Origin: an uncultured Candidatus Saccharibacteria bacterium
GTDB taxonomy: Bacteria > Patescibacteriota > Minisyncoccia > Phycocordibacterales > Phycocordibacteraceae
DNA length: 64,000 nucleotides
Assembly: GCA_964652615.1 (NCBI GenBank)
Contig: CAZZAT010000001.1
Location: forward strand, 284,337-348,336
Direction: 5' to 3'
Shown here: positions 1 to 64,000 of the stretch, piece by piece
Numbering within the stretch: the first letter of the stretch is position 1
Layout of the letters: every line of letters begins with the position of its first letter
The notes under the pieces: model-generated
What the model saw: only the letters and a program-made list of their open reading frames with translations
The model's database searches: none
What the model was told of the DNA's origin: nothing
Translations under genes and position numbers: made by a program

Positions 1-734
1 GCTTTCTTCACTTTTGAGGCGAGCTTCTTTGATACGAAAATGTAATCGATACGCCATCCTACATTTCTTTCCCGTGCGCTCCCAAAATGGCTCCACCATG
101 TATAGAAACCGTTGCCTTTCTTGAAGAGCCTAAAGGTATCAACAAATCCTGCACCTATGACCGCTTGTATGCCTTCGCGCTCTTCTTTGGTATAGCCGTG
201 CTCGCCCTCATTTGCTTTAGGGTTTGCTAGGTCATCTGGAGTATGCGCGACATTCAGGTCTCCACAGAAGACTACTGGCTTTTCTTCCTCAAGCTGCTTC
301 ATGTACTCAAGAAATGCCGGGTCCCATTTGCTGTGGCGAAGTGAAAGGCGGGAAAGATCCGGCTTTGCGTTTGGGGTATATACAGAAACAACATGAAAAT
401 CACCCATATCAGCGGCAATAACGCGACCTTCTTTGTTTGGGTCTCCATAGCCATCCGTATCAAGGCCGTAACGATGAGCAATATCCTCTGGGAGGCCATA
501 GCGCACATCAAGCGGGGAAGTCTTCGTGAAAATAGCTACCCCACTGTACCCCTTCTTTTCGGCAGAGCACCAGTATTCCTCGTATTCCAGCAAATCAAGC
601 TCCGCCTGTCCTTCTTGTGCCTTTGTTTCCTGAAGGCAAAGAATATCTGGCTTTTCTTTGTTCAGAAAGGGAAGGAGAAGTCCTTTCCGGTGGACAGCAC
701 GTATGCCGTTTACGTTCCATGAAACTACTTTCAT
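1..734 (-). CDS. xth: Exodeoxyribonuclease III (AP endonuclease), C-terminus runs off window start
   Basis: Minus-strand translation from ATG at 734 reads MKVVSWNVNGIRAV...CLQETK...DYIF, a typical Xth/ExoIII; no stop codon before position 1. Confidence 0.85.
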   Translation of the reverse strand, partial: MKVVSWNVNGIRAVHRKGLLLPFLNKEKPDILCLQETKAQEGQAELDLLEYEEYWCSAEKKGYSGVAIFTKTSPLDVRYGLPEDIAHRYGLDTDGYGDPNKEGRVIAADMGDFHVVSVYTPNAKPDLSRLSLRHSKWDPAFLEYMKQLEEEKPVVFCGDLNVAHTPDDLANPKANEGEHGYTKEEREGIQAVIGAGFVDTFRLFKKGNGFYTWWSHFGSARERNVGWRIDYIFVSKKLASKVKK

Positions 735-796
735 GAACGCACTATAGCAAACGGAAAAAGCGGCACCGACCTTGTAAGGATCGATACCGCTTTGGT

Positions 797-1444
797 TTAT
801 TTTCCGGCTGCTGTTCGGTACCTCTTTCGCAGAGTGTCCCTTCCAGCGGCAATCGTCCTTTCTCTTTTTATACGCGTCTGCTCTCCAGCAAACACGCGAA
901 GCCTGCTTGGCTTCAATCGTTGCGCTTGGTCTTCAAGCGCTTTGTCTCCTGAAACAGGAGCATAGGCTGGCGTCAGGTTTTCCGTGAGGAGAACCGCGGC
1001 CAGAAGGACATCGGGTTTCACCCGATACCCCATGCCTACAAGAGCCTCCAACACCTCTCTCGCCTTTGCCCCATCAGGGGCAATAGTCGCCACTTGGCGA
1101 AACACGTGAGTTTCGAACATCCGGTGCTGGATTATGGAGAAGTGCCAAGACGGACGGTTTTTAAGCGCCCGCGCGATTTTGTTTGCGTCCTCGATCTGCC
1201 CTTCGTGCACCGCGTGAAGATAGGCGTTCACCACGGGGGCGAACTTAATCTCGCGGAACGAGTAGGGAAACCATTTCATGTAGTGAAGTGCTACCTTCAC
1301 CATCTTCGAGGGCGACTTATTCTTTTCTGGAGCGTGTGGGTGGATGCGCATAATGCATGCGCAGCGCCAACCAACCCAACGGGTCCACGCAAGACGCCAG
1401 ATTTTTCGCATCTCTAACTCCTTCTTGAGTACTGCCCGCCACAT
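797..1444 (-). CDS. Hypothetical protein, W/R-rich N-terminus
   Basis: 215-aa ORF with no recognisable motifs; lies between xth and a tyrosine recombinase. Confidence 0.4.
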   Translation of the reverse strand: MWRAVLKKELEMRKIWRLAWTRWVGWRCACIMRIHPHAPEKNKSPSKMVKVALHYMKWFPYSFREIKFAPVVNAYLHAVHEGQIEDANKIARALKNRPSWHFSIIQHRMFETHVFRQVATIAPDGAKAREVLEALVGMGYRVKPDVLLAAVLLTENLTPAYAPVSGDKALEDQAQRLKPSRLRVFAGEQTRIKRERTIAAGRDTLRKRYRTAAGK

Positions 1445-1686
1445 TGCTGCGGCGGAGCCGGTATGAAAATTTCAATGAGCATCTTTTTCTTCCTCGTCTT
1501 TTTACACGAACGTACCGCTGAACTGGTCGGCCCGTGGAGAGTTTCGAGAAATACTTCGGATCCTGTGAAAGGGCTGTTTTATCTGCTCTGATGCGGGGAA
1601 GGCTGAACTCTTCACCGTAGCTACCATCACTTCAAAAACAAACCTTTAGATGCGCACTGTACCACAAGCCATTTCCTTGTAAAGAC

Positions 1687-2595
1687 CTAGGCAGGGCGCT
1701 TCGAATGGAACTTTTTATGCACTTCCCGCAGATGCGCATCGGTAACGTGCGTATAAATCTGGGTGGTATTTATCGAAGCATGTCCGAGAAGGGCTTGTAC
1801 GCTTCGAATGTCAGCGCCGTTTCCTAAAAGGTCGGTTGCAAAGCTATGGCGAAGGATATGAGGCGTCACTTTCTTTGTAATGCCCGCCTTTGCGGCGTAC
1901 TTCTTCATGATGTTTTGGACGGAGCGAGCGGTAAGGCGCCGTGCCACTTTCTTCGAAGCCTTTTCGTCTGCAAGTACATTCACAAAAAGCGCCTCTTCCA
2001 TATCTTTGCGGCCTTTAAGGTATGCGCGTACCGCCTCTTTGGCAGAAGGGGAGAGGAAGACAACACGCACCTTATCCCCCTTACCACGCACTGAAAATTC
2101 ATCGCGTGAAAGATCGAGGTCGCAGTTCAGGGAGCAAAGCTCGGAAACGCGAAGGCCCGTAGAAAACAAAAGCTCAAGAATGGCGCGGTCTCGAAGCGCT
2201 CTTTGAGAAGTTCCTTTCGTAGAACCGATGAGTCGTTCAAGCTCTGTAGCTGAAATGAGGTCGAGGGAGCGCTCGGGAAGCTTTGCAAGCTCTATGCGCT
2301 CTGGAGAAATACAGGGTATTTCGCGCTTACGCAGAAACTTCAAAAAAGCTCGAAGTGCGATGAGGTAGTAATTCTGGGTGCGGCGCTTCATGGCGCCTTC
2401 AGTTCCTTTCTGACGATTCAGCCAGAGTCTGAATTCGCGTATCTTCTCTTCGGTTATGTCGCTCGTGTCTTTTATTTTTGCCCATTCAAAGAAACGGGAA
2501 AGGTAGTGGTCGTAGTTTTCGACCGTCTTTACGGCACGCCCGCGCTCGATTTCTATGTATTCGAGGAACTGACGTTTCATTGAAGAGGCATCCAT
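1687..2595 (-). CDS. xerC: Tyrosine site-specific recombinase, XerC/XerD family
   Basis: N-terminal SAM-like domain; C-terminal catalytic region ...HILRHSFATDLL...GHASINTTQIYTHV (R..HxxR..Y). Confidence 0.85.
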   Translation of the reverse strand: MDASSMKRQFLEYIEIERGRAVKTVENYDHYLSRFFEWAKIKDTSDITEEKIREFRLWLNRQKGTEGAMKRRTQNYYLIALRAFLKFLRKREIPCISPERIELAKLPERSLDLISATELERLIGSTKGTSQRALRDRAILELLFSTGLRVSELCSLNCDLDLSRDEFSVRGKGDKVRVVFLSPSAKEAVRAYLKGRKDMEEALFVNVLADEKASKKVARRLTARSVQNIMKKYAAKAGITKKVTPHILRHSFATDLLGNGADIRSVQALLGHASINTTQIYTHVTDAHLREVHKKFHSKRPA

Positions 2596-2713
2596 ACTGA
2601 AAGTATAGCCGATGAACTTCGCACAATATGCAATGATGCTACCGCCCGCCGAGGACGGCTCGCACCAGAAAACACTTGCGCTTTTTTACAAGCTGTGGTA
2701 GAGTACGGGGACC

Positions 2714-2980
2714 ATGCTAACAAAGCGCGTAAAGACGGCCCTCGTCAAAGATTCGGGCCGCCACGACAAAGACACTGGATCCCCCGAGGTTCAGGTCGCT
2801 TTGCTTACCCGCCGCATTGATGAATTGACCAAGCATTTGAAGAAGAATGCGAAGGATAACCACTCTCGCCGCGGCCTTCTTCAGATTGTGGCCGATCGCC
2901 GCTCACATCTTCGTTATCTTGAGAAGAATGATAAGCGCCGCTATAACGCGGTTGTGAAAAAGCTCGGATTGAAGAAGTAA
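2714..2980 (+). CDS. rpsO: 30S ribosomal protein S15
   Basis: 88 aa; ...GSPEVQVALLTRRIDELTKHLKKNAKDNHSRRGLL..., characteristic of S15. Confidence 0.9.
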   Translation: MLTKRVKTALVKDSGRHDKDTGSPEVQVALLTRRIDELTKHLKKNAKDNHSRRGLLQIVADRRSHLRYLEKNDKRRYNAVVKKLGLKK

Positions 2981-3071
2981 TCCCGCCAGAAGGCGGGTGC
3001 TTCGTTTGAAGGTGGTAGCATGGGAGAGAGCGACCTTCGCTTTTTAATAAGATTTTTACTATTTCATTTAT

Positions 3072-3584
3072 ATGCCTGTCATTAAACATACCGCCCAGCG
3101 CGTAGGGATTTTTATCGATACCCAGAATCTCTATCACAGCGCAAAGCACCTTTATAAATCCCGCGTTAACTTCGCAAACGTGCTCGCAGAAGCACTCGGG
3201 AACCGCACACTCGTGCGCGCTATCGCCTACGTCATCAAGACGGATAGCGGGGAAGAGAGCGCCTTCTTTGAAGCGCTTACAAAAATCGGCATCGAAACAA
3301 AGGTGAAAGACCTTCAGGTCTTCTCGGACGGCGCTAAGAAAGCCGACTGGGACGTAGGGCTTGCCATTGACGCCGTAAAGCTCGCGCCAAAGCTCGACAC
3401 CATCATCCTTGCAACAGGGGACGGAGACTTTGTGCCTTTGATTGAATACCTTGATATGAACGAAGGCTGCCAAGTCGAAGTAATTTCGTTTGGTAAATCC
3501 TCTTCATCGAAACTGAAAGAAGCCGCACACGCGTTTACCGACATGTGCGATAACCCAAAGCGTTTTCTTATAGGAGGAAGATAG
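3072..3584 (+). CDS. NYN-domain (LabA/DUF88-like) protein
   Basis: GIFIDTQNLYHS...VGLAIDAV...LATGDGDFVPL acidic motifs typical of the NYN nuclease fold. Confidence 0.7.
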   Translation: MPVIKHTAQRVGIFIDTQNLYHSAKHLYKSRVNFANVLAEALGNRTLVRAIAYVIKTDSGEESAFFEALTKIGIETKVKDLQVFSDGAKKADWDVGLAIDAVKLAPKLDTIILATGDGDFVPLIEYLDMNEGCQVEVISFGKSSSSKLKEAAHAFTDMCDNPKRFLIGGR

Positions 3585-3622
3585 ATTCTCTCGCAATACT
3601 ATTGCTATAATCGGCAGTAGCT

Positions 3623-4948
3623 ATGGCCGATACACCGGTAGTATCAGAACAAAAAGACGAAACGAACGTTTCGCACATGCGCACCTATGCAAGCGATGTT
3701 GCAAAGCTTACGGGCAAGCCGCTTCCAAGGAACGTGAAGAACGTGCCGGCTCCAGCGCCTCCTCCAAAAGAACCTGAACCTGCAAAAATAATCCCAAAAG
3801 CTCCGACAACAAACGAGTCGAGAGAAGAAGTGTTGAAGCGCCTCAAAGAGAAGAGTGTTGTACGGGGGGCGCCAAAGCCAGAGACACCTGCGTATGAACC
3901 GTATCCCAAGGCACCAACAACTTCAGAATCTCGGGAAGAGGTGTTGAAACGCCTAAAGAAGAAGGCGGGTGTTTCTCCTGCACCTCCCCCAGAAGCACCT
4001 CAGCCGCCCCCACCGCCGCTTCCCACCGTGAAAAAAGATGTTGCACTAAAAGCCCCTGAACGTGTACATACCTATAAGTCTGACTTTTCAGAGCACGCAA
4101 CCGAAAAGGGAGCGACGCGCATTAGCATGCTTGCCGCACAAGCTGACGCCGCGAACGCACCCGTCGTTCTTGCCGAAAAGAAACAGACAAATCATTTTGC
4201 CTTTGTTGTAGGCGCTGTCCTTGTGCTTGCTGGGCTTGGCGCAGTGTATGCTGCCTATCGTTTTGCGACTGGCTCGCCGCCCATTCCTGTAGAAACAGCT
4301 GTCCCTTCGCTTATTTTTGCAGATGAACGCCTGCGTATTGAGGGATCAGTAGAGACACTGCGCTCCTCGCTTGCTGCTCCAAGCGTCCTCTCTCTTGAGG
4401 CGGGTGAAGCAGCTGTCGTGTATATCTCCTATGCATCGTCGACGAAGGCGGGCATCATTGAAATAGTCGCAACTGGCGCAGAACTTATCGAAGCGCTTCG
4501 CCTTCCTGCTCCCGCAGTTCTCTTGCGTTCGATACAACCACAGAGCACTGTTGGTGTCCTAAACGAGGGCGGGGAAATGCGGCCGTTCTTTATCTTCAGC
4601 GTCGACTCCTATGAACGCTCGTTTGCCGGCATGCTCGAATGGGAAGCAACGCTTGAGCGCGATCTTTCTCTGTTTTATCCACCACACCCTGAACCTCCGC
4701 TAGAAGAGGTGGACATGAGCATCTCAACCACAACCGCATCCTCGACGCCATCTCCTGCGCCTATGCCGTTCCGGCTTTCGTTTGTTGATGCGGTGATTGG
4801 AAATCGTGACGTGCGTATCTTAAAAGACCAAGAAGAACGTACCGTATTTCTCTATGGATACCGCGATAAGGAAACGCTCGTTATCGCAAGAAATGAGGCA
4901 AGCTTTATTGAACTCCTTGAGCGCCTCTCCTCTGCAGGGAGGAGATAG
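3623..4948 (+). CDS. Proline-rich single-pass membrane protein with a tandem 20-aa repeat
   Basis: Repeat KAPTT(N/S)ESREEVLKRLK(E/K)K occurs twice; PPPxP tracts; one TM helix FAFVVGAVLVLAGLGAVYAAY. Confidence 0.5.
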   Translation: MADTPVVSEQKDETNVSHMRTYASDVAKLTGKPLPRNVKNVPAPAPPPKEPEPAKIIPKAPTTNESREEVLKRLKEKSVVRGAPKPETPAYEPYPKAPTTSESREEVLKRLKKKAGVSPAPPPEAPQPPPPPLPTVKKDVALKAPERVHTYKSDFSEHATEKGATRISMLAAQADAANAPVVLAEKKQTNHFAFVVGAVLVLAGLGAVYAAYRFATGSPPIPVETAVPSLIFADERLRIEGSVETLRSSLAAPSVLSLEAGEAAVVYISYASSTKAGIIEIVATGAELIEALRLPAPAVLLRSIQPQSTVGVLNEGGEMRPFFIFSVDSYERSFAGMLEWEATLERDLSLFYPPHPEPPLEEVDMSISTTTASSTPSPAPMPFRLSFVDAVIGNRDVRILKDQEERTVFLYGYRDKETLVIARNEASFIELLERLSSAGRR

Positions 4949-4970
4949 GGTACGTGATACACTCTTACGC

Positions 4971-5324
4971 ATGATTGACACTACGGTATACAAAACAAGG
5001 CTTGAGGAAGAGAAAGCAAAGCTTGAAGGAGAACTTTCAAGTGTTGGTAGGCGCAACCCTTCAAACCCAGATGATTGGGAAGCAGTGCCGCAAGGCACAG
5101 GACAAGAACCTGACCCCAATGATGCTGCAGATCTCATCGAGGACTTTGAAGCAAACACTGCTATCTTGAAAGAGCTCGAGACTCGATACAATGAAGTGCT
5201 TGCGGCACTTACCCGCATTGAAAACGGTACATATGGTGTGTGCGGCGTATCGGGAGAAGCGATTGAGGAAGATCGCTTAAACGCAGACCCTGCAGCACGT
5301 ACCTGCAAAGCGCATATTAGCTAA
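4971..5324 (+). CDS. DksA/TraR-family protein with a degenerate C4 zinc finger
   Basis: Coiled-coil N-terminus; C-terminus ENGTYGVCGVSGEAIEEDRLNADPAARTCKAH resembles the DksA finger region with only two Cys. Start set at the internal ATG 4971 because the upstream ORF extends to 4948. Confidence 0.55.
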   Translation: MIDTTVYKTRLEEEKAKLEGELSSVGRRNPSNPDDWEAVPQGTGQEPDPNDAADLIEDFEANTAILKELETRYNEVLAALTRIENGTYGVCGVSGEAIEEDRLNADPAARTCKAHIS

Positions 5325-5335
5325 CCTCTATCCCT

Positions 5336-5968
5336 ATGTTTCCCATTTCTGTTAAAGAATCACTTTTGTTTGGTTGGAATACGTTTAAGTCCCGTCCGTG
5401 GTTTTTTGTTGGAGTCATCCTTCTCTTGTTTGTTATACAGATGTTGGTGAGCGCTCTGCAGAACGCCCTTCCTGGCTTTCTTGGGTTTGTTATTTCTCTT
5501 GTTGCTTCGACACTGCTGTACTCTGGGATACTGCATTTGTTCCTTAAGGCGCACGACGACGTTGCTTCTGCCCGCTACCACGATTTGTGGTACCCGAAAC
5601 CGTTCTTAAACTACTTTGGCGTCTCCCTCCTTCTTATGGTCATTGTCGGTATTGGCTTCCTGCTACTTATCATTCCTGGCATCATCCTTGGCCTTATGTT
5701 CTTTGCTGCTGGCTATCTCGTTATCGACCGCGGCCTGAACCCTATCGAAGCTCTGAAGGAAAGCGCCCGCATTACAAAAGGAAGCCGTGTAAAGCTTCTC
5801 CTACTCTTCCTTGCGATGGCAGCGCTCAGTATTCTTGCAATGTTGCCGCTCTTCCTTGGATTCCTTGTTGTCGGCCCTATCGTCGCACTCGCAGGCGTAC
5901 ACGCGTATCGCACCTTGGCGCATCATGCAGGTGAATTGGTACAGGTTGAAGCTGAAGTGAAAGCATAG
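5336..5968 (+). CDS. Integral membrane protein (about 6 TM), unknown function
   Basis: Multiple hydrophobic helices; no catalytic motif recognised. Confidence 0.5.
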   Translation: MFPISVKESLLFGWNTFKSRPWFFVGVILLLFVIQMLVSALQNALPGFLGFVISLVASTLLYSGILHLFLKAHDDVASARYHDLWYPKPFLNYFGVSLLLMVIVGIGFLLLIIPGIILGLMFFAAGYLVIDRGLNPIEALKESARITKGSRVKLLLLFLAMAALSILAMLPLFLGFLVVGPIVALAGVHAYRTLAHHAGELVQVEAEVKA

Positions 5969-5971
5969 AAA

Positions 5972-6020
5972 GACAACGAAACCGCCCCTCTGCTTTTGCA
6001 GAGGGGCGTTGTCTTTTTGT
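5972..6020. terminator. Bidirectional rho-independent terminator
   Basis: gcccctctgc-tttt-gcagaggggc 10-bp stem inside an outer gacaacg/cgttgtc helix, followed by TTTTTGT; sits between convergent genes. Confidence 0.65.
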
Positions 6021-6021
6021 G

Positions 6022-6240
6022 CTAGCGAGCGTACACCAGAGGCTCTTCTTTGAGACGTCTGATGGGTAGCCCATTGACCATGTCAGAACGAACATCCGTG
6101 CGCGCTGAACGCATCGCGGCCTGAAAGCCGGCATCTACCAACTTCACATCGACCTCATAACCTTGTCCGCGCCAGTAGTCTTCAATGCGTTCCTTGAGAT
6201 CACTTGCGCCTTTTTTTGTACAAAAATCGGATGCAGACAT
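6022..6240 (-). CDS. Hypothetical small protein
   Basis: Start chosen at the ATG preceded by GGAGG plus 5 nt (reverse complement of 6241-6250); no recognisable domain. Confidence 0.35.
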   Translation of the reverse strand: MSASDFCTKKGASDLKERIEDYWRGQGYEVDVKLVDAGFQAAMRSARTDVRSDMVNGLPIRRLKEEPLVYAR

Positions 6241-6312
6241 ACCATCCTCCTTTCGTGCAGAACCGTTGCTGCACACGCGTACCATACGCCCGTTTACCAG
6301 AGAGTCAAGAAC

Positions 6313-7428
6313 TTAGTTTGCGAGCGGATTCTTTGCACCGCGTACTTCAAAGTGGAGGTGGTATCCGGTAGAGCGACCAGTGTTTCCAACGCCACCAAGC
6401 TTCTCGCCCTTTGAGAGAGACTCGCCTACAGAAACTGAAACTGAAGAAAGGTGCGCGTAGAGGGTCTGCGTACCATTATCGTGCGTGAGTACGACATAGT
6501 TTCCGTAACCACCATTCTCTCTTCCGTCACCTTTCGCTACGATGACTGTACCCGCAGCCGCAGCAAACACGGGCGTACCTTCTGCAATACCAGCAAGGTC
6601 AACACCATTCCAACCGTGAATACCTTGGGAGCGATACGAGCCAGGTACTGGATTACCGAAGTAGCCTGAAAGTTCTGGGGTCACCTTAGTCGTAGCTGGT
6701 GAGCCTGACGAAGCGATTTTTGCAGCAGGCTTCTTTGCAGGAATAAGGTTGCCGCCTGGAATGATGAGTTCTGTACCTGCGGCAAGCGACTCGCTTTCGC
6801 TAATACCGTTGAAGAGTGCTATTTCTTCAACATCAGCATCAAACAGCTTCGCAACATCAGAGAGAGTACCGCCGCTTTTAATGGTATAGCGTACGCCAGA
6901 AACAGGAAGGATGAGGAGCTCATCTCCTGGCTGAATAGTCTTTGCGTCCTTCACATCGTTTGCCCAGAGAATGGTGTTTACTGAGACTTCGAACATGTCT
7001 GCAATTTCTGAAAGGGAATCGCCCTCGCGCACCGTATAGAGGGTAATCTCACCGCCACCCCCGCCGCCCACCGAAGCTGAAGAAAGAGCGCCAACAGGAC
7101 CGCCAGAGGGAATGAGGGCAGAGCCGCCCGTTGTTGCGATAGCAAGCGTACCTTTAGAAGGGTTTGGGTCTGGGTGAGTTGCGGGGTCAAGATACTCAAC
7201 AGAAGCATCGTGAAGAGACGGAATCTCATCAGCGGCTCGTGTCGTTAAGAATGGCCATGAAAAAGCCTCAATGCGTATAGGAAAAGCCGCAAAGACGATT
7301 GCGACTGCGAAGCCTGCGATACCAACCGCGGCTATAGTTTTGTATGCATTTCCGCTTCGCTTAGGGGCGCCAGCTCGGAAAGGATGTTTTGAGGGCAAAA
7401 TAGGGGGTTCAGGGTGTTTCAAATCCAT
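6313..7428 (-). CDS. M23-family metallopeptidase with two LysM domains
   Basis: N-terminal TM; two LysM repeats (YTVREGDSLSEIA..., YTIKSGGTLSDVA...); C-terminal M23 motifs HxxxD...GNTGRSTGYHLHFEV. Confidence 0.85.
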   Translation of the reverse strand: MDLKHPEPPILPSKHPFRAGAPKRSGNAYKTIAAVGIAGFAVAIVFAAFPIRIEAFSWPFLTTRAADEIPSLHDASVEYLDPATHPDPNPSKGTLAIATTGGSALIPSGGPVGALSSASVGGGGGGEITLYTVREGDSLSEIADMFEVSVNTILWANDVKDAKTIQPGDELLILPVSGVRYTIKSGGTLSDVAKLFDADVEEIALFNGISESESLAAGTELIIPGGNLIPAKKPAAKIASSGSPATTKVTPELSGYFGNPVPGSYRSQGIHGWNGVDLAGIAEGTPVFAAAAGTVIVAKGDGRENGGYGNYVVLTHDNGTQTLYAHLSSVSVSVGESLSKGEKLGGVGNTGRSTGYHLHFEVRGAKNPLAN

Positions 7429-7613
7429 ACTTCCTAGTACAAAAATGGCTTACATAAGCCATTTCTTGAGTTCATCCGTATCAGCCGATTAGGGGAGTAT
7501 AGCGTTTTCGCTGAAACGGTCAATGAGGACACTATGAACGTGGGGATAGTCTAAAATAGGCTGTACATAAGCCATTTTATGAACTATCACCCTATCCAAG
7601 CTATAGTTAACCG

Positions 7614-10600
7614 ATGTCGTACCTCGATACCTTAAATACCGCACAAAAAGAGGCAGTCGAGACAACAGAAGGGCCGGTGATGGTGCTTGCTGGAGCTGGG
7701 AGCGGAAAAACAAAAGTCCTCACTACCCGCATCTACCACCTTATACGTTCCCATATTCTTCCGGAACGTATTCTGGCCATAACCTTTACCAATAAGGCTG
7801 CACGCGAGATGCGAGAGCGCCTCGGAAGCTTGCTTCAAACCGAGCTTGCGGTGTGGAAAAGGGAAGGGACGCCCTTTGTGGCAACTTTTCACGGACTGGG
7901 ACGCGAACTCCTTGAAGTGTACGGACGTCCCCTTGGTATCTCGCGCCATTTCACTATTTTTGATCGAGATGATTCTGAACGCGCAATAAAAGGGGCGCTC
8001 AAAGAGCTTGGTATCGATCCAAAAGAAGTAGCGCCTCGCTCTATTTTGGCGCGCATCAGCAAAGCAAAAGGAGAAGGACAGGACCGAGAGTCCTTTTCCG
8101 CAAAGCAAGCAAAAGAAAGTTTCAAGAGCCGCCTCACCGCTGATATTTGGCGCCTCTACGAAGCGGAACTCGCCAAAGAGAAAGCAGTTGATTTTGACGA
8201 CCTTATCGCGCTTCCCGTAAGACTTCTTGAAAACTATCCTGAGGTGCGCGCTGCTATTCAGGAACGCTTTCACTACCTGCATATCGACGAGTATCAAGAC
8301 ACGAGTGCCCTTCAGGGAAGACTCGTGCGCCTTATCGCTGGAGAACGACAAAATGTATTTGTCGTAGGCGATATCGATCAATGTCTTACACGTGGTACAC
8401 GCATTACCATGGCAGACGGATCCAAAAAAAATATCGAACACCTGCGAAAAGGAGATGAGGTTCTCTCAAACTTCGGAAGCGGCACTCTCAAAGCAGCTCG
8501 AGTGCAGCGAATTAAACAGAAGCGCCATACAAAACAACTGATACGCATTACCACACGCGGGAAGAAAACATTGACCAGTACGCCAGAACACATTCATTTT
8601 GCTGGATTTCGCCTTGGTCTCACACCACAACTTTATTTCACATATCTGATGTATAAGCAGGGAGTAGGGTGGCGCCTTGGCGTGTCACAAACATACACAA
8701 AAGGGCAACGCCTCCCTATGATTGGATTTCAGCAACGCTGCAACCATGAACACGGAGATGCTGTGTGGGTGGTTGGGGTATACACAACTCCGCAAGAAGC
8801 GCGCCTCAACGAATACACTCTTTCTCTTGCGTACCGTTTACCTACCCTCCCGTTTGTTGCTCGAAAAGGAACTACTGGAGGTTATGTACATGATCAGAAA
8901 ATAATCGATGGCGTTTTTGCAACATTCGACACAGAATCTGGTGCCCACATGCTTATGCGTGATAAAGGGCTTTCACGTGCATACCCGCATCATCGCGCGC
9001 AAGCAACAAGAAGCGACCGTAAAAACGCCGTGATTACCCTCTGCGGAAATAACCAAGGATCGGCTGCTCTACATCGTATTTCTATTGTCAGCAACGATGT
9101 GCTTACTGGAAAGAATCTTCAGGAGGCTGGGTTCTCTGTGCGACAAGCCAAAGCCGGATCGCAAAGTTGGAGATTTGAAACAGCGCACACCGACTACGGC
9201 GTACTACAGGAACGGTTGCTCCACCTTACGAAACTCATCCCTACGCTCCATGTCGTACAAAACGCTCGCTTAGGAGGACTGAAGAAAAATCCAAAAGATG
9301 GAAACTCTCTCCCATTCCTTCCTGCAGGATCGGTACTTCCCGGCATGGCAGTATTTGATGAAACAACAGGATACGACATCGTTGAAACCGTAGAGCACAT
9401 TACAGAAAAAAACGCTGTTGTATTTGATATTGATATTGAGAAAACACACAACTTCATTGCAAATGGCATCTTCACTCATAACTGCATCTATACTTGGCGA
9501 AGCGCAACTATTGAAAACCTGCTTGAGTTTGAAAACGAATATCAAAACGCCAAAAGTATCGTGCTTGAACACAACTACCGCTCTTCAAAAACTATTGTGG
9601 ATGCGGCTAATCAAGTCATCGAGAAGAACCGTAACCGTAAAGAAAAACGAAGCATAACCTCAAACGATGTCGGGGAACCCATACGCATACACATGGCGGG
9701 AACCGCTGACACTGAAGCGCGCTTTGTAGCAAAAGAAGCAGGGAAGTGTATAGAAGAAGGCACCTCTCCCGAGGATATAGCTGTCTTGTATCGTACAAAT
9801 TTTCAAAGCCGTGCACTCGAAGAAGCGTTTTTGCAGGCAGGCATTAGCTACCGACTTCTTGGCACCCAATTTTATGACCGCAAAGAAGTGAAGGACGTGC
9901 TTTCGTGGGTACGACTCTCACTTGATACCGAGCGCGAAGCTGACCGTATGCGCGCCGTACAGTTTCCTGCTCGCGGTATCGGAAAGGTCACGCTCGGCAA
10001 GCTTGCATCAGGTGCACGCGACGCTCTTAAACCAAGCGAGCGTGCAAAAGTAGAAGCGTTTGAGGAAACGCTTGCAAAACTTGGCGCGGCAGCGGACACA
10101 CTTCCTCCTTCCGAGTTCATTCGCCTTGTCATAGAAGAAAGCGGTATGCGTGCTACGTACGAAAAAGGCGGAGATGATGACGCGGAACGCCTTGAAAACG
10201 CAAAAGAGCTCGCAACGATTGCAAGCAGACACGACGGCACGCCAGGGAAGGAAGGTATCGCGGCATTTCTTGCTGACGCTGCGCTTGCAGGAGACCAAGA
10301 CGAGCTCGACAGGAAAAAGGAAAAGAAGGGAGTAACCCTCCTTACCATTCATGCTGCGAAAGGGCTTGAGTACAAGACGGTATTTATCACAGGGCTTGAA
10401 GAAGGACTCTTCCCGCATGAAGGTATGGGAGACGAGGAGCGTGATGAAGAAGAGGAACGACGGCTCTTCTATGTCGCACTTACGAGAGCCAAGGAGCGCT
10501 TGTATCTTACGCTTGCGCGAGTACGCCGCATATACGGCACCGACTATCTCCAAGAACCTTCTTCTTTTTTGCAGGACATAGATGCGTCCCTTGTCCTCTA

Positions 10601-10640
10601 TGCACACGAGGAAGCGTATGAACCCACTATTTCGCTATAA
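7614..10640 (+). CDS. uvrD: UvrD/PcrA-family DNA helicase containing an intein
   Basis: Walker A AGAGSGKTKV; motifs FTNKAAREM, DEYQDT, FVVGDIDQ|...|CIYTWRSA (motif III split by the insert), LEHNYRSS, TIHAAKGLEY. Confidence 0.9.
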   Translation: MSYLDTLNTAQKEAVETTEGPVMVLAGAGSGKTKVLTTRIYHLIRSHILPERILAITFTNKAAREMRERLGSLLQTELAVWKREGTPFVATFHGLGRELLEVYGRPLGISRHFTIFDRDDSERAIKGALKELGIDPKEVAPRSILARISKAKGEGQDRESFSAKQAKESFKSRLTADIWRLYEAELAKEKAVDFDDLIALPVRLLENYPEVRAAIQERFHYLHIDEYQDTSALQGRLVRLIAGERQNVFVVGDIDQCLTRGTRITMADGSKKNIEHLRKGDEVLSNFGSGTLKAARVQRIKQKRHTKQLIRITTRGKKTLTSTPEHIHFAGFRLGLTPQLYFTYLMYKQGVGWRLGVSQTYTKGQRLPMIGFQQRCNHEHGDAVWVVGVYTTPQEARLNEYTLSLAYRLPTLPFVARKGTTGGYVHDQKIIDGVFATFDTESGAHMLMRDKGLSRAYPHHRAQATRSDRKNAVITLCGNNQGSAALHRISIVSNDVLTGKNLQEAGFSVRQAKAGSQSWRFETAHTDYGVLQERLLHLTKLIPTLHVVQNARLGGLKKNPKDGNSLPFLPAGSVLPGMAVFDETTGYDIVETVEHITEKNAVVFDIDIEKTHNFIANGIFTHNCIYTWRSATIENLLEFENEYQNAKSIVLEHNYRSSKTIVDAANQVIEKNRNRKEKRSITSNDVGEPIRIHMAGTADTEARFVAKEAGKCIEEGTSPEDIAVLYRTNFQSRALEEAFLQAGISYRLLGTQFYDRKEVKDVLSWVRLSLDTEREADRMRAVQFPARGIGKVTLGKLASGARDALKPSERAKVEAFEETLAKLGAAADTLPPSEFIRLVIEESGMRATYEKGGDDDAERLENAKELATIASRHDGTPGKEGIAAFLADAALAGDQDELDRKKEKKGVTLLTIHAAKGLEYKTVFITGLEEGLFPHEGMGDEERDEEEERRLFYVALTRAKERLYLTLARVRRIYGTDYLQEPSSFLQDIDASLVLYAHEEAYEPTISL
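8382..9482 (+). other. Intein (367 aa) inserted in helicase motif III of UvrD
   Basis: Begins with Cys (CLTRGTRITMADG; block A), block B TLTSTPEHIHF, ends VVFDIDIEKTHNFIANGIFTHN followed by extein +1 Cys (CIYTW). The host motif GDxDQ/(S)IY(x)WRGA is reconstituted on excision. No clear LAGLIDADG or HNH motif in the central ~200 aa. Confidence 0.75.
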
Positions 10641-12258
10641 CCGAGAGGAGTACCGCGCCGACTAAAAATACAAACAGTACAGCAAATACGAGTTGTTCTC
10701 TATACGGCTGCAGAACACACGCAAGATACCCGAGAAGCGCGCACAAGGCGGCAAGATGCACAAGATAGGGCACGGCAAAAAAGAGCGGCGTTAAAAGGAA
10801 GGCGAGCGCGACAAGAACGCCCATAGAACGGAACGCTGCCTTTGTTCCAAAGCGTTTTTGTATAACCGTTGCAAGTGTTGCAATACCCTGCGAAGCATCA
10901 CCTTCAAGATCTTTCAGGTCTTTAAAGTTTGCAAAGAGCGTGTAGAAGAGCACGATGCCAAATACTAAAGAGACGGGGAAGATGCCGCTTTCTTTAAAGG
11001 GAATGGTATGGAAGAACCCTGCACACACTGCGGAAAGTGCAGCGAGGCCGATAATAAAGGAAGAAAAGAGGGGAACACGCTTTAACCGAAGCGGAGATGC
11101 AGAGTACGCATAGTATGCGGCCGTGAATGAAAGGAGAAAGAAGAAGGAGTAGTAGCCTGATACCCAACCAGCAAGAAGCATGAGAAGAAATGCACATAGA
11201 GCCGCACTATGCATCTGGCTTCTGGTAAGTGTCCGCACTACCAAAGGACGCTCTTTGTTTGATACCGCATCAATTGCTTCGTCTTCAAGATCGTTTATTA
11301 CGACCGCATAGTAGCAGGCGGCACACCAAGCAACGGCGAGTGTAGTGAGCGTAAGCAGGTCAGCCCACCCGTACGCATACCCGCCGCTCATGAAGTAGCC
11401 AAGCAAAGCGCCGATACCAACAAGCATAAGTGCGTGCAGTACGCGAAGCGGGCGGAAGTTTCGGATATGCGCTCGTAGTGTGGGCGCACTATGGCAATAC
11501 GCAATAACAAGGCCGAGCACGGTTGCTATAAGCGTAAAGCATGCGGCCATAAGCGCATTGAACCCTGTTTCTATAGTGATAAGTGTTGATGCGGGTACGA
11601 GTGTTGCAGGTAGCGTGTTTCTTAGAAGCCCCGAGGAGTAAAAAGCGTCCTGTAGAAAAGCGAAGACACTGCCGCCAGACACATAGGTGCCAGAAAGTGC
11701 GTAGAGGACGCTTGGAAAGGAGCCGAATATAAAGACGGTCACATAGACTGCAGCACCTGCTACAAGAGCGCGCAGTATGTTTTTTGTGCGCAAGAAAATA
11801 TACACGGCAAAAAGCAGTGTTGCGAAAAAGAGCGTAATACGAACCCCAAGCGTGGCTCCTGTGTCAGAGAGAAAATCGAAAAAAGAAAAGAAGATGCGTA
11901 GAAGTTCCGGAGGAGAGACAATAAGATACACCAAGGAAGCGCCTTGGCCTCCCGTGGCAATAACATCGAATGTTGGAGGTATAAGAAGTACAAGAAGGCC
12001 AAAAAGGGCGACAGGAAGAGCTTTTGCGTAGTCGCGCAAAGCGGTTCCGAGAATGCACACAAACGCAAAGAAGAGTGCGAGGAAGTACGCGCTGTAGTGG
12101 ACAAGCGTCCAAGGGTCAACAGGGAAGAGACCGTTGCCACTCGGACTTGAAAAACCCTCAAGCAGTATGCGAAGTGCGACAATAGAAAGGAATGCGCCGA
12201 TAAGGCCTGCTGCAGTCAGACGTGTTGTTTCGAGGGCGTGTAAAAAGCGCTCCACCAT
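10627..12258 (-). CDS. UbiA-family prenyltransferase with a long N-terminal polytopic membrane extension
   Basis: C-terminal half carries UbiA Asp-rich motifs VINDLEDEAID and KDLKDLEGD. Start placed at the internal ATG 12258 to avoid a 300-nt overlap with ksgA. Confidence 0.6.
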   Translation of the reverse strand: MVERFLHALETTRLTAAGLIGAFLSIVALRILLEGFSSPSGNGLFPVDPWTLVHYSAYFLALFFAFVCILGTALRDYAKALPVALFGLLVLLIPPTFDVIATGGQGASLVYLIVSPPELLRIFFSFFDFLSDTGATLGVRITLFFATLLFAVYIFLRTKNILRALVAGAAVYVTVFIFGSFPSVLYALSGTYVSGGSVFAFLQDAFYSSGLLRNTLPATLVPASTLITIETGFNALMAACFTLIATVLGLVIAYCHSAPTLRAHIRNFRPLRVLHALMLVGIGALLGYFMSGGYAYGWADLLTLTTLAVAWCAACYYAVVINDLEDEAIDAVSNKERPLVVRTLTRSQMHSAALCAFLLMLLAGWVSGYYSFFFLLSFTAAYYAYSASPLRLKRVPLFSSFIIGLAALSAVCAGFFHTIPFKESGIFPVSLVFGIVLFYTLFANFKDLKDLEGDASQGIATLATVIQKRFGTKAAFRSMGVLVALAFLLTPLFFAVPYLVHLAALCALLGYLACVLQPYREQLVFAVLFVFLVGAVLLSVIAK

Positions 12259-12292
12259 AACATCTGCAGTATAGCGTGTTAGGATTGCGGCG

Positions 12293-13063
12293 ATGCGCGC
12301 TAAGAAAACACTCGGCCAGCACTTTTTGATGCATGCGCAAACCGCAAACCGTATTGTGCAGGCGGCTCCTCTTGAAGAAGGCGATACTGTCCTTGAAATA
12401 GGGCCCGGAAGAGGCATCCTGACGCGCGCCCTGCTTTCTCGTGCAAAGCGCGTTATTGCAGTTGAGGCTGATGCGGACCTTATTCCTCTGCTTGAAGAAA
12501 CCTTTAAAGAAGAGCAGGGCCTCACTCTCATACACCAAGATATCCGTGCGTTTAACCCTTCAACGATAGAAGGGGAGTATGCCGTAGTCGCCAATATTCC
12601 GTACTACATCACGGGAGAAATCATCCGCAGCTTCCTTTCAGCAAGCCATAAGCCGCGCTCCCTTACGCTTCTCGTACAAAAAGAGGTGGCGGTGCGCATT
12701 GCACGCGCAAAGAAAGAGAGTCTTCTTTCGCTCTCGGTAAAAGCATACGGGACGCCCCACTATACATTTACCGTACCTAAAGGAGCTTTCAAGCCGGCTC
12801 CCTCGGTTGATTCGGCTGTCTTGACCATACGCGACGTACAAAAAGATGCTTTTGCCTCAAAAAAGGAAGAGGAAGACTTCTTCAGCCTCCTCCACGCAGG
12901 ATTTGCACACAAACGAAAGCTCCTTGTGGGGAATCTTTCCGTACTTGCACCAAAAGAACGTGTGCTTGAAGCCTTTACAGAGGCTCATGTTGCAGAAAAA
13001 GCGCGTGCAGAGGATGTTCCACTTTCTTCGTGGCGGGTACTTGCAAAAAACCTAGGAAAATAA
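12293..13063 (+). CDS. rsmA: 16S rRNA (adenine1518/1519-N6)-dimethyltransferase
   Basis: KKTLGQHFL..., SAM-binding VLEIGPGRGILT, NIPYYIT motif. Confidence 0.9.
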   Translation: MRAKKTLGQHFLMHAQTANRIVQAAPLEEGDTVLEIGPGRGILTRALLSRAKRVIAVEADADLIPLLEETFKEEQGLTLIHQDIRAFNPSTIEGEYAVVANIPYYITGEIIRSFLSASHKPRSLTLLVQKEVAVRIARAKKESLLSLSVKAYGTPHYTFTVPKGAFKPAPSVDSAVLTIRDVQKDAFASKKEEEDFFSLLHAGFAHKRKLLVGNLSVLAPKERVLEAFTEAHVAEKARAEDVPLSSWRVLAKNLGK

Positions 13064-13110
13064 TGCACAGATAGCATACGTACTCTTCGCTTCTTGGTGC
13101 TATCATTGCC

Positions 13111-14043
13111 TTGACGAGCATGGCTGTTTCTACCAAAACAACAAGCATTCTCCTTTCCATCGTCATAGCGGCGGGTCTTATGGGAGTCGCCTTCTATTTC
13201 TCGGGAGCACGGCCAAACGTAGCTGATGCTGTTTCAACCGAAGAGCTTCTTCGCGCCTACGCAGAGAAAGACAGTGACAGCGACCTTCTTCCTGACTGGC
13301 AAGAAGCCCTTTATGGTTCAGACCCCCTAAACCCACGCTCGATAGACTCGTCCATGACCGATGGGGAAGCGGTTGCCGCAGGACGAGCTACGGTTTCTCT
13401 GCGTGAGGAAGTTTCACCAGAGCTTCCCGATATTCCAGGAGTTGAGGTGGAAGCAGATACCGTTACTGGTGCTTTTGGCCGCAAGCTCTTTACAGACTAC
13501 TTCGAAGCGCGCGGACAAAATCAACCCACAAGCGACGATATCATTGCGTTTGTAACGTCCGCTGCAGACACGCTCGCTATAGAAAACGACACGAGAGCCC
13601 GTTACAGCTCAAAAGACCTCACTATCGTGCAAGATAACAGCCAAGAAGCTTTGAAGGCATACGCTGCACGAGTAGCGTCTAGTGTCGTACGCCCATCAAT
13701 TGATGCGCCCCAAAACGAACTCTTCTACTTCTACGACTATGTGGCACTCAAAGATGAAGCTGCACTTCCTAAAGTCGCCGCGCTTGGAAAGTCCTACAAA
13801 GAAACTGCCGCTGCATATATGCGCATTCCTGTTCCTGCAATTGCCGCAGCTCCCCATCTCGAACTAGTGAACGCTCTCTATCGCACAGGAGAAGCGACTG
13901 AATACATGGCAGCTGTGAAAACCGATCCGCTTCTTGCGTTTCTCGGTATTGCACAGTACCAAACGGCAAGCGCCGCACTCCATGAAGCGCTCAAAAAATC
14001 CGTTGCTGTGTTTGTGGCAACGTTTCCTGCACAAACACCATGA
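13111..14043 (+). CDS. Membrane-anchored hypothetical protein, first gene of the T4SS-like operon
   Basis: N-terminal TM helix; no known domain; translationally coupled (ATGA overlap) to the next gene. Confidence 0.45.
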   Translation: MTSMAVSTKTTSILLSIVIAAGLMGVAFYFSGARPNVADAVSTEELLRAYAEKDSDSDLLPDWQEALYGSDPLNPRSIDSSMTDGEAVAAGRATVSLREEVSPELPDIPGVEVEADTVTGAFGRKLFTDYFEARGQNQPTSDDIIAFVTSAADTLAIENDTRARYSSKDLTIVQDNSQEALKAYAARVASSVVRPSIDAPQNELFYFYDYVALKDEAALPKVAALGKSYKETAAAYMRIPVPAIAAAPHLELVNALYRTGEATEYMAAVKTDPLLAFLGIAQYQTASAALHEALKKSVAVFVATFPAQTP

Positions 14044-15542
14044 GTACTTTCTCCTTCCGCACCATTCTCTCACTACTCCTTATAGGAGTGCTTTTCACGC
14101 CCGTAGCTCCTGCTAAAGCGCAATGGGTAACTTGGGACCCAGGAAACAACATTGCAAACTTCGGAGACTGGATCACTAATATATTTTCAAGTGTTTCTGA
14201 AGAGTCCACTGCCGTCACCTCTGCCCTTACTGAAGGTTCTACCGGTTCGCTCTTCACCAAGGAATACATTCTTGACCAGATAGCCTTCATTCTTGCAAAA
14301 GAAGCACTGCAGTCTGTTATCGACGAGGTGATTGATTTTTCTGGTTCAGGGTATGACGGAGCTCCGGCATTTGTAACAAACATTCGAAGTCACATGCTCG
14401 CGCTTGGCGACTTGGTTGCCGATGACTTTATAAACCAGTTTTTGTCAGAGGGCATGATTGATTCTCCATTTCGAAATACGATTAGCTCCTCGCTTCGAGG
14501 TGAATACTATCGCTCAACCGGACCTAACGCATACTTTAATGTAAATCGTTACACTCTTGACCAATTTTCGGATGATCCTGAAGCATTCTTGCGCGGTGAT
14601 TTCGGAAGAGGAGGTATTGAGGCTTGGATACAAACGTGGAGGAACCCGCAAAACAATCCGTTTGGCGCGTATGAGCGAGCAAATAGCGAGCTTTCGCGTC
14701 GCATTATTTCTGCGCAAACCGACCGCTCGTCAGAGCTTGATAGAAACAGCGGCTTCCTAAACTACTGTGAAGATCCTCCTGCAGATGCTTCAGAGGGGGA
14801 AGAAACTGCAGAAACAGAGGGAGAGGCAACGAGCCTTCAAGCGCCCGCTACAGGTGGGGGGCCTAAATGCCAAACCAAGACGCTTGGTTCAACACTTAAT
14901 GCTGCCCTTGAGAAGTCTATTGGTGCTCCTATCGATCAGTACGTGGAAGCTGATGAGTTGAATGAAGTGATGACTGCGCTTGTACAGGCACTTGTTACTT
15001 CCGTTTTCGAGGAAGGTATTACCGGTCTTGCAGAAGGAGAGGGGACGAGAAACAGGCCGGTTGGGGGCGCAACGGACATCATCAATACCATGCTTGGCCG
15101 TGCGCGCGATATCCGTGGCAAGATCGTGCAATACCAAGCAGACTGGCAGAAAATTGGTGCAAAAGCGCAAGAGGCTTCACAGCGCTGCCCTACAGATCCT
15201 CTCGTGCAGAGCACAGTATCAAAAGCGGCGGCGGCGGCGGTGAAGGTGGTCGATGCGCTTCCTGCGCTTGATGCAGTTATTCAAAAACTCCTCACACTTC
15301 AGAGTGGGGAAGTACTAAGCGATGAACTTCAGGAAGTGACTACTGAATACAACAGTCTTTCCAGTTCAGGTCGCCTACCTACCCCAGCAGAGCTAAGCGA
15401 AGCGAAGCTCGGTGCAGTCGATACTCCGCCACCTAACCCAGAGGTCGACCTTAGAGGACAAGTCACTGGCTCTTTGTATGACCAGATGGAAAACGCTGTT
15501 ACAACTGGTGTTTGCCCTACACCACCACCAACGACAACGTAG
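14040..15542 (+). CDS. Secreted hypothetical protein (signal peptide), T4SS-like operon
   Basis: Signal peptide LLLIGVLFTPVAPAKAQ; 500 aa; no recognisable catalytic motif. Confidence 0.5.
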   Translation: MSTFSFRTILSLLLIGVLFTPVAPAKAQWVTWDPGNNIANFGDWITNIFSSVSEESTAVTSALTEGSTGSLFTKEYILDQIAFILAKEALQSVIDEVIDFSGSGYDGAPAFVTNIRSHMLALGDLVADDFINQFLSEGMIDSPFRNTISSSLRGEYYRSTGPNAYFNVNRYTLDQFSDDPEAFLRGDFGRGGIEAWIQTWRNPQNNPFGAYERANSELSRRIISAQTDRSSELDRNSGFLNYCEDPPADASEGEETAETEGEATSLQAPATGGGPKCQTKTLGSTLNAALEKSIGAPIDQYVEADELNEVMTALVQALVTSVFEEGITGLAEGEGTRNRPVGGATDIINTMLGRARDIRGKIVQYQADWQKIGAKAQEASQRCPTDPLVQSTVSKAAAAAVKVVDALPALDAVIQKLLTLQSGEVLSDELQEVTTEYNSLSSSGRLPTPAELSEAKLGAVDTPPPNPEVDLRGQVTGSLYDQMENAVTTGVCPTPPPTTT

Positions 15543-15548
15543 CGCTAT

Positions 15549-18011
15549 ATGAAAAGCCTTCGTTTCGCACTATCCATGAGTCCGAAAGCTCTTATAGCGC
15601 ATAGTGTATTTTTCTCTTTGTTTGCATCTCTAGCATTCTTTGGCTTTAGTACACCCGCGTACGCAAGCTGCGGATTTGGAGATCTAGTTTGTGGCATTAT
15701 GAGCGGCGCTGGGAAGCTCTTCGCCACTTTTATCTTCGTGGTGGTACAGATTTTCGGTGTTCTTCTCGGCTGGATAAGTGCATTTTTTAACACTGCAGCC
15801 ATTGTTACCGTCTTCCAGTTTTCAAATTACTTCGGAAACTCCGAAGGACTCTTGCTTGCGTGGGGAATACTGCGCGACCTTGCAAATATCGTGATTCTCT
15901 TCGGCTTTGTCTTCATCGGCATCGGCACTATTTTGAATATTGGAAACTTCAGCGCAAAGAAAGCTCTCCCTTCTCTCCTTATTTTCGCGGTTCTTCTTAA
16001 CTTCAGCCTATTCGCCACCGAAGCAGTCATAGATGCATCAAATGCGATCGGATCATCATTCTTCGCGCAAGCAGGAGGAGTTGATTGCACCCTTAGCGCA
16101 AGCATCACGCAGTGTTCTGGACAGGGTATTGCAGGACATCTTTTGAGTGCTGTAGGTATCTCAAGCATCTTTGATCCTGACTCGTGGGGAGACGGCATTG
16201 GAGAAATAATGAACGCAGACGACGGTATTGCTGCGGCTGTACTCTATCTTGGTATTTTGATCCTCATTATCGTCATGTGTGCCATCATGTTTGCTGGTGC
16301 AATTATTCTCATTACCCGCGCGATTACACTAATGCTCCTCATGGTTACGTCTCCGCTTGGATTTGCGGGCATGGCCATTCCAGGACTCCAGAAACTAGGC
16401 AAGAAATGGTGGGACACGCTTCTTCAGAATGTTATCTTCGCACCTATCTTCGTCCTACTTATCCTTGTAGGACTTAAGGTCGCAGAGGGAATACGTACAG
16501 GACTTGTAGGGAACAGTTTTAGTATCACCGAAAAGCTTTCGGGGTCCGATCCTGTAGGTATAGGTACTGTCTTTGTTATGTTCGCACTTGTTATAGGTCT
16601 CTTTTGGGGAGCGCTTATGTTCGCAAAGCAGTCGGGCATCATTGGTGCAAGTGCAGTTGCAAGCGGTGCGATGAAATGGGCGGGGAATACAGCTGGTTCG
16701 TTCACCACTACACCTATTGGTATGGGTGCAAGAGCTCTGGAGAAGGGGTACGGAGGCGCAGCTCGAGCCGTACGTCGAGCAACACCATCTTTCGCACGCC
16801 CTGTACTTGCCGCACTCGGAGGTAACGCCATAGACAGTGGTATACGAGGCGCACTCGGTTCAGCACAAAAAGTCACTATACCTGGAACTGGTATGGATAC
16901 GTATGAGACGAGCCGTAAGCGCCGAGAAGACAGGTTCAAAGGAATGAACGAAGGAGACTCTCTTGACAAAAAGAAGGAACGTCTGAATAAAGCACTCGAG
17001 AGCGGTAATAAAGACGATATAAAAGCGGCTGTATCAAGTATGAGTGTTTCCCAACTCAAAGAGGGGGGCTACTTAGACGATGACAAAAAATCTAAAACTA
17101 TTGCAACTGCACTCGGAGCTCCAAAATTCAAGGAACTCATGGAGGATACGACTATCTCTAGTGGCATTAAAGATCGCATGAAGAAGGAGCGGTACGACAC
17201 TCTTGAAACAGCGGCTGATGCTGCTGTCCGCGATGCTAGAGCTGGGAATTTCGATACTATCGAGAAGTTCATGAAGGACACTGACGTTATTGATTTGAAA
17301 GAAATGAAGCACCTTAAAGACTCCGGTCGTGGAGCAGAACTTGAACTTATGGCTGGAGCTATGTCATCAACCAAATTCAAACAGTTTAACGAGGATAAAG
17401 AGGTTGATAGCGTTACAAAGAAACGCTTCCGCGATGCTCGCTATGAAGGACCAAGAGGTTTGAAGAAACGAATACGGGACGCTGCTGATACTACTAGGTC
17501 TCCAGCTGAAGTTGCTGCGGCTATTGAAGACGTATCGAAGTGGTCTGCAGAAGAATTCGAAACCTCTGGAGCCCTCTCTGATCCGACCCTAAGGGAGCAG
17601 GTTGCCCGTGTGATCTCTGATGACCAATACAAAGCTCTGCAAGCATCAAGCTCCATTGGTACAAGCACAAAGACAACCCTTGAAGGGTTGCGGGAAGATC
17701 CAACTAAAGACGGATCTCGATTCCATGCTCGGCATATCGATCACACGTTTAATAAAATTATTACGCGTCCGAGTGAGCGCGCCAAACTCCCAGGCAATAT
17801 TCTGGCTTCGTTGCAGGTAAGAAGTCGCTTGAAGCCAGCTGACTTTGTAGCTGTACAAAAAGCAGGTCGACTTGAAGAAGGAGATCGGCAACTTCTGGCC
17901 ACACGAGTTCAGGCGCTTGTTCGTGTTAATGACCCTGTCATGCTTGCACAAATTGGAAGACTTAAGGGTCGTGAACTTGCTCGATTTAAGGATTTCTATA
18001 ATCTTCCATGA
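15549..18011 (+). CDS. TrbL/VirB6-like polytopic membrane protein with a long charged C-terminal domain
   Basis: About 8 TM helices in the first ~400 aa, then a ~400-aa K/E/D-rich soluble domain; positioned next to PrgI/VirB4 genes. Confidence 0.45.
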   Translation: MKSLRFALSMSPKALIAHSVFFSLFASLAFFGFSTPAYASCGFGDLVCGIMSGAGKLFATFIFVVVQIFGVLLGWISAFFNTAAIVTVFQFSNYFGNSEGLLLAWGILRDLANIVILFGFVFIGIGTILNIGNFSAKKALPSLLIFAVLLNFSLFATEAVIDASNAIGSSFFAQAGGVDCTLSASITQCSGQGIAGHLLSAVGISSIFDPDSWGDGIGEIMNADDGIAAAVLYLGILILIIVMCAIMFAGAIILITRAITLMLLMVTSPLGFAGMAIPGLQKLGKKWWDTLLQNVIFAPIFVLLILVGLKVAEGIRTGLVGNSFSITEKLSGSDPVGIGTVFVMFALVIGLFWGALMFAKQSGIIGASAVASGAMKWAGNTAGSFTTTPIGMGARALEKGYGGAARAVRRATPSFARPVLAALGGNAIDSGIRGALGSAQKVTIPGTGMDTYETSRKRREDRFKGMNEGDSLDKKKERLNKALESGNKDDIKAAVSSMSVSQLKEGGYLDDDKKSKTIATALGAPKFKELMEDTTISSGIKDRMKKERYDTLETAADAAVRDARAGNFDTIEKFMKDTDVIDLKEMKHLKDSGRGAELELMAGAMSSTKFKQFNEDKEVDSVTKKRFRDARYEGPRGLKKRIRDAADTTRSPAEVAAAIEDVSKWSAEEFETSGALSDPTLREQVARVISDDQYKALQASSSIGTSTKTTLEGLREDPTKDGSRFHARHIDHTFNKIITRPSERAKLPGNILASLQVRSRLKPADFVAVQKAGRLEEGDRQLLATRVQALVRVNDPVMLAQIGRLKGRELARFKDFYNLP

Positions 18012-18778
18012 TCTTTTCTGAACAGCAAATCGAAGATGCTTTGAATGCAGCCCCTCAAGCGATACGGGACGTGCTTGAGGATGGTACACTTGACACATCT
18101 GTAGCGAAATCCTGCCAAGAACAAGGTCTCCATGTCGACCAAATTGGCGCTGTCGCTTTACACTCGCAAAATATACTCATAGGACTGCTGAAACCTTCAG
18201 AGTTTATATTCGAACTTGAATCAAGTGGAATCCCTAAGCCTGTAGCAAATGCCATTCTTCAAGACTTAAACGAACAGGTATTTAAACCATTGAACGAGAA
18301 AATACGGGCTGAAAAGGAAAGTGGGGAAGAAACACCAGAAGAGCCTGTAGAACCTACCCGCACGCCAGAAAAACCTGCGCCACCTCCACCCCCACGTATC
18401 GAAATAGCCGTACAGGAACCACCTCCTGTTCCTGTTATAGCTCCTCAAGTTCAAGCTCCTGTTGCTACGCCTCCTGCACCCACGCCAACTCCTCCACCTG
18501 TAGCACCAATGCCTCCAGCACCTACACCTCCTCCAACCCCTGCACCAGAGCCGCCTGCACCTCCAGCAACTCCGCAAATGCGCACCATGGCGCATGATGT
18601 CGAAGCGCTCAAAGATGGAAAGATGCCTGAACCACAGCGTCCTGCCCCACCTACACCGCAAACTCCTGCACAAGCACCGGTCACACATGAAGCAGCGCAA
18701 GATATGCCAAGCCATCAAGAAGTAACTGAATCTTTGAAGCAGTACGGTGTTGACCCCTATCGAGAACCCGTAGAATAG
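18008..18778 (+). CDS. Proline-rich protein (PPAPTP repeats), T4SS-like operon
   Basis: Start overlaps the previous stop; central (P-x)n low-complexity region. Confidence 0.4.
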   Translation: MIFSEQQIEDALNAAPQAIRDVLEDGTLDTSVAKSCQEQGLHVDQIGAVALHSQNILIGLLKPSEFIFELESSGIPKPVANAILQDLNEQVFKPLNEKIRAEKESGEETPEEPVEPTRTPEKPAPPPPPRIEIAVQEPPPVPVIAPQVQAPVATPPAPTPTPPPVAPMPPAPTPPPTPAPEPPAPPATPQMRTMAHDVEALKDGKMPEPQRPAPPTPQTPAQAPVTHEAAQDMPSHQEVTESLKQYGVDPYREPVE

Positions 18779-18817
18779 CGGATAGCTCGCTTCAAGAGCT
18801 TGGTATACTAGTTTGTA

Positions 18818-19243
18818 ATGGAGTACCAAGTTCCTCAATTTATCGAGGTTGAAGATAAGATTTTTGGACCGCTTACCTTAAAGCAGTTCATCTATCTTGC
18901 TGGAGGCGCAGGTCTCTGCGTCGTGCTTCTGCTCTACCTTCCATTTTTCTTTGGCGTACTGCTTGCAATACCGGTAGCCGCTCTCTCTCTTGCGCTTGCG
19001 TTCTATAAGATTAACGGGAAGTCGTTCGTTGAAATGATGGAATACGGCTTTAACTATCTTATAGGGAAGCGCCTGTATCTCTGGAAAAAGGTTAAGGAAC
19101 CGGTTGTGCCGGCAGCAACGCCCGCAGAAACACTAGGAGGAGCCCCCGCCATAGCTCCGAAAGAGGGGTTGTCTCGAAGAAAGCTTGAAGACCTTGCGTG
19201 GGCACTTGATGTAAAGACTGACCGCGACCAAACCATTACGTAG
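18818..19243 (+). CDS. PrgI/VirB3-like small membrane protein
   Basis: MEYQVPQFIEVEDKIFGPLTLKQFIYLAGG followed by two TM helices; immediately precedes VirB4. Confidence 0.5.
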   Translation: MEYQVPQFIEVEDKIFGPLTLKQFIYLAGGAGLCVVLLLYLPFFFGVLLAIPVAALSLALAFYKINGKSFVEMMEYGFNYLIGKRLYLWKKVKEPVVPAATPAETLGGAPAIAPKEGLSRRKLEDLAWALDVKTDRDQTIT

Positions 19244-19247
19244 CCCT

Positions 19248-19883
19248 ATGCCCGAAGCAAACCCAACACAAGCATTCGTTCCCGTAAAAGAAGTCCGTAA
19301 TGGCATTATCATCCTGAAAGACGGAGGGTACCGTGGCGTGCTTATGTGCTCCTCATTAAACTTCGCCCTAAAATCAGAAGATGAGCAGCGCGCCATCATT
19401 GGAGGCTTCCAGAACTTCCTTAATACGCTCGATTTCTCGGTTGAGATAGTGGTGCAGTCTCGCCGCATGGATATACGCCCCTATCTTGCGTTCCTTGAAA
19501 CACTAGAGCCGACCCAGAAGACTGACCTTATGAAGATACAGCTGCGCGAGTACATTCAATTCATTAAGAACTTCATTGAAGGCTCCGACATCATGACGAA
19601 GCTCTTCTACGTCATCGTGCCATTTAACGCAGCCCCAGGAACAGAAGTCGCAAGCGCTCTGCCGTTTCTCCAAAAGAAACCAGAGAAAGCCACTGCAGGA
19701 CTCTCTGGCTCTTTTGAAGAGCATCGTATTCAGCTTGAGCAGCGCATGGGACTCGTGTCTTCCAGCCTTATGTCAACAGGATTACGGGCGGTACCGCTTG
19801 GAACCGAGGAGGTGATAGAGCTTTTGTACCGCTCGTTCAATTCGGGGGATATAGGAGGTCCGATACAACTTACTGAAAAATAA
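19248..19883 (+). CDS. VirB4-like protein, N-terminal domain fragment (split gene)
   Basis: Ends 1 nt before the VirB4 ATPase ORF, in a different frame; the two ORFs together make about 819 aa, the length of a normal VirB4; junction lies at an A5 homopolymer. Confidence 0.5.
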   Translation: MPEANPTQAFVPVKEVRNGIIILKDGGYRGVLMCSSLNFALKSEDEQRAIIGGFQNFLNTLDFSVEIVVQSRRMDIRPYLAFLETLEPTQKTDLMKIQLREYIQFIKNFIEGSDIMTKLFYVIVPFNAAPGTEVASALPFLQKKPEKATAGLSGSFEEHRIQLEQRMGLVSSSLMSTGLRAVPLGTEEVIELLYRSFNSGDIGGPIQLTEK

Positions 19884-19884
19884 T

Positions 19885-21711
19885 ATGGCTCTTCTTGATT
19901 TTCTAAACAAAAAGCATAAGGATGCACAAGCTTCTACGGTCGTTGCGCCGGTGCTTCCGCAGGATATCTATGCGGAAGGAGCGCTCTCTCTTGCGGACAC
20001 CATCGCTCCCGCAGCTTTGAAGGTAAGCGCTAAAGAAATCACGCTTGGCGAGAAGATGTCGCGTACCTTCTATACCATCTCCTACCCGCGCTACCTTACT
20101 GACAGCTGGTTTACGCCGGTTGTAAATATGCCGCAGGTTTTTGATGCATCTATTTTCATTCATCCAGTAGATACAGCACAGGCGCTCCGAGGCTTCCAAC
20201 GAAAGGTAGCCGAGGTACAAAGCCAGATTTCGGAGCGTGCAGAGAAGGGGCTTGTGCGTGATCCGATGCTTGATACTGCCTACCAAGACCTTGAGGCGCT
20301 ACGCGATAACCTCCAACAGGCACAGGAGCGGCTCTTTGATGTAGGCCTCTACCTCACCATATACGGCGACTCGAAGGAGCATCTCGATAAGATTGAAGCG
20401 GAGGTGCGCGGCATACTCGACTCAAGGCTTATCTACACGAAACCTGCTCTCTTTCAGCAGGAACAGGGTTTTCGTTCAACGCTTCCGCTTGCAAACGATG
20501 AACTTGCCGTACATTCGAAGTTAAACTCTTCTCCTCTTTCATCAATCTTCCCATTCGTTTCCTTCGACCTTACAAGTGACAAGGGTATTCTCTTTGGTGT
20601 TAACCGCCACAACGCCTCTCTCATTCTCTTCGACAGGTTTTCACTTGAAAACTACAATTCAGTCGTGTTTGCAAAGTCTGGTTCCGGTAAGTCCTATGCG
20701 GTGAAGCTTGAGATTCTCCGCTCGCTTATGTTTGGAACGGACGTGATTGTTATCGACCCTGAACGCGAGTATGAGTACTTAGCAGAAGCTACCGGCGGAC
20801 GCCTCTTCAACATCTCGCTCTCTTCAGAACACCACATCAATCCGTTTGACCTTCCGCCGGTCAAAGAAGACGAGACGCCTTCTGACATTCTTCGCTCAAA
20901 CATCATTAATCTCGTAGGTCTCTTCCGCATCATGCTTGGCGGCCTTACTCCTGAAGAAGACGCCATTGTCGACAGGGCGATAACCGAGACCTATGCTTTG
21001 AAGGACATAACGGGGGATAGAGACTTTAGCGGTATCGAAGCGCCTCTCTTGTCTGACTTTGAGAACGTACTTTCGGGCATGGCAGGGTCCGAGTCTCTCG
21101 TCGCGCGGCTTTCAAAATACACCCGCGGTACGTGGGCAGGCTTTATGAACCAACCGACAAACGTCGACATCGGGAAGCAATTCATCGTCTTCTCGGTGCG
21201 CGATATGGAAGACGAGTTGAAACCGGTTGCTATGTACATCGTCACGCACTACATATGGAATGCGGTGCGGCGCGATTTGAAAAAGCGCATTCTTGTTATC
21301 GACGAGGCGTGGTGGATGATGAAGTCGGAAGATACTGCTTCCTTCCTCTACAGCCTCGCCAAGCGCGGCCGCAAATACTACCTTGGCGTCTCAACCATAA
21401 CGCAAGACGTTGAAGACTTCCTGAAGAGTCCGTACGGAAAACCTATTCTCACAAACTCCTCAATACAGCTTCTCTTGAAGCAATCGCCCACAACTATCGA
21501 CCTCTTGAAGGACATCTTCAATCTTACTGAAGAAGAGAAGTTCCTTCTTTTGGAGTCTGGGGTGGGAGAGGGCTTGTTCTTTGCGGGCTTGAAGCACGTT
21601 GCCATAAAGATAGTGGCTTCCTATACCGAAGACCAGATTATTACGTCAGATCCATCCCAGCTCCTTGCTATTAAGCGGGAAAAACAACGCCTTGAAATGG
21701 CGAAGGAATAG
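19885..21711 (+). CDS. VirB4/TrbE-family type IV secretion ATPase (C-terminal part)
   Basis: Walker A VVFAKSGSGKSY, Walker B ILVIDEAWWMM, VIDPEREY, TQDVEDF. Confidence 0.8.
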   Translation: MALLDFLNKKHKDAQASTVVAPVLPQDIYAEGALSLADTIAPAALKVSAKEITLGEKMSRTFYTISYPRYLTDSWFTPVVNMPQVFDASIFIHPVDTAQALRGFQRKVAEVQSQISERAEKGLVRDPMLDTAYQDLEALRDNLQQAQERLFDVGLYLTIYGDSKEHLDKIEAEVRGILDSRLIYTKPALFQQEQGFRSTLPLANDELAVHSKLNSSPLSSIFPFVSFDLTSDKGILFGVNRHNASLILFDRFSLENYNSVVFAKSGSGKSYAVKLEILRSLMFGTDVIVIDPEREYEYLAEATGGRLFNISLSSEHHINPFDLPPVKEDETPSDILRSNIINLVGLFRIMLGGLTPEEDAIVDRAITETYALKDITGDRDFSGIEAPLLSDFENVLSGMAGSESLVARLSKYTRGTWAGFMNQPTNVDIGKQFIVFSVRDMEDELKPVAMYIVTHYIWNAVRRDLKKRILVIDEAWWMMKSEDTASFLYSLAKRGRKYYLGVSTITQDVEDFLKSPYGKPILTNSSIQLLLKQSPTTIDLLKDIFNLTEEEKFLLLESGVGEGLFFAGLKHVAIKIVASYTEDQIITSDPSQLLAIKREKQRLEMAKE

Positions 21712-21714
21712 GCA

Positions 21715-22341
21715 ATGGCACAGCTTCCAAGCGTACAGCAGGTCGTAAGTGTTTCTCGAGCAGTACAGAAATCTGACCTCGGAAGAGTTTTGGATGAAGA
21801 GGGTAAACGCATAAAAAACCAAGGAGCTGCAGCACTTATTACCGTGGCTCTCTTGGCTGACTTAGTCCAGTCGCTACAGCTTATTCCTGGCCTTGGTTTC
21901 CTCTTTATTGCGCCCGCCATAGCCGCAGTCGTCTTCGGGTATGTCTTTATTATCATCGCCCTTAAGTTTTTCTTTGACGGCATAGAGCTTATTGGCGGCC
22001 AGTACACCATGATGAAGGGTGGGGCGCTTATCGTGTCCGCTCTTGTTGAGTTCGTCCCGTTTATTAGCGCCTTTCCTGCTATAACTCCTGGCGTTGTGGC
22101 CATCATAATTGCAACGCGCCTTGAGGATATTGGTAAGGAACGTCTCATACCTACCACTAAAGAGGTGGTAGGCAGAGCCTTTCAAAGCAAGCGTGGACGT
22201 CAAAGAACTGATGAGTTGTATCGGGCTAGATTCCAACGTTCAGTAAACGAGGTTGCAGACGACTTTTACGAAAAACTGCAAGAGGAGGAAGAGCGGCAGG
22301 CTCTCAAAGAGGAGCAGAAACGCAAGGTGCGTGCCTTTTAG
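21715..22341 (+). CDS. Membrane protein, unknown function, T4SS-like operon
   Basis: Three or four TM helices then a charged coiled-coil tail. Confidence 0.4.
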   Translation: MAQLPSVQQVVSVSRAVQKSDLGRVLDEEGKRIKNQGAAALITVALLADLVQSLQLIPGLGFLFIAPAIAAVVFGYVFIIIALKFFFDGIELIGGQYTMMKGGALIVSALVEFVPFISAFPAITPGVVAIIIATRLEDIGKERLIPTTKEVVGRAFQSKRGRQRTDELYRARFQRSVNEVADDFYEKLQEEEERQALKEEQKRKVRAF

Positions 22342-23351
22342 TGCCCACAGCGCATCTTCGCCACACACTAAGACGCGCTATACTTCTTGTGATGCTTCGC
22401 GCTCTTCTACTTCTCGTCTTTATTGCTATACCTGTGTCTGTATCGGCACAGTTCTCTCCTGATGCAAAACCACTTCGGATTAGTATCTCCCCTGAATATC
22501 CGCGTCCCTATGACCAAGTGACGGTCTCGCTTGAGAGCAACCTTATTAACCTCTCTGCAGCAGATCTCGTTATATCCGTAAATGGAGCAGTTATTGAAGA
22601 GGGATCAAAGACAGCTACCTTTAAGGCGGGAGGTCCTGGAACGAGATCGGTCATCCGTGCATCTGCAACAACTCCTGCAAGCACCGAATCAGCTGAAAAG
22701 ACGATAGTTCCTGCTGAAATAGCGCTTGTTATTGAACCATCGGGAACTTCGCATCCTTTCTATGACGGCGGTCTTTTAGTGCCAAGCGAAGGCCGCCTTC
22801 GCATCATTGCGCTTGGCGATCTTCGAAGCACGCCGGGAACACGCCTTTCTGAAGCTGATGTGAGCTATACCTGGAAAGTGGGGGATAGGAACCTATCCGA
22901 GGAGTCCGGTTTTGGAAAGAACGTCCTTACCGCAATAGCTCCCACTCGCTATCGCGATACCCAAGTGACCGTAACTGCAACAAGTCGCGACAGAACCGTT
23001 GTTGCACGTTCATCAATATCTGTGTCTCCCGTGGACCCGATAGTACGTTTCTATAGCGATGACCCGCTTTCTGGAACAAACTTTGCTGCTGCCATTACCG
23101 ATGCCTTTTCGTTTAGCGGCAGTGAGGCTGGCTTCCGCATTGTTCCGTTCTATTTCAAGGAGACCCCTTCGTTCTCCTGGAGACTAAACGGAACAGAAAG
23201 TGGTACCCAAGACACCATCACAGTGCGTTCAAGCGGAGGTTCTGGGTCAGCAGTACTTTCTGCTGATGCTATGCTTGGAACCATACGAGCAAGCGAATCA
23301 TTTAACCTTCGCTTTGAAACAGCGCGCCAAGGCGGCTTCTTCGGATTCTAA
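22341..23351 (+). CDS. Secreted hypothetical protein, T4SS-like operon
   Basis: GTG start overlapping the upstream stop; signal peptide ...IAIPVSVSAQ; beta-rich composition. Confidence 0.45.
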   Translation: MPTAHLRHTLRRAILLVMLRALLLLVFIAIPVSVSAQFSPDAKPLRISISPEYPRPYDQVTVSLESNLINLSAADLVISVNGAVIEEGSKTATFKAGGPGTRSVIRASATTPASTESAEKTIVPAEIALVIEPSGTSHPFYDGGLLVPSEGRLRIIALGDLRSTPGTRLSEADVSYTWKVGDRNLSEESGFGKNVLTAIAPTRYRDTQVTVTATSRDRTVVARSSISVSPVDPIVRFYSDDPLSGTNFAAAITDAFSFSGSEAGFRIVPFYFKETPSFSWRLNGTESGTQDTITVRSSGGSGSAVLSADAMLGTIRASESFNLRFETARQGGFFGF

Positions 23352-23353
23352 CC

Positions 23354-24388
23354 ATGAATTTCCTCACCAAAACCCTTCTTGCAGCCGGCGCTCTTGCGCT
23401 TCTTAGCTCTCCCACGCTTCTATTTGCACAAGAAACGGTCGTCTTTACTCCTCTAACCGGCCTTCCAGGACTGACTGATGTAAGCAGCGCGGACGCAATA
23501 GGAGACTTCCTAAACGTCATTTATCGACTCTGTGTAGGTATCGCTGCAACGCTTGCGGTACTGAAGATAATTCAGGCAGGTGTTATGTACATGCGAAGCG
23601 ACAGTATTACCGGACATAAGGAAGCGCGCGACATTATAAAAACATCTTTGCTTGGATTGGTGCTTGTTCTTTCTCCAGCTATTGTCTTCGGCCTCATTGA
23701 TCCTCGTATTTTGAGTCTCTCCCTAAACACAACACCGCTTCAGCTTTCGGAACTTGCGCCACAAAATCCTTCTGGTGGGTTAAACGCTGCCCAAAGGCAA
23801 GTCATAGTTAATGAGGTTGTCGCTGCTGCGCAGGCTTGTGGTGTGCAGGCAACCGAGCAACAGGGGAGATGTTTTCTTGACAGTATGCCTGATACGGAAC
23901 GAACACGCGCTTGTATCCCTGGCATCACCGATGCACAGTTTCAGTGTATGGGAGAAGGAATAATTGAGGCAGGAGAGAGAATGCAAGCTGAAGAAAATCG
24001 CTGCCAAGCAGTAGCACCTATCACTGAAGGTAAAATGGTCTCTGAACAGTATCAAAACTGCTGCGCGCTTGCTGGTTTTCAAGCGGTTCGCTATGGATTC
24101 CGCAACGTAAACTATATGTGCACTAACTCTCCTCCAGAACAAGAAACTTCTCCGATAAATGCCGCCGAAGGAACTTACAATTTTGTGCTCTATGCGCTTT
24201 CTTCAGATGAAACATGTGTTCAACTTGTGCACGGTTCATACCCAGATCAAAGTACATGCACCGCACGGCTTGCCGAAGAACAAAATAGTCGACCTCAATA
24301 CACACCACTCTATTCTTGTGTTATTCCGCCGCTAAATACTTCTTTGTTTAATAAGCCTGTGTGTTCGAACATAACTACTGCAAACTAA
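23354..24388 (+). CDS. VirB2/TrbC-like pilin domain fused to a Cys-rich C-terminal domain
   Basis: Signal peptide, then two hydrophobic helices (...IYRLCVGIAATLAVLKIIQAGV..., ...SLLGLVLVLSPAIVFGLI) typical of T4SS pilins, then ~200 aa with 12 Cys. Confidence 0.45.
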   Translation: MNFLTKTLLAAGALALLSSPTLLFAQETVVFTPLTGLPGLTDVSSADAIGDFLNVIYRLCVGIAATLAVLKIIQAGVMYMRSDSITGHKEARDIIKTSLLGLVLVLSPAIVFGLIDPRILSLSLNTTPLQLSELAPQNPSGGLNAAQRQVIVNEVVAAAQACGVQATEQQGRCFLDSMPDTERTRACIPGITDAQFQCMGEGIIEAGERMQAEENRCQAVAPITEGKMVSEQYQNCCALAGFQAVRYGFRNVNYMCTNSPPEQETSPINAAEGTYNFVLYALSSDETCVQLVHGSYPDQSTCTARLAEEQNSRPQYTPLYSCVIPPLNTSLFNKPVCSNITTAN

Positions 24389-24389
24389 T

Positions 24390-25631
24390 ATGCGGCGCGT
24401 CTTCCTTATCATCCTCGCAATCATAGTTCTGATAGGTCTTGCGCTTGGCATCTATATGCTTTTCTTCTCTGCAAAAGCCCCTGACTTTACTGCAAACCCT
24501 GGATCTTTTGGTACGGGAGGAGAGTATGTTCCAGGAGAGTTCGGAGAGCCCGGAGAAGGAGAAGTGGGAGAAACTGAAACTGAAGCAGGAGAGGAAGTCG
24601 CGCCACGACTTGTAAAGATAACAGACGGTCCAGTTGCGTTTGGTTCAGTTGCTTTCACTACTGAAGAAGTAGTTGAAGGAGAAACAGTTGGCTCAACCAC
24701 TGCAAGTTCTACAGTGGTGTATGACACGGAAGTGCGCTATGTGGAGCGGTTAAGTGGAAACGTGTACGGCTACAAAGCACACGAGCGTACATTAACGAGA
24801 ATCTCAAACCGCACGCTTCCTGGCGTCTATGAAGCATCATGGCTTTCTGATGGTTCCACTGTATATGCGCGCTTCCTTACAGAAAGTGGTGCTGGAGATG
24901 AAGTGCTTGAAACCTATGCGCTTCCCGTACAGGAAGGGGAGGGTGGCTATTTCCTTGAGCCAAACATAGCGGAAGTTGCTGTGCGCGGAACAACGACAGT
25001 AGCAACACTTCTTCCAAGCTCAAGTGGCTCTCTTGCAAGCGCGTCTTCTGCAGATGGCGCAACGGTACGTACACTCTTTACTTCTTCTCTTTCAGCACTC
25101 CAGCTTCTTGCTTCGAATGTAGGGTACGCAGCGTACACAAACGCTTCAGCGCAGTCAGGAGGGTACGGGTTTTTGATAAGTGAGACCGGTGTATTTGAGC
25201 GTTTGGTTGGCCCGCTACGCGGCCTTACGCTTCTCCCAAGTCCTTCGGGTTCCTATGTGTTTTATACCTACCTTTCTGGAAGCACACTTCGTTCCGAACT
25301 TCTTGAAACCACATCTCGCGTCTCTACAACCATTCCTCTTGGCGCCCTTTCAGAAAAATGTGTCTGGGCTCCTGATGAATCAAGCATCTATTGTGCTGTG
25401 CCACGTTCGGTTTCAGGCACGCTTCCTGATGACTGGTACCAAGGTGTTGTTTCTTTCTCGGACCGCATATGGAAAGTCGATCTTGGCGCACGAGTGGCTG
25501 TTCTTGTTGTAGATCCACTAAACGCAGGGGGAGTGGCTATTGATGCCGTGAATCTTGCGATAGATCCGCGTGAAGATACGCTTGTATTTACAAACAAGAA
25601 GGATGATTCTCTTTGGGCGTACGACCTTTAG
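24390..25631 (+). CDS. Membrane-anchored hypothetical protein, Gly/Glu-rich linker plus probable beta-propeller-like domain
   Basis: N-terminal TM; GEFGEPGEGEVGE linker; last gene of the operon, convergent with yidC. Confidence 0.45.
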   Translation: MRRVFLIILAIIVLIGLALGIYMLFFSAKAPDFTANPGSFGTGGEYVPGEFGEPGEGEVGETETEAGEEVAPRLVKITDGPVAFGSVAFTTEEVVEGETVGSTTASSTVVYDTEVRYVERLSGNVYGYKAHERTLTRISNRTLPGVYEASWLSDGSTVYARFLTESGAGDEVLETYALPVQEGEGGYFLEPNIAEVAVRGTTTVATLLPSSSGSLASASSADGATVRTLFTSSLSALQLLASNVGYAAYTNASAQSGGYGFLISETGVFERLVGPLRGLTLLPSPSGSYVFYTYLSGSTLRSELLETTSRVSTTIPLGALSEKCVWAPDESSIYCAVPRSVSGTLPDDWYQGVVSFSDRIWKVDLGARVAVLVVDPLNAGGVAIDAVNLAIDPREDTLVFTNKKDDSLWAYDL

Positions 25632-26359
25632 GTCGAAGCTACGGTAGGGGTTTTGTGAAGGAAGCGTACAAGAAACTCTTGACCTACCATAAAGAGGCTT
25701 GAGGCAGAGAAGTAGAGGGCAATAGCTCCTGACGTAAGAGCAAAAGCGCCAATAAGAAGGGGGAGGATAAAGCGAGCTTGAAGCGCCATCGCGCGACCAA
25801 ACTCTTCCATAGTCGTTGCGGTGCCATTTGTATTCTTTGGCGGAACCGGAATGACGTACCACGCCTGTATGAACTGGGTTATGCCCGCAACAAGCGCAAG
25901 GACAATACTCATGCCTGCAACAGAGAAGACGCCGAGAAAGAGTGGGTTTACTGCCTCAGGGAGTGGAATAAATGAGTAGAGGAGGGAAGGATCAAGCGCT
26001 GTTGTTACCGCCCCTTGGCAGACGAAATAGAGGCCAAAAACAATAGGAATCTGCACAAAGAGCATAAGAATGCTTGCAAATGGTTTTACGCCTCGCTCTT
26101 TATAGAGAGCAAACATTTCACGAGCCTGTTTTTCCTTATCATCCTTGTATTTTTCGCGAAGCGCTTTCAGCTCCGGCTCTATGACTTTCATAGCCTTTTG
26201 CGTCTTTGCAGCCTCAAGAGAGAGGGGGAGGAGAACAAACTTCACTGCGAGCGTTACCCCTATCACTGCAAGTCCAAGGTCTCCACCTGGAATGATGTCT
26301 ATAAAGAAGACGAGGAGGTTATGAATGGGGAGATAGACGAGTGTGTGAAAAAGTTCCAT
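25628..26359 (-). CDS. yidC: Membrane protein insertase YidC (short form)
   Basis: 243-aa polytopic protein downstream of rnpA in the canonical rpmH-rnpA-yidC order; conserved ...KALREKYKDDKEKQAREM... Confidence 0.85.
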   Translation of the reverse strand: MELFHTLVYLPIHNLLVFFIDIIPGGDLGLAVIGVTLAVKFVLLPLSLEAAKTQKAMKVIEPELKALREKYKDDKEKQAREMFALYKERGVKPFASILMLFVQIPIVFGLYFVCQGAVTTALDPSLLYSFIPLPEAVNPLFLGVFSVAGMSIVLALVAGITQFIQAWYVIPVPPKNTNGTATTMEEFGRAMALQARFILPLLIGAFALTSGAIALYFSASSLFMVGQEFLVRFLHKTPTVAST

Positions 26360-26371
26360 AGCGACACTTGA

Positions 26372-26677
26372 TTATACTCGAGCGAGAAGGGTTTCCAACT
26401 CCTTCTTGAGCTCGCTAAAGGGGAGGGAAGGGGCGCCACTTCGTGCGTAGGCGATAATCGCCTTCGTGTGTGGTCCGCGCTTTAACACCTCAAGCATACG
26501 GCGCTTCATAAGATGGCGGTCTACAGAACGCTTTGCGACTTTCTTTGATACCACTGCAGAAAAGCCTGTTCCTTGGCTATAGGAAAGGGAGAAATGCTCG
26601 CTTATAAGGCGTTTTTTGGCTTGTAGGACCTTTGGAAACGCTTCCCTTGTAAGACGGAGCTTTTTGGGAAGGGTCAT
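26372..26677 (-). CDS. rnpA: Ribonuclease P protein component
   Basis: Basic 101-aa protein; position between rpmH and yidC. Confidence 0.8.
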   Translation of the reverse strand: MTLPKKLRLTREAFPKVLQAKKRLISEHFSLSYSQGTGFSAVVSKKVAKRSVDRHLMKRRMLEVLKRGPHTKAIIAYARSGAPSLPFSELKKELETLLARV

Positions 26678-26689
26678 TGACTACACTCT

Positions 26690-26842
26690 TTAGCGGCGAG
26701 GCTTTGAAACCGTGAGGGTCTTGCGGCCTTTGCGGCGGCGGCGAAGGAGTACGTTCTTGCCGGTAGGGCTCTTGGTGCGGGAAAGGAAGCCGTGCGTCTT
26801 GGCGCGCTTTCTCTTTTTTGGCTGATAGGTTCGCTTTGGCAT
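26690..26842 (-). CDS. rpmH: 50S ribosomal protein L34
   Basis: [46 protein letters not shown] from the internal ATG at 26842. Confidence 0.8.
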
Positions 26843-26852
26843 AGAAATGTGT

Positions 26853-26870
26853 TGTGGACTCTTATCCACA
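26853..26870. promoter_or_regulatory. Inverted pair of DnaA boxes (TGTGGAC / TTATCCACA) in the rpmH-dnaA intergenic region
   Basis: TGTGGACTCTTATCCACA; perfect consensus box TTATCCACA at 26862-26870, about 70 bp upstream of the dnaA start. Confidence 0.6.
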
Positions 26871-26940
26871 GGATAATAACAGGTTCTCCACCGCCACGCA
26901 ATGATTCGCAAAAGACCGTACTCGCGTATACTACAGGCTC

Positions 26941-28287
26941 ATGAACCGCTCTGATCCACACGAGCTTTGGGAGCACCTTCTTTCGCAGGTAGAACTTTCT
27001 ATTTCAAGCGCAAACTTCAATACCTGGTTTCGCGAGAGTCACATTGTAAAAATAGAGGAGGGAATCGTATATATAGGCGTTCCAAGCCAGTTTTTTAGAG
27101 ATTGGTACCAGAAAAAATTCCATCAACTTCTCCTTAAGATACTGCGTGCTGTTTCATATGAGTACCGGAATATCGAGTACGTCATCGTTAAAGATGCAAG
27201 AAAGCCTCGTACCGAAAAGAAAAGGGAGCAAAACAACCAAGAACTACCGCTCGATGAGTTTTACATTAATAAGAGCGACAATCTAAACCCTCGCTATACG
27301 TTCGAAACGTTTGTTATTGGTTCCTTTAACGATCTTGCGGTAAAAGCCGCTGAAGCTGCCATCAGGCGGCCTGGTATTACCTATAACCCGCTCTTTATTT
27401 ATGGAGAAACTGGCCGTGGTAAGACGCACCTTATTCAAGCTATAGGCAATCAGTACAAGAAACTCTACCCCGCACGCAAAGTCTATTACTTAACGTCTGA
27501 AAAGTTTGCTGTTGAATACACCGATGCGATGCAGCAGGGAACAGGGAATCGCTTTAAGGAAAAGTACCGTCAGTACGATCTCCTTATCATTGATGATGTG
27601 CAGTTCTTCTCAAAGAAAGATAAGACGCAAGAAGAACTCTTCCACCTCTTCAATGCGCTTCATGACAATAACCGTCAGATTATTTTCTCAAGCGACAGAC
27701 CACCACAAGCTATTCCTGATATAGCAGACAGGCTGCGCGGTCGGTTCCTTTCAGGTATGACAGTTGATATTTCTGAACCTGACGTTGAGTCGCGTGTAGC
27801 TATTGTTCGTAAAAAAGCAGCGCTTCATGGAGTGCTTCTTGGAGATGAGGTGGTTGAATATATCGCAACGAACGTTTCAGGTTCTATTAGAGAGCTTGAG
27901 GGGGTTATTAATAGTCTTGTCTGCCATGCGCAGGTAAAAGGCTCTGCTCCTGATATTGCTGAAGTGCGGCAGTCGCTTCGCTCATTCTCCAGACCTACAA
28001 AGACTGTTTCTGTAAAGAATGTAGTGTCTAAAGTTGCCGAGTTTTACGGTATCGATGAAGAGAGTATTTATGAAAAGACACGAAGAAGGGAGGTGGTACG
28101 ACCGCGCCAAGTCATTATGTATCTTCTTCGAGAAGACTTTTCTGTGTCCTATCCAACTATCGGTACCAAGCTCGGCGGACGCGATCACACTACCGTCATT
28201 CACTCGTGTGAGAAGGTGAAGCGGGAAGTGGTTGATGATGCAGAACTTGCAAAAGAAATACAGGATATTCGCGGGCTGTTAGTATAA
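26941..28287 (+). CDS. dnaA: Chromosomal replication initiator protein DnaA
   Basis: AAA+ motifs GETGRGKTHL, LLIIDDVQF; C-terminal DNA-binding helix ...YPTIGTKLGGRDHTTV. Confidence 0.95.
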   Translation: MNRSDPHELWEHLLSQVELSISSANFNTWFRESHIVKIEEGIVYIGVPSQFFRDWYQKKFHQLLLKILRAVSYEYRNIEYVIVKDARKPRTEKKREQNNQELPLDEFYINKSDNLNPRYTFETFVIGSFNDLAVKAAEAAIRRPGITYNPLFIYGETGRGKTHLIQAIGNQYKKLYPARKVYYLTSEKFAVEYTDAMQQGTGNRFKEKYRQYDLLIIDDVQFFSKKDKTQEELFHLFNALHDNNRQIIFSSDRPPQAIPDIADRLRGRFLSGMTVDISEPDVESRVAIVRKKAALHGVLLGDEVVEYIATNVSGSIRELEGVINSLVCHAQVKGSAPDIAEVRQSLRSFSRPTKTVSVKNVVSKVAEFYGIDEESIYEKTRRREVVRPRQVIMYLLREDFSVSYPTIGTKLGGRDHTTVIHSCEKVKREVVDDAELAKEIQDIRGLLV

Positions 28288-28499
28288 CTGTGGAAAACAT
28301 ATGAAAAACTTCCGTAGAGCGCTGGGGATACTAAAGAAGGAAGTGGTTATAACTCTGCGTTCTGTATTTTCTATCAACACAAGTGTTTTTACTTCGACTA
28401 TCTTTTCCCCACGTTATTACGCATACACCCTTCAAGAAAGTGAGTATCTAGGAGGTAAAACAAAGTTATCCACGTATTAACAGCATTAATAGTATTCAT
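28288..28499. promoter_or_regulatory. Candidate oriC: AT-rich dnaA-dnaN spacer with DnaA boxes
   Basis: TGTGGAAAA (28289-28297), TTATAACCAC-like, TTATCCACG (28467-28475), AT-rich stretch 28360-28500. Confidence 0.55.
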
Positions 28500-29597
28500 A
28501 TGATTATTTCAATAGATAAAAAAATACTAGGAGATGCAGTAAATACTGTTTCTAAGTTTTCTGAACGAAAAGTACTTTCTCTTCCTGCGCTTTCAGGAGT
28601 GGCACTTGAAGCAGGTGAAACTATTACGCTTCGGGCCACAAACCTTGAGACGGGGATAGAGCTACATATTGATGGTTCAGTGCGTTCAAAAGGCGGCGTG
28701 GCGCTCCCTGCGTCTATTTTCCGCGATATAACCGCATCCCTTTCAGGAAACGGATCGATAACACTTGAAACGTCTGGAGATACCCTTGCGCTCTCTACAG
28801 ATAAAGGGAAAAGCACGATTAAGACGCTTTCGTATGAGGATATGCCCACCCTCTCGGCTCCAGAAGAAGGAAAGACAACCTTCACCCTTTCAGGAGCAAC
28901 CCTACGCTCTCTTATACAGTCAGTAGCATCCTACGCGTCTCCTTCGACAGTACGTCCTGAACTTGCAAGTATCTTCCTATCAGCTGAAGGAGGTATGATA
29001 AAAGCGGTTGCAACTGATTCCTTCAGGCTTGCGGAGAAGAAAGTATCCGTGAATACAAAACTCTCTCCATTCTCCATGCTTATACCTGCAAAGAATGCAC
29101 TCGATATCATGCAGGTTATTCCAGATTCAGATATTGAAGTGAAAGCAGATGAACATCAATGCGTCTTCATATGGAACTCTGGGCGAGCTGTTACCAGACT
29201 TGTCTCTATGCAGTACCCAGATTACGCGCAGATTATTCCCAAAGCATTTTCTGCGGAAGCGACCGTCCTTAAAAAAGACTTTGAGACAGCTCTCAAAAGA
29301 GCCTCTGTATTTTCAGACTCTTTCCAGAAAGTGAAGCTTGGTCTTGATGCGAAAGGGAAGAAGGTAGCGTTTTCTGCCCGCAATACGGATATTGGAGAGT
29401 CGTCTGAAGATATAAGCGCATCAGCTTCTGGAGAGTCGCTTGAGCTTTCATTTAATCACCGCTATCTTGCAGCCCCCCTTCAAGGAATGACCAGTGAAAG
29501 TATTAGTCTTTCAGCTGCTGGTATAGGGCGTCCATTGGTAGTACGAGGACAAGGAGATCAGTCGTTTTTGTATCTGGTGATGCCAATGAATCAGTAG
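28500..29597 (+). CDS. dnaN: DNA polymerase III beta sliding clamp
   Basis: 365 aa immediately downstream of dnaA; three-domain clamp-like pattern. Confidence 0.9.
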   Translation: MIISIDKKILGDAVNTVSKFSERKVLSLPALSGVALEAGETITLRATNLETGIELHIDGSVRSKGGVALPASIFRDITASLSGNGSITLETSGDTLALSTDKGKSTIKTLSYEDMPTLSAPEEGKTTFTLSGATLRSLIQSVASYASPSTVRPELASIFLSAEGGMIKAVATDSFRLAEKKVSVNTKLSPFSMLIPAKNALDIMQVIPDSDIEVKADEHQCVFIWNSGRAVTRLVSMQYPDYAQIIPKAFSAEATVLKKDFETALKRASVFSDSFQKVKLGLDAKGKKVAFSARNTDIGESSEDISASASGESLELSFNHRYLAAPLQGMTSESISLSAAGIGRPLVVRGQGDQSFLYLVMPMNQ

Positions 29598-29602
29598 TTT
29601 TT

Positions 29603-31813
29603 TTAAAATACAAAATCAGGCGGCATTATCTCATATAGAATTTCTTGCTCCTCCTCATCACGGTTTCTTCGGTCGTTATCTTCATCAGTATCACTAAAAT
29701 CTGCAGAAAGAGAGTATTCCCAGTACGGGGTTTGTGCATCTCCTCGCGAAGTACCTCCCCCAAGCGGATTATCCTTGTTTACCCACCATAAAATGTCGTG
29801 TATGGAGCGTCCGTCGGTATAAATGCCGCGTAGCGCTGGCGGAGCGTTTTCAGGGATAGGACGGCGCTCCGAGAAATATTCTTGAGGAAGCTTCGCAAGC
29901 GCTACTTCCATAAATTCGTGCCACATAGGGGCGACGATGTAGCCTGCCACCTCTTTCACCATAGGAGAATTGTCATTGTTGCCAGCCCACACACCAACCG
30001 CAATGTTGGGAGTATATCCAACCGTCCACGCGTCTCGATAGTCGTTTGTCGTACCGGTCTTTGCGGCTACGTCATAGCCGGGGAAGTGGAACGGGTTTTG
30101 GGGAGGATATTCAGGGAACCGCGCTTCGTTGTTTGAAAGCATGTACGACATATCGCGTGCAACTCCCGCATCAATAACTTGTTCAGGAGCAGCTTCAAAT
30201 TCCTCAAGCGTCTTTCCGGTATCGTCCACTACTTTCAAAATGCCTGTAGGAGGATTGCGTACTCCTTCTGCGGCAAACACCGAGTAGGCACTTACCATAT
30301 CAAGGAGGCGTACTTCTGCAGCTCCGAGCGCAAGTGAGAGACCATACTCTTTAGCGTCTCCAAGGGTAGTGATGCCCATGCGCGTTGCGGTATCAATGAC
30401 CGTATCAATGCCTGCCATGTACATAATCTTCACTGCAGGGATGTTTATGGACTGTGCAAGGGCTGTGATGAAGGTCATGGGGCCACGGAACTTATCATCA
30501 TAGTTTCCAGGGGCGTAGCAGGGGTATTCACGCTCAAAGATGCCAGAAGGGTCGCAGGCGGTAGAGAACTGGGTGGGGAGGTCGAAGATGATGGTTTCAG
30601 GGGTGAAACCTTTTGCAAGCGCAGAAGCGTAGGTGAATGGCTTAAAAGAAGAGCCTGGCTGGCGTTCAGCGAGTGCAATATTGAAGTTGCCGTCTATTGC
30701 TTCATCGAAATAGTCGCGCGAACCAACCATAGAAAGGATCTGGCCCGTCTTTGGATCGATAGCAACGAGTGCCGCGTTCTCTGCGTTGAATTTCGTCTCA
30801 TTTTCAAGGGCGTAACGATTTACAACCGATTCAGCTTCACGTTGCAGGTCTACATCAAGGGTGGTTGTGACGGTGAGTCCTTGAGTTATTGCGGTAGGGC
30901 CATATTTATCTTCAAGATATTCTTCAATAAAGAAGACAAAATGAGGAGCAATGATTGAGTTCTCTCTATGTGGTGAGAACGCCACTTCTTCAGCAACCGC
31001 CTCTTCATATTCACTTTGCGTTATATACCCAAGCTTCAGCATGCGCTCAAGCACTATTTGCACGCGCGCATCAAGCGCTTCGCGGTTATTGCCGTACGGA
31101 GAGTAGTAGGTAGGAGCTTGGGGAAGTGCCGCAAGATACGCCGCTTCTTTTACCGATACCTCGGTGGCAGATTTTCCAAAGAATGCACGAGTTGCTGCTT
31201 CAATACCGTACAGAGTGCCTCCGTACGGGGTGTTGTTGAAATAGAGAGCAAGTATCTCTTCCTTGGTGTATCTCTGTTCGAGCTTAATAGCGAGCACCCA
31301 TTCATGTATCTTGCGTACGATAGTGCGATCGTTCGTAAGGAGAGTATTTTTAACAACTTGCTGGGTCAGTGTGGAACCTCCTTGGGTATAGCCATCGCGA
31401 AGGCCGGTCCATATAAGGATGTCAGCGCCCACCGCACGAATAATTGCAGGGATACTGATGCCGTTATGGTAGTAGAATGCCGAGTCTTCAATAGCAATCG
31501 TTGCCTCTTGAATGTTTTCGGAAATCTCTGAAAGAGGGACAATACTTCTCGTCACATCAGGATTAAGGTCGTGAAGCACTGTCTGTCCGGTACGATCTAA
31601 GATACGAGTGGACTCACTAATTTTTCTGGTTGAAAGCGTGTTTACGTCAGGCACTGGTTCAAGTGCAATCCAAAGGAGACCGATACCAAAACCGACCAAA
31701 ACAATACCAACCATAACAAAGCCCGCCTTTAAGAAGGCTGGCGGCTCATGCAGGAGCTTTTTGAGAGAGGAGAAAAGGGTCTTCTTTCGCACCATATGGA
31801 AGCATCGTAGCAT
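29603..31813 (-). CDS. Bifunctional class A penicillin-binding protein (glycosyltransferase/transpeptidase), PBP1A
   Basis: GT51 motifs EDSAFYYHNGIS, GGSTLTQQ; transpeptidase SxxK (SSFKPF), KTG(T). Confidence 0.9.
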   Translation of the reverse strand: MLRCFHMVRKKTLFSSLKKLLHEPPAFLKAGFVMVGIVLVGFGIGLLWIALEPVPDVNTLSTRKISESTRILDRTGQTVLHDLNPDVTRSIVPLSEISENIQEATIAIEDSAFYYHNGISIPAIIRAVGADILIWTGLRDGYTQGGSTLTQQVVKNTLLTNDRTIVRKIHEWVLAIKLEQRYTKEEILALYFNNTPYGGTLYGIEAATRAFFGKSATEVSVKEAAYLAALPQAPTYYSPYGNNREALDARVQIVLERMLKLGYITQSEYEEAVAEEVAFSPHRENSIIAPHFVFFIEEYLEDKYGPTAITQGLTVTTTLDVDLQREAESVVNRYALENETKFNAENAALVAIDPKTGQILSMVGSRDYFDEAIDGNFNIALAERQPGSSFKPFTYASALAKGFTPETIIFDLPTQFSTACDPSGIFEREYPCYAPGNYDDKFRGPMTFITALAQSINIPAVKIMYMAGIDTVIDTATRMGITTLGDAKEYGLSLALGAAEVRLLDMVSAYSVFAAEGVRNPPTGILKVVDDTGKTLEEFEAAPEQVIDAGVARDMSYMLSNNEARFPEYPPQNPFHFPGYDVAAKTGTTNDYRDAWTVGYTPNIAVGVWAGNNDNSPMVKEVAGYIVAPMWHEFMEVALAKLPQEYFSERRPIPENAPPALRGIYTDGRSIHDILWWVNKDNPLGGGTSRGDAQTPYWEYSLSADFSDTDEDNDRRNRDEEEQEILYEIMPPDFVF

Positions 31814-31878
31814 AACCCATGTATAGAAATAGAGAAACGGCGGCCAGTATTGGCCGCCGTGCTCGCGAAGAATACAAC

Positions 31879-32046
31879 CTACGCTTCTTCTTCGTCTTCG
31901 GTAGTGTCGCTTCCGCCGACTTCACTGAAACCGTTTTCAAGCAGATCTTCTTCGTCGGTGTCATCTACCATACCATCATCATCTCCAAGAAGGGAGCCGG
32001 TGGCCTCTTCTTCTAACTCATCGTCTCGTTCGAACTCGTCGCTCAT
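31879..32046 (-). CDS. Possible 55-aa highly acidic protein (MSDEFERDDELEEE...TEDEEEA)
   Basis: ORF below the 60-aa track cut-off, found by manual translation; no obvious RBS. Confidence 0.2.
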   Translation of the reverse strand: MSDEFERDDELEEEATGSLLGDDDGMVDDTDEEDLLENGFSEVGGSDTTEDEEEA

Positions 32047-32125
32047 GAACAGTAAGTTATTTTATATGCCGCTTGCGCGGGACACCCTATATGTAGCAAA
32101 CAGTGTTTTGCTTCGCAAGAGCGCT

Positions 32126-32605
32126 CTAGGAGGTCTGGGGATAGCGAAGGGAAAGCGCGGCAATGCCGATGCCAATCGCATCGAGTTCATCGTCCAAACG
32201 CTTCTTATGAGGTAGAGCTATAAGCAACGGAATCATGCGAGCCATGGCCTTTTTATCAGCGCGTCCGTCTCCCGTAACCGCAAGTTTTATGGTTCCTGGG
32301 GGGAGTTCGCGCACTTCAAGAGTCTGTGTTCCCGCTACAGCCAGAATTGCGCCCCGTGCTTCAGCAACACCAAGCGCTGTTTTTTTGTTAGTACTGAAAA
32401 AGAGCGTTTCAAGCGCAAGAATGTCTGGAGCGTAGGTGGTAATCGCTTTGGATACCGCCAAAGAAACCGCAGCAAGGCGTTCTTCCTTGTCTCCTTTTGG
32501 CGGCTGTATGCAGTCGCTCCACACAAGCACAGGCTTTGAAGGAGAGCCTTCAAGCACCGCAACACCCATGCGGTCAAAGCCAGGATCAATCGCCAGTATT
32601 CTCAT
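32126..32605 (-). CDS. ruvC: Holliday junction resolvase RuvC
   Basis: MRILAIDPGFDRMGVAVL... with catalytic Asp/Glu; start at the internal ATG 32605. Confidence 0.8.
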   Translation of the reverse strand: MRILAIDPGFDRMGVAVLEGSPSKPVLVWSDCIQPPKGDKEERLAAVSLAVSKAITTYAPDILALETLFFSTNKKTALGVAEARGAILAVAGTQTLEVRELPPGTIKLAVTGDGRADKKAMARMIPLLIALPHKKRLDDELDAIGIGIAALSLRYPQTS

Positions 32606-33143
32606 AGCCGTCAGCGTTTGTGAATACTTCCTGCGTATCGTCATAGTCATCAAGAAGGGTAAGTATTTCACGAAGCTTCTCCTCGTCTTCTCCTACAATC
32701 TGCATCTTCGGATCATTGGGTTCGTACCTCCCTTCAGGAGACTTAGTAAATGCCCACGAGGCACTTCCTGGTGTACCAAGCTCGTATCCATTTTTAGAGA
32801 GCAGATGTTTTATTTCCTGCGTCGTCCTATTCCTGCTATCAGTCACTGCAACGACGATAACAGCGCTTGCGCCAGGGCCGAAGAATTCATACGCAACTTG
32901 TTCAAGTGCTCCAGAGTCTTTGGAAGTACCTTTCGCTACTGCTCGCTCGATACTATCTTTAGGCATATTTGCTGCCTTGGCGCGCGTAATTGCTGCTGCA
33001 AGGGAAGGGGAAGAGGTGTCTCCGGCAACCTTCTTACTTTCAAGAGCTATTTCACGAGCAAATTTAGTAAAGGCTCGACTCTTTGCTGCATCAGTTACCG
33101 CTTTTGCGCGCTTTATTTGGGCCCACTTACTGTGTCCTGCCAT
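32586..33143 (-). CDS. YebC/PmpR-family protein (short, 185 aa)
   Basis: MAGHSKWAQIKRAK... signature N-terminus; conserved yebC-ruvC adjacency. Confidence 0.75.
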   Translation of the reverse strand: MAGHSKWAQIKRAKAVTDAAKSRAFTKFAREIALESKKVAGDTSSPSLAAAITRAKAANMPKDSIERAVAKGTSKDSGALEQVAYEFFGPGASAVIVVAVTDSRNRTTQEIKHLLSKNGYELGTPGSASWAFTKSPEGRYEPNDPKMQIVGEDEEKLREILTLLDDYDDTQEVFTNADGYENTGD

Positions 33144-33245
33144 GAGAGGAACTATAGCAAAAGGTTCGAATCCTAGGATGCCAACTAACTTTTGTGTGCA
33201 AAGAGAAAAGCCTACGCCCTTGCGGGTTTCGGCTCTCTGGAACTG

Positions 33246-33461
33246 TTATTTGTGCTTGAGCTTCGCTTTCACCTCTTCCTTGAAGCGCTCACGGTCTTCC
33301 GCCGGTACGGCGGCAACGTCCGCAGCGAAATCAAGATAGGTGAAGAGGTTGCCTCGCACCATAGATTCAACTTGGCTGTTGCCAACCAGGCTGGCTCGAT
33401 AGAGGTCGAGCGTATGGTCAACGAAGCTCGCGGCAGCTCGCACTTGATCTTCCGTATACAT
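33246..33461 (-). CDS. Hypothetical small cytoplasmic protein (cassette-array gene A)
   Basis: 71 aa; GGAG RBS 8 nt upstream; consensus promoter TTGACA-17-TAATAT upstream. Confidence 0.45.
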   Translation of the reverse strand: MYTEDQVRAAASFVDHTLDLYRASLVGNSQVESMVRGNLFTYLDFAADVAAVPAEDRERFKEEVKAKLKHK

Positions 33462-33487
33462 GACACGTCTCCTGCAGTCCTGGATTA

Positions 33488-33516
33488 ATATTAAGACACG
33501 GTAAACGCTATGTCAA
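33488..33516 (-). promoter_or_regulatory. Sigma-70-like promoter (TTGACA, 17-nt spacer, TAATAT) for gene A
   Basis: Read on the minus strand: TTGACAtagcgtttaccgtgtctTAATAT, directly downstream of repeat copy 1. Confidence 0.55.
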
Positions 33517-33522
33517 TAGCGC

Positions 33523-33551
33523 GGTTCCAACATCGTCCCAGGATGCCAGCA
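33523..33551 (+). repeat. 29-bp conserved element, copy 1 (GGTTCCAACATCGTCCCAGGATGCCAGCA)
   Basis: Manual alignment of the seven copies; followed by hairpin cgacccgc...gcgggtcg. Confidence 0.7.
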
Positions 33552-33607
33552 ACAAAACGACCCGCCGTTCCCTTGCGGTACTTAGCGGGTCGCTCATGCG
33601 TGTTGTC

Positions 33608-33967
33608 TTAGTTCATGGCGTAGTATGCCTTGGTCGCTTCGAAGTACTCATCGGACCAGCGCGGATCGAGGATGAAGACTCCTGTGATCCGCTGCGTGGT
33701 CCGCGTCGCCACGAGCTGTGCCAGGAATCGAGACTCCTGGTCCGTGTTGTCGATGCGGCGGATTTGTCCGTCGGTCGTCGTATAGATGACGCCACCGCAC
33801 TCGTCGATCCGAACCGAGCAACGCATAGCCCATTGCTCGACTTCGTACTCCGTTGCGATGACCGGCCTGAGCCCGTTATCCTGGGCAGCAGGCCGCGTCG
33901 GGTCCGATCCGCATGATGCGAGCGCGAGAAGCGCAGACACCAGAACAAGACTTTTCACATGCAGCAT
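33608..33967 (-). CDS. Putative lipoprotein (cassette-array gene B)
   Basis: Signal peptide with lipobox LALASC; AGGGAG RBS; start at the internal ATG 33967. Confidence 0.5.
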   Translation of the reverse strand: MLHVKSLVLVSALLALASCGSDPTRPAAQDNGLRPVIATEYEVEQWAMRCSVRIDECGGVIYTTTDGQIRRIDNTDQESRFLAQLVATRTTQRITGVFILDPRWSDEYFEATKAYYAMN

Positions 33968-34080
33968 GTGTATCTCCCTTTGCTGATGGGTGGTTGCCCA
34001 CGTGAACGGGTTTCCTAATAAATTATACACAAATATAGATATATGTCAATAACCTAGGTACACAGGCTCTTTTTCTAAAA

Positions 34081-34109
34081 AGTTCCAACAGCGTCCCAGA
34101 CAGCCAGCA
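34081..34109 (+). repeat. 29-bp conserved element, copy 2 (AGTTCCAACAGCGTCCCAGACAGCCAGCA)
   Basis: Followed by hairpin aaaccgcccgac...gtcgggcgggttt plus TTTATT. Confidence 0.7.
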
Positions 34110-34164
34110 TAAAAGAAACCGCCCGACCCAAGGAGCCGAGAGGTTCCTTTTGAGTCGGGCGGGT

Positions 34165-34398
34165 TTATTGCAATTGTGCTTGAACGCGGTCGCAGGGCAC
34201 TTCGACGACAACGTATGAGGCGTTGGCGTGAGCTGTGCCAGGAGCCGTCGTGACGCCGAAGCAGAGTCCGTTGCGAGTATCCTGAACGTAATTCAGGCTA
34301 TCGACAATAGCTTGTGCTCGGGTGTCGCTCGGGCTGCTGGGTTGGCCGCAGCTAGCGACCAAAACGGCCAAGCAGGCTGCAAAAACGAGCTTACGCAT
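34165..34398 (-). CDS. Putative small lipoprotein (cassette-array gene C)
   Basis: 77 aa; lipobox LVASC; GGGAG RBS. Confidence 0.5.
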   Translation of the reverse strand: MRKLVFAACLAVLVASCGQPSSPSDTRAQAIVDSLNYVQDTRNGLCFGVTTAPGTAHANASYVVVEVPCDRVQAQLQ

Positions 34399-34462
34399 GT
34401 CTTTCTCCCAAGGTTCAACTCAAAGTATATGCTACATAGTAACGCTACTTTGTCAATAGCAT

Positions 34463-34491
34463 GGTTCCAACAGCGTCCCAGACAGCCAGCA
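34463..34491 (+). repeat. 29-bp conserved element, copy 3 (GGTTCCAACAGCGTCCCAGACAGCCAGCA)
   Basis: Preceded by tgtcaatagc (reverse complement gives a TTGACA -35 for gene C); followed by hairpin taatctc...gaggatta. Confidence 0.7.
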
Positions 34492-34794
34492 TGGCTTAAA
34501 ACCTAATCTCCACAGACATGAGGATTAGTACTATCGAACTACTTGCATATTTTTAATACCTCGCTATTCTTATCTTTGGAAAGTCTGAAACTCTCTGCTG
34601 GTGACGAACTGGTCTATCAAGCCGCCAGAACGACAGAGAGGAAATGGGAATTGCAGCCCTAACCTATAGCTAAGGTGCCAAATGGGAACCGCGAGGTTCC
34701 AACCGACGCTTAGGGGAGTGCCCCACAACCGTGATCAGCGAGTTAGGGGAGCGCACACGATCCGATAGGATTTTCCGCTCTTTCAACCAATAGC

Positions 34795-34823
34795 CACCCC
34801 ATGCGCGGGGTGGCTAACTTTTT
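34795..34823 (+). terminator. Hairpin plus T5 tract ending a ~290-bp non-coding stretch
   Basis: gccacc-atgcgcgg-ggtggc followed by taacTTTTT. Confidence 0.4.
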
Positions 34824-34830
34824 GCATAAA

Positions 34831-34859
34831 AGTTCTAACTTCGTCCCATTCCCTCAGCA
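34831..34859 (+). repeat. 29-bp element, degenerate copy 4 (AGTTCTAACTTCGTCCCATTCCCTCAGCA)
   Basis: About 20 of 29 positions match the consensus; lies just upstream of the DUF1653 gene. Confidence 0.45.
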
Positions 34860-34879
34860 ATTTGTTAGAATTATTTACA

Positions 34880-35160
34880 TGGAATATAAGAAACTTGATA
34901 CGTCCGTAATCCGCAATCGTATCTATGAGCATTACCGAGGCAATCGCTATGTCGTCGTTGATATTGCAAAGAATGCTGATCTCGACGGAGATGAGTTTCT
35001 GGTCATCTATCGCGCGCTTTATGATCACGGGCAGTTGTACTCAACAGCGCTAGAGCGGTTCACAGGACTCAATAGTGAAGGCACTCCTCGTTTCCGCCTG
35101 GTCGACATCGAAGAGGGGAACCGAAACCCTAATCACGTCTATCCAACGATTACGATGTAG
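34880..35160 (+). CDS. DUF1653-like small protein (cassette-array gene D)
   Basis: IYEHYRGNRYVVVDIAKNADLDGDEFLVIYRALYD...PRFRLV resembles the DUF1653 pattern (hYKG..Y.V...A.HSET.E.LVVY..LY). Confidence 0.55.
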
Positions 35161-35170
35161 TTTGGACAAA

Positions 35171-35199
35171 AGTTCCATAATCGTCCCAGACGGCCAGCA
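35171..35199 (+). repeat. 29-bp conserved element, copy 5 (AGTTCCATAATCGTCCCAGACGGCCAGCA)
   Basis: Followed by hairpin atgcccgg-aatgt-ccgggcat, which also serves as the terminator of minus-strand gene E. Confidence 0.65.
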
Positions 35200-35238
35200 T
35201 CGGCAAAAGAAAATGCCCGGAATGTCCGGGCATTAGTC

Positions 35239-35463
35239 TTAGTCTGTGGCACTCCTGAGTTCAAGGAACCTCTTGGCTTGAGAATACCCACAATCGTAGT
35301 GCTCGTTGCCTTTAAGTTCAAAGTTAGGCTCACGACCATTGTCAGCGTCCTCAGCTCCCATTTGTCGTAGGCGTGCTGGGCTCACTTCAACACCTCTCAT
35401 GTGGTCAAAGACGCCAGTGCAGTTTGTGGGCCTGTCCCACCGACCGGTCTCATGGTTGTACAT
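35239..35463 (-). CDS. Hypothetical small protein (cassette-array gene E)
   Basis: 74 aa; GAGGAG RBS. Confidence 0.45.
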   Translation of the reverse strand: MYNHETGRWDRPTNCTGVFDHMRGVEVSPARLRQMGAEDADNGREPNFELKGNEHYDCGYSQAKRFLELRSATD

Positions 35464-35503
35464 GATGTATCTCCTCTGAAATCAAGAGTACCAGACCTAG
35501 ACT

Positions 35504-35530
35504 GGTTCCAATAGCGTCCCAGACAGCCAG
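35504..35530 (+). repeat. 29-bp conserved element, copy 6 (GGTTCCAATAGCGTCCCAGACAGCCAG, 3' end truncated)
   Basis: Ends 18 bp before the NUDIX gene start; no hairpin follows. Confidence 0.65.
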
Positions 35531-35548
35531 AAACGGTATACTGTTCGC

Positions 35549-36046
35549 ATGAGTGAATATCCAGATAAGCTTGTTTCTTGCAGGACTCTCGATGGAGAGC
35601 TTAAGCAGGTGCGCGTTGGAGACCTTACATTCAGGCCTTCGATATACGGCGTGGCGATAAAAGATAACAAAGTTCTCCTTGTCCCATGTAAGGACGGATA
35701 TGATTTTCCTGGAGGTGGGATCCATGAAGGCGAACCAATGCTTGAATCTCTCGTTCGAGAAGTAAAAGAAGAAAGTGGTATTGAAGTAGAGGTGGGAGAT
35801 ATTCTCTACGCAAAAGACGATTTCTTTATTCATCCACGAAGCCAAAAGGCCTTTCACACCACACTAATGTATTACACGGTAACCCCAGTAGGAGGAGAAC
35901 TTTCCAGCGCGGGACTTACTGAGTTCGAGAAGACTCTTGCTAAAGACCGCCTTCCGGAATGGGTAGACATATCAAAGATTGATAATCTCAAGTTCTACAA
36001 TCCTATAGACAGTCCAGCTCTAGTTCGCAAGGCCTCAAGACACTAA
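35549..36046 (+). CDS. NUDIX hydrolase (cassette-array gene F)
   Basis: Nudix box GGGIHEGEPMLESLVREVKEESGIEV (Gx5Ex7REUxEExGU). Confidence 0.75.
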   Translation: MSEYPDKLVSCRTLDGELKQVRVGDLTFRPSIYGVAIKDNKVLLVPCKDGYDFPGGGIHEGEPMLESLVREVKEESGIEVEVGDILYAKDDFFIHPRSQKAFHTTLMYYTVTPVGGELSSAGLTEFEKTLAKDRLPEWVDISKIDNLKFYNPIDSPALVRKASRH

Positions 36047-36054
36047 GCGAGGGC

Positions 36055-36083
36055 GGTTCCAACTACGTCCCAGACAGCCAGCA
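36055..36083 (+). repeat. 29-bp conserved element, copy 7 (GGTTCCAACTACGTCCCAGACAGCCAGCA)
   Basis: Followed by bidirectional terminator aggcgaggac-taaaa-gtcctcgcct TTCGTTT. Confidence 0.7.
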
Positions 36084-36090
36084 ACATAAA

Positions 36091-36122
36091 AGGCGAGGAC
36101 TAAAAGTCCTCGCCTTTCGTTT
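36091..36122. terminator. Bidirectional rho-independent terminator
   Basis: 10-bp GC-rich stem with T tracts on both strands; between convergent genes F and G. Confidence 0.6.
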
Positions 36123-36360
36123 AACGACGGGTACCGATGAATTCATCAGACAGACGCTTCAGACGCTTACGCGCCCGACGACGACTCCACTTCTTGAACG
36201 TCGAAAGCTTAACATTCAAGGCTTGGCAGCAATGACACCCGTAGGTGTGCTTGCCGTGGCGTGCGCCGCCAGGGTTAGTATCCATCTTCTGCATCTGCCG
36301 AAACACATCAGCCATGAGACTCTCCTTAGGTGAGGTTAGGCTCTCATACTGACTCTCCAT
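36121..36360 (-). CDS. Hypothetical small basic protein (cassette-array gene G)
   Basis: 79 aa; C-terminus very basic (KKWSRRRARKRLKR); CHCC cluster. Confidence 0.35.
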   Translation of the reverse strand: MESQYESLTSPKESLMADVFRQMQKMDTNPGGARHGKHTYGCHCCQALNVKLSTFKKWSRRRARKRLKRLSDEFIGTRR

Positions 36361-36658
36361 GGTTATTTCTGGACAGACCCTACCACATATGTTGGAAATA
36401 CTTCAACAGCACTTTAGGTGTGGTACAGTCGAGCATATGGGTGGATATATTTTCTTAATGGTTCTCATAATGCTCGGCATCGTCGGGCTTCTCGGTCTTG
36501 TCTTTTTGCTTACCAAACCAAAGAAAGGAACGGGAGATCAAACGAAACACACAGTACGCATCTTTTTGTGGCTACCCCTCATTGCCGCAGGACTCTGTCT
36601 CTTGGTGATTATTGGTATAGCTGTGTACACGGTCATGACGGGACCGTACAGTCTCTAA
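36359..36658 (+). CDS. Small two-TM membrane protein (start uncertain, possibly 36437)
   Basis: Two hydrophobic helices (IFLMVLIMLGIVGLLGLVFLL; LWLPLIAAGLCLLVIIGIAVY). Confidence 0.35.
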   Translation: MVISGQTLPHMLEILQQHFRCGTVEHMGGYIFLMVLIMLGIVGLLGLVFLLTKPKKGTGDQTKHTVRIFLWLPLIAAGLCLLVIIGIAVYTVMTGPYSL

Positions 36659-36660
36659 AA

Positions 36661-37662
36661 CTACTGGGCCAAGTATCCACGCCCCTTTTGCGTGAGCAGG
36701 CGTCCGCGAGGTCCTCTCTCGATAAACCCAAGACGAAGGAGATATGGTTCATACACGTTTTCAAGCGTATCTGGGTCTTCATGTAGGGAAGAGGCGAGTG
36801 CGCGGATACCGGCAGGTCCTCCGCGAAATCCTTCCAGAAGCGTTTCAAGATAGCGGCGGTCGTCTTTAGTGAGTCCGAGCGCATCAATGCCAAACAAGTC
36901 GCACGCCTCATCACACACGTCTATCGTAATAGGCACATCGTGCACTTGTGCGTAGTCGCGCACTCTCTTCAAGAGAGCATTTGCAACGCGCGGCGTTGCA
37001 CGGCTGCGCGATGCGAGTGTTCGAACCACATCCTTTTCGATTTCAAGACCAAGAAGTCCTGCAGAGCGTGCAATGATGCTGTGCACATCATCATCGCTAT
37101 AGAAGTCGAGCTGGTAGACGCCACCGCCAAAGCGAGAGCGAAGCGGTCCTGAAATCTGCGCAACGCGCGTCGTAGCGCCTACGAGTGTGAAGCGAGGGAG
37201 TGCAAGCTCTACCGTGCGTGCTGAAGGACCTTTGCCAAGTACGATATCAAGCGATCCATTTTCAAGAGCGGGATACAGCAACTCTTCTATTTTCGTACCA
37301 AGCCGATGTATTTCGTCTATAAACAGCACCGACCCCTCTTCAAGATTAGTGAGTATTGCGGCAAGGTCTGCGGCGCGCTCGATAGCGACTCCTGACGTGC
37401 TTTTAAGCGGTGCGCCAAGCGTCTTTGCTACAAGATGTGCGAGCGTTGTCTTACCCACTCCCGGAGGTCCATAGAAAAGGAAGTGTTCTGGCATGCTGCT
37501 TCGCTTTTTTGCTGCATCAAGCGCGATACGCACATTCGCTTTTACATGTCCTTGGCCCACATACTCATCCCAGAGCGAGGGGCGTAGCGCCGAGTCGAGT
37601 CCCTGATCGCCTTTAAGGGAAGGAGTGTCGTTTTTCGCAGAAGCCTTAGGAGGGGTTGACAT
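36661..37662 (-). CDS. ruvB: Holliday junction branch-migration helicase RuvB
   Basis: LDEYVGQ..., Walker A GPPGVGKTTLA, Walker B LFIDEIHRL, sensor TTR; start at the internal ATG 37662 (the longer 406-aa ORF adds a non-conserved N-terminus). Confidence 0.9.
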   Translation of the reverse strand: MSTPPKASAKNDTPSLKGDQGLDSALRPSLWDEYVGQGHVKANVRIALDAAKKRSSMPEHFLFYGPPGVGKTTLAHLVAKTLGAPLKSTSGVAIERAADLAAILTNLEEGSVLFIDEIHRLGTKIEELLYPALENGSLDIVLGKGPSARTVELALPRFTLVGATTRVAQISGPLRSRFGGGVYQLDFYSDDDVHSIIARSAGLLGLEIEKDVVRTLASRSRATPRVANALLKRVRDYAQVHDVPITIDVCDEACDLFGIDALGLTKDDRRYLETLLEGFRGGPAGIRALASSLHEDPDTLENVYEPYLLRLGFIERGPRGRLLTQKGRGYLAQ

Positions 37663-37953
37663 AAAAAGAGGGTATGCTACTCTACCAGTATACCGCAGGG
37701 GACGAGCTTCGTCTCCGGCAGTTAGGAAGGGGGAGGCCCTGCCGACGCGCTTTTTCAAAGAAGGGCGTTTTATTTTGTCCCATACATCGCGTATAGAACC
37801 CTCTAGGCAAGGCTTGACGGCTAAGGGCGACTCCCCAAGGACTTTTTGGTTCCATTCTCCGGAATGGAGCGCTGGAAACATCCTCAGGCGTGTTGTTCGG
37901 CCTGGAGGGTTCTGTACGGGAAAGAAAACACCGCGCTGTATGCGCGGTGTTTT

Positions 37954-39624
37954 CTAATTAGGAAGGTCTACCGTTCTTCGCACTTCCTCAAGAGTCGTGA
38001 CGCCAGCGAGCGCTTTAACGACAGCATCTTGTGTCATGGTGAGATACCCTTGGCGCACCACGTGCTTTGCAATATCTCCTTCAGACGGGTTATCGCGAAG
38101 GAAGGTACCAAGTTCTTCATCCATAAAGATAGCTTCGTGTACGCCGGTACGTCCTTTGTATCCGGTTGTACCGTCTTCACCTGGAACGGCGTCATACAAC
38201 GTATCAAAAGAAGCGGGGCGTAGCGTTTCATCTCCAAGGTTTTCAAACACTTTCTCCATAACGCGCTTTTCTTCGTCGGTAGCAGGACGCGCTTTCTTTG
38301 TGGTCTGATCGAGTGTGCGAAGGAGGCGCTGCGCCATGGCAACCGTAATAGCAGATGCGAATGACTTTGGATCAACACCAAGATCTACAAGGCGGGGGAA
38401 GGTACCAGCCGCGTTATTTGTGTGAAGCGTTGAGAAGACAAAGTGTCCCGTGAGCGCAGCCTGTATTGCTGTCTCTGCCACCTCTTTGTCGCGGATTTCT
38501 CCTACGAGAATAATGTCAGGGTCTTGGCGGAGTACCGAGCGAAGACCAGAAGCAAAGGTGTAGTTCTTTCCGTCAGTTTGTGTTTGGACGATACCCTCGA
38601 GGTGGTATTCGACGGGATCTTCAATCGTCACAATCTTTGTCTGTGGCGTATGGAGTTCGCGAAGGAAGGTATACAGCGTCGTTGTTTTACCAGAACCGGT
38701 AGGGCCGGTGGTAAGGAGCATGCCGTTTGGACGCTGTATTTCGCGGCGCAATTGCGCAAGGAGTTTCCCGTGTACGCCCATGTCCTCAAAGGAGCGGTTC
38801 AGGGTGTTCGGGTCGAGAATACGCAGCACGATAGCTTCTCCATAGTTTCCAGGAATAACCGAAGCGCGCACCTCTATTTCTTTCCCGCGAACCGCAATAG
38901 TGAAGCGTCCGTCTTGCGCTTGGTTTTCAATGTTCAGCTTCAAACCAGAAAGGAGCTTCACGCGGGAATTCAATTGTTTATACGTACGCGGGTCAAAGTC
39001 GTACGCATCTTGGAGAAGGCCGTCGAGGCGAAGGCGAAGGCGTACTGCTTTCTCTTCCGGCTCGATGTGAATGTCAGACGCTTTCATGGAAAGGGCAGCG
39101 GCAATGATGTCCTCAAAGACACGAGAAACTTGCGCCGCTTTCCCGCCGCCCAAGAGTTCATCGAGGTGTGCGTGTAGGGCGCTAAGGCTTGCAAAGGATT
39201 CTGAAAGCTTGTCGAAGTCTTGTGCAGAAATATCAAACACGCCAGCAGTGGTTACGTGCGCATATGAAAGGTCTTCGTAGCGGGCAAGTGCTTTTTCAAG
39301 GCTTCGTCCTGAAACCATGAACTTCTCAAGAAGAAAATCACGTCCTTCAAGATCGGCGTATACATTGGCAAGCTCTGGATTTTGAGGACTGCGCACGGCA
39401 ACAGAAAGTTTCTTGCCCGCACGATCAAAAGCAACAATTTCGGCCTTGCGCGCCGTCTCTTCGCTAATCAAGCGAAGCGCATCGACGTTTACCGGCACGA
39501 CCGAAAGGTCGGTATACGTTAAGCCGTACTTATCTGAAAGGATGCGAGCAAGATCCTCTTCCTCCTTTTCACGAAGTTCTGCAAGCTTCTTATCCTCTGC
39601 GTCAGTATCGAATTTCTGGGGCAT
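37954..39624 (-). CDS. pilB: Type IV pilus assembly ATPase PilB (GspE family)
   Basis: Walker A LLTTGPTGSGKTTTLY; Asp/His boxes; Walker B ILVGEIRD; 556 aa. Confidence 0.85.
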   Translation of the reverse strand: MPQKFDTDAEDKKLAELREKEEEDLARILSDKYGLTYTDLSVVPVNVDALRLISEETARKAEIVAFDRAGKKLSVAVRSPQNPELANVYADLEGRDFLLEKFMVSGRSLEKALARYEDLSYAHVTTAGVFDISAQDFDKLSESFASLSALHAHLDELLGGGKAAQVSRVFEDIIAAALSMKASDIHIEPEEKAVRLRLRLDGLLQDAYDFDPRTYKQLNSRVKLLSGLKLNIENQAQDGRFTIAVRGKEIEVRASVIPGNYGEAIVLRILDPNTLNRSFEDMGVHGKLLAQLRREIQRPNGMLLTTGPTGSGKTTTLYTFLRELHTPQTKIVTIEDPVEYHLEGIVQTQTDGKNYTFASGLRSVLRQDPDIILVGEIRDKEVAETAIQAALTGHFVFSTLHTNNAAGTFPRLVDLGVDPKSFASAITVAMAQRLLRTLDQTTKKARPATDEEKRVMEKVFENLGDETLRPASFDTLYDAVPGEDGTTGYKGRTGVHEAIFMDEELGTFLRDNPSEGDIAKHVVRQGYLTMTQDAVVKALAGVTTLEEVRRTVDLPN

Positions 39625-39679
39625 TTCAAGGGCAATGATACCACCTAGGGGAGGGCGTATATACAGCCTTTTCGGGGTA

Positions 39680-39708
39680 TTGACAGTATCTTTCTATTGT
39701 GATATATT
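39680..39708 (+). promoter_or_regulatory. Sigma-70-like promoter TTGACA-17-TATATT
   Basis: Read in the pilB/39744 intergenic region; drives the high-GC secreted-protein gene. Confidence 0.5.
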
Positions 39709-39743
39709 TAACTTACCTTTGACCGCCAACCCAGGAGGGAAGA

Positions 39744-40178
39744 ATGCGGATGAACATTGGGAGTTTCGGTATTGTGGCAGCGGCAGCCCTGCTTGGCATG
39801 CTCTCGTTCGCTCCGGCGGCCGAGGCGCAAGAACGGCGTCAGTTCCAGTATGGTGCTGAGCGTTGCTACGGCTCTCACGAGCGCTGCTCGGAGCGTCAAC
39901 GCAGTCGCGAAAGCGGCGGGACTCGCCTCACCGGCGACCAAGCGGTGGAGATTGAACATCTCCGGACGGAACAAGCGCGGCTTCATGCGCAAGCTGCTCG
40001 TGATAACGCTCGCGCCCGTGTCGCTACCACCATTCTCGGTGGTGTGGCGCAAGTCGCAATCGCGCGCGAGCGCAACCGCAACGCGCGGCGGTATCAACAA
40101 CCGCCGTCGTACTACCAGCCGCCGCCGCGTCGTCAGCCGCCGCGCCACCGCTGCAACCACGGTTGCCGTTACCACTAA
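39744..40178 (+). CDS. Secreted Arg/Gln/Tyr/Pro-rich small protein
   Basis: Signal peptide ...LSFAPAAEA; region is about 60% GC against about 50% genome-wide; C-terminus QQPPSYYQPPPRRQPPRHRCNHGCRYH. Confidence 0.45.
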   Translation: MRMNIGSFGIVAAAALLGMLSFAPAAEAQERRQFQYGAERCYGSHERCSERQRSRESGGTRLTGDQAVEIEHLRTEQARLHAQAARDNARARVATTILGGVAQVAIARERNRNARRYQQPPSYYQPPPRRQPPRHRCNHGCRYH

Positions 40179-40287
40179 AACCGAAACGAAGAGAGGGCTC
40201 CAGCTTACGCTGGGGCCCTTTTTATATCTTGCCAAAAACCATATTTCATTGCAGGATGCGTTTAGAACCTGAATGGAAGGAGACGAC

Positions 40288-40596
40288 ATGCTTAGGTTCC
40301 TTGTAGCGTTCATAGCGCTTATGTTCACTGGCCTTTTCGCTTCTCCTGCAGAAGCGCACGGACGAGACTGGCAACATCGCTATTGTGGCGAGCGGCACGT
40401 TTCGCGTGACCGCGGATGCGGCGACTGCGGCTACCATCGTCGCTATCGTAGGCCACCACCCCCAGCGTGGCACGGCGAATACCGCCGTTCCGTGCGCGAG
40501 TACGGCTACCACTATACTCGCAGTGGTTATACGGTATGGAGGCGGCACTACTACGGGTGCGAGCGTCATCACGTACGCCGCTACCGGCGGTGGTAG
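40288..40596 (+). CDS. Secreted His/Arg/Tyr/Cys-rich small protein
   Basis: Signal peptide MLRFLVAFIALMFTGLFASPAEA; mature ~80 aa with 6 Cys, many RRY/HRR repeats. Confidence 0.4.
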   Translation: MLRFLVAFIALMFTGLFASPAEAHGRDWQHRYCGERHVSRDRGCGDCGYHRRYRRPPPPAWHGEYRRSVREYGYHYTRSGYTVWRRHYYGCERHHVRRYRRW

Positions 40597-40659
40597 AAAG
40601 ACAGAAGGGCTTCTGCGTACAGCAGGAGCCCTTTTCTCATACATTGGTACAATCAGTGT

Positions 40660-41094
40660 ATGGAGAGGCGCATTCACACTATCGAAGACTTAGACGCAGA
40701 AGCTAGGGCGTTTGCTGCCTCTCTCTCACCGAAAGACTCTGGCGCCACACTCGTTTTTCTTTCTGGAGAACTTGGAGCAGGGAAGACAGCTTTTACCAAA
40801 GCTGCTGCAGCTGCGCTTGGTGTTGCAGAACACGTTACAAGCCCTACGTTCGTACTCGAGAAGATATACGCGCTTGAAGAGCAGCGTTTCCTTCGGCTCA
40901 TACACATAGATGCATATCGCTTGCAGGATGCGAGCGAGCTTGCGGCACTTGGTTTTGATGAGGCGATGGCGGATAGAGATACGCTTATCTTTCTTGAATG
41001 GCCCGAGCGCGTTTCCGATATGGCGCACACGGCAACGGTTTCCATAACGCTTGTCGCGCACGATGATGGTTCGCGCACCCTTACCTATGATTAA
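40660..41094 (+). CDS. tsaE: tRNA threonylcarbamoyladenosine biosynthesis protein TsaE
   Basis: VFLSGELGAGKTAFTK, SPTFVL, HIDAYRL motifs. Confidence 0.8.
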   Translation: MERRIHTIEDLDAEARAFAASLSPKDSGATLVFLSGELGAGKTAFTKAAAAALGVAEHVTSPTFVLEKIYALEEQRFLRLIHIDAYRLQDASELAALGFDEAMADRDTLIFLEWPERVSDMAHTATVSITLVAHDDGSRTLTYD

Positions 41095-43474
41095 AGGAAA
41101 GTTTGGACGAAAGAGACTCATACTTCTTGATGCGCATGCGATTATTCATCGCGCATACCACGCACTACCCGACTTCACGTCGCCTTCTGGAGAACCTTCT
41201 GGTGCGCTCTACGGACTCTCGTCCATGTTGCTTCGTATCATTGCAGATCTTGAACCTGATTATCTTGTTGCTTGCTACGACCTTCCAGGACCTACCGTGC
41301 GTCATGAGGCGTATAAGGAATACAAAGTAACGCGCGCAAAGACAGATGATGCCCTCTCGCTCCAACTCGATTCTTCGCGCCGCATCTTCGAAGCATTTTG
41401 CATACCTATCTACGAGCGCGCCGGCTTTGAAGCAGATGACATTCTTGGCACCATCGTAGAAAAACTGAAAGACGATGAGAGCATCGAAATCGTCATTGCT
41501 TCAGGCGATATGGACACGCTGCAGCTCATAACAGAGGGAGTGAAGGTATATACCCTTAAGAAAGGGTTGAATGACACTATCTTGTATGACGCAAAGGCGG
41601 TTGAGGCGCGCTTTGGGTTTCCTCCGTCACACATTGCAGACTACAAAGGACTGCGCGGCGATCCTTCCGACAACATTAAGGGCGTGCCTGGCATAGGGGA
41701 GAAGACAGCGACTGACCTTATTACATCGTTTGGGTCCATAGAAGATATCTATAAAACGCTCAAGAAGGATGAACAAAAGCTACTTGCTAAGGGTATCAAG
41801 CCGCGTATCGTTGAACTCCTAAAGACGCACGAAGAAGACGCGCTCTTTTCAAAGTCGCTTGCAACCATTCGCCGCGATGCCCCTATATCCTTCCGTCTCC
41901 CCGAAGCATCATGGAAAGAGCATCCAGACCTTGGAAATGTACGTATCCTTTTCGAAGAGCTTGGGTTTCGTTCGCTTCGCCCACGTCTTGATGCGCTTTT
42001 AGGCGCAGCACCGGAAGCAGAAGAAGAGGAAGAGGGTGAAGCAGAGGCAGCTCCTAAAGAAGAAATACCAAAAGCACGTTTTCGTGAGGCGCAGGCGATG
42101 CTCTGGCTCTTGCATTCAGAGTTCACGAATCCAGGTCTTGAAGACATACTTGCGTACGCAGGAGCGCGCGACTTTGATGAGGCATACCAAGCGCTCGAGA
42201 AAAAACTTACCGAAGCAGGGCGCGTCAACGACGTATGGGAGAACATCGAGAAGCCTCTCGTTCCCGTTATTGTGAAAATGGAAGAGCGGGGCGTGAAGAT
42301 AGATCGCGATGCCCTTACAAAACTCCAGAAGAAATATCAAAAAGAAGTACAGGACGCAGAAAAGCGTATCTTTGAGGCAGCAGGGAAGGAATTCAACGTC
42401 TCTTCCCCAAAGCAGCTCGCTGAGATCCTCTTTGATGATCTTGGCCTTGTCGCCAAGGGGCAGAAAAAGACGGCAACTGGACAGCGCTCCACGCGTGAGA
42501 GCGAACTGGAAAAGATACGCGACTTAAACCCTATCGTGGAAGATGTGCTCGAGTATCGAGAAATACAGAAACTGCTTGGCACCTACATCGAAGCGATTCC
42601 ACCACTCCTTGATGACCGAAACCGCCTCCACGCAACATTCATACAGACGGGAGCTGCAACTGGCCGCATGGCAAGCGCGGACCCGAACCTTCAAAATATC
42701 CCGATACGTACTGAACGGGGACGCGCTATACGCGATGCGTTTATCGCTGAAGAAGGTTTCTTACTTGTCGCACTCGACTACTCGCAGATAGAGCTACGTA
42801 TTGCAGTACTCCTTTCAAAGGATGAGAAATTCCAGGAAATATTTGCCGCAGGACGCGACGTGCATACCGAAGTCGCTGCCCGTGTGTTTAAGGTTCCTCC
42901 GGAGAAGGTAGACGCCGAACAACGCAGGCGCGCAAAAGCCATAAACTTCGGCATCCTCTATGGCATGGGAGTGAACTCACTACGTCAAGCGCTTGGTACA
43001 ACTTCCGCCGAAGCGCATCAATTCTATGATGACTACTTCACTACGTTCTCGACGCTTGCGGCATACCTTGAATCAACAAAAGGATTTGCGAGAAAGCATG
43101 GATACACCGAGACCTTGTTTGGGCGCCGCAGGCAGTTTCCTGAAATGAAGTCGCCTCTACCTTACGTGCGCGCACAAGCAGAGCGCACTGCGATTAACGC
43201 GCCCATCCAAGGAACACAGGCCGATATCATCAAGCTCGCCATGGTGCGTATCGATGCAATGCTTAAAGAAGAGAAGGCCCAACAAGATGCACACCTTCTC
43301 CTGCAAATTCACGATGAACTTGTATATGAGGTGCGTGCCGAGCGCGTACAGGAACTTGCGCCAAAGATTGAACATATCATGGAGACTGTCCTTACCGACG
43401 AAGAGCGCGCGGGCGTTCCTATCATCGCAGAAGCGCGAGTGGGAAAGCACTGGGGAGAGATGGAAAAACTCTAG
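41087..43474 (+). CDS. polA: DNA polymerase I (5'-3' exonuclease plus polymerase; vestigial 3'-5' exonuclease region)
   Basis: N-terminal FEN domain (LLDAHAIIHRAYHA..., GVPGIGEKTA); pol motifs DYSQIELR, RRRAKAINFGILYG, LLQIHDELVYE; only ~80 aa between nuclease and pol domains. Confidence 0.9.
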   Translation: MIKGKFGRKRLILLDAHAIIHRAYHALPDFTSPSGEPSGALYGLSSMLLRIIADLEPDYLVACYDLPGPTVRHEAYKEYKVTRAKTDDALSLQLDSSRRIFEAFCIPIYERAGFEADDILGTIVEKLKDDESIEIVIASGDMDTLQLITEGVKVYTLKKGLNDTILYDAKAVEARFGFPPSHIADYKGLRGDPSDNIKGVPGIGEKTATDLITSFGSIEDIYKTLKKDEQKLLAKGIKPRIVELLKTHEEDALFSKSLATIRRDAPISFRLPEASWKEHPDLGNVRILFEELGFRSLRPRLDALLGAAPEAEEEEEGEAEAAPKEEIPKARFREAQAMLWLLHSEFTNPGLEDILAYAGARDFDEAYQALEKKLTEAGRVNDVWENIEKPLVPVIVKMEERGVKIDRDALTKLQKKYQKEVQDAEKRIFEAAGKEFNVSSPKQLAEILFDDLGLVAKGQKKTATGQRSTRESELEKIRDLNPIVEDVLEYREIQKLLGTYIEAIPPLLDDRNRLHATFIQTGAATGRMASADPNLQNIPIRTERGRAIRDAFIAEEGFLLVALDYSQIELRIAVLLSKDEKFQEIFAAGRDVHTEVAARVFKVPPEKVDAEQRRRAKAINFGILYGMGVNSLRQALGTTSAEAHQFYDDYFTTFSTLAAYLESTKGFARKHGYTETLFGRRRQFPEMKSPLPYVRAQAERTAINAPIQGTQADIIKLAMVRIDAMLKEEKAQQDAHLLLQIHDELVYEVRAERVQELAPKIEHIMETVLTDEERAGVPIIAEARVGKHWGEMEKL

Positions 43475-43506
43475 AAACGAGGTATAGTGCGAAGCGGAGG
43501 TGTCTC

Positions 43507-43722
43507 ATGACCATTCGTTTTGAGGAAGTGGACGGGGTTTTATGGGCAAAAGGAGCCCGCGTCCATCCAAACGACAGTCCAGGGGAAGGGTCGTGGCCCT
43601 ATCTTCGTTTAGAAGAAGTGGCGAGACTGCGTGCGAAAGACCGCTTTCGGTGGTTTCTTGCAAGTTTCTTCCTAATCCTTGCTCTTTTTGGGGGAGGCGT
43701 CACCTTCGCCTTTCTTGGATAA
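43507..43722 (+). CDS. Hypothetical small protein with C-terminal TM
   Basis: 71-aa ORF between polA and the holA-like gene. Confidence 0.25.
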   Translation: MTIRFEEVDGVLWAKGARVHPNDSPGEGSWPYLRLEEVARLRAKDRFRWFLASFFLILALFGGGVTFAFLG

Positions 43723-43770
43723 CCAATGGCCGGAACGCACACGCGTTCCGGCTTTTGTTATCATGCCCGT

Positions 43771-44424
43771 ATGCTCTACCTCTTTACCGGTTCTGATGCA
43801 GACAAGGTTCGCACTAAGGCGTTCCAGTGGGTTGCGGCTGCGCGCTCTAAAGCGCCGGACGCAGCATATATACGTCTTGGCGCTTCGGACATAACCCCCG
43901 AAACACTTGCAGAAGCAGCTGGTTCTCAAGGCCTCTTTTTTTCAAAAACACTCGTACTTCTTGATGATCCGTTTTCAGAGAAGGTCGCAGGCGAAACGGT
44001 GCTTGAGCATCTTTCAATGCTTTCTGAAAGTGCGAATGCAATTGCCATCCTTGCTCCTAAGCTGTTAGCTGCACGGCAAAAAAAGCTCGAAGCGAAAGCA
44101 GAGAAAGTATTTTCTTTTGATGTAAAAACAAAGGCGAATGCGCGCGGATTTAATGGAGCTTTGGTGAATGCGCTTGCTGCGCGAGATGGTGAAGCGCTCT
44201 GGAAGGAAATCACGCTTGCGCTTCGTCAGGGCGATGCTCCTGAAATGATTCATGGACTGCTTCACTGGAAAGCGCGCGACCTTATGCAAAAGGGCGGCGG
44301 GAAATGGGGCGAAGAAGGCGCACGCACGCTTTCACTTGAACTTATTGAACTTATATCCGATTCGCGAAGCGGGGATCTGCCGCTTTCCCAAAACCTCGAA
44401 CGGTTTGCGCTTTCTCTTGCCTGA
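43771..44424 (+). CDS. holA: DNA polymerase III delta subunit-like protein (short)
   Basis: MLYLFTGSD...SQGLFFSKTLVLLDDP... resembles HolA domain I; start at the internal ATG 43771. Confidence 0.45.
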   Translation: MLYLFTGSDADKVRTKAFQWVAAARSKAPDAAYIRLGASDITPETLAEAAGSQGLFFSKTLVLLDDPFSEKVAGETVLEHLSMLSESANAIAILAPKLLAARQKKLEAKAEKVFSFDVKTKANARGFNGALVNALAARDGEALWKEITLALRQGDAPEMIHGLLHWKARDLMQKGGGKWGEEGARTLSLELIELISDSRSGDLPLSQNLERFALSLA

Positions 44425-44430
44425 CTCGTG

Positions 44431-44503
44431 TCCGCCCGCCAGGGCTCGAACCTGGGACCGTCTCCTTAAAAGGGAGCTGCTCTACCAACTGAGCTACGGG
44501 CGG
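44431..44503 (-). tRNA. tRNA-Lys (anticodon UUU)
   Basis: Manual cloverleaf fold: acceptor CCGCCCG/CGGGCGG, D-arm GCTCAGTTGGTAGAGC, anticodon loop CTTTTAA, T-arm CCAGGTTCGAGCCCTGG. Confidence 0.8.
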
Positions 44504-44538
44504 ATGCTCTACAACGTAGCACTTTGTGCGTGTTGTTT

Positions 44539-45468
44539 CTAGTACGAAAATTCACTCACTACCTTTCCTTCAGCATCAAGAAGGAGAACGGTCTCTCCGC
44601 TCTTCTGCCAGAGCTCGCTTCCTTGCCCCAAGAATAAGCGCCAAGTACGCCCTTCAAAATCACTATCATTTTCGTGCGCATCAACACAGCCGTTGTAATT
44701 CAGGTAGTCTTGGGCAAATGCTTCACAGGAAGCGGACGCACTTCCTGACGCTTCGCTTGCACAGTAGGGGATAGTGCGAAGATAGGCGAGACATCGCTCA
44801 TCCTCGTCGTCATAAAAGCGTTCGTATTCCTGGTACGCCGTAGGACAAGCTTGGGTAAGCGGGGGTCGAAAGTCCTGTCGCTCTTCAAAGTAGCCGGTAC
44901 ATTTATTTTCCTTAAAGGAAATGCCAATAGGAGAGCGACCCGAGACGATGATGGCAGTATCGCCTGCTTCAAAGGTGATGGGAGAGAGTACGTTTACTCT
45001 TCCTGATTGAGGCAGCTCTGCTGCTTGCGGAAACGGTACGCCTCGGCCTGTCTTTTTACTCACCAGCTTCCATCCTGCAGTTGGGACAGAACCGTAGGCA
45101 TTTAGGGTGAGGTACTCCTTATCCTCATCTGTTTCTTTTGCACCATACGGGTCAGGAACAAGCGATACGAGCGATGCGTTTCCTGAAGCTCCTGGCGCAT
45201 AAGTTCCGCCGGTGCCGCCTGAAGATATGTTTGCGCCAAAACCCCCAATACTTATGCCGGTAGAAAACCCAGCATAGCCGCTTGGGTCTCCGTACGCTTC
45301 TGCTGTCTGGCCTGGGCCTGAAATAGGACGCAGATACGGGCCTGCAAATGAGATGGGACGATTAGGGCCGCCGCCAGCAACCCAGATAACAAAGAAAAGA
45401 AGGAAGATACCGACAAAGAGAAAGAGATCGCCGCCAACGCCTCCGCCACCTTCAGATTTTTCCGCCAT
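44539..45468 (-). CDS. Membrane-anchored Gly-rich hypothetical protein with Cys-containing C-terminal domain
   Basis: N-terminal TM FLFVGIFLLFFVIWVAGGG; Gly-rich linker. Confidence 0.45.
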   Translation of the reverse strand: MAEKSEGGGGVGGDLFLFVGIFLLFFVIWVAGGGPNRPISFAGPYLRPISGPGQTAEAYGDPSGYAGFSTGISIGGFGANISSGGTGGTYAPGASGNASLVSLVPDPYGAKETDEDKEYLTLNAYGSVPTAGWKLVSKKTGRGVPFPQAAELPQSGRVNVLSPITFEAGDTAIIVSGRSPIGISFKENKCTGYFEERQDFRPPLTQACPTAYQEYERFYDDEDERCLAYLRTIPYCASEASGSASASCEAFAQDYLNYNGCVDAHENDSDFEGRTWRLFLGQGSELWQKSGETVLLLDAEGKVVSEFSY

Positions 45469-45475
45469 GTACTTT

Positions 45476-46732
45476 CTATGATACCAACTGCTTGAGCTCT
45501 TCTCGTACTACCTGTGCATCACTCCATGGTTCTTTTGTACCGTTTGCACGCATGATGAATGGATCGGTGCCTTTTCCGGTTATAAGAACAGACGAGTCGG
45601 GAGAGGCGGCGCGAAGTGCAGCGCGTATCGCTTCACGCCTATCCATGATGATAGTTGGCTTTCGTTTCATGCCGCGTGCCATTGCTTCAACAATGTCGTG
45701 CGGGTCCTCATCATAGGGATCTTCATCGGTTAGAAATACCTGTTCGCATTCTCTGTCTGCAATGTGTCCCATCTCTGGACGCTTCCAGGTGTCACGCCCG
45801 CCCCCCGTATTTCCAAGCACGCAAATCTTCTTTCCAGGATATGCGCCATAGAGCGCTTCGAGCGAATCAGGGGTATGCGCGTAATCGACAACCACCGTAA
45901 ACGGCTGACCCTCTTCGATGCGCTCTGTTCTTCCGGGGATGCGTTCAAGTGAAGCGAGCGCCGAAGCAATCTTCTCTAAAGGAACGCCCACAAACTCTGC
46001 AGCGTGTATAACTGCAAGTGCGTTCATGACCGAGAAGCTTCCAGGAAGATGGAGTGAGAACGAGACGCCTTTGTAGGTAAAAGACACGTGCCCTTTGGTG
46101 AGTACAAGGTTCTCGGCTTCTTGATAGGAGAAAGGATGCTTTTCTTCAAGAGGAAGTGCGAGATATGGGGCGCTTGCTGCATCATCGCTATTTGCAATGA
46201 TGGCGCGTGGACGCTTTCTCGAGTGGAGAAGCGATGTACCGATGCGGAACTTTGCGGCTGCGTACTTTTCATAAGAGCCATGCGATTCAATATGCTCTTT
46301 CTGAAGGTTCGTGAAGATGAGCGCATTCAGATCAAGAAATAGGTGTCGGTAGAGCTTCGTGCTTTCCGAAGTAATTTCAACAACCGCATGCGTACAGCCA
46401 GAACGCACCGCTTTCTGCAGGAAGCGCTGTATGAAGCCTCGTCCTGGGAGGGTCATCTTATAGAGGTTCGGTTCGCTCTTTTCGTTAATAGCAAAGCGTA
46501 TGGTGGAAGCGGCGCACACGGCATAGCCTGACTTGTGCAATACGCTGTAGAGCATATCTGAAACAGAAGACTTTCCCTTTGTGCCCGTAACGCCTATCAC
46601 TACAAGCTTACGCGATGGAAAGCCTGCGAGCACCGCCGAGAAGACAGCGAGAGCGTAGTGGTAGGGAAGCGTGAGCGCGTGATACACCGAGCGCGGAAGG
46701 AGCTTCTGGAGGAGAGAGCGGAGAGTACGCAT
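45476..46732 (-). CDS. murE: UDP-N-acetylmuramoyl-tripeptide ligase MurE (Mur ligase family)
   Basis: P-loop GVTGTKGKSS; DYAHTPDSLEAL signature. Confidence 0.8.
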   Translation of the reverse strand: MRTLRSLLQKLLPRSVYHALTLPYHYALAVFSAVLAGFPSRKLVVIGVTGTKGKSSVSDMLYSVLHKSGYAVCAASTIRFAINEKSEPNLYKMTLPGRGFIQRFLQKAVRSGCTHAVVEITSESTKLYRHLFLDLNALIFTNLQKEHIESHGSYEKYAAAKFRIGTSLLHSRKRPRAIIANSDDAASAPYLALPLEEKHPFSYQEAENLVLTKGHVSFTYKGVSFSLHLPGSFSVMNALAVIHAAEFVGVPLEKIASALASLERIPGRTERIEEGQPFTVVVDYAHTPDSLEALYGAYPGKKICVLGNTGGGRDTWKRPEMGHIADRECEQVFLTDEDPYDEDPHDIVEAMARGMKRKPTIIMDRREAIRAALRAASPDSSVLITGKGTDPFIMRANGTKEPWSDAQVVREELKQLVS

Positions 46733-46738
46733 ACCAAA

Positions 46739-47299
46739 TTAAGCTTTCGCGGAGAGCGCCGCTTTCAGACGCGCATCCTTGCCTTCAACAGAGGAAGGAA
46801 TGGATGAGAGTGCGCTTCGCGCTTCGCGTTCTGTGTATCCAAGGGCGACGAGCGTATCGAAGACTTCCGCATCCTCTCCTTGTGTTCTTGTACCGCTACT
46901 ACCAAGCTTCTCTGAAATTTCGACAACAAGCTTCTCGGCTGCTTTCTTTCCAAGACCCACTACGCGAGTGAGATAGGAAACATCGCGTGCGCCAATTGCT
47001 TTTTCAAGTGCTTCGCGCGGAGCTCGCTTCAAGAGTGAGAGCGCAGTTTTAGGGCCAACGCCCGAAACAGAAAGAGAGAGTTCAAAAAAGCGCAGATCGG
47101 CAGGGTCTATAAATCCGTACAACTCCATACCGTCTTGCTTAACGGCAAGATGCGTTTGAAGGGAAATAGAGTCGCCAACAGCAAAAGCATCAGGAGAGGG
47201 CACAAAGACGAGTACGCCAAACCCTGCCACATCGACAACTACCCCCATGGGCTCTACCGAAAGGACGGTCCCCGCTATCGCTCGAATCATTCTCCCCAT
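46739..47299 (-). CDS. ruvA: Holliday junction DNA helicase RuvA
   Basis: MIRAIAGTV...; HhH motifs LSVSGVGPKTAL, VVGLGKKAAEKL; C-terminal domain III. Confidence 0.85.
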   Translation of the reverse strand: MGRMIRAIAGTVLSVEPMGVVVDVAGFGVLVFVPSPDAFAVGDSISLQTHLAVKQDGMELYGFIDPADLRFFELSLSVSGVGPKTALSLLKRAPREALEKAIGARDVSYLTRVVGLGKKAAEKLVVEISEKLGSSGTRTQGEDAEVFDTLVALGYTEREARSALSSIPSSVEGKDARLKAALSAKA

Positions 47300-47339
47300 T
47301 CTTGCATATCCGAGGGAAATGCCGTAGTGTTGCACTCAC

Positions 47340-47582
47340 ATGGCAATCACGACATCAGCAAAGAAGGCCCACCGCGCATCGCTTCGCAAGCGCGTTTTTA
47401 ACGTACGCCGCAAGCGTGCACTACATAGCGCAGTCAAGGATGCACGAAGCTCCATGAGCACCGAGTCGCTCGCAAAGGCATACCAGGCAATTGATAAGGC
47501 GGCAAAGCGCGGCGTTATCAAAAAGAACACTGCAGCGAGAAAGAAGTCGAGACTCGCGAAAGCAATTGCGAAGAAAGCGTAA
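47340..47582 (+). CDS. rpsT: 30S ribosomal protein S20
   Basis: MAITTSAKKAHRASLRKRVFN... Confidence 0.9.
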   Translation: MAITTSAKKAHRASLRKRVFNVRRKRALHSAVKDARSSMSTESLAKAYQAIDKAAKRGVIKKNTAARKKSRLAKAIAKKA

Positions 47583-47589
47583 CGATAGA

Positions 47590-47615
47590 AACCCCGCGAG
47601 AGCGGGGTTTCTTCG
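47590..47615 (+). terminator. Rho-independent terminator after rpsT
   Basis: ccccgc-gaga-gcgggg TTTCTT. Confidence 0.6.
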
Positions 47616-47623
47616 TATCAGGG

Positions 47624-47696
47624 TGCTTCCAGCAGGAATCGAACCTGCATTTTCTCCTTCGGAGGGAGATGTCCTATCCATTGAACGACAGAAGCG
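47624..47696 (-). tRNA. tRNA-Arg (anticodon CCG)
   Basis: Acceptor GCTTCTG/TGGAAGC, D-arm GTTCAATGGATAGGAC, anticodon stem-loop TCTCC-CTCCGAA-GGAGA, T-arm GCAGGTTCGATTCCTGC. Confidence 0.75.
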
Positions 47697-47760
47697 TTCA
47701 TCGCGTTATAGCATGCGGCGCCTTGCCAGTGTGCCTAAGGAACGCTACAGTCTGCGTACT

Positions 47761-47832
47761 GCTCTCGTCGTTCAATGGATAGGACGCTAGCTTGCGGAGC
47801 TGGTAATGTAGGTTCGATTCCTGCCGAGAGCA
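47761..47832 (+). tRNA. tRNA-Arg (anticodon GCG as read; may be ACG-like)
   Basis: Acceptor GCTCTCG/CGAGAGC, identical D-arm GTTCAATGGATAGGAC, anticodon loop TTGCGGA, T-arm GTAGGTTCGATTCCTGC. Confidence 0.7.
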
Positions 47833-47838
47833 CACGAT

Positions 47839-47869
47839 ACACAAAGCGCCCCAGAGGGGCGCTTTGTGT
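47839..47869. other. Long perfect hairpin (13-bp stem) between the tRNA-Arg gene and the convergent CDS
   Basis: acacaaagcgcccc-agag-ggggcgctttgtgt; no clear U-tract on either strand. Confidence 0.4.
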
Positions 47870-48342
47870 TAGAGACGAAAGAGTTCAACGACCCTATCAA
47901 TAGGAGATTCGTGATGGTTGCCTTCTTCAAGGTGGAGCGCAAGGTACTCGTATATTTCAACCGGATCATGCCCGATGATAGGTATGAGAAGGTGGGGAGT
48001 AAGGAAATGCTTTGTCTTTATGGAAAGAGATGGGGGGAGGGCTTCATCTGCGTACTCAAGAACAGAGAAGTGCAGCATGTTCTCAAATGGGTAGAAGTCA
48101 TTATCAACAGCAACGCCGTCTTCTAGAATCATGAAGCGGTGCGTGTGGGGCGCTTTTGCAGCAGCAGCAGCAATTGATACAGCGGCTGCAAAAATGACGA
48201 GTGCGAGGATAACATTCCCAAAGAGTATGGAAGAGATGCCAGCAGCGGTAGCAAAAATGCCGAGCGCCCAGTACCAGTCTGCGCTTTTTTCTTCGAAACG
48301 GTATTCACTGCCTTCCCACTCGTAAAGAGCTTTTCGAGCCAT
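47869..48342 (-). CDS. Hypothetical membrane protein
   Basis: Start moved to the internal ATG 48342 because the longer ORF overlaps tRNA-Ser; two TM helices. Confidence 0.4.
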   Translation of the reverse strand: MARKALYEWEGSEYRFEEKSADWYWALGIFATAAGISSILFGNVILALVIFAAAVSIAAAAAKAPHTHRFMILEDGVAVDNDFYPFENMLHFSVLEYADEALPPSLSIKTKHFLTPHLLIPIIGHDPVEIYEYLALHLEEGNHHESPIDRVVELFRL

Positions 48343-48368
48343 GCGGATATGATAGCACCACTTCTTAG

Positions 48369-48453
48369 CGGAGGAGGTGAGATTCGAACTCACGGTACCT
48401 TGCGGCACTCCTGTTTTCAAGACAGGTGCGATAGACCACTCTGCCACTCCTCC
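48369..48453 (-). tRNA. tRNA-Ser (anticodon UGA)
   Basis: Acceptor GGAGGAG/CTCCTCC, D-arm GGCAGAGTGGTCTATCGC, anticodon stem-loop CCTGT-CTTGAAA-ACAGG, long variable arm, T-arm GTGAGTTCGAATCTCAC. Confidence 0.8.
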
Positions 48454-48767
48454 TAGTTCTTCTTTGGCGCGTACGCCATGAGTTCACGCTTTACGTCTTT
48501 CAAGAAAGGAAAGACTGCTTCGCGTGAGCCATCTGCAGCTTTCTGAAACCACTTCAAATAGATGATTTCAAGAATGCCCGCTGTGTTTATAACAAGGAGT
48601 GCGACAAACCACCAGCGCTGCCCGTGACGGCTTGCATGCCAGAGTGCAATTGCTTTCCACGCGAACGTCCAGACGATAAGGGCGACAAAGAGTGTAGGAA
48701 ATATAATGCCAAGCCCCGCACCATGAAGCAGGGGACCGATAAGGGAATCGCCAGTAGCGTGCCACAT
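48453..48767 (-). CDS. Small membrane protein (start uncertain: 48767 or 48821)
   Basis: Two TM helices GLGIIFPTLFVALIVW and WWFVALLVINTAGILEIIYL; the longer ORF would overlap the ruvX start. Confidence 0.35.
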   Translation of the reverse strand: MWHATGDSLIGPLLHGAGLGIIFPTLFVALIVWTFAWKAIALWHASRHGQRWWFVALLVINTAGILEIIYLKWFQKAADGSREAVFPFLKDVKRELMAYAPKKN

Positions 48768-48812
48768 GCAGGACACGATACCACAAGCTTCTTTTGTTGG
48801 TAGTATGGGCGT

Positions 48813-49196
48813 ATGCGGCATCTCGGCATCGATTTTGGTACCAGAAAAGTAGGCCTTGCGCTCTCTGATGAAGCGGGAACGATGGGGTTTCCGCACGAGG
48901 TGTTGCCAAATAGCGAACGCCTTCTTGAAGAGGTGCGCACCCTCATACAAAACAAAGATGTAGGGTGTGTTGTTATCGGAGATTCGCGAAACGCGAAAGG
49001 AGAAGAAAACCCTATCGCAAAAGAGGCGCGTGCGTTTGGAGATGCGCTCTCTGCACAAGGCATTCGCGTTGTCTACGAAATGGAAGCGTTTTCAACGCAG
49101 GAAGCGCGTCGTGATGTGGAAGGAAACCGCACAAATACAGGAGCAGTGGACGCTTCTGCAGCTGCGCTTATACTAACGGCTTACCTTTCAAAATAA
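48813..49196 (+). CDS. ruvX: Putative pre-16S rRNA nuclease / Holliday junction resolvase-like YqgF (RuvX)
   Basis: MRHLGIDFGTRKVGLALSDE...VVIGDSRNAKGEENP... Confidence 0.8.
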   Translation: MRHLGIDFGTRKVGLALSDEAGTMGFPHEVLPNSERLLEEVRTLIQNKDVGCVVIGDSRNAKGEENPIAKEARAFGDALSAQGIRVVYEMEAFSTQEARRDVEGNRTNTGAVDASAAALILTAYLSK

Positions 49197-49198
49197 CT

Positions 49199-49525
49199 AT
49201 GGCAACTCTCGAAGACTTGGGAAAGATTGAGGTGCGAGTGGGCACCGTGCTTTCTGCCGAGCGCGTTCCAGAGACAGACAAACTCCTGCGCCTTATGGTT
49301 GACCTTGGAGAACCGGAGCCGCGCCAGATAGTGTCCGGTATTGCAGCGTATGTTGAAGATCCGCAAACGCTTGTCGGGCGCCAGCTTTCATTTGTTGCAA
49401 ATCTTGAACCGCGCACCATTAAAGGGCTTGAATCAAACGGCATGCTCTTTGCAACAGGACAGGGAGAGACGTTTGCATTTCTTGTTCCTGATAGAACAGT
49501 GCCTCCTGGAACAGGCGCGCACTAA
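49199..49525 (+). CDS. tRNA-binding domain protein (EMAP/Trbp111/CsaA-like)
   Basis: LGKIEVRVGTVLSAERVPETDKLLRLMVDLGEP...QIVSGIAAYV resembles an OB-fold tRNA-binding domain. Confidence 0.7.
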   Translation: MATLEDLGKIEVRVGTVLSAERVPETDKLLRLMVDLGEPEPRQIVSGIAAYVEDPQTLVGRQLSFVANLEPRTIKGLESNGMLFATGQGETFAFLVPDRTVPPGTGAH

Positions 49526-49557
49526 TTTGAAAGAGCGCGTGCGCTATACTACAGAGC

Positions 49558-50640
49558 ATGAACGCTCTTTCGAGGTTTCTGCGCGTTGAATTTGCACCGC
49601 CCTCCTATCTTTCTCTCCCTACCGCAGGCATTGATATTTCAACGAGCGGGATAAAGATAGCGTGCATTAAGGAACACATGCACGGTCTTGAACTCGCTTC
49701 ATTTGCTGAAGAGGCGCTTCCGTCGGGCGCCGTGGTTGGAGGAGAAATACGTGATCCGCATGCGGTTATCGAAGGAGTGCGCAAACTTGCGCACGAGCAC
49801 AACATACGTCTTGCAAATGTGGCGCTGCCTGAAGCGCGCGGCTATCTCTTTGAAGCTGAAGTTCCCGCAGGCACCAAGAACGAGCAGCGGGTTGCGGTTG
49901 AGCGCAAGCTCGATGAGTATGTGCCGCTTCCTTCAGGTGAAGTTATTTTTGATATTGCTCCTGTGGGGAAGTCAGATGCAGGTATGCGTGTGGTTGGTAC
50001 CGGCTATGCGCGCCGTGTCCTTGAAGAGACGCTTGCAGTTATGGACGATGCACACGTTCAGGTGCGCGCCGTTGAAAGCGAAACCTTTGCGCTTCCAAGA
50101 GCACTCTTACCGCACGACAATAAGGAAACCGCACTTATTATCGATATTGGGAAAACCACGACAAAGCTTCTCGTTGTTACAAACCGTCTCCCGCGGTATG
50201 TGACGACCCTTGATATTGGCGGACACGCACTCACACTTGCTGTCGTGAAGCATTTTGGCGTGTCAGAAGAAGAAGCAAAGCAGGTAAAAGCAGAGAAGGG
50301 CATAGCGCCAGGAGCAGGAAATGAAGAGTATCTTGCTTCCATGCTTTCAACAGTTTCAGTTATCCGTGATGAAATAGGGAAGCGTCTCGACTACTGGCAA
50401 TCAAGATCTGGACAGGTCGATGCGGTGACACGGGCTGTGTTGGTTGGAGGAAACGCAACGGTGCTTGGCCTTCCTGAATATCTTGAGGCAGCACTTAAGG
50501 TGCCGGTGGCGCTTGGCGATGTGTTTGCGAACTTCGCATCAAGAAATGTCTGGCTCCCGCCCCTTGAGTATCAGGAGTCGCTTGCTTACGGCACAGCGAT
50601 AGGTCTGGCGCTCCGCGAGCAAGCAGCAGTATCTCTATGA
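49558..50640 (+). CDS. pilM: Type IV pilus assembly protein PilM (actin-like ATPase)
   Basis: ...GIDISTSGIKIACIK...DIGKTTTKLLVV...LVGGNATVLGLPEYL; precedes pilN/pilO. Confidence 0.8.
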   Translation: MNALSRFLRVEFAPPSYLSLPTAGIDISTSGIKIACIKEHMHGLELASFAEEALPSGAVVGGEIRDPHAVIEGVRKLAHEHNIRLANVALPEARGYLFEAEVPAGTKNEQRVAVERKLDEYVPLPSGEVIFDIAPVGKSDAGMRVVGTGYARRVLEETLAVMDDAHVQVRAVESETFALPRALLPHDNKETALIIDIGKTTTKLLVVTNRLPRYVTTLDIGGHALTLAVVKHFGVSEEEAKQVKAEKGIAPGAGNEEYLASMLSTVSVIRDEIGKRLDYWQSRSGQVDAVTRAVLVGGNATVLGLPEYLEAALKVPVALGDVFANFASRNVWLPPLEYQESLAYGTAIGLALREQAAVSL

Positions 50641-51188
50641 GTCTCACCAACCTTCTTTCTTTTGAGCGGCGCAAAGAACTTACCCACGAGTATCTTCTTC
50701 GGCTCGGTGCCGTGTGTTGTATGCTCGGCGCACTTCTCGTGCTTATTCATGGAGCGCTTCTTCTGCCAACCTACCTCTATCTTTCCGAAGAGGTGAAAAC
50801 GCAGCGTGCGCACCTTGAAGGTATTGCTTCTTCACTTCAAACATCTGAAGGTAAGCAACTTAGTGAGCGCCTTACGACGCTATCAAAAAATGCAGAAGCG
50901 CTTGTTGCGCTTGCGTCAGGTCCTTCTGCTTCAGAAGCGGTGCGCAGCGTGCTTGCTGTTTCGCATACGGGAGTGCGGCTTGGAGAAATTGCCCTTACCT
51001 TGCCTGAAACGGGAGAAGGGCAGATGCGCATTTCAGGCATAGCCTCAACACGCGAATCGCTTCGTTCATACCATAACGCTCTCAAAGAGCTTCCTTCCGT
51101 TTCAAAAGCAGAGCTGCCACTTTCGGTGTACGCCGAAGAGAGCGATCTTCTCTTTTCCATAACCCTTACGGGCTCCTTCGCGCCATGA
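50637..51188 (+). CDS. pilN: Type IV pilus assembly protein PilN
   Basis: Single N-terminal TM then periplasmic coiled coil; overlapping start with pilM. Confidence 0.6.
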   Translation: MSLTNLLSFERRKELTHEYLLRLGAVCCMLGALLVLIHGALLLPTYLYLSEEVKTQRAHLEGIASSLQTSEGKQLSERLTTLSKNAEALVALASGPSASEAVRSVLAVSHTGVRLGEIALTLPETGEGQMRISGIASTRESLRSYHNALKELPSVSKAELPLSVYAEESDLLFSITLTGSFAP

Positions 51189-51694
51189 AAACACCCGCTC
51201 TTACCCATCTCATCGTAGCCGCACTAGTATTTCTTGTGTTGGTGGGTGCGTATGTCTATGCGTTTTTTGAAACGCAACGCCTTGAGCGCGACGTACTGAC
51301 GCTTTCAGCGGATATTGCTGCAAAAACGAACGAGCATCAGGAGGCAGGATCGGTACGTACTGCGCTTGCTGAAGTTGAAGCACAAGAAGCAAAGCTTGAA
51401 AGCCATCTTGTGCCTGCTTCAGACATTGTGCCGTTTCTTGAGAGCGTGGAAGCTCTCGGGAGCGAGTTTGGCGCACGCGTTTCGGTACTTTCGGTAAGTG
51501 ATCCTGCAGAAGATGGGAAGATAGCATTGTCGCTTTCAGTTGAAGGCTCTTTTGATGCGGTGATGCGCACCGTTGGCGTTCTTGAAAACAGCACGCGTGC
51601 AAGCGTGATACGTTCGCTTACTCTTGATGCGGCAGATGACGGCATGTGGAGTGCTGCCGTCTCCGCGTTTTCACTTGCCCCACTTTCACCATGA
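51185..51694 (+). CDS. pilO: Type IV pilus assembly protein PilO-like
   Basis: N-terminal TM plus coiled coil; operon position. Confidence 0.55.
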   Translation: MKTPALTHLIVAALVFLVLVGAYVYAFFETQRLERDVLTLSADIAAKTNEHQEAGSVRTALAEVEAQEAKLESHLVPASDIVPFLESVEALGSEFGARVSVLSVSDPAEDGKIALSLSVEGSFDAVMRTVGVLENSTRASVIRSLTLDAADDGMWSAAVSAFSLAPLSP

Positions 51695-52002
51695 CGCTTC
51701 CTCCGTATCTACAGAAATATATAAAGCTGCTGCGGCGCGAGTCTAAAGGCGATGCGCTTAATCCGCACCGCGACTGGCATAGTGCGGTTGTGTTGTTTCT
51801 CGTCTTCTTTGTTGCAAGCGTTATATGGAATGTGTGGCTTTTCTCTGAAGCTCTTTCAGGGAAGGAAGGCCTTATCACCTCTACCCCTGAAGAAGCAGCG
51901 GACACAAGCTTCTTGGAGCAGGCAGACCTTCTGTTTGAAGAGCGAGAAAGCGAAGCAGGACGGTATCGTAGCGAGTATCGATTCGTTGACCCATCGCGCT
52001 AG
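51691..52002 (+). CDS. Small membrane protein (PilP-position hypothetical)
   Basis: Start at the ATG overlapping the pilO stop; one TM helix. Confidence 0.35.
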   Translation: MTLPPYLQKYIKLLRRESKGDALNPHRDWHSAVVLFLVFFVASVIWNVWLFSEALSGKEGLITSTPEEAADTSFLEQADLLFEERESEAGRYRSEYRFVDPSR

Positions 52003-52020
52003 TGCCTATACGCTTAGAGA

Positions 52021-52092
52021 GCCCCCATAGCTCAATGGATAGAGCAGCGGACTTCTAAGCCGTTGATGTTGGTTCGATTCCAGCTGGGGGCA
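52021..52092 (+). tRNA. tRNA-Arg (anticodon UCU)
   Basis: Acceptor GCCCCCA/TGGGGGC, D-arm GCTCAATGGATAGAGC, anticodon loop CTTCTAA, T-arm GTTGGTTCGATTCCAGC. Confidence 0.8.
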
Positions 52093-52165
52093 CAGACTAG
52101 TGCTAATTCAAGAGACTAAGATGGGTTATTGGAAACCAATACCTTCACGAAGGTATACTTGAGAT

Positions 52166-52888
52166 ATGAAAGATAGCAACGCAGAAAAACCAAAACCTAA
52201 ACCAGAGGCCGATTATTCATTTGATCCAATTTCTGCGTCTGCTAATCAATGGAGGACATATTTACTCAACGTAAAGAACTTTGAAAAAGATTTTACTCGA
52301 GGTGAATATCCGTTCGAGACACCAGCAAGCACTATTCTTAACAAGGTTCGCGAAGCTGGGACCCCTCGGTCTGCTATTGAGACTGCCGTTCAAGTAGTTC
52401 TAGACAACTGGGAAGAGATTGTCGGACAGGAGGTGGCCTTATTCTCAAGAGAGATTGATCCGGTCGAATTTGTCGCATCTCTTGCAGATGAAGCATCAAT
52501 TGGTGTGGTCCAAAGACTCTGGACTGACGTACCAAGAGACTCGGAACTGACGCAAAAAGGATTACGTCAGGCCCTCAAAGGACTTGGCGTAAATGTGCCT
52601 GTAGATCAAAAAGGCTTAGAAAAGCTATATACCGAACAGTTCGATACATATAGTTTTACCGCACTAGAGGTAATGCTTAAACGTGGCGAAGTAAATCGTG
52701 CGGCCGCGCTATTTGAAGAACATGTAGGCCAGTATCCAAAAGGGAACGACCCAGTAATGCTTGATTGTTTAGTATCGTTAGGTCTTCCAGCAGAATCTGC
52801 TAAGAAGTGGCTTGATCAGAGCGCTAATACGGGAACAGGATACGAACCTTGGTATAACCAAGCGTTAGAACGATGGGGCTATAAGTAA
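52166..52888 (+). CDS. Hypothetical protein (low-GC islet)
   Basis: 240 aa; A/T-rich codon usage distinct from neighbouring genes. Confidence 0.45.
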   Translation: MKDSNAEKPKPKPEADYSFDPISASANQWRTYLLNVKNFEKDFTRGEYPFETPASTILNKVREAGTPRSAIETAVQVVLDNWEEIVGQEVALFSREIDPVEFVASLADEASIGVVQRLWTDVPRDSELTQKGLRQALKGLGVNVPVDQKGLEKLYTEQFDTYSFTALEVMLKRGEVNRAAALFEEHVGQYPKGNDPVMLDCLVSLGLPAESAKKWLDQSANTGTGYEPWYNQALERWGYK

Positions 52889-52943
52889 GAATAATAACTA
52901 GACCAAGACGCCTCATTCCAATCTCTGAATCCGTCAAAAATCT

Positions 52944-54257
52944 TTGAATTATCTAACTCTACCTAGTCCGAGACTGGGGTGGGCACTTGAAATCACGGGC
53001 GAGTGTTATAGTCAGGACATGCCTCTAGAACGGACTCCTAAGCAGCAAAAAAAGGAATTCCCCCCAAAGCTCTCAAAGAAAGATACACAAGAATTAGTTC
53101 TCGCGCTTATGCGTAGAGGAGAGGGTAAGAATAAGATGAACTTAATGCAGCGTGCAGAAGAAGCATATAAGGAAGCTCGCGCAGATGTTCGTGCCGCGTC
53201 AAAACTTTCAAGAGAGCAGAAGAAAATGCTTGTTGCTCGGGCTGAATATCTAAACAAAGTGCTTAAGACCCTTGAAGAGCTCGCAGAGGGGAAGGTGCCA
53301 AGAACAATGAAAGCTCTCGATTATCTGGGTGAGGGCATCTTTGGCAGTGCGCACCGGAGGTCAGAGCGCTTTTATGACGGACCGATTGTTACAAAAGAAG
53401 GAATCGAAAAAATGATGTCCGTTCTCGAACGGGCAATTTATGGCGCTACGTTTATTGATGCACGTAAAAATCAGCACGCTATTTTTCACGAAGAAGTTGG
53501 TGAGGACGTAGAAACAGAAGAAACAGAAGAAACAGGAGAAGCAGAGAAGGTGGAAGAGCATGCTCCTGAAGAGCCCATAATCGAACCAGCTGCACCTCTT
53601 GAAGGGGAAGAGGAGCCTATTGCAGACGAAGAGGTTGAAGAAGAGCAAATTTCTGAAGAAGACGAAGAATTAGACGAGGAAGCTCTTTTAGAGAGGAAGG
53701 CTCGTCTTATGGAAATAGGAGAAGAATCTGAGGAGATCGCTAATATTCTTAGTAATCCGGACACAACCCTTTCACCTGAACAGGCGAAAGAATTAGTTGA
53801 TGATGTATGTGAAAGATATCTTGCTGAATATGAAGATTATCCAGAACGTGCCGAGGCGGAACAAAAAATAAGAATGTACAAAGAAATTGTGTCTGCAAAA
53901 TATAGAGAAGCACTAGAGGCACGTGCAATACGGTACGGGGAAGCACTCGAAGCGCGTATGATGCGGTATGGCAATGCTACTGGATTTGATGAGATCCAAA
54001 AGGAAGATAAAAAGAGGGGCGCCAGGAAAATAAGCTTTTGGGGAGCGGCACTTGCAGCGCTTGCGGCAGCAGGAGCATACATGGGTATGAAGCAATCTGA
54101 AGGTACAGTTATAGAAGATGCGGTTAAGGGAGAGAAGTTCACAGTTAGCGCAACCCTTGATGAAGTCCTTCCTCCCGAGGGTGAGGCATATATTCCTGAT
54201 GAACTATCAAAACCAGATGAGGGCCGTCCTGGCTTTGAGCCGCCGAACGCCCCTTAG
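52944..54257 (+). CDS. Hypothetical protein with extended acidic (E-rich) region and C-terminal TM (low-GC islet)
   Basis: EEVGEDVETEETEETGEAEK...EEVEEEQISEEDEELDEE; one TM near the C-terminus (ISFWGAALAALAAAGAYMG). Confidence 0.45.
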   Translation: MNYLTLPSPRLGWALEITGECYSQDMPLERTPKQQKKEFPPKLSKKDTQELVLALMRRGEGKNKMNLMQRAEEAYKEARADVRAASKLSREQKKMLVARAEYLNKVLKTLEELAEGKVPRTMKALDYLGEGIFGSAHRRSERFYDGPIVTKEGIEKMMSVLERAIYGATFIDARKNQHAIFHEEVGEDVETEETEETGEAEKVEEHAPEEPIIEPAAPLEGEEEPIADEEVEEEQISEEDEELDEEALLERKARLMEIGEESEEIANILSNPDTTLSPEQAKELVDDVCERYLAEYEDYPERAEAEQKIRMYKEIVSAKYREALEARAIRYGEALEARMMRYGNATGFDEIQKEDKKRGARKISFWGAALAALAAAGAYMGMKQSEGTVIEDAVKGEKFTVSATLDEVLPPEGEAYIPDELSKPDEGRPGFEPPNAP

Positions 54258-54265
54258 AACTTTAG

Positions 54266-54338
54266 TGCGCGGTGAGGGACTTGAACCCCCGACCTTCTCG
54301 GTGTAAACGAGTTGCTCTACCAACTGAGCTAACCGCGC
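54266..54338 (-). tRNA. tRNA-Val (anticodon UAC)
   Basis: Acceptor GCGCGGT/ACCGCGC, D-arm GCTCAGTTGGTAGAGC, anticodon loop TTTACAC, T-arm GGGGGTTCAAGTCCCTC. Confidence 0.75.
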
Positions 54339-54378
54339 GTAGAGAAACCATACCCGAGAAGTCGTATAATGTGAAGGT

Positions 54379-54651
54379 ATGGAAAGACTCGAGGCAGTGG
54401 TCTCGGGAAGAGTGCAGCTCGTGCTGTACCGCGACTTTGCGTGCCGGAACGCACGGGCACTTTCACTTGTGGGGGAAGTTGAGAATATGCCTGACGGCAC
54501 CGTGCGTGTGGCAGCCGAGGGCGAACGCGCCGCACTTGAAGCCTATGTATTAAAACTATGGAAAGGGTCGCTACTTTCAAAGGTAGAGATGGTGAAGACA
54601 AACTACACGCCTGCAACTGGAGAGTTCAAGGCATTTCGCATCATCTACTAA
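54379..54651 (+). CDS. acyP: Acylphosphatase
   Basis: 90 aa; VSGRVQLVLYR...GEVENMPDGTVRVAAEG fits the acylphosphatase fold. Confidence 0.8.
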   Translation: MERLEAVVSGRVQLVLYRDFACRNARALSLVGEVENMPDGTVRVAAEGERAALEAYVLKLWKGSLLSKVEMVKTNYTPATGEFKAFRIIY

Positions 54652-54668
54652 TGCGCTAGGGTGTAGCT

Positions 54669-55394
54669 ATGGAGCTGTCTATCATCTACGAAGACGCGAA
54701 TATTGTTGCGGTCGACAAACCCGCAGGCGTCATGACGCATCCCGATGGAAGAAATACTGAAGAGACGGCAAGTGATTGGTTTGCAAGCAACTACCCAGAC
54801 GCAAGCGAGGTGGGGGAGACGCAGCGCTTGCAGGATGGAACAGAATTGAGACGCCCCGGAGTCGTGCATCGGCTTGATAGAGATACGTCGGGGGTTTTGG
54901 TTTTTGCAAAAACAGCCGAGGCGCATGCCTTTTTGAAAGACGCGTTTCAGAATCGTCTCGTGAAAAAGACATACACCGCATTTGTGTACGGCGTTCCGAA
55001 AGAAAAGAAAGGCACGATAGAGTTTTCAATAGGACGCTCTCGCAAAGACTTCAGACTCCGTTCCGCGCAGCCTAAAGCAAAGGGAACGCTACGAGAGGCG
55101 ATTACGCGCTATGAAGTGAAAGGAGAGGACGCGCTTGGTAAGCATGCACTCTTGCAGGTATATCCAGAAACAGGACGCACCCACCAGATACGCGTGCATC
55201 TAAAAGCACTCCATCACCCCATCGTAGGCGATTCGCTCTATGCACCTAACCGTTCCGTTGATCTCGGGTTTCAAAGACTGGGCCTTCACGCATCCTTGCT
55301 TGAGCTTCCGCTTCAAAATGGCGAGACCCTGAAGCTCGAATCACCCCTCCCCGAGGATTTAGCCAAGGCTGCAGCGCTGTTTGCCGCCTTCTAA
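54669..55394 (+). CDS. RluA-family pseudouridine synthase
   Basis: VHRLDRDTSGVLVFAKT catalytic Asp motif; THQIRVH. Confidence 0.85.
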   Translation: MELSIIYEDANIVAVDKPAGVMTHPDGRNTEETASDWFASNYPDASEVGETQRLQDGTELRRPGVVHRLDRDTSGVLVFAKTAEAHAFLKDAFQNRLVKKTYTAFVYGVPKEKKGTIEFSIGRSRKDFRLRSAQPKAKGTLREAITRYEVKGEDALGKHALLQVYPETGRTHQIRVHLKALHHPIVGDSLYAPNRSVDLGFQRLGLHASLLELPLQNGETLKLESPLPEDLAKAAALFAAF

Positions 55395-55418
55395 GAGGCG
55401 TGCTACAGTAGCGCAACT

Positions 55419-55973
55419 ATGGCAGGCATCATTACTCCGGTGAAGACGGACGAACGCACCAAGCTCGGGATACGCCCTGGCGACACGGTGCGTGTCCACC
55501 AGAAGATTACCGAGCAAAAGAAGGGTAGAGCAGCAAACAAGAAGGAAACCACTACCCAGAATATGCGTACCCAGGTTTTCGAAGGACTTGTTCTTGCGGT
55601 AAAGCACGGCAATGAGGCAGGCGCTTCCTTTACGGTCCGCGCCACCATGTCCGGCATTGGCGTTGAGCGTGTGTTTCCACTCTTTGCCCCTTTCATTGAG
55701 AAGATTGAAATCGTGAAGCGTTCTAAGGTTCGCCGCGCAAAGCTCTACTTCATTCGTGAGAAAGTAGCGCGCGAAGTGAAGCGCCAGCTCCGCAATATGC
55801 GCATGATGAACATTTCTACCGAAGACTTTGCACAGAAAGCTGATGAGGTTGTCCTTGATGAGAAGCCTGCAGAGGAAGTGGTTGCAGCAGCAGAAGCAGA
55901 GGCTGTTGTTGAGGAAGGAGCACCTGAAGAAGTAGCTTTGGAGGAGAAAGAGGAAGAGAAGGTAGCTGCGTAG
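55419..55973 (+). CDS. rplS: 50S ribosomal protein L19 with acidic C-terminal extension
   Basis: ...GDTVRVHQKI...RTQVFEGLVLAVK... core, then a ~70-aa E/A-rich tail. Confidence 0.9.
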   Translation: MAGIITPVKTDERTKLGIRPGDTVRVHQKITEQKKGRAANKKETTTQNMRTQVFEGLVLAVKHGNEAGASFTVRATMSGIGVERVFPLFAPFIEKIEIVKRSKVRRAKLYFIREKVAREVKRQLRNMRMMNISTEDFAQKADEVVLDEKPAEEVVAAAEAEAVVEEGAPEEVALEEKEEEKVAA

Positions 55974-56031
55974 CGTAGAGTAGTTTTCATAGAAGTTGTG
56001 TATCTCCCGTGGATAAATCGGGTTTTTCAGG

Positions 56032-56739
56032 ATGTGGCTTCCGTACCATTTGGGTATGGGAAAGATAGTGCAAAAGCCTAGTAGAGGGGACGTAGAGTGG
56101 TCACCTGATTTTTCCTATGCAATTGGTCTGTTAGCTAGTGATGGATGCGTTTCATCCGATGGACGCCATCTCACACTTGTTTCAAAGGATAGAGAACAGC
56201 TTGAAAATCTCGTCAGATGCTTGCGTTTACACGCGGCAATAAAATCAGACAGGATTCAATGGAGTGATGCGCGTCTGCATAAATTCCTCTGCTCCATCGG
56301 GATATCTCCTCGAAAATCATTAACACTCGGCGCGATAGACATACCTCCCAAATACTTCTTCAACTTTCTTCGCGGTTTATTTGATGGAGATGGAAGCTTT
56401 TACAGCTATTTCGATAAACGATGGCGCTCAAGCTTTATGTTCTATCTCAGTTTTACCTCCGCTAGTCCTGCACACATAGAATGGATACGGACTACGCTTG
56501 AATATAGATTGTGCGTTAAGGGTCATATCTCTAGAGTACCTCCCAGGCATGGAAAGAAAGGATGCGAAACTTTACGATATGCGAAAAGGGAAGCGGTGAA
56601 AATAATGCGTTGTATGTATGCTGGCCAAGGACCCTCATTGTCGCGGAAGCGCTTGAAAATAGAAGAAGCACTGCGTATAGTGGGCGAGTCCCTTAGAGAT
56701 AATGCCCAGGTGTTGAAATTGGTAGACATCATACCTTGA
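56032..56739 (+). CDS. LAGLIDADG-family homing endonuclease (two-motif, free-standing)
   Basis: Motif 1 AIGLLASDGCVS, motif 2 LRGLFDGDGSF; 3' end overlaps tRNA-Leu by 36 nt. Confidence 0.75.
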   Translation: MWLPYHLGMGKIVQKPSRGDVEWSPDFSYAIGLLASDGCVSSDGRHLTLVSKDREQLENLVRCLRLHAAIKSDRIQWSDARLHKFLCSIGISPRKSLTLGAIDIPPKYFFNFLRGLFDGDGSFYSYFDKRWRSSFMFYLSFTSASPAHIEWIRTTLEYRLCVKGHISRVPPRHGKKGCETLRYAKREAVKIMRCMYAGQGPSLSRKRLKIEEALRIVGESLRDNAQVLKLVDIIP

Positions 56740-56788
56740 GGTGGTATGGCCGAAAGGCGTGGAGGTTCGAGTCCTCTCCTGGGCACCA
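56704..56788 (+). tRNA. tRNA-Leu (anticodon GAG)
   Basis: Acceptor GCCCAGG/CCTGGGC, D-loop AAATTGGTAGA, anticodon stem-loop ATACC-TTGAGGT-GGTAT, long variable arm, T-arm GGAGGTTCGAGTCCTCT, CCA encoded. Confidence 0.8.
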
Positions 56789-56794
56789 GAAAAA

Positions 56795-56822
56795 GAAGCG
56801 GCGCATGCGCCGCTTCTTTCAT
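56795..56822 (+). terminator. Hairpin terminator after tRNA-Leu
   Basis: gaagcggcgc-at-gcgccgcttc TTTC. Confidence 0.5.
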
Positions 56823-56865
56823 CCCCACACTGTCCTATCGTTATACACAGGTTGTCCCCGAAGTT

Positions 56866-57078
56866 ATGCAGGCGTATATTTTTTACATGAAGCAGCGTCT
56901 CCTTAAATCAGTCATGGCGTCACTTGAGTGGCGCCTCATCGCTTTTGCGATAACCGAAGTATTTTTCATAGCAACAACAGGACATGTCTGGCAGGCGACT
57001 ATGCTCGCGCTCTCGCTCCAAGCAATTCTTTTTATAGGACATTTTGCATGGTTCTTTGCGCGCGAAACAAAGGCGTAG
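56866..57078 (+). CDS. Small two-TM membrane protein (start uncertain)
   Basis: Longer ORF from 56746 overlaps tRNA-Leu; the hydrophobic part starts near 56866. Confidence 0.3.
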   Translation: MQAYIFYMKQRLLKSVMASLEWRLIAFAITEVFFIATTGHVWQATMLALSLQAILFIGHFAWFFARETKA

Positions 57079-57138
57079 TTGCTAGGGTGCAACACAAATT
57101 CGTGTTATAAGAGCGACACGAAGCTTCTGCTTCAAAAT

Positions 57139-57212
57139 GGCGGCTTTAGCTCAGCTGGTAGAGCTCCTGGTTGTGGTCCAGGCGGTCATGGGTTCGAGTC
57201 CCATAAGTCGCC
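57139..57212 (+). tRNA. tRNA-His (anticodon GUG) with encoded G-1
   Basis: G-1 plus GCGGCTT acceptor pairing with AAGTCGC-C73; anticodon stem-loop CCTGG-TTGTGGT-CCAGG; T-arm ATGGGTTCGAGTCCCAT. Confidence 0.8.
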
Positions 57213-57287
57213 CATTCTTTGAATCTTTTAAAAATCCGCGTATCATGCCGCGGTGGGCGAGAGTGCCCAGCATAAGGAGTACTGCAC

Positions 57288-57845
57288 GTGAAGTATTTCA
57301 TCGGGTTTGAAGTACCTGTCGCAGAGCGAGAACAGCTCTGGGGGGTACAGACGAAAGCTGCGCAAAAGCTTTCGTTTGAAATCTCACAAGGTTCGGCGCC
57401 GCTGCATCTCACGCTCGTTCCGCCTTTCTTGGTGGCAAACCGGAAAGAGGATGAAGAGCTTCAACGAGGCCTAAGTGTTGCAATACACAGGCTGCGGGCG
57501 CAAACGATCACCCTTGTAGGGATTGGTTCCTTCGAAGAACATACGGTTTTTGCCGGTGTTAGCGAAGAACAGCGCAAGGCGATTGCTGCATTTCGTCGAG
57601 ACCTGCATTTCTATCTTGATAGAAAAGATTCATACGAGAAAAGCTTTGTGCCACATGTAAGTCTCGCTCGGCATTTCGAACCGCGTCATTTTGTTGCGGT
57701 CGAACGGGCGCTTCGTGCGGCAGCAGGCGAACTGCGAGTTCTGCCACTTTCTTTTGAAGCCGGTTCATTCACGTTGTTTCGGAACGAAGGGAAGGAGTGG
57801 GAGCGTACCACAACCTACGGGCTTCGCGAACAGCGGGCAGCGTAG
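57288..57845 (+). CDS. thpR: 2H phosphoesterase (RNA 2',3'-cyclic phosphodiesterase ThpR/LigT family)
   Basis: Two HxT/SxL motifs: PLHLTLVPPF and PHVSLARHF. Confidence 0.7.
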   Translation: MKYFIGFEVPVAEREQLWGVQTKAAQKLSFEISQGSAPLHLTLVPPFLVANRKEDEELQRGLSVAIHRLRAQTITLVGIGSFEEHTVFAGVSEEQRKAIAAFRRDLHFYLDRKDSYEKSFVPHVSLARHFEPRHFVAVERALRAAAGELRVLPLSFEAGSFTLFRNEGKEWERTTTYGLREQRAA

Positions 57846-57852
57846 CTATCAG

Positions 57853-57880
57853 CAGGAGGGTCCTCGACCCTCCTGTTTTT
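57853..57880 (+). terminator. Rho-independent terminator after thpR
   Basis: caggagggtc-ctc-gaccctcctg TTTTT. Confidence 0.7.
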
Positions 57881-57896
57881 GCTATACTGCCCGCAT

Positions 57897-58280
57897 ATGA
57901 CTACCTTCGTACAAGAATTCAAAACATTTGCACTTCGCGGCAACGCGCTCGACCTTGCGGTAGGTGTTGTTATTGGAGCGGCCTTTAATAGCATTGTTAA
58001 TTCGCTTGTCGCCGATATCCTCACGCCACCGCTTGGCATGCTCATGGGCGGCGTCGATTTCAGCTCGCTCTCCTTCGTGCTTTCAGGAGATGCGGCAATT
58101 AATTACGGCCTCTTTATCGAGGCAACCGTCAGTTTCATTATCACGGCATTCGCGCTCTTCCTTCTGATTAAATTCATCAATACGTTCCTTCGAAAAGCAG
58201 AGACTGAACCAAAGGCTCCTGCGCCAAAATCTGCAGAGCTTCAGGTACTCGAAGATATTCGCGATTCGCTTAAGAAATAA
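57897..58280 (+). CDS. mscL: Large-conductance mechanosensitive channel MscL
   Basis: FKTFALRGNALDLAVGVVIGAAFNSIVNSLVADILTPPLG, the hallmark MscL TM1. Confidence 0.9.
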   Translation: MTTFVQEFKTFALRGNALDLAVGVVIGAAFNSIVNSLVADILTPPLGMLMGGVDFSSLSFVLSGDAAINYGLFIEATVSFIITAFALFLLIKFINTFLRKAETEPKAPAPKSAELQVLEDIRDSLKK

Positions 58281-58282
58281 GC

Positions 58283-58942
58283 ATGAAGACGCTCGCATTC
58301 GGCATCATTCTTATCGTCTTGGTTGGATTTGCAGGCTTCTTCTATCGAAATATCGCAGAGCGTTCGGGAGCTCCCGACATGATTGCCTGTACTGCTGATG
58401 CGAAACTCTGCCCAGACGGTTCTGCGGTAGGGCGCACAGGTCCTGCCTGCGAGTTTGTTCCATGCGCATTTCCTAACGTTGAAATTGAGGCTAAAGGACT
58501 AGCGTTTGCTGTGCCTGCAGGATATGTAGTTGAACAAACCGCAGACGCATCACTTCTTAGTAGATTTACAAAACCATCCCTGTCCGAATCAGTGCGCCAT
58601 ACGATTACCGTTCAAAGCTATCCGCTCGGAGAAGGGGAGAGCGCAGATGATGTTATTCTTGCGCATACCCGCTACCAACCCGCAGACATGCAAGCGGAGG
58701 ACTTCTCTCGCTTTGAGACAACGCTCATAAACGGAAAGGAATTTCGTTCAACCGTTATTGAACGCTTCGAAGCACTCGTACAATCAAGCTACTATCTCGT
58801 TCGTACAGAAGACGTGCTTGTCTTCACTATTACCGAGCACGACGTTTCCGATTGGATGAATCCAGATCTTCAGGTTGAGACACTACCCGAGCACAAAGCG
58901 CTGCTTGAACTTCTTGGCACGCTTCAGGTAGCAGGCGAGTAG
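58283..58942 (+). CDS. Membrane-anchored hypothetical protein with Cys-rich stretch
   Basis: N-terminal TM; CTADAKLCPDGSAVGRTGPACEFVPC. Confidence 0.45.
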   Translation: MKTLAFGIILIVLVGFAGFFYRNIAERSGAPDMIACTADAKLCPDGSAVGRTGPACEFVPCAFPNVEIEAKGLAFAVPAGYVVEQTADASLLSRFTKPSLSESVRHTITVQSYPLGEGESADDVILAHTRYQPADMQAEDFSRFETTLINGKEFRSTVIERFEALVQSSYYLVRTEDVLVFTITEHDVSDWMNPDLQVETLPEHKALLELLGTLQVAGE

Positions 58943-58978
58943 AAGAAATGCTAGGCTCTCGCAAGAAGGAGAGACTTC

Positions 58979-59464
58979 ATGCAAATAGCAACACTAGGAA
59001 TTATCCTTGAGGGAAACACGACGTTTCTTGCTGAAAAGAAGAAGGGGGAGATAGGAACAGGTGTCCTGTCGAGTCCTGGCGGCAAGCTTGATCCGGGAGA
59101 AACTCTGGTTTCGTGCCTTATTCGGGAAACGAAAGAGGAATGGAACATAGAGCTTCACGAGAAAGGAATTGAGTTCGCAGCTGTTCTCGACTGTTTTGCG
59201 GGTGGCGTCCTCGATTTTCGAGTGTTCGTCTATCGTGTGCGTGGCTTTGACGGCATCCTTTCAGAAACAAAAGACGCAAAGATGCCTGAAGCGTTTCCGA
59301 TAGACGAACTACCATTCAACAGAATGTTTGAGGCAGACCGGCACTGGTTTACCAAAGCTCTTTCCGGACCAGCATTCTACGCAAGGCTCTATTACCGAGA
59401 ACGCGCGCAGCACTTCGAACGTATCGAATTTCCTTCGTTTGAAGAAGCGCTGCTTACGCTCTAG
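58979..59464 (+). CDS. NUDIX hydrolase (MutT-like)
   Basis: Nudix box GGKLDPGETLVSCLIRETKEEWNIEL. Confidence 0.7.
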   Translation: MQIATLGIILEGNTTFLAEKKKGEIGTGVLSSPGGKLDPGETLVSCLIRETKEEWNIELHEKGIEFAAVLDCFAGGVLDFRVFVYRVRGFDGILSETKDAKMPEAFPIDELPFNRMFEADRHWFTKALSGPAFYARLYYRERAQHFERIEFPSFEEALLTL

Positions 59465-59504
59465 GCACGAAAGGGACGGCTACAGCCGTCCCTTTTTGTA
59501 GTAT

Positions 59505-60314
59505 TCAATGCGCGTGCTCGTGCGCTTCGTGCTCGTGTTCTGCTTCGTGGCTATGACCTTCGCTATAGAGAAGGCCAGCCATAGCTGCTATGCCAAGCAC
59601 AATGACTAAGAACTGCAGGAAAGAACGCTTCTTTCCAGAGGTTTTGTGCAGTTCCGGCACAAGGTCTGCAAGCGCGATATAGATGAAGTTTCCTGCCGCG
59701 AAAGCCGCTATGAGGGGGATGAAGAGTTCATTGGTCTCACCAAGCCAGAAAGCGAGCGCGACACCGAGAAATGCAGTAACGGCAGAAAGAAAGTTAAAGA
59801 AGAGTGCCTTTATACGCGAGAACCCAGCATGAACAAGGAGGCCGAAGTCGCCAATTTCCTGTGGAATTTCATGAAGCGCAATGGCAATCGTCGTTGCGAT
59901 ACCTACTTCAGGTGAGACCATGAACGCCGCGCCTATCGCAAGACCGTCAATAAGATTATGAATACCGTCTGATACAAGAACAAGCTTACCTACAGGATGT
60001 ATCGTTGCGTGGTCAGGAGAGAACTCCTCATCGCCGTGACTGTGGTGCCAATTAAAGCATTTCTCAAGAAGAAAGAAGCTCAAGATACCGGCAACGATAA
60101 GGAGCGAGACAAGAAGCGGGTTTCCTGCTTCTGCAAATGCTTCAGGAATAAGATGGATGAAAGCATCGCCAAGGAGTGCGCCAGCGGCAAGAGAAATAAG
60201 GAGGAAGAGCATTCTTCGAACCAGGTGCTCTTTGAAGGAAAGGGCGGCAAGCCCGATAAGAGAAATAAGAGAGATAGCGCCTACGGCGAGAATGCTTTGA
60301 ATGAGTGCGGTCAT
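59505..60314 (-). CDS. zupT: ZIP-family divalent metal transporter (ZupT-like) with His-rich C-terminus
   Basis: HEIPQEIGDF and HNLIDGLAIG signature helices; C-terminal HSHEAEHEHEAHEHAH. Confidence 0.8.
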   Translation of the reverse strand: MTALIQSILAVGAISLISLIGLAALSFKEHLVRRMLFLLISLAAGALLGDAFIHLIPEAFAEAGNPLLVSLLIVAGILSFFLLEKCFNWHHSHGDEEFSPDHATIHPVGKLVLVSDGIHNLIDGLAIGAAFMVSPEVGIATTIAIALHEIPQEIGDFGLLVHAGFSRIKALFFNFLSAVTAFLGVALAFWLGETNELFIPLIAAFAAGNFIYIALADLVPELHKTSGKKRSFLQFLVIVLGIAAMAGLLYSEGHSHEAEHEHEAHEHAH

Positions 60315-60397
60315 GCGGGCAGAATAGCATGTCTGTCATAAAGAGGGCTGATGAACGTCGTGATACAGTGAAGCCATTATTACAACGAATTACTACC

Positions 60398-61201
60398 ATG
60401 AACGAATCCTTTGGAGAGGTTTTTCTTAAGGCATCTCGCCCCGTACGCCTTGCGGCAACGGCGGCGCTTTCGATGCTTGCGCTCTTACTACTTGCACTTG
60501 CTATTACCGCGTGGACGAATGTCGGGAAATCAGAGAATCCCTACATGAACACCATTACGGTTGAAGGCACGGGAAAGGGTACGTCTATTCCAAACCTTGC
60601 AGTGGTGAGTTTCTCCGTAACAGAAGAGGGAACTACGGTTGCTGATGCACAGACTAAGGCTACCGGAAAGACTGACGCAGCACTTGCAGCAGTTGAGGGA
60701 CTTGGTATTGAAGAGAAGGATGTGAAGACGATTTCGTACAACGTCTATCCTCGCTACGAAAACACCCCCGTTTGCTACACCGGCTACTGCCCGCCAGTAC
60801 GCAATCCGTCAATTATCGGCTACGAAGTATCTCAAACGGTTGAGGTAAAAGTTCGCGACACCGCAAAGGCAGGAGATGTTTTGCAGGCGCTTGGCACCCT
60901 AAACGTTCAGAACATTTCTGGTCCGTCTTTCCAGGTGGATGAAGAAGATGCAATACGAAACGTAGCGCGCGAAGAAGCTATTACCGAAGCAAAGGCGAAA
61001 GCAAAAGCGCTTGCAGACCAACTTGGCGTTCGTCTTGGAAAAGTAGTTTCGTTCTACGAGAACCCAGGCTACCCAATGTACGGCTATGGCGGCGCCTATG
61101 ACATGAAGGCAGAAGTTGCTATGTCAGCACCTGCGCCAACGCTTCCAACAGGAGAGCAAGAAACGGTAGTGACTGTCTCTATTACCTACGAGATTAAGTA
61201 A
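60398..61201 (+). CDS. SIMPL/DUF541-domain periplasmic protein
   Basis: TM anchor, then ...ITVEGTGKGTSIPNLAVVSFSV... and ...SGPSFQVDEEDAIRNVAREEAITEAKAKAKALA... typical of SIMPL; start at the internal ATG 60398. Confidence 0.55.
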   Translation: MNESFGEVFLKASRPVRLAATAALSMLALLLLALAITAWTNVGKSENPYMNTITVEGTGKGTSIPNLAVVSFSVTEEGTTVADAQTKATGKTDAALAAVEGLGIEEKDVKTISYNVYPRYENTPVCYTGYCPPVRNPSIIGYEVSQTVEVKVRDTAKAGDVLQALGTLNVQNISGPSFQVDEEDAIRNVAREEAITEAKAKAKALADQLGVRLGKVVSFYENPGYPMYGYGGAYDMKAEVAMSAPAPTLPTGEQETVVTVSITYEIK

Positions 61202-61222
61202 GAAAGGAGCAAAAGGATGCAT

Positions 61223-61247
61223 AAAACGGCCTAGATGGGCCGTTTTA
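61223..61247 (+). terminator. Rho-independent terminator after the SIMPL gene
   Basis: aaaacggcc-tagatg-ggccgtttt. Confidence 0.6.
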
Positions 61248-61252
61248 TGCTA

Positions 61253-61281
61253 TTGACATATATGCTGTAGTGTGATATTCT
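61253..61281 (+). promoter_or_regulatory. Sigma-70-like promoter TTGACA-17-TATTCT (TGTGA upstream of -10)
   Basis: gctATTGACAtatatgctgtagtgtgaTATTCT, upstream of the 61349 gene. Confidence 0.45.
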
Positions 61282-61348
61282 GGTTCCAGAATGGTGGTTG
61301 GTCTGGCTCCACCTTCAGCTTGTATTGTTAGCCAGCCAAGGAGACGAC

Positions 61349-61768
61349 ACTATGTCTGATTCCAACGCTCTCGTTCGCGCAATGAACACGCTTGCGAAGC
61401 CGGCGAAGTATCGTGACGATTCGGAAGAATACGGCTCGACTTCTGCTGGGCGCACGAAAGCGCGCCATGTGCTGCTTGACCTCTACGTGTCAGGCGGCCT
61501 GCCGGAAGACAAGATTGCGTATGTGAGGGGCGCGCTCAAACACGCTCTTCTTCATAATGATCTTGCTCCCTCACTCAAAAAACGCATCGAAGGCACCGTC
61601 TTCGATTTCGAAGCAGAACTCGAGGCGCAAGCCAAGACGAAGCGTGAAGAAGGCGTCCAAAAGCGCGCCAAACGCGAGAGAAATCTCGCCGCGCGCCGCG
61701 AACGTGATCGCAACGATCGTCTCGCACGCCAAGGCGTTTCGGGCGGCAAAAAAAAGAACCGCGCGTAA
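61349..61768 (+). CDS. Hypothetical protein with basic C-terminus
   Basis: Start at the internal ATG (MSDSNALVRAMNTL...); C-terminal KR-rich coiled coil. Confidence 0.4.
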   Translation, partial: TMSDSNALVRAMNTLAKPAKYRDDSEEYGSTSAGRTKARHVLLDLYVSGGLPEDKIAYVRGALKHALLHNDLAPSLKKRIEGTVFDFEAELEAQAKTKREEGVQKRAKRERNLAARRERDRNDRLARQGVSGGKKKNRA

Positions 61769-61815
61769 GCGCACTGGGCACCGTAGGTTGTAAAACCCGC
61801 GGTGCCCAGACTCTA

Positions 61816-61843
61816 TTGACTAGGGGAAAGGCCTTGGTATAAT
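61816..61843 (+). promoter_or_regulatory. Sigma-70-like promoter TTGACT-16-TATAAT upstream of secE
   Basis: ctaTTGACTaggggaaaggccttggTATAAT. Confidence 0.55.
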
Positions 61844-61887
61844 GGCCGGCAAGAGCGCCCCGAGGGGCGTTTTAAAATACAACAACG

Positions 61888-62073
61888 ATGAAGAACTTCT
61901 TGAGCTATCTGAAGAATGTGCGCGGGGAACTTGCGCATGTTGTCTGGCCAAAACCAAAGCAGGCGGTAATACACACACTACTTATTCTCGCTATTTCAGC
62001 GGTTGTTGCCGTCTTTATCGGCATCTTGGACTATCTCTTCACGTCCCTTATCGGCATGATTATCGCTCGCTAA
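61888..62073 (+). CDS. secE: Preprotein translocase subunit SecE
   Basis: 61 aa; ...VRGELAHVVWPKPKQAVIHTLLILAISAVVAVFIGILD...; precedes nusG. Confidence 0.8.
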   Translation: MKNFLSYLKNVRGELAHVVWPKPKQAVIHTLLILAISAVVAVFIGILDYLFTSLIGMIIAR

Positions 62074-62074
62074 T

Positions 62075-62644
62075 ATGGATACGCGCACCGCACCACAGTT
62101 TGATGAGAGCGATGCTTCAAACGAGCCGCGCTGGTATACCATCCATACCTACGCAGGCTACGAAAACGCTGTTGAGAGAAACCTCAAGCAGCGCATCGAG
62201 TCTCTTGGTATGCAGCACAAGATCTTTGAAGTTATTGTGCCAACTGAAAAGAAGGTTCGCGTGAAAGCAGGGAAGCGTGTTGTCGAGGAAGAGAAAATCT
62301 ATCCTGGCTACATTCTCGTGAAAATGATTGTTGATGAGGACTCATGGTTTGTTGTTCGAAACACTCCTCGCGTTACCGGCTTTGTGGGTTCTGGCGTCAC
62401 GCCCGTCCCTATGGAAGAGAGCGAGGTTGCAAGCCTCATGAAGCGTATGGGTCAGGAAGCTCCGAAGCACCGTATCGACCTTGTAAAGGATGATCCGGTC
62501 GTCATCAATGACGGGCCATTCAAGGATCTTGAAGGCAAGGTGGGGGAGATAGACGAGGAACGAGGCAAGGTGAAAATCATGGTTTCGATGTTCGGCCGTG
62601 AGACTCCGGTAGAACTCGATTTCTTGCAGATTAGGAAGCTCTAA
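62075..62644 (+). CDS. nusG: Transcription termination/antitermination factor NusG
   Basis: WYTIHTYAGYENAV...IYPGYILVKM...KVGEIDEERGKVKIMVSMFGRETPVELDF (NGN plus KOW). Confidence 0.9.
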   Translation: MDTRTAPQFDESDASNEPRWYTIHTYAGYENAVERNLKQRIESLGMQHKIFEVIVPTEKKVRVKAGKRVVEEEKIYPGYILVKMIVDEDSWFVVRNTPRVTGFVGSGVTPVPMEESEVASLMKRMGQEAPKHRIDLVKDDPVVINDGPFKDLEGKVGEIDEERGKVKIMVSMFGRETPVELDFLQIRKL

Positions 62645-62664
62645 GATAGATTCACAAGACGCAT

Positions 62665-63084
62665 ATGCCAAAAGTAGTAAAAAAGATTAAGCTCCAAATC
62701 CCTGCAGGGAAGGCAACACCAGCCCCTCCTGTAGGTACCGTACTCGGTCCTGCCGGCGTTAATATCGGCGACTTCGTCAACAAGTTTAACGAAGCTACTC
62801 GCGACAAGATGGGGGACATCATTCCAGTTGATCTCTCCGTGTATGAGGACCGCACGTTCTCATTCGTCTTGAAGACCCCGCCTGCCTCTCGTCTCATTTT
62901 GAAGATTCTCGGCATTGAGAAGGGTGCGCAGAAGCCAGGGCCAAAGAAGGTTGCAAGCCTCACCAAGGCACAGGTGCGCGCTATTAGCGAACAGAAGGCA
63001 CCAGACCTGAATGCCGCTTCTCCTGAAGCTGCAGACCGCATCATCGAAGGTACTGCACGTTCGATGGGTATTGATGTGAAATAA
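62665..63084 (+). CDS. rplK: 50S ribosomal protein L11
   Basis: [34 protein letters not shown]... Confidence 0.95.
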
Positions 63085-63100
63085 GGAGAGAAACAGAAGA

Positions 63101-63136
63101 AAGGCCGGAGCAAGAATGCTCCGGCCTTTCTTCTTA
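63101..63136. terminator. Bidirectional rho-independent terminator
   Basis: aggccggagc-aagaat-gctccggcct TTCTTCTT; between the rplK end and the convergent ATPase gene. Confidence 0.65.
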
Positions 63137-63685
63137 TAGTCCAAGCGCTTCTTTTACGATGCGAACGCGCTCTTCTCGTGGTCCTGTGACGGTGAGAATG
63201 GGGTAGGAAACCTGTGTCCTCAAAGAAAGCAGCTTATCAATAAAGAGCCGATTCACTGCGTCGATAAATGAACGATCTATATCACGAAGTTCATCGTCAA
63301 CGAGCGCAACGCCCGTAACAGTCGGAATGAAAACCAGCACATCAAATTGCTTCACATTCTCAAGAACGCGTGCCTCGGTCTCTTTCAGAAAAGATTCACT
63401 AATCTTTCCTTTGTCGTACTGGTACTTCGTATATACCCAGTTATCAATGAGACAACGGTCAAAGACTGCCTTCTCTGCAGGAAACTGCAAAGGTTGATTC
63501 TCAAGAAACTCAAGAATGGCACGCTGGGACTCCTCGCCAGTGTCTTGATTGATAAGAAGACCTTTTTCGTGGACGACATCTCGATAGGTATCGGTAGGTG
63601 TTGCGTACGAGGGGAATGCTGCAAGAAAGTCTTCGATAAAAGTCGACTTTCCTGTGTTTTGAGGGCCGATAACCGCAATGCGCAT
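63134..63685 (-). CDS. P-loop NTPase (AAA_28/NadR-like ATPase domain)
   Basis: Walker A VIGPQNTGKSTF; Walker B-like VLVFIP. Confidence 0.55.
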   Translation of the reverse strand: MRIAVIGPQNTGKSTFIEDFLAAFPSYATPTDTYRDVVHEKGLLINQDTGEESQRAILEFLENQPLQFPAEKAVFDRCLIDNWVYTKYQYDKGKISESFLKETEARVLENVKQFDVLVFIPTVTGVALVDDELRDIDRSFIDAVNRLFIDKLLSLRTQVSYPILTVTGPREERVRIVKEALGL

Positions 63686-63776
63686 TCCTCCGATTGTAGC
63701 GCATTTGCACCTCTTCCCCTGAAGCCGTACAGTGCGTTTCGGAGCAATAGTTCATAACAGAAAAGGAGGCGTCTAA

Positions 63777-64000
63777 TGCCAAATGGTGTTTTGCCCATAC
63801 AGAAGCTTCAAGAGCTTCTGCACCCGAAATTCATCGACGGGGTGGATGAGAAATACCTCAACCCCGCCTCTATCGATCTTCCTTTGTCGGAAGAAGCATA
63901 TCGGGTGGAAACCATCTTCCTACCGCTCCCAGGCGAAATTGTGCGTGATGCGCTTACGCTTGTGGGCGCTACGCCCCATAAGCTTACCGACCAGCTTGAG
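63777..64000 (+). CDS. dcd: dCTP deaminase-like protein, N-terminal part (runs off window end)
   Basis: GGAGG RBS; ...KYLNPASIDLPLSEEAY... resembles the Dcd/dUTPase-fold N-terminus; truncated at the window end. Confidence 0.5.

Follow-up and report, generated by a model that had tools for sequence, protein, structure and literature searches.

The rRNA genes of CPR/Patescibacteria contain LAGLIDADG endonucleases within insertion sequences and group I introns, and this occurrence has been read as target-specific homing (PMC11270868). The endonuclease family described here, situated on the 5' side of tRNA-Leu(GAG), has in common with those elements the phylum, the enzyme superfamily and a patchy presence at conserved sites of essential RNA genes (PMC11270868). 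The rRNA-gene elements, however, lie inside the 16S and 23S genes and are removed from the RNA, whereas the tRNA-Leu family is free-standing and has no intron; neither "tRNA" nor "free-standing" appears in the text of the rRNA-gene study (PMC11270868). Endonucleases are also encoded in introns of bacterial tRNA genes, as HNH enzymes in tRNA-Asn of Patescibacteria, PD-(D/E)XK enzymes in cyanobacterial tRNA-fMet, and LAGLIDADG enzymes in cyanobacterial tRNA-Arg(CCU) (PMC13011429). These share the anticodon-loop region of the tRNA gene as insertion site, but they depend on a self-splicing group I intron, and neither tRNA-Leu(GAG) nor the present family is among them (PMC13011429). We found no published description of the tRNA-Leu(GAG) endonuclease family.

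The mORFs of fungal mitochondria, which occur in atp6 of Allomyces macrogynus and in atp6, atp9, cox2 and nad3 of Glomus (PMC3630166), offer a likeness of another kind: an intron-less endonuclease ORF lies in an essential gene, which keeps working on a replacement part brought by the element, and the native part thus displaced stays behind next to the ORF as an unused duplicate (PMC3630166). Their hosts are protein genes of mitochondria, in which it is the 3' (C-terminal) end that is replaced and the duplicate comes to lie downstream (PMC3630166), whereas the tRNA-Leu cassette is found in a bacterium and at a tRNA, would have replaced the 5' part together with the promoter, and has an upstream duplicate that we propose to be the promoter of the endonuclease. 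I-Tsp061I and I-DmoI, monomers encoded in archaeal rRNA introns, resemble the enzyme of the window (the whole 64,000-nucleotide stretch of DNA that was analysed) in having two domains and about 190-220 residues, but identity is only 21%, they are intron-encoded with rRNA targets, and they have no embedded promoter. Integrase-type islands and prophages that enter tRNA genes restore the tRNA with a duplicated segment and are flanked by direct repeats. Like the cassette they keep the tRNA intact through an element-borne copy of the displaced part; unlike it they rely on a recombinase, and the tRNA part that they duplicate is usually the 3' one, whereas the cassette is a LAGLIDADG gene alone and the 5' part is duplicated.

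A first-pass annotation of the window had placed a free-standing two-motif LAGLIDADG gene between rplS and tRNA-Leu(GAG), and all parts of that arrangement were confirmed (Table 1). The rplS gene ends with its own stop, as had been stated. The tRNA-Leu described as a complete cloverleaf with CCA is recognized as such by ARAGORN, by Rfam (40.6 bits, gathering score 29) and by its minimum-energy fold, a cloverleaf in which the variable arm is long, the discriminator is A and CCA is encoded. The hairpin that follows it has a folding energy of -19.9 kcal/mol (z=-5.9), and 0 of 200 shuffles fold as well; a hairpin at 56006-56027, in the spacer between rplS and the endonuclease gene, is no better than shuffled sequence. 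The ORF has its own start and stop, both neighbors are complete, and a search of 53000-59000 for RNA families at E<=1 returned the tRNA alone, with no group I intron and no other ribozyme. The claim that the gene is not within a group I intron or intein thus stands, and the split or non-functional tRNA-Leu that had been named as its possible refutation is not borne out.

Table 1. Features of the rplS to tRNA-Leu(GAG) region, in coordinates of the window
Feature	Position	Strand	Basis or remark
rplS (ribosomal protein L19), left flank of the site	55419..55973	+	Pfam Ribosomal_L19, E=8.9e-28; own stop
Spacer between rplS and endonuclease gene	55974..56055	+	Degenerate relic trace only
LAGLIDADG homing endonuclease ORF	56056..56739	+	ORF list, LAGLIDADG_3, homologues, AlphaFold, fold matches
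First LAGLIDADG motif, GLLASDGCV	56125..56151	+	D37, catalytic Asp
Second LAGLIDADG motif, LRGLFDGDGSF	56368..56400	+	D120, catalytic Asp
Predicted sigma-70-type promoter, TTGAAA-17 nt-TATAGT	56653..56681	+	Within codons L208-V217, 22 nt before the tRNA
tRNA-Leu(GAG), complete, encoded CCA	56704..56788	+	ARAGORN, Rfam, cloverleaf fold
Strong hairpin then UUUC, likely terminator of the tRNA-Leu transcription unit	56792..56819	+	Folding versus shuffles

The start at 55974 given by the first-pass annotation is merely the base after the rplS stop. Three stops interrupt the endonuclease frame between there and the first ATG at 56032, which would give 235 amino acids. The true start is likely the ATG at 56056 (227 amino acids), because the MGKIVQKP encoded from there aligns with the family N-terminus MGKRGPKP and because the public gene call P0001 (227 amino acids) agrees. 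The ORF ends on the + strand with a TGA at 56737-56739 that coincides with U33-G34-A35 of the tRNA-Leu(GAG) anticodon loop, and its last 36 nt (56704-56739) are indeed the 5' part of the tRNA, as had been noted. The proposal that this overlap is a signature of targeting did not survive comparison with the family, in which only 34 of 83 ORFs run into the tRNA, the distance between the two varies from -147 to +32 nt, and what follows ...RIVGESL is not conserved; the overlap is incidental and set by where the first stop falls.

By sequence and by predicted structure, the ORF is a monomeric two-motif LAGLIDADG homing endonuclease with predicted cleavage activity, which agrees with what its motifs had first suggested. 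Both motifs are present, each with a catalytic acidic residue, and in an alignment of 33 family members D37 and G38 of the first and L113-G115 and D118-G121 of the second are invariant. The Pfam family LAGLIDADG_3 is matched at E=4.9e-12, and a search of NCBIfam with the protein returned no family. The AlphaFold model (pLDDT 89, pTM 0.84), together with the Foldseek matches, describes two alpha-beta-beta-alpha-beta-beta-alpha domains packed via the motif helices. The top Foldseek matches are I-Tsp061I, intein endonuclease domains, I-DmoI, I-AniI and I-OnuI, and I-Tsp061I (PDB 2dch) is the best match both in sequence (phmmer E=8e-5) and in fold (Foldseek E=3e-9, TM 0.60/0.67). A weak tblastn match at 21011-21160, a candidate second LAGLIDADG copy in the window, lies inside a 608-amino-acid ORF and is spurious.

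The window endonuclease has 785 homologues, with 49-67% identity among the 120 matches listed. More distant relatives, 35-45% identical, exist as well. At least 83 loci were examined; at E<=1e-30 the family forms 54 clusters at 50% identity, and over 500 species genomes contain relatives. All 83 members with readable downstream sequence, from many Patescibacteria lineages, abut tRNA-Leu(GAG), so that the link to this tRNA is much stronger than first claimed, and many have a partial tRNA copy upstream as well. Of 80 genome loci, 75 have tRNA-Leu(GAG) after the ORF, and it adjoins the ORF in 8 of 8 occupied metagenome loci. The other five genome loci have no called tRNA-Leu: in four the contig breaks off no more than about 80 nt from the ORF, and in L007 the tRNA that ARAGORN calls in this place is unassigned. 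About 75 of the 80 related genome loci have rplS upstream of the ORF, and where rplS is 0.5-2 kb away (L032, L048, L061 and L075) the cassette is still beside the tRNA. These loci appear to represent a large Patescibacteria family of free-standing intron-less cassettes, whose sole known home would be the 5' side of tRNA-Leu(GAG). Such a family would constitute a large natural set of compact (about 220 amino acids) monomeric LAGLIDADG enzymes with one shared conserved address, and so raw material for specificity studies and for meganuclease engineering.

The comparison of empty and occupied sites proposed in the first-pass annotation turned out as predicted: the direct junction of rplS and tRNA-Leu is the common state and the ORF a sporadic insert. 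In a metagenome sample selected by rplS, 59 loci pass directly from rplS to tRNA-Leu(GAG) and 8 are occupied. Among the 39 informative loci whose rplS is at least 60% identical, 8 carry the ORF, and in the closest relatives of the window (rplS 81-88% identical) the site is empty. The ancestral order of the locus is rplS, terminator, promoter and tRNA-Leu(GAG), with a spacer of 20-90 nt. The rplS DNA of the nearest occupied and empty pair is only about 87% identical, which makes the insertion boundaries coarser than a single base; base-level boundaries were sought from such pairs and abandoned, the alignments across the indel being too noisy. Remnants of decay are also found: locus L120 retains only the last ~60 nt of the ORF, and L115 and L116 retain LRIVGKSL. 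Exact-protein look-ups of the window endonuclease and rplS returned contigs of the same state alone, from two samples. A phage vector was considered and set aside, the IMG/VR contigs holding only distant relatives with at most 39% identity.

A 5' partial copy of tRNA-Leu(GAG) that ends at the anticodon loop immediately precedes the ORF in 55 of 83 occupied loci, counted by a match to a relic profile at E<=0.01. The relic typically spans about nt 14-38 of the tRNA, and nt 1-36 together with its own promoter in L038, where the direct repeat of tRNA sequence lies at 683-706 and 1413-1436; from locus to locus its 3' end falls at much the same point of the tRNA, about position 36-44. Where the copy is well preserved, tRNA 5' sequence stands on both sides of the cassette as a direct repeat, with the intact gene downstream. 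This is a duplicate of the invaded gene part of the mORF type, present in the family although not in the window. Most relics have no acceptor strand and are unable to form a tRNA. Nearly all share GACGCTA, uniform across hosts, which suggests that relics travel with the element and are not native to each host. The same near-invariance means that the relics are no proof of repeated insertion into the tRNA, and they could go back to a single founding event or to tandem duplication of the tRNA. The idea that the relic as a whole is more conserved than the functional tRNA was rejected (overall identity 0.70 versus 0.72); only the GACGCTA segment is more conserved. The earlier statement that the neighbors are uninterrupted therefore holds for the window; in the family it does not, the element apparently occupying what had been a tRNA-Leu gene, rebuilt further downstream.

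The promoter predicted to drive tRNA-Leu(GAG) lies inside the endonuclease coding sequence. TTGAAA-17-TATAGT is the best promoter-like site in 55350-57300, with 10 of 12 matches, and a strong promoter-like site is found in 60 of 83 occupied loci, compared with 4.5% of control windows inside the ORF. Among 31 empty sites of close relatives, 29 also have TATAGT 5' of the tRNA. The codon for Leu 208 is TTG in 52 of 59 sequences (background 24%) and that for Ile 216 is ATA in 40 of 47 (background 39%); codon usage thus demonstrates constraint on synonymous codons in the last conserved helix, which bears the putative promoter. A promoter in conserved codons would be a clear case of dual coding, and because it is written there, deletion remnants would retain the ORF 3' end. 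This placement and the upstream tRNA-Leu(GAG) relic appear to be the new features of the family.

Mantel correlations of endonuclease identity are 0.26 with rplS and 0.31 with rluA, against 0.79 between rplS and rluA, and on these comparisons the endonuclease tree is demonstrably decoupled from host genes. Some pairs have rplS 95-99% identical and endonucleases 52-75% identical, and in others the endonucleases are 74-81% identical and the host genes 48-58%. Between L024 and L059, identity falls from ~97% to ~55% in a stretch made up of the ORF 3' half and the tRNA, and it recovers precisely where the tRNA reaches its 3' end. Similarity of tRNA-Leu follows rplS with r=0.83 at empty sites and r=0.27 at occupied sites, in sets that were sampled differently (metagenome contigs for the empty, species-representative genomes for the occupied) and in which the control tRNA-His also tracks the host less when occupied (0.14 versus 0.35). 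General co-travel of endonuclease and tRNA, or an arms race between them, was rejected: tRNA-Leu(GAG), with a mean pairwise identity of 0.73, is not unusually divergent beside the control tRNAs (His 0.66, Val 0.80, Arg 0.77), and tRNA similarity against endonuclease similarity across the family gives a Mantel r of -0.05. Local tRNA replacement is seen in individual pairs only (L024/L059 and L002/L006). The locus would be a recombination hot spot that breaks assemblies, and its tRNA-Leu and neighbors can mislead strain-level phylogeny of Patescibacteria.

We consider it probable that these loci are a family of monomeric LAGLIDADG homing cassettes at the 5' side of tRNA-Leu(GAG), derived from an old insertion in the tRNA after which gene and promoter were rebuilt. 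Presence or absence at one fixed site, together with a tree incongruent with the host, is the pattern observed. The relic of the tRNA 5' half upstream of the ORF points to an ancestral insertion inside the tRNA gene, with the gene rebuilt downstream, and the founding break and insertion would have fallen where the anticodon loop ends on its 3' side. The essential tRNA would have been restored by a new 5' part and a new promoter borne by the element, which would then need no splicing. The displaced 5' half would have been turned into the endonuclease's own promoter (TAGACG-17/18-TGnTATAAT); in relic loci the spacer upstream of the ORF also holds the predicted endonuclease promoter. The cassette would spread or be exchanged between lineages by double-strand-break repair, with rplS and the tRNA as homology arms, and would be lost by deletion that leaves the promoter-bearing 3' end behind. 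This would be a route into an essential bacterial tRNA gene without an intron, mirroring the strategy of the mitochondrial mORFs.

A more ambitious version, in our view a rather unlikely one, is a gene drive on an essential tRNA. Each variant would bring its own resistant tRNA-Leu(GAG) allele and promoter, replace the only tRNA decoding CUC/CUU and cut the alleles of others; the anticodon stem and variable arm would turn over fast in compensation, the tRNA promoter in the last helix would make the 3' end undeletable, and the relic half-site could allow self-repression. The endonuclease I-TevI represses itself.

It is also possible, if improbable, that the target of a free-standing homing endonuclease lies in the spacer, promoter or leader and not in the tRNA body, and that the relic is what remains of an old tandem tRNA-Leu duplication of which one copy was destroyed. 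The tRNA bodies of occupied L016 and empty L087 and L090 are identical, so tRNA sequence alone does not tell a cleavable allele from an immune one; leader or promoter may belong to the target, or variants may differ in specificity. In empty sites of close relatives TATAGT is followed just before the tRNA by ACACCT, which never occurs in occupied sites, and ORF ends cluster just 5' of the tRNA, 27 of 83 lying 0-5 nt ahead of its position 1. Empty-site spacers, however, are poorly conserved except for TATAGT and ACACCT, and a spacer is for that reason a poor long-term target; moreover the relic ends at a consistent point within the tRNA, and no 3' half of a first tRNA copy lies between the ORF and the intact tRNA. 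This alternative is a variant of the insertion and rebuilding proposed above, differing only in the target and in the origin of the relic.

It is considerably less likely that the ORF is a domesticated LAGLIDADG host gene, inherited vertically and retained beside tRNA-Leu(GAG) because its product acts there, for example by binding DNA to regulate the rplS/tRNA-Leu region or as a tRNA-related factor. Such a gene would account for a position fixed across many Patescibacteria lineages, for 57 alignment columns conserved at 90% or more in 83 sequences, for an endonuclease identity that plateaus near 50% however distant the host, and for a coding sequence that overlaps the tRNA promoter, and WhiA, a domesticated LAGLIDADG protein, is among the Foldseek fold matches. 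Against it, the distribution is patchy, with the ORF missing from most of the informative loci and from the nearest relatives, deletion remnants exist in L120 and L115/L116, the tree does not follow host genes, and the two catalytic Asp residues never vary in the family, which sets it apart from WhiA. An endonuclease gene within a group I intron or a split tRNA-Leu whose tRNA is made by splicing, a reading suggested by the upstream 5' halves and by the group I introns known from Patescibacteria tRNA anticodon loops (PMC13011429), deserves almost no credence, being already contradicted by the failure to match any group I intron or other ribozyme in 53000-59000 at E<=1, by a downstream tRNA complete with its own 5' half and promoter, and by relics that mostly could not form a tRNA.

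Insertion into the tRNA gene followed by rebuilding is the reading under which we view the window itself, which seems to have lost its relic by decay, the enzyme gene, embedded promoter and tRNA being intact. The relic profile found no match there, and a direct-repeat search against the tRNA found none. The window endonuclease also departs from the family at 4 of the 57 highly conserved columns and has ~12 residues deleted in a beta hairpin of the N-domain; together with the lack of a significant relic, these changes suggest that it may be inactive. A trace can still be read in the spacer, where TACCAT (56044-56049) is followed by TTGGGT and then the ATG, and this TACCAT-6 nt-ATG geometry resembles TATACT-TGAGGT-ATG in L008.

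There is ample precedent for the LAGLIDADG class of enzymes and for free-standing homing genes. On comparative sequence evidence, we conclude that the window ORF is a free-standing homing endonuclease cassette apparently specific for the tRNA-Leu(GAG) locus; what appears undescribed is its fixed tRNA address, the relic (a truncated 5' copy of the tRNA upstream of the ORF) and the embedded promoter. The first-pass annotation had reported a LAGLIDADG ORF between rplS and a complete tRNA-Leu(GAG), its 3' end overlapping the tRNA, and this arrangement was confirmed. The ORF start that it gave, 55974, merely marks where the spacer begins: downstream of the rplS stop, the endonuclease frame meets three stops before its first ATG (56032). 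In the family alignment the N-terminus at ATG 56056 reads MGKIVQKP against a consensus of MGKRGPKP, and the public gene call P0001 shares this start. The protein matches Pfam LAGLIDADG_3 (E=4.9e-12) with both motifs present, and its AlphaFold model is confident (pLDDT 89, pTM 0.84), with I-Tsp061I, intein endonuclease domains and I-DmoI as top PDB matches. It retains all catalytic residues, lacks ~12 residues of a beta hairpin in the N-domain and deviates at four of 57 conserved columns; judged from its sequence, the activity of this copy is uncertain. With its long variable arm, encoded CCA and discriminator A, the tRNA-Leu(GAG) is a normal member of class II, and U33-G34-A35 of its anticodon loop form the ORF stop codon. 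No ribozyme family matched around the locus at E<=1. A whole-window Rfam scan at the gathering threshold returned seven tRNAs and missed the tRNA-Leu(GAG) because of the speed filter in the larger search; in a 6-kb scan it scores 40.6 bits (cut-off 29).

Features of the endonuclease locus and of other parts of the window
Feature	Position	Strand	Remark
608-aa ORF	19885-21711		VirB4/TrbE-type ATPase look, by eye
rplS	55419-55973	+	upstream of endonuclease ORF
Endonuclease ORF	ATG 56056, ends at 56739 (TGA)	+	family-aligned start; from ORF list and family alignment
Predicted promoter TTGAAA-17-TATAGT	56653-56681	+	best promoter-like site in 55350-57300
tRNA-Leu(GAG)	56704-56788	+	downstream, overlapping ORF end
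Strong terminator-like hairpin	56792-56819	+	directly after tRNA-Leu(GAG)
Promoter-like site	56852-56880		upstream of small hydrophobic ORF
Small hydrophobic ORF (MKQRLLKSVMASLEWRLIAFAITEVFF...)	56889-57078
tRNA-His(GTG)	57140-57213		upstream of LigT-like gene
2H phosphoesterase / 2'-5' RNA ligase (LigT-like) gene	57288-57845		directly after tRNA-His(GTG)

The tRNA address is a property of the family. We detected 785 homologues, with 49-67% identity, ~220-235 residues and nearly all from Patescibacteria (CPR) assemblies among the 120 matches listed; 50%-identity representatives gave 54 clusters at E<=1e-30 and 594 at E<=1e-10, and a scan found relatives in more than 511 species-representative genomes. 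The best 80 loci belong to Kaiser-, Nomura-, Jorgensen-, Ryan-, Moran-, Azam-, Portnoy-, Harrisonbacteria and other Paceibacteria, and 75 of them carry a co-oriented tRNA-Leu(GAG) downstream of the ORF. Four of the other five are cut by a contig end less than ~80 nt from the ORF, and in the fifth (L007) ARAGORN places an unassigned tRNA at the same position. Typically rplS lies 60-130 nt upstream (71 of 81 loci); in L032, L048, L061 and L075 other DNA separates it from the cassette and the ORF still adjoins the tRNA. The same cassette occurs in L029 (labelled Omnitrophica WOR_2) and L073 (labelled Gammaproteobacteria), most likely through mis-binning rather than spread beyond the phylum. Across 83 occupied loci the ORF stop lies between -147 and +32 nt from the tRNA, with overlap in 34 (18 in the -36 register of the window) and an ORF end 0-5 nt before the tRNA in 27. 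The overlap had initially been taken as a targeting signature, a view that this minority does not sustain; it is a by-product of tight packing and no conserved feature, because the C-terminal tail beyond ...RIVGESL is unconserved in the family alignment.

Comparison of empty and occupied spacers came out as the first-pass annotation predicted. Among 80 metagenome loci picked solely by similarity to the window rplS, tRNA-Leu(GAG) directly follows rplS in 59 and the ORF is present in only eight. Where rplS is >=60% identical to that of the window, 31 loci are empty and eight occupied, and the empty class includes the three closest relatives (L082-L084, with 81-88% rplS identity). Deletion remnants also exist: all that L120 keeps of the ORF is its final ~60 nt, and L115 and L116 keep the LRIVGKSL codons. 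The empty majority, the empty closest relatives and the remnants together argue that rplS and tRNA-Leu(GAG) were neighbours in the ancestral state and that the ORF is a sporadic, site-specific and also decaying insert. Empty-site spacers of close relatives are mostly 20-90 nt and contain the rplS terminator and a promoter whose -10 is TATAGT. In one empty-site type (L082, L084, L087, L090, L092, L109) this -10 lies in a hairpin loop, GGCCCGC-TATAGTA-GCGGGCC, followed in most loci by a T-rich run, and terminator and tRNA promoter appear to overlap there.

In most occupied loci the sequence that runs up to the start codon resembles the D-loop, the 5' side of the anticodon stem and the anticodon loop of tRNA-Leu(GAG), as in L150, where AATTGGTAGACGCTATTACCTTGAGGT is followed by TGATATAAT and ATG. 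Against a profile of functional tRNAs these relics align at a constant place, from position ~14 through 36-44, and 55 of 83 occupied loci give a hit (E<=0.01) to a second profile, made from 22 relics. Upstream of its ORF, L038 still has tRNA positions 1-36 together with their leader and native promoter (TTGAAA-17-TATAAT), and a repeat finder places a direct repeat at 683-706 and 1413-1436. With a relic upstream and an intact tRNA downstream, the cassette is therefore bracketed by a duplicated 5' part of the tRNA. The relic would double as the predicted endonuclease promoter (in L150, TAGACG-18-TATAAT with TG extension), and a leaderless or nearly leaderless mRNA is suggested because the start codon lies 0 or ~14-16 nt past the relic loop. 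GACGCTA is nearly invariant among relics, which probably descend from one founding event and move with the cassette. Neither the relic profile nor a repeat search found a significant relic in the window or its nearest endonuclease-bearing relatives (L005, L009, L011, L012, L016, L017, L028, L053, L085, L086, L099, L114), and by inspection the same holds for L162, the locus encoding P0003; the geometry TACCAT-TTGGGT-ATG is the sole trace left in the window.

The tRNA promoter is predicted within the endonuclease C-terminus. In the window, TTGAAA-17-TATAGT occupies codons L208-V217, 22 nt upstream of the tRNA, and the corresponding segment (SRKRLKIEEALRI) is modeled as a well-packed, high-confidence helix, the last in the protein. 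Of 83 occupied loci, 60 have an equally strong promoter no more than 110 nt upstream of the tRNA (exactly TTGAAA/TATAGT in 33), a strength shared by 4.5% of control windows taken from within the ORF. Synonymous codons at promoter positions appear constrained: Leu208 is TTG in 52 of 59 (background 24%) and Ile216 is ATA in 40 of 47 (background 39%), whereas the equally conserved Leu203 uses all Leu codons. The same TATAGT, sometimes with the same CGTATAGTGGGCGAG (L083, L088, L091), precedes the tRNA in empty sites of close relatives. The promoter is absent from the subfamily with an ...IEKKQQQK... C-terminus and also from L038, despite its C-terminus ...IEKALKVTGLRLR; the tRNA there is probably co-transcribed. 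A separate TTGACA (often TTGACAAAGTAAT) lies just before tRNA position 1 in ~30 of 83 occupied loci, whatever the ORF frame, for example 7-10 nt before the tRNA in L002, L004, L006, L008, L014, L019, L036, L041, L046, L048, L055, L062, L069, L085, L086, L099 and L120. The window lacks it, as do empty sites other than the remnant L120, and any -10 element paired with it would have to lie within the tRNA.

The endonuclease appears to be inherited unlike the host genes. Mantel r of endonuclease identity is 0.26 against rplS and 0.31 against rluA, compared with 0.79 for rplS against rluA. Discordance runs both ways between occupied loci: L024/L059 share 99% rplS, 98% rluA and 75% endonuclease identity and L051/L079 95% rplS and 52% endonuclease, whereas the endonuclease exceeds host genes in L039/L046 (74% versus 48%) and L069/L071 (81% versus 56-58%). 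DNA of L024/L059 is 95-100% identical in the flanks, falls to ~83% and then ~55% within the ORF, stays low across the entire tRNA-Leu and returns to 100% exactly at its 3' end, which we interpret as a replaced tract. In L002/L006 the tRNA differences are confined to the anticodon stem and variable arm. In sets with the same mean host divergence, tRNA-Leu similarity follows rplS at empty sites (r=0.83) and much less at occupied ones (r=0.27); the control tRNA-His has the same contrast, smaller (0.35 versus 0.14), and the decoupling is suggestive, not clean. Sharp differences between near-identical flanks also occur at tRNA-Val(TAC) (L024 505-580 versus L059, 0.79) and at tRNA-His (L005 versus L011), and replacement of tRNA alleles may be widespread in this group of genomes rather than confined to tRNA-Leu. 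IMG/VR viral contigs held only distant relatives of the endonuclease.

The origin is most simply read as an ancestral insertion within the tRNA gene, at the point where the anticodon loop ends on its 3' side, after which the tRNA gene would have been rebuilt downstream of the cassette. Mitochondrial mORFs bring a replacement gene end while the native end stays as a duplicate (PMC3630166); the cassette occupies an essential gene in a resembling manner and, unlike mORFs, is mirrored to the 5' side, promoter included. For the cassette endonuclease we infer cleavage, a recognition site and present-day mobility. The tRNA bodies of occupied L016 and empty L087/L090 are identical, so tRNA sequence alone cannot separate immune from susceptible alleles. 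ACACCT precedes the tRNA in empty sites and never in occupied ones. The target may span the leader or promoter; alternatively, endonuclease variants may differ in specificity. LAGLIDADG genes have been described in CPR rRNA insertions (PMC11270868) and group I introns in Patescibacteria tRNA genes (PMC13011429); full-text literature searches found no mention in either of a free-standing LAGLIDADG gene at tRNA-Leu(GAG).

Assembly is often interrupted at this tRNA. Contigs end in or just past tRNA-Leu(GAG) in L003, L015, L020, L022, L023, L055, L073 and L081, and also in L001, L162 and L241. Among 75 GTDB contigs with a called tRNA-Leu, eight run for less than 300 nt beyond the tRNA and all have at least 300 nt ahead of the ORF; L007, without a called tRNA-Leu, begins inside the ORF. 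Logan contigs carrying the window's own endonuclease gene all break off at the tRNA. The pattern points to heterogeneity between strains or to a repeat shared there.

Elsewhere in the window, a weak tblastn match of the 608-aa ORF to the endonuclease C-terminus was rejected as spurious. The small hydrophobic ORF has no Pfam match, and its longer 110-aa reading from 56746, overlapping the tRNA, is probably not real. A homologue of the LigT-like gene lies downstream in just one related locus (L012).
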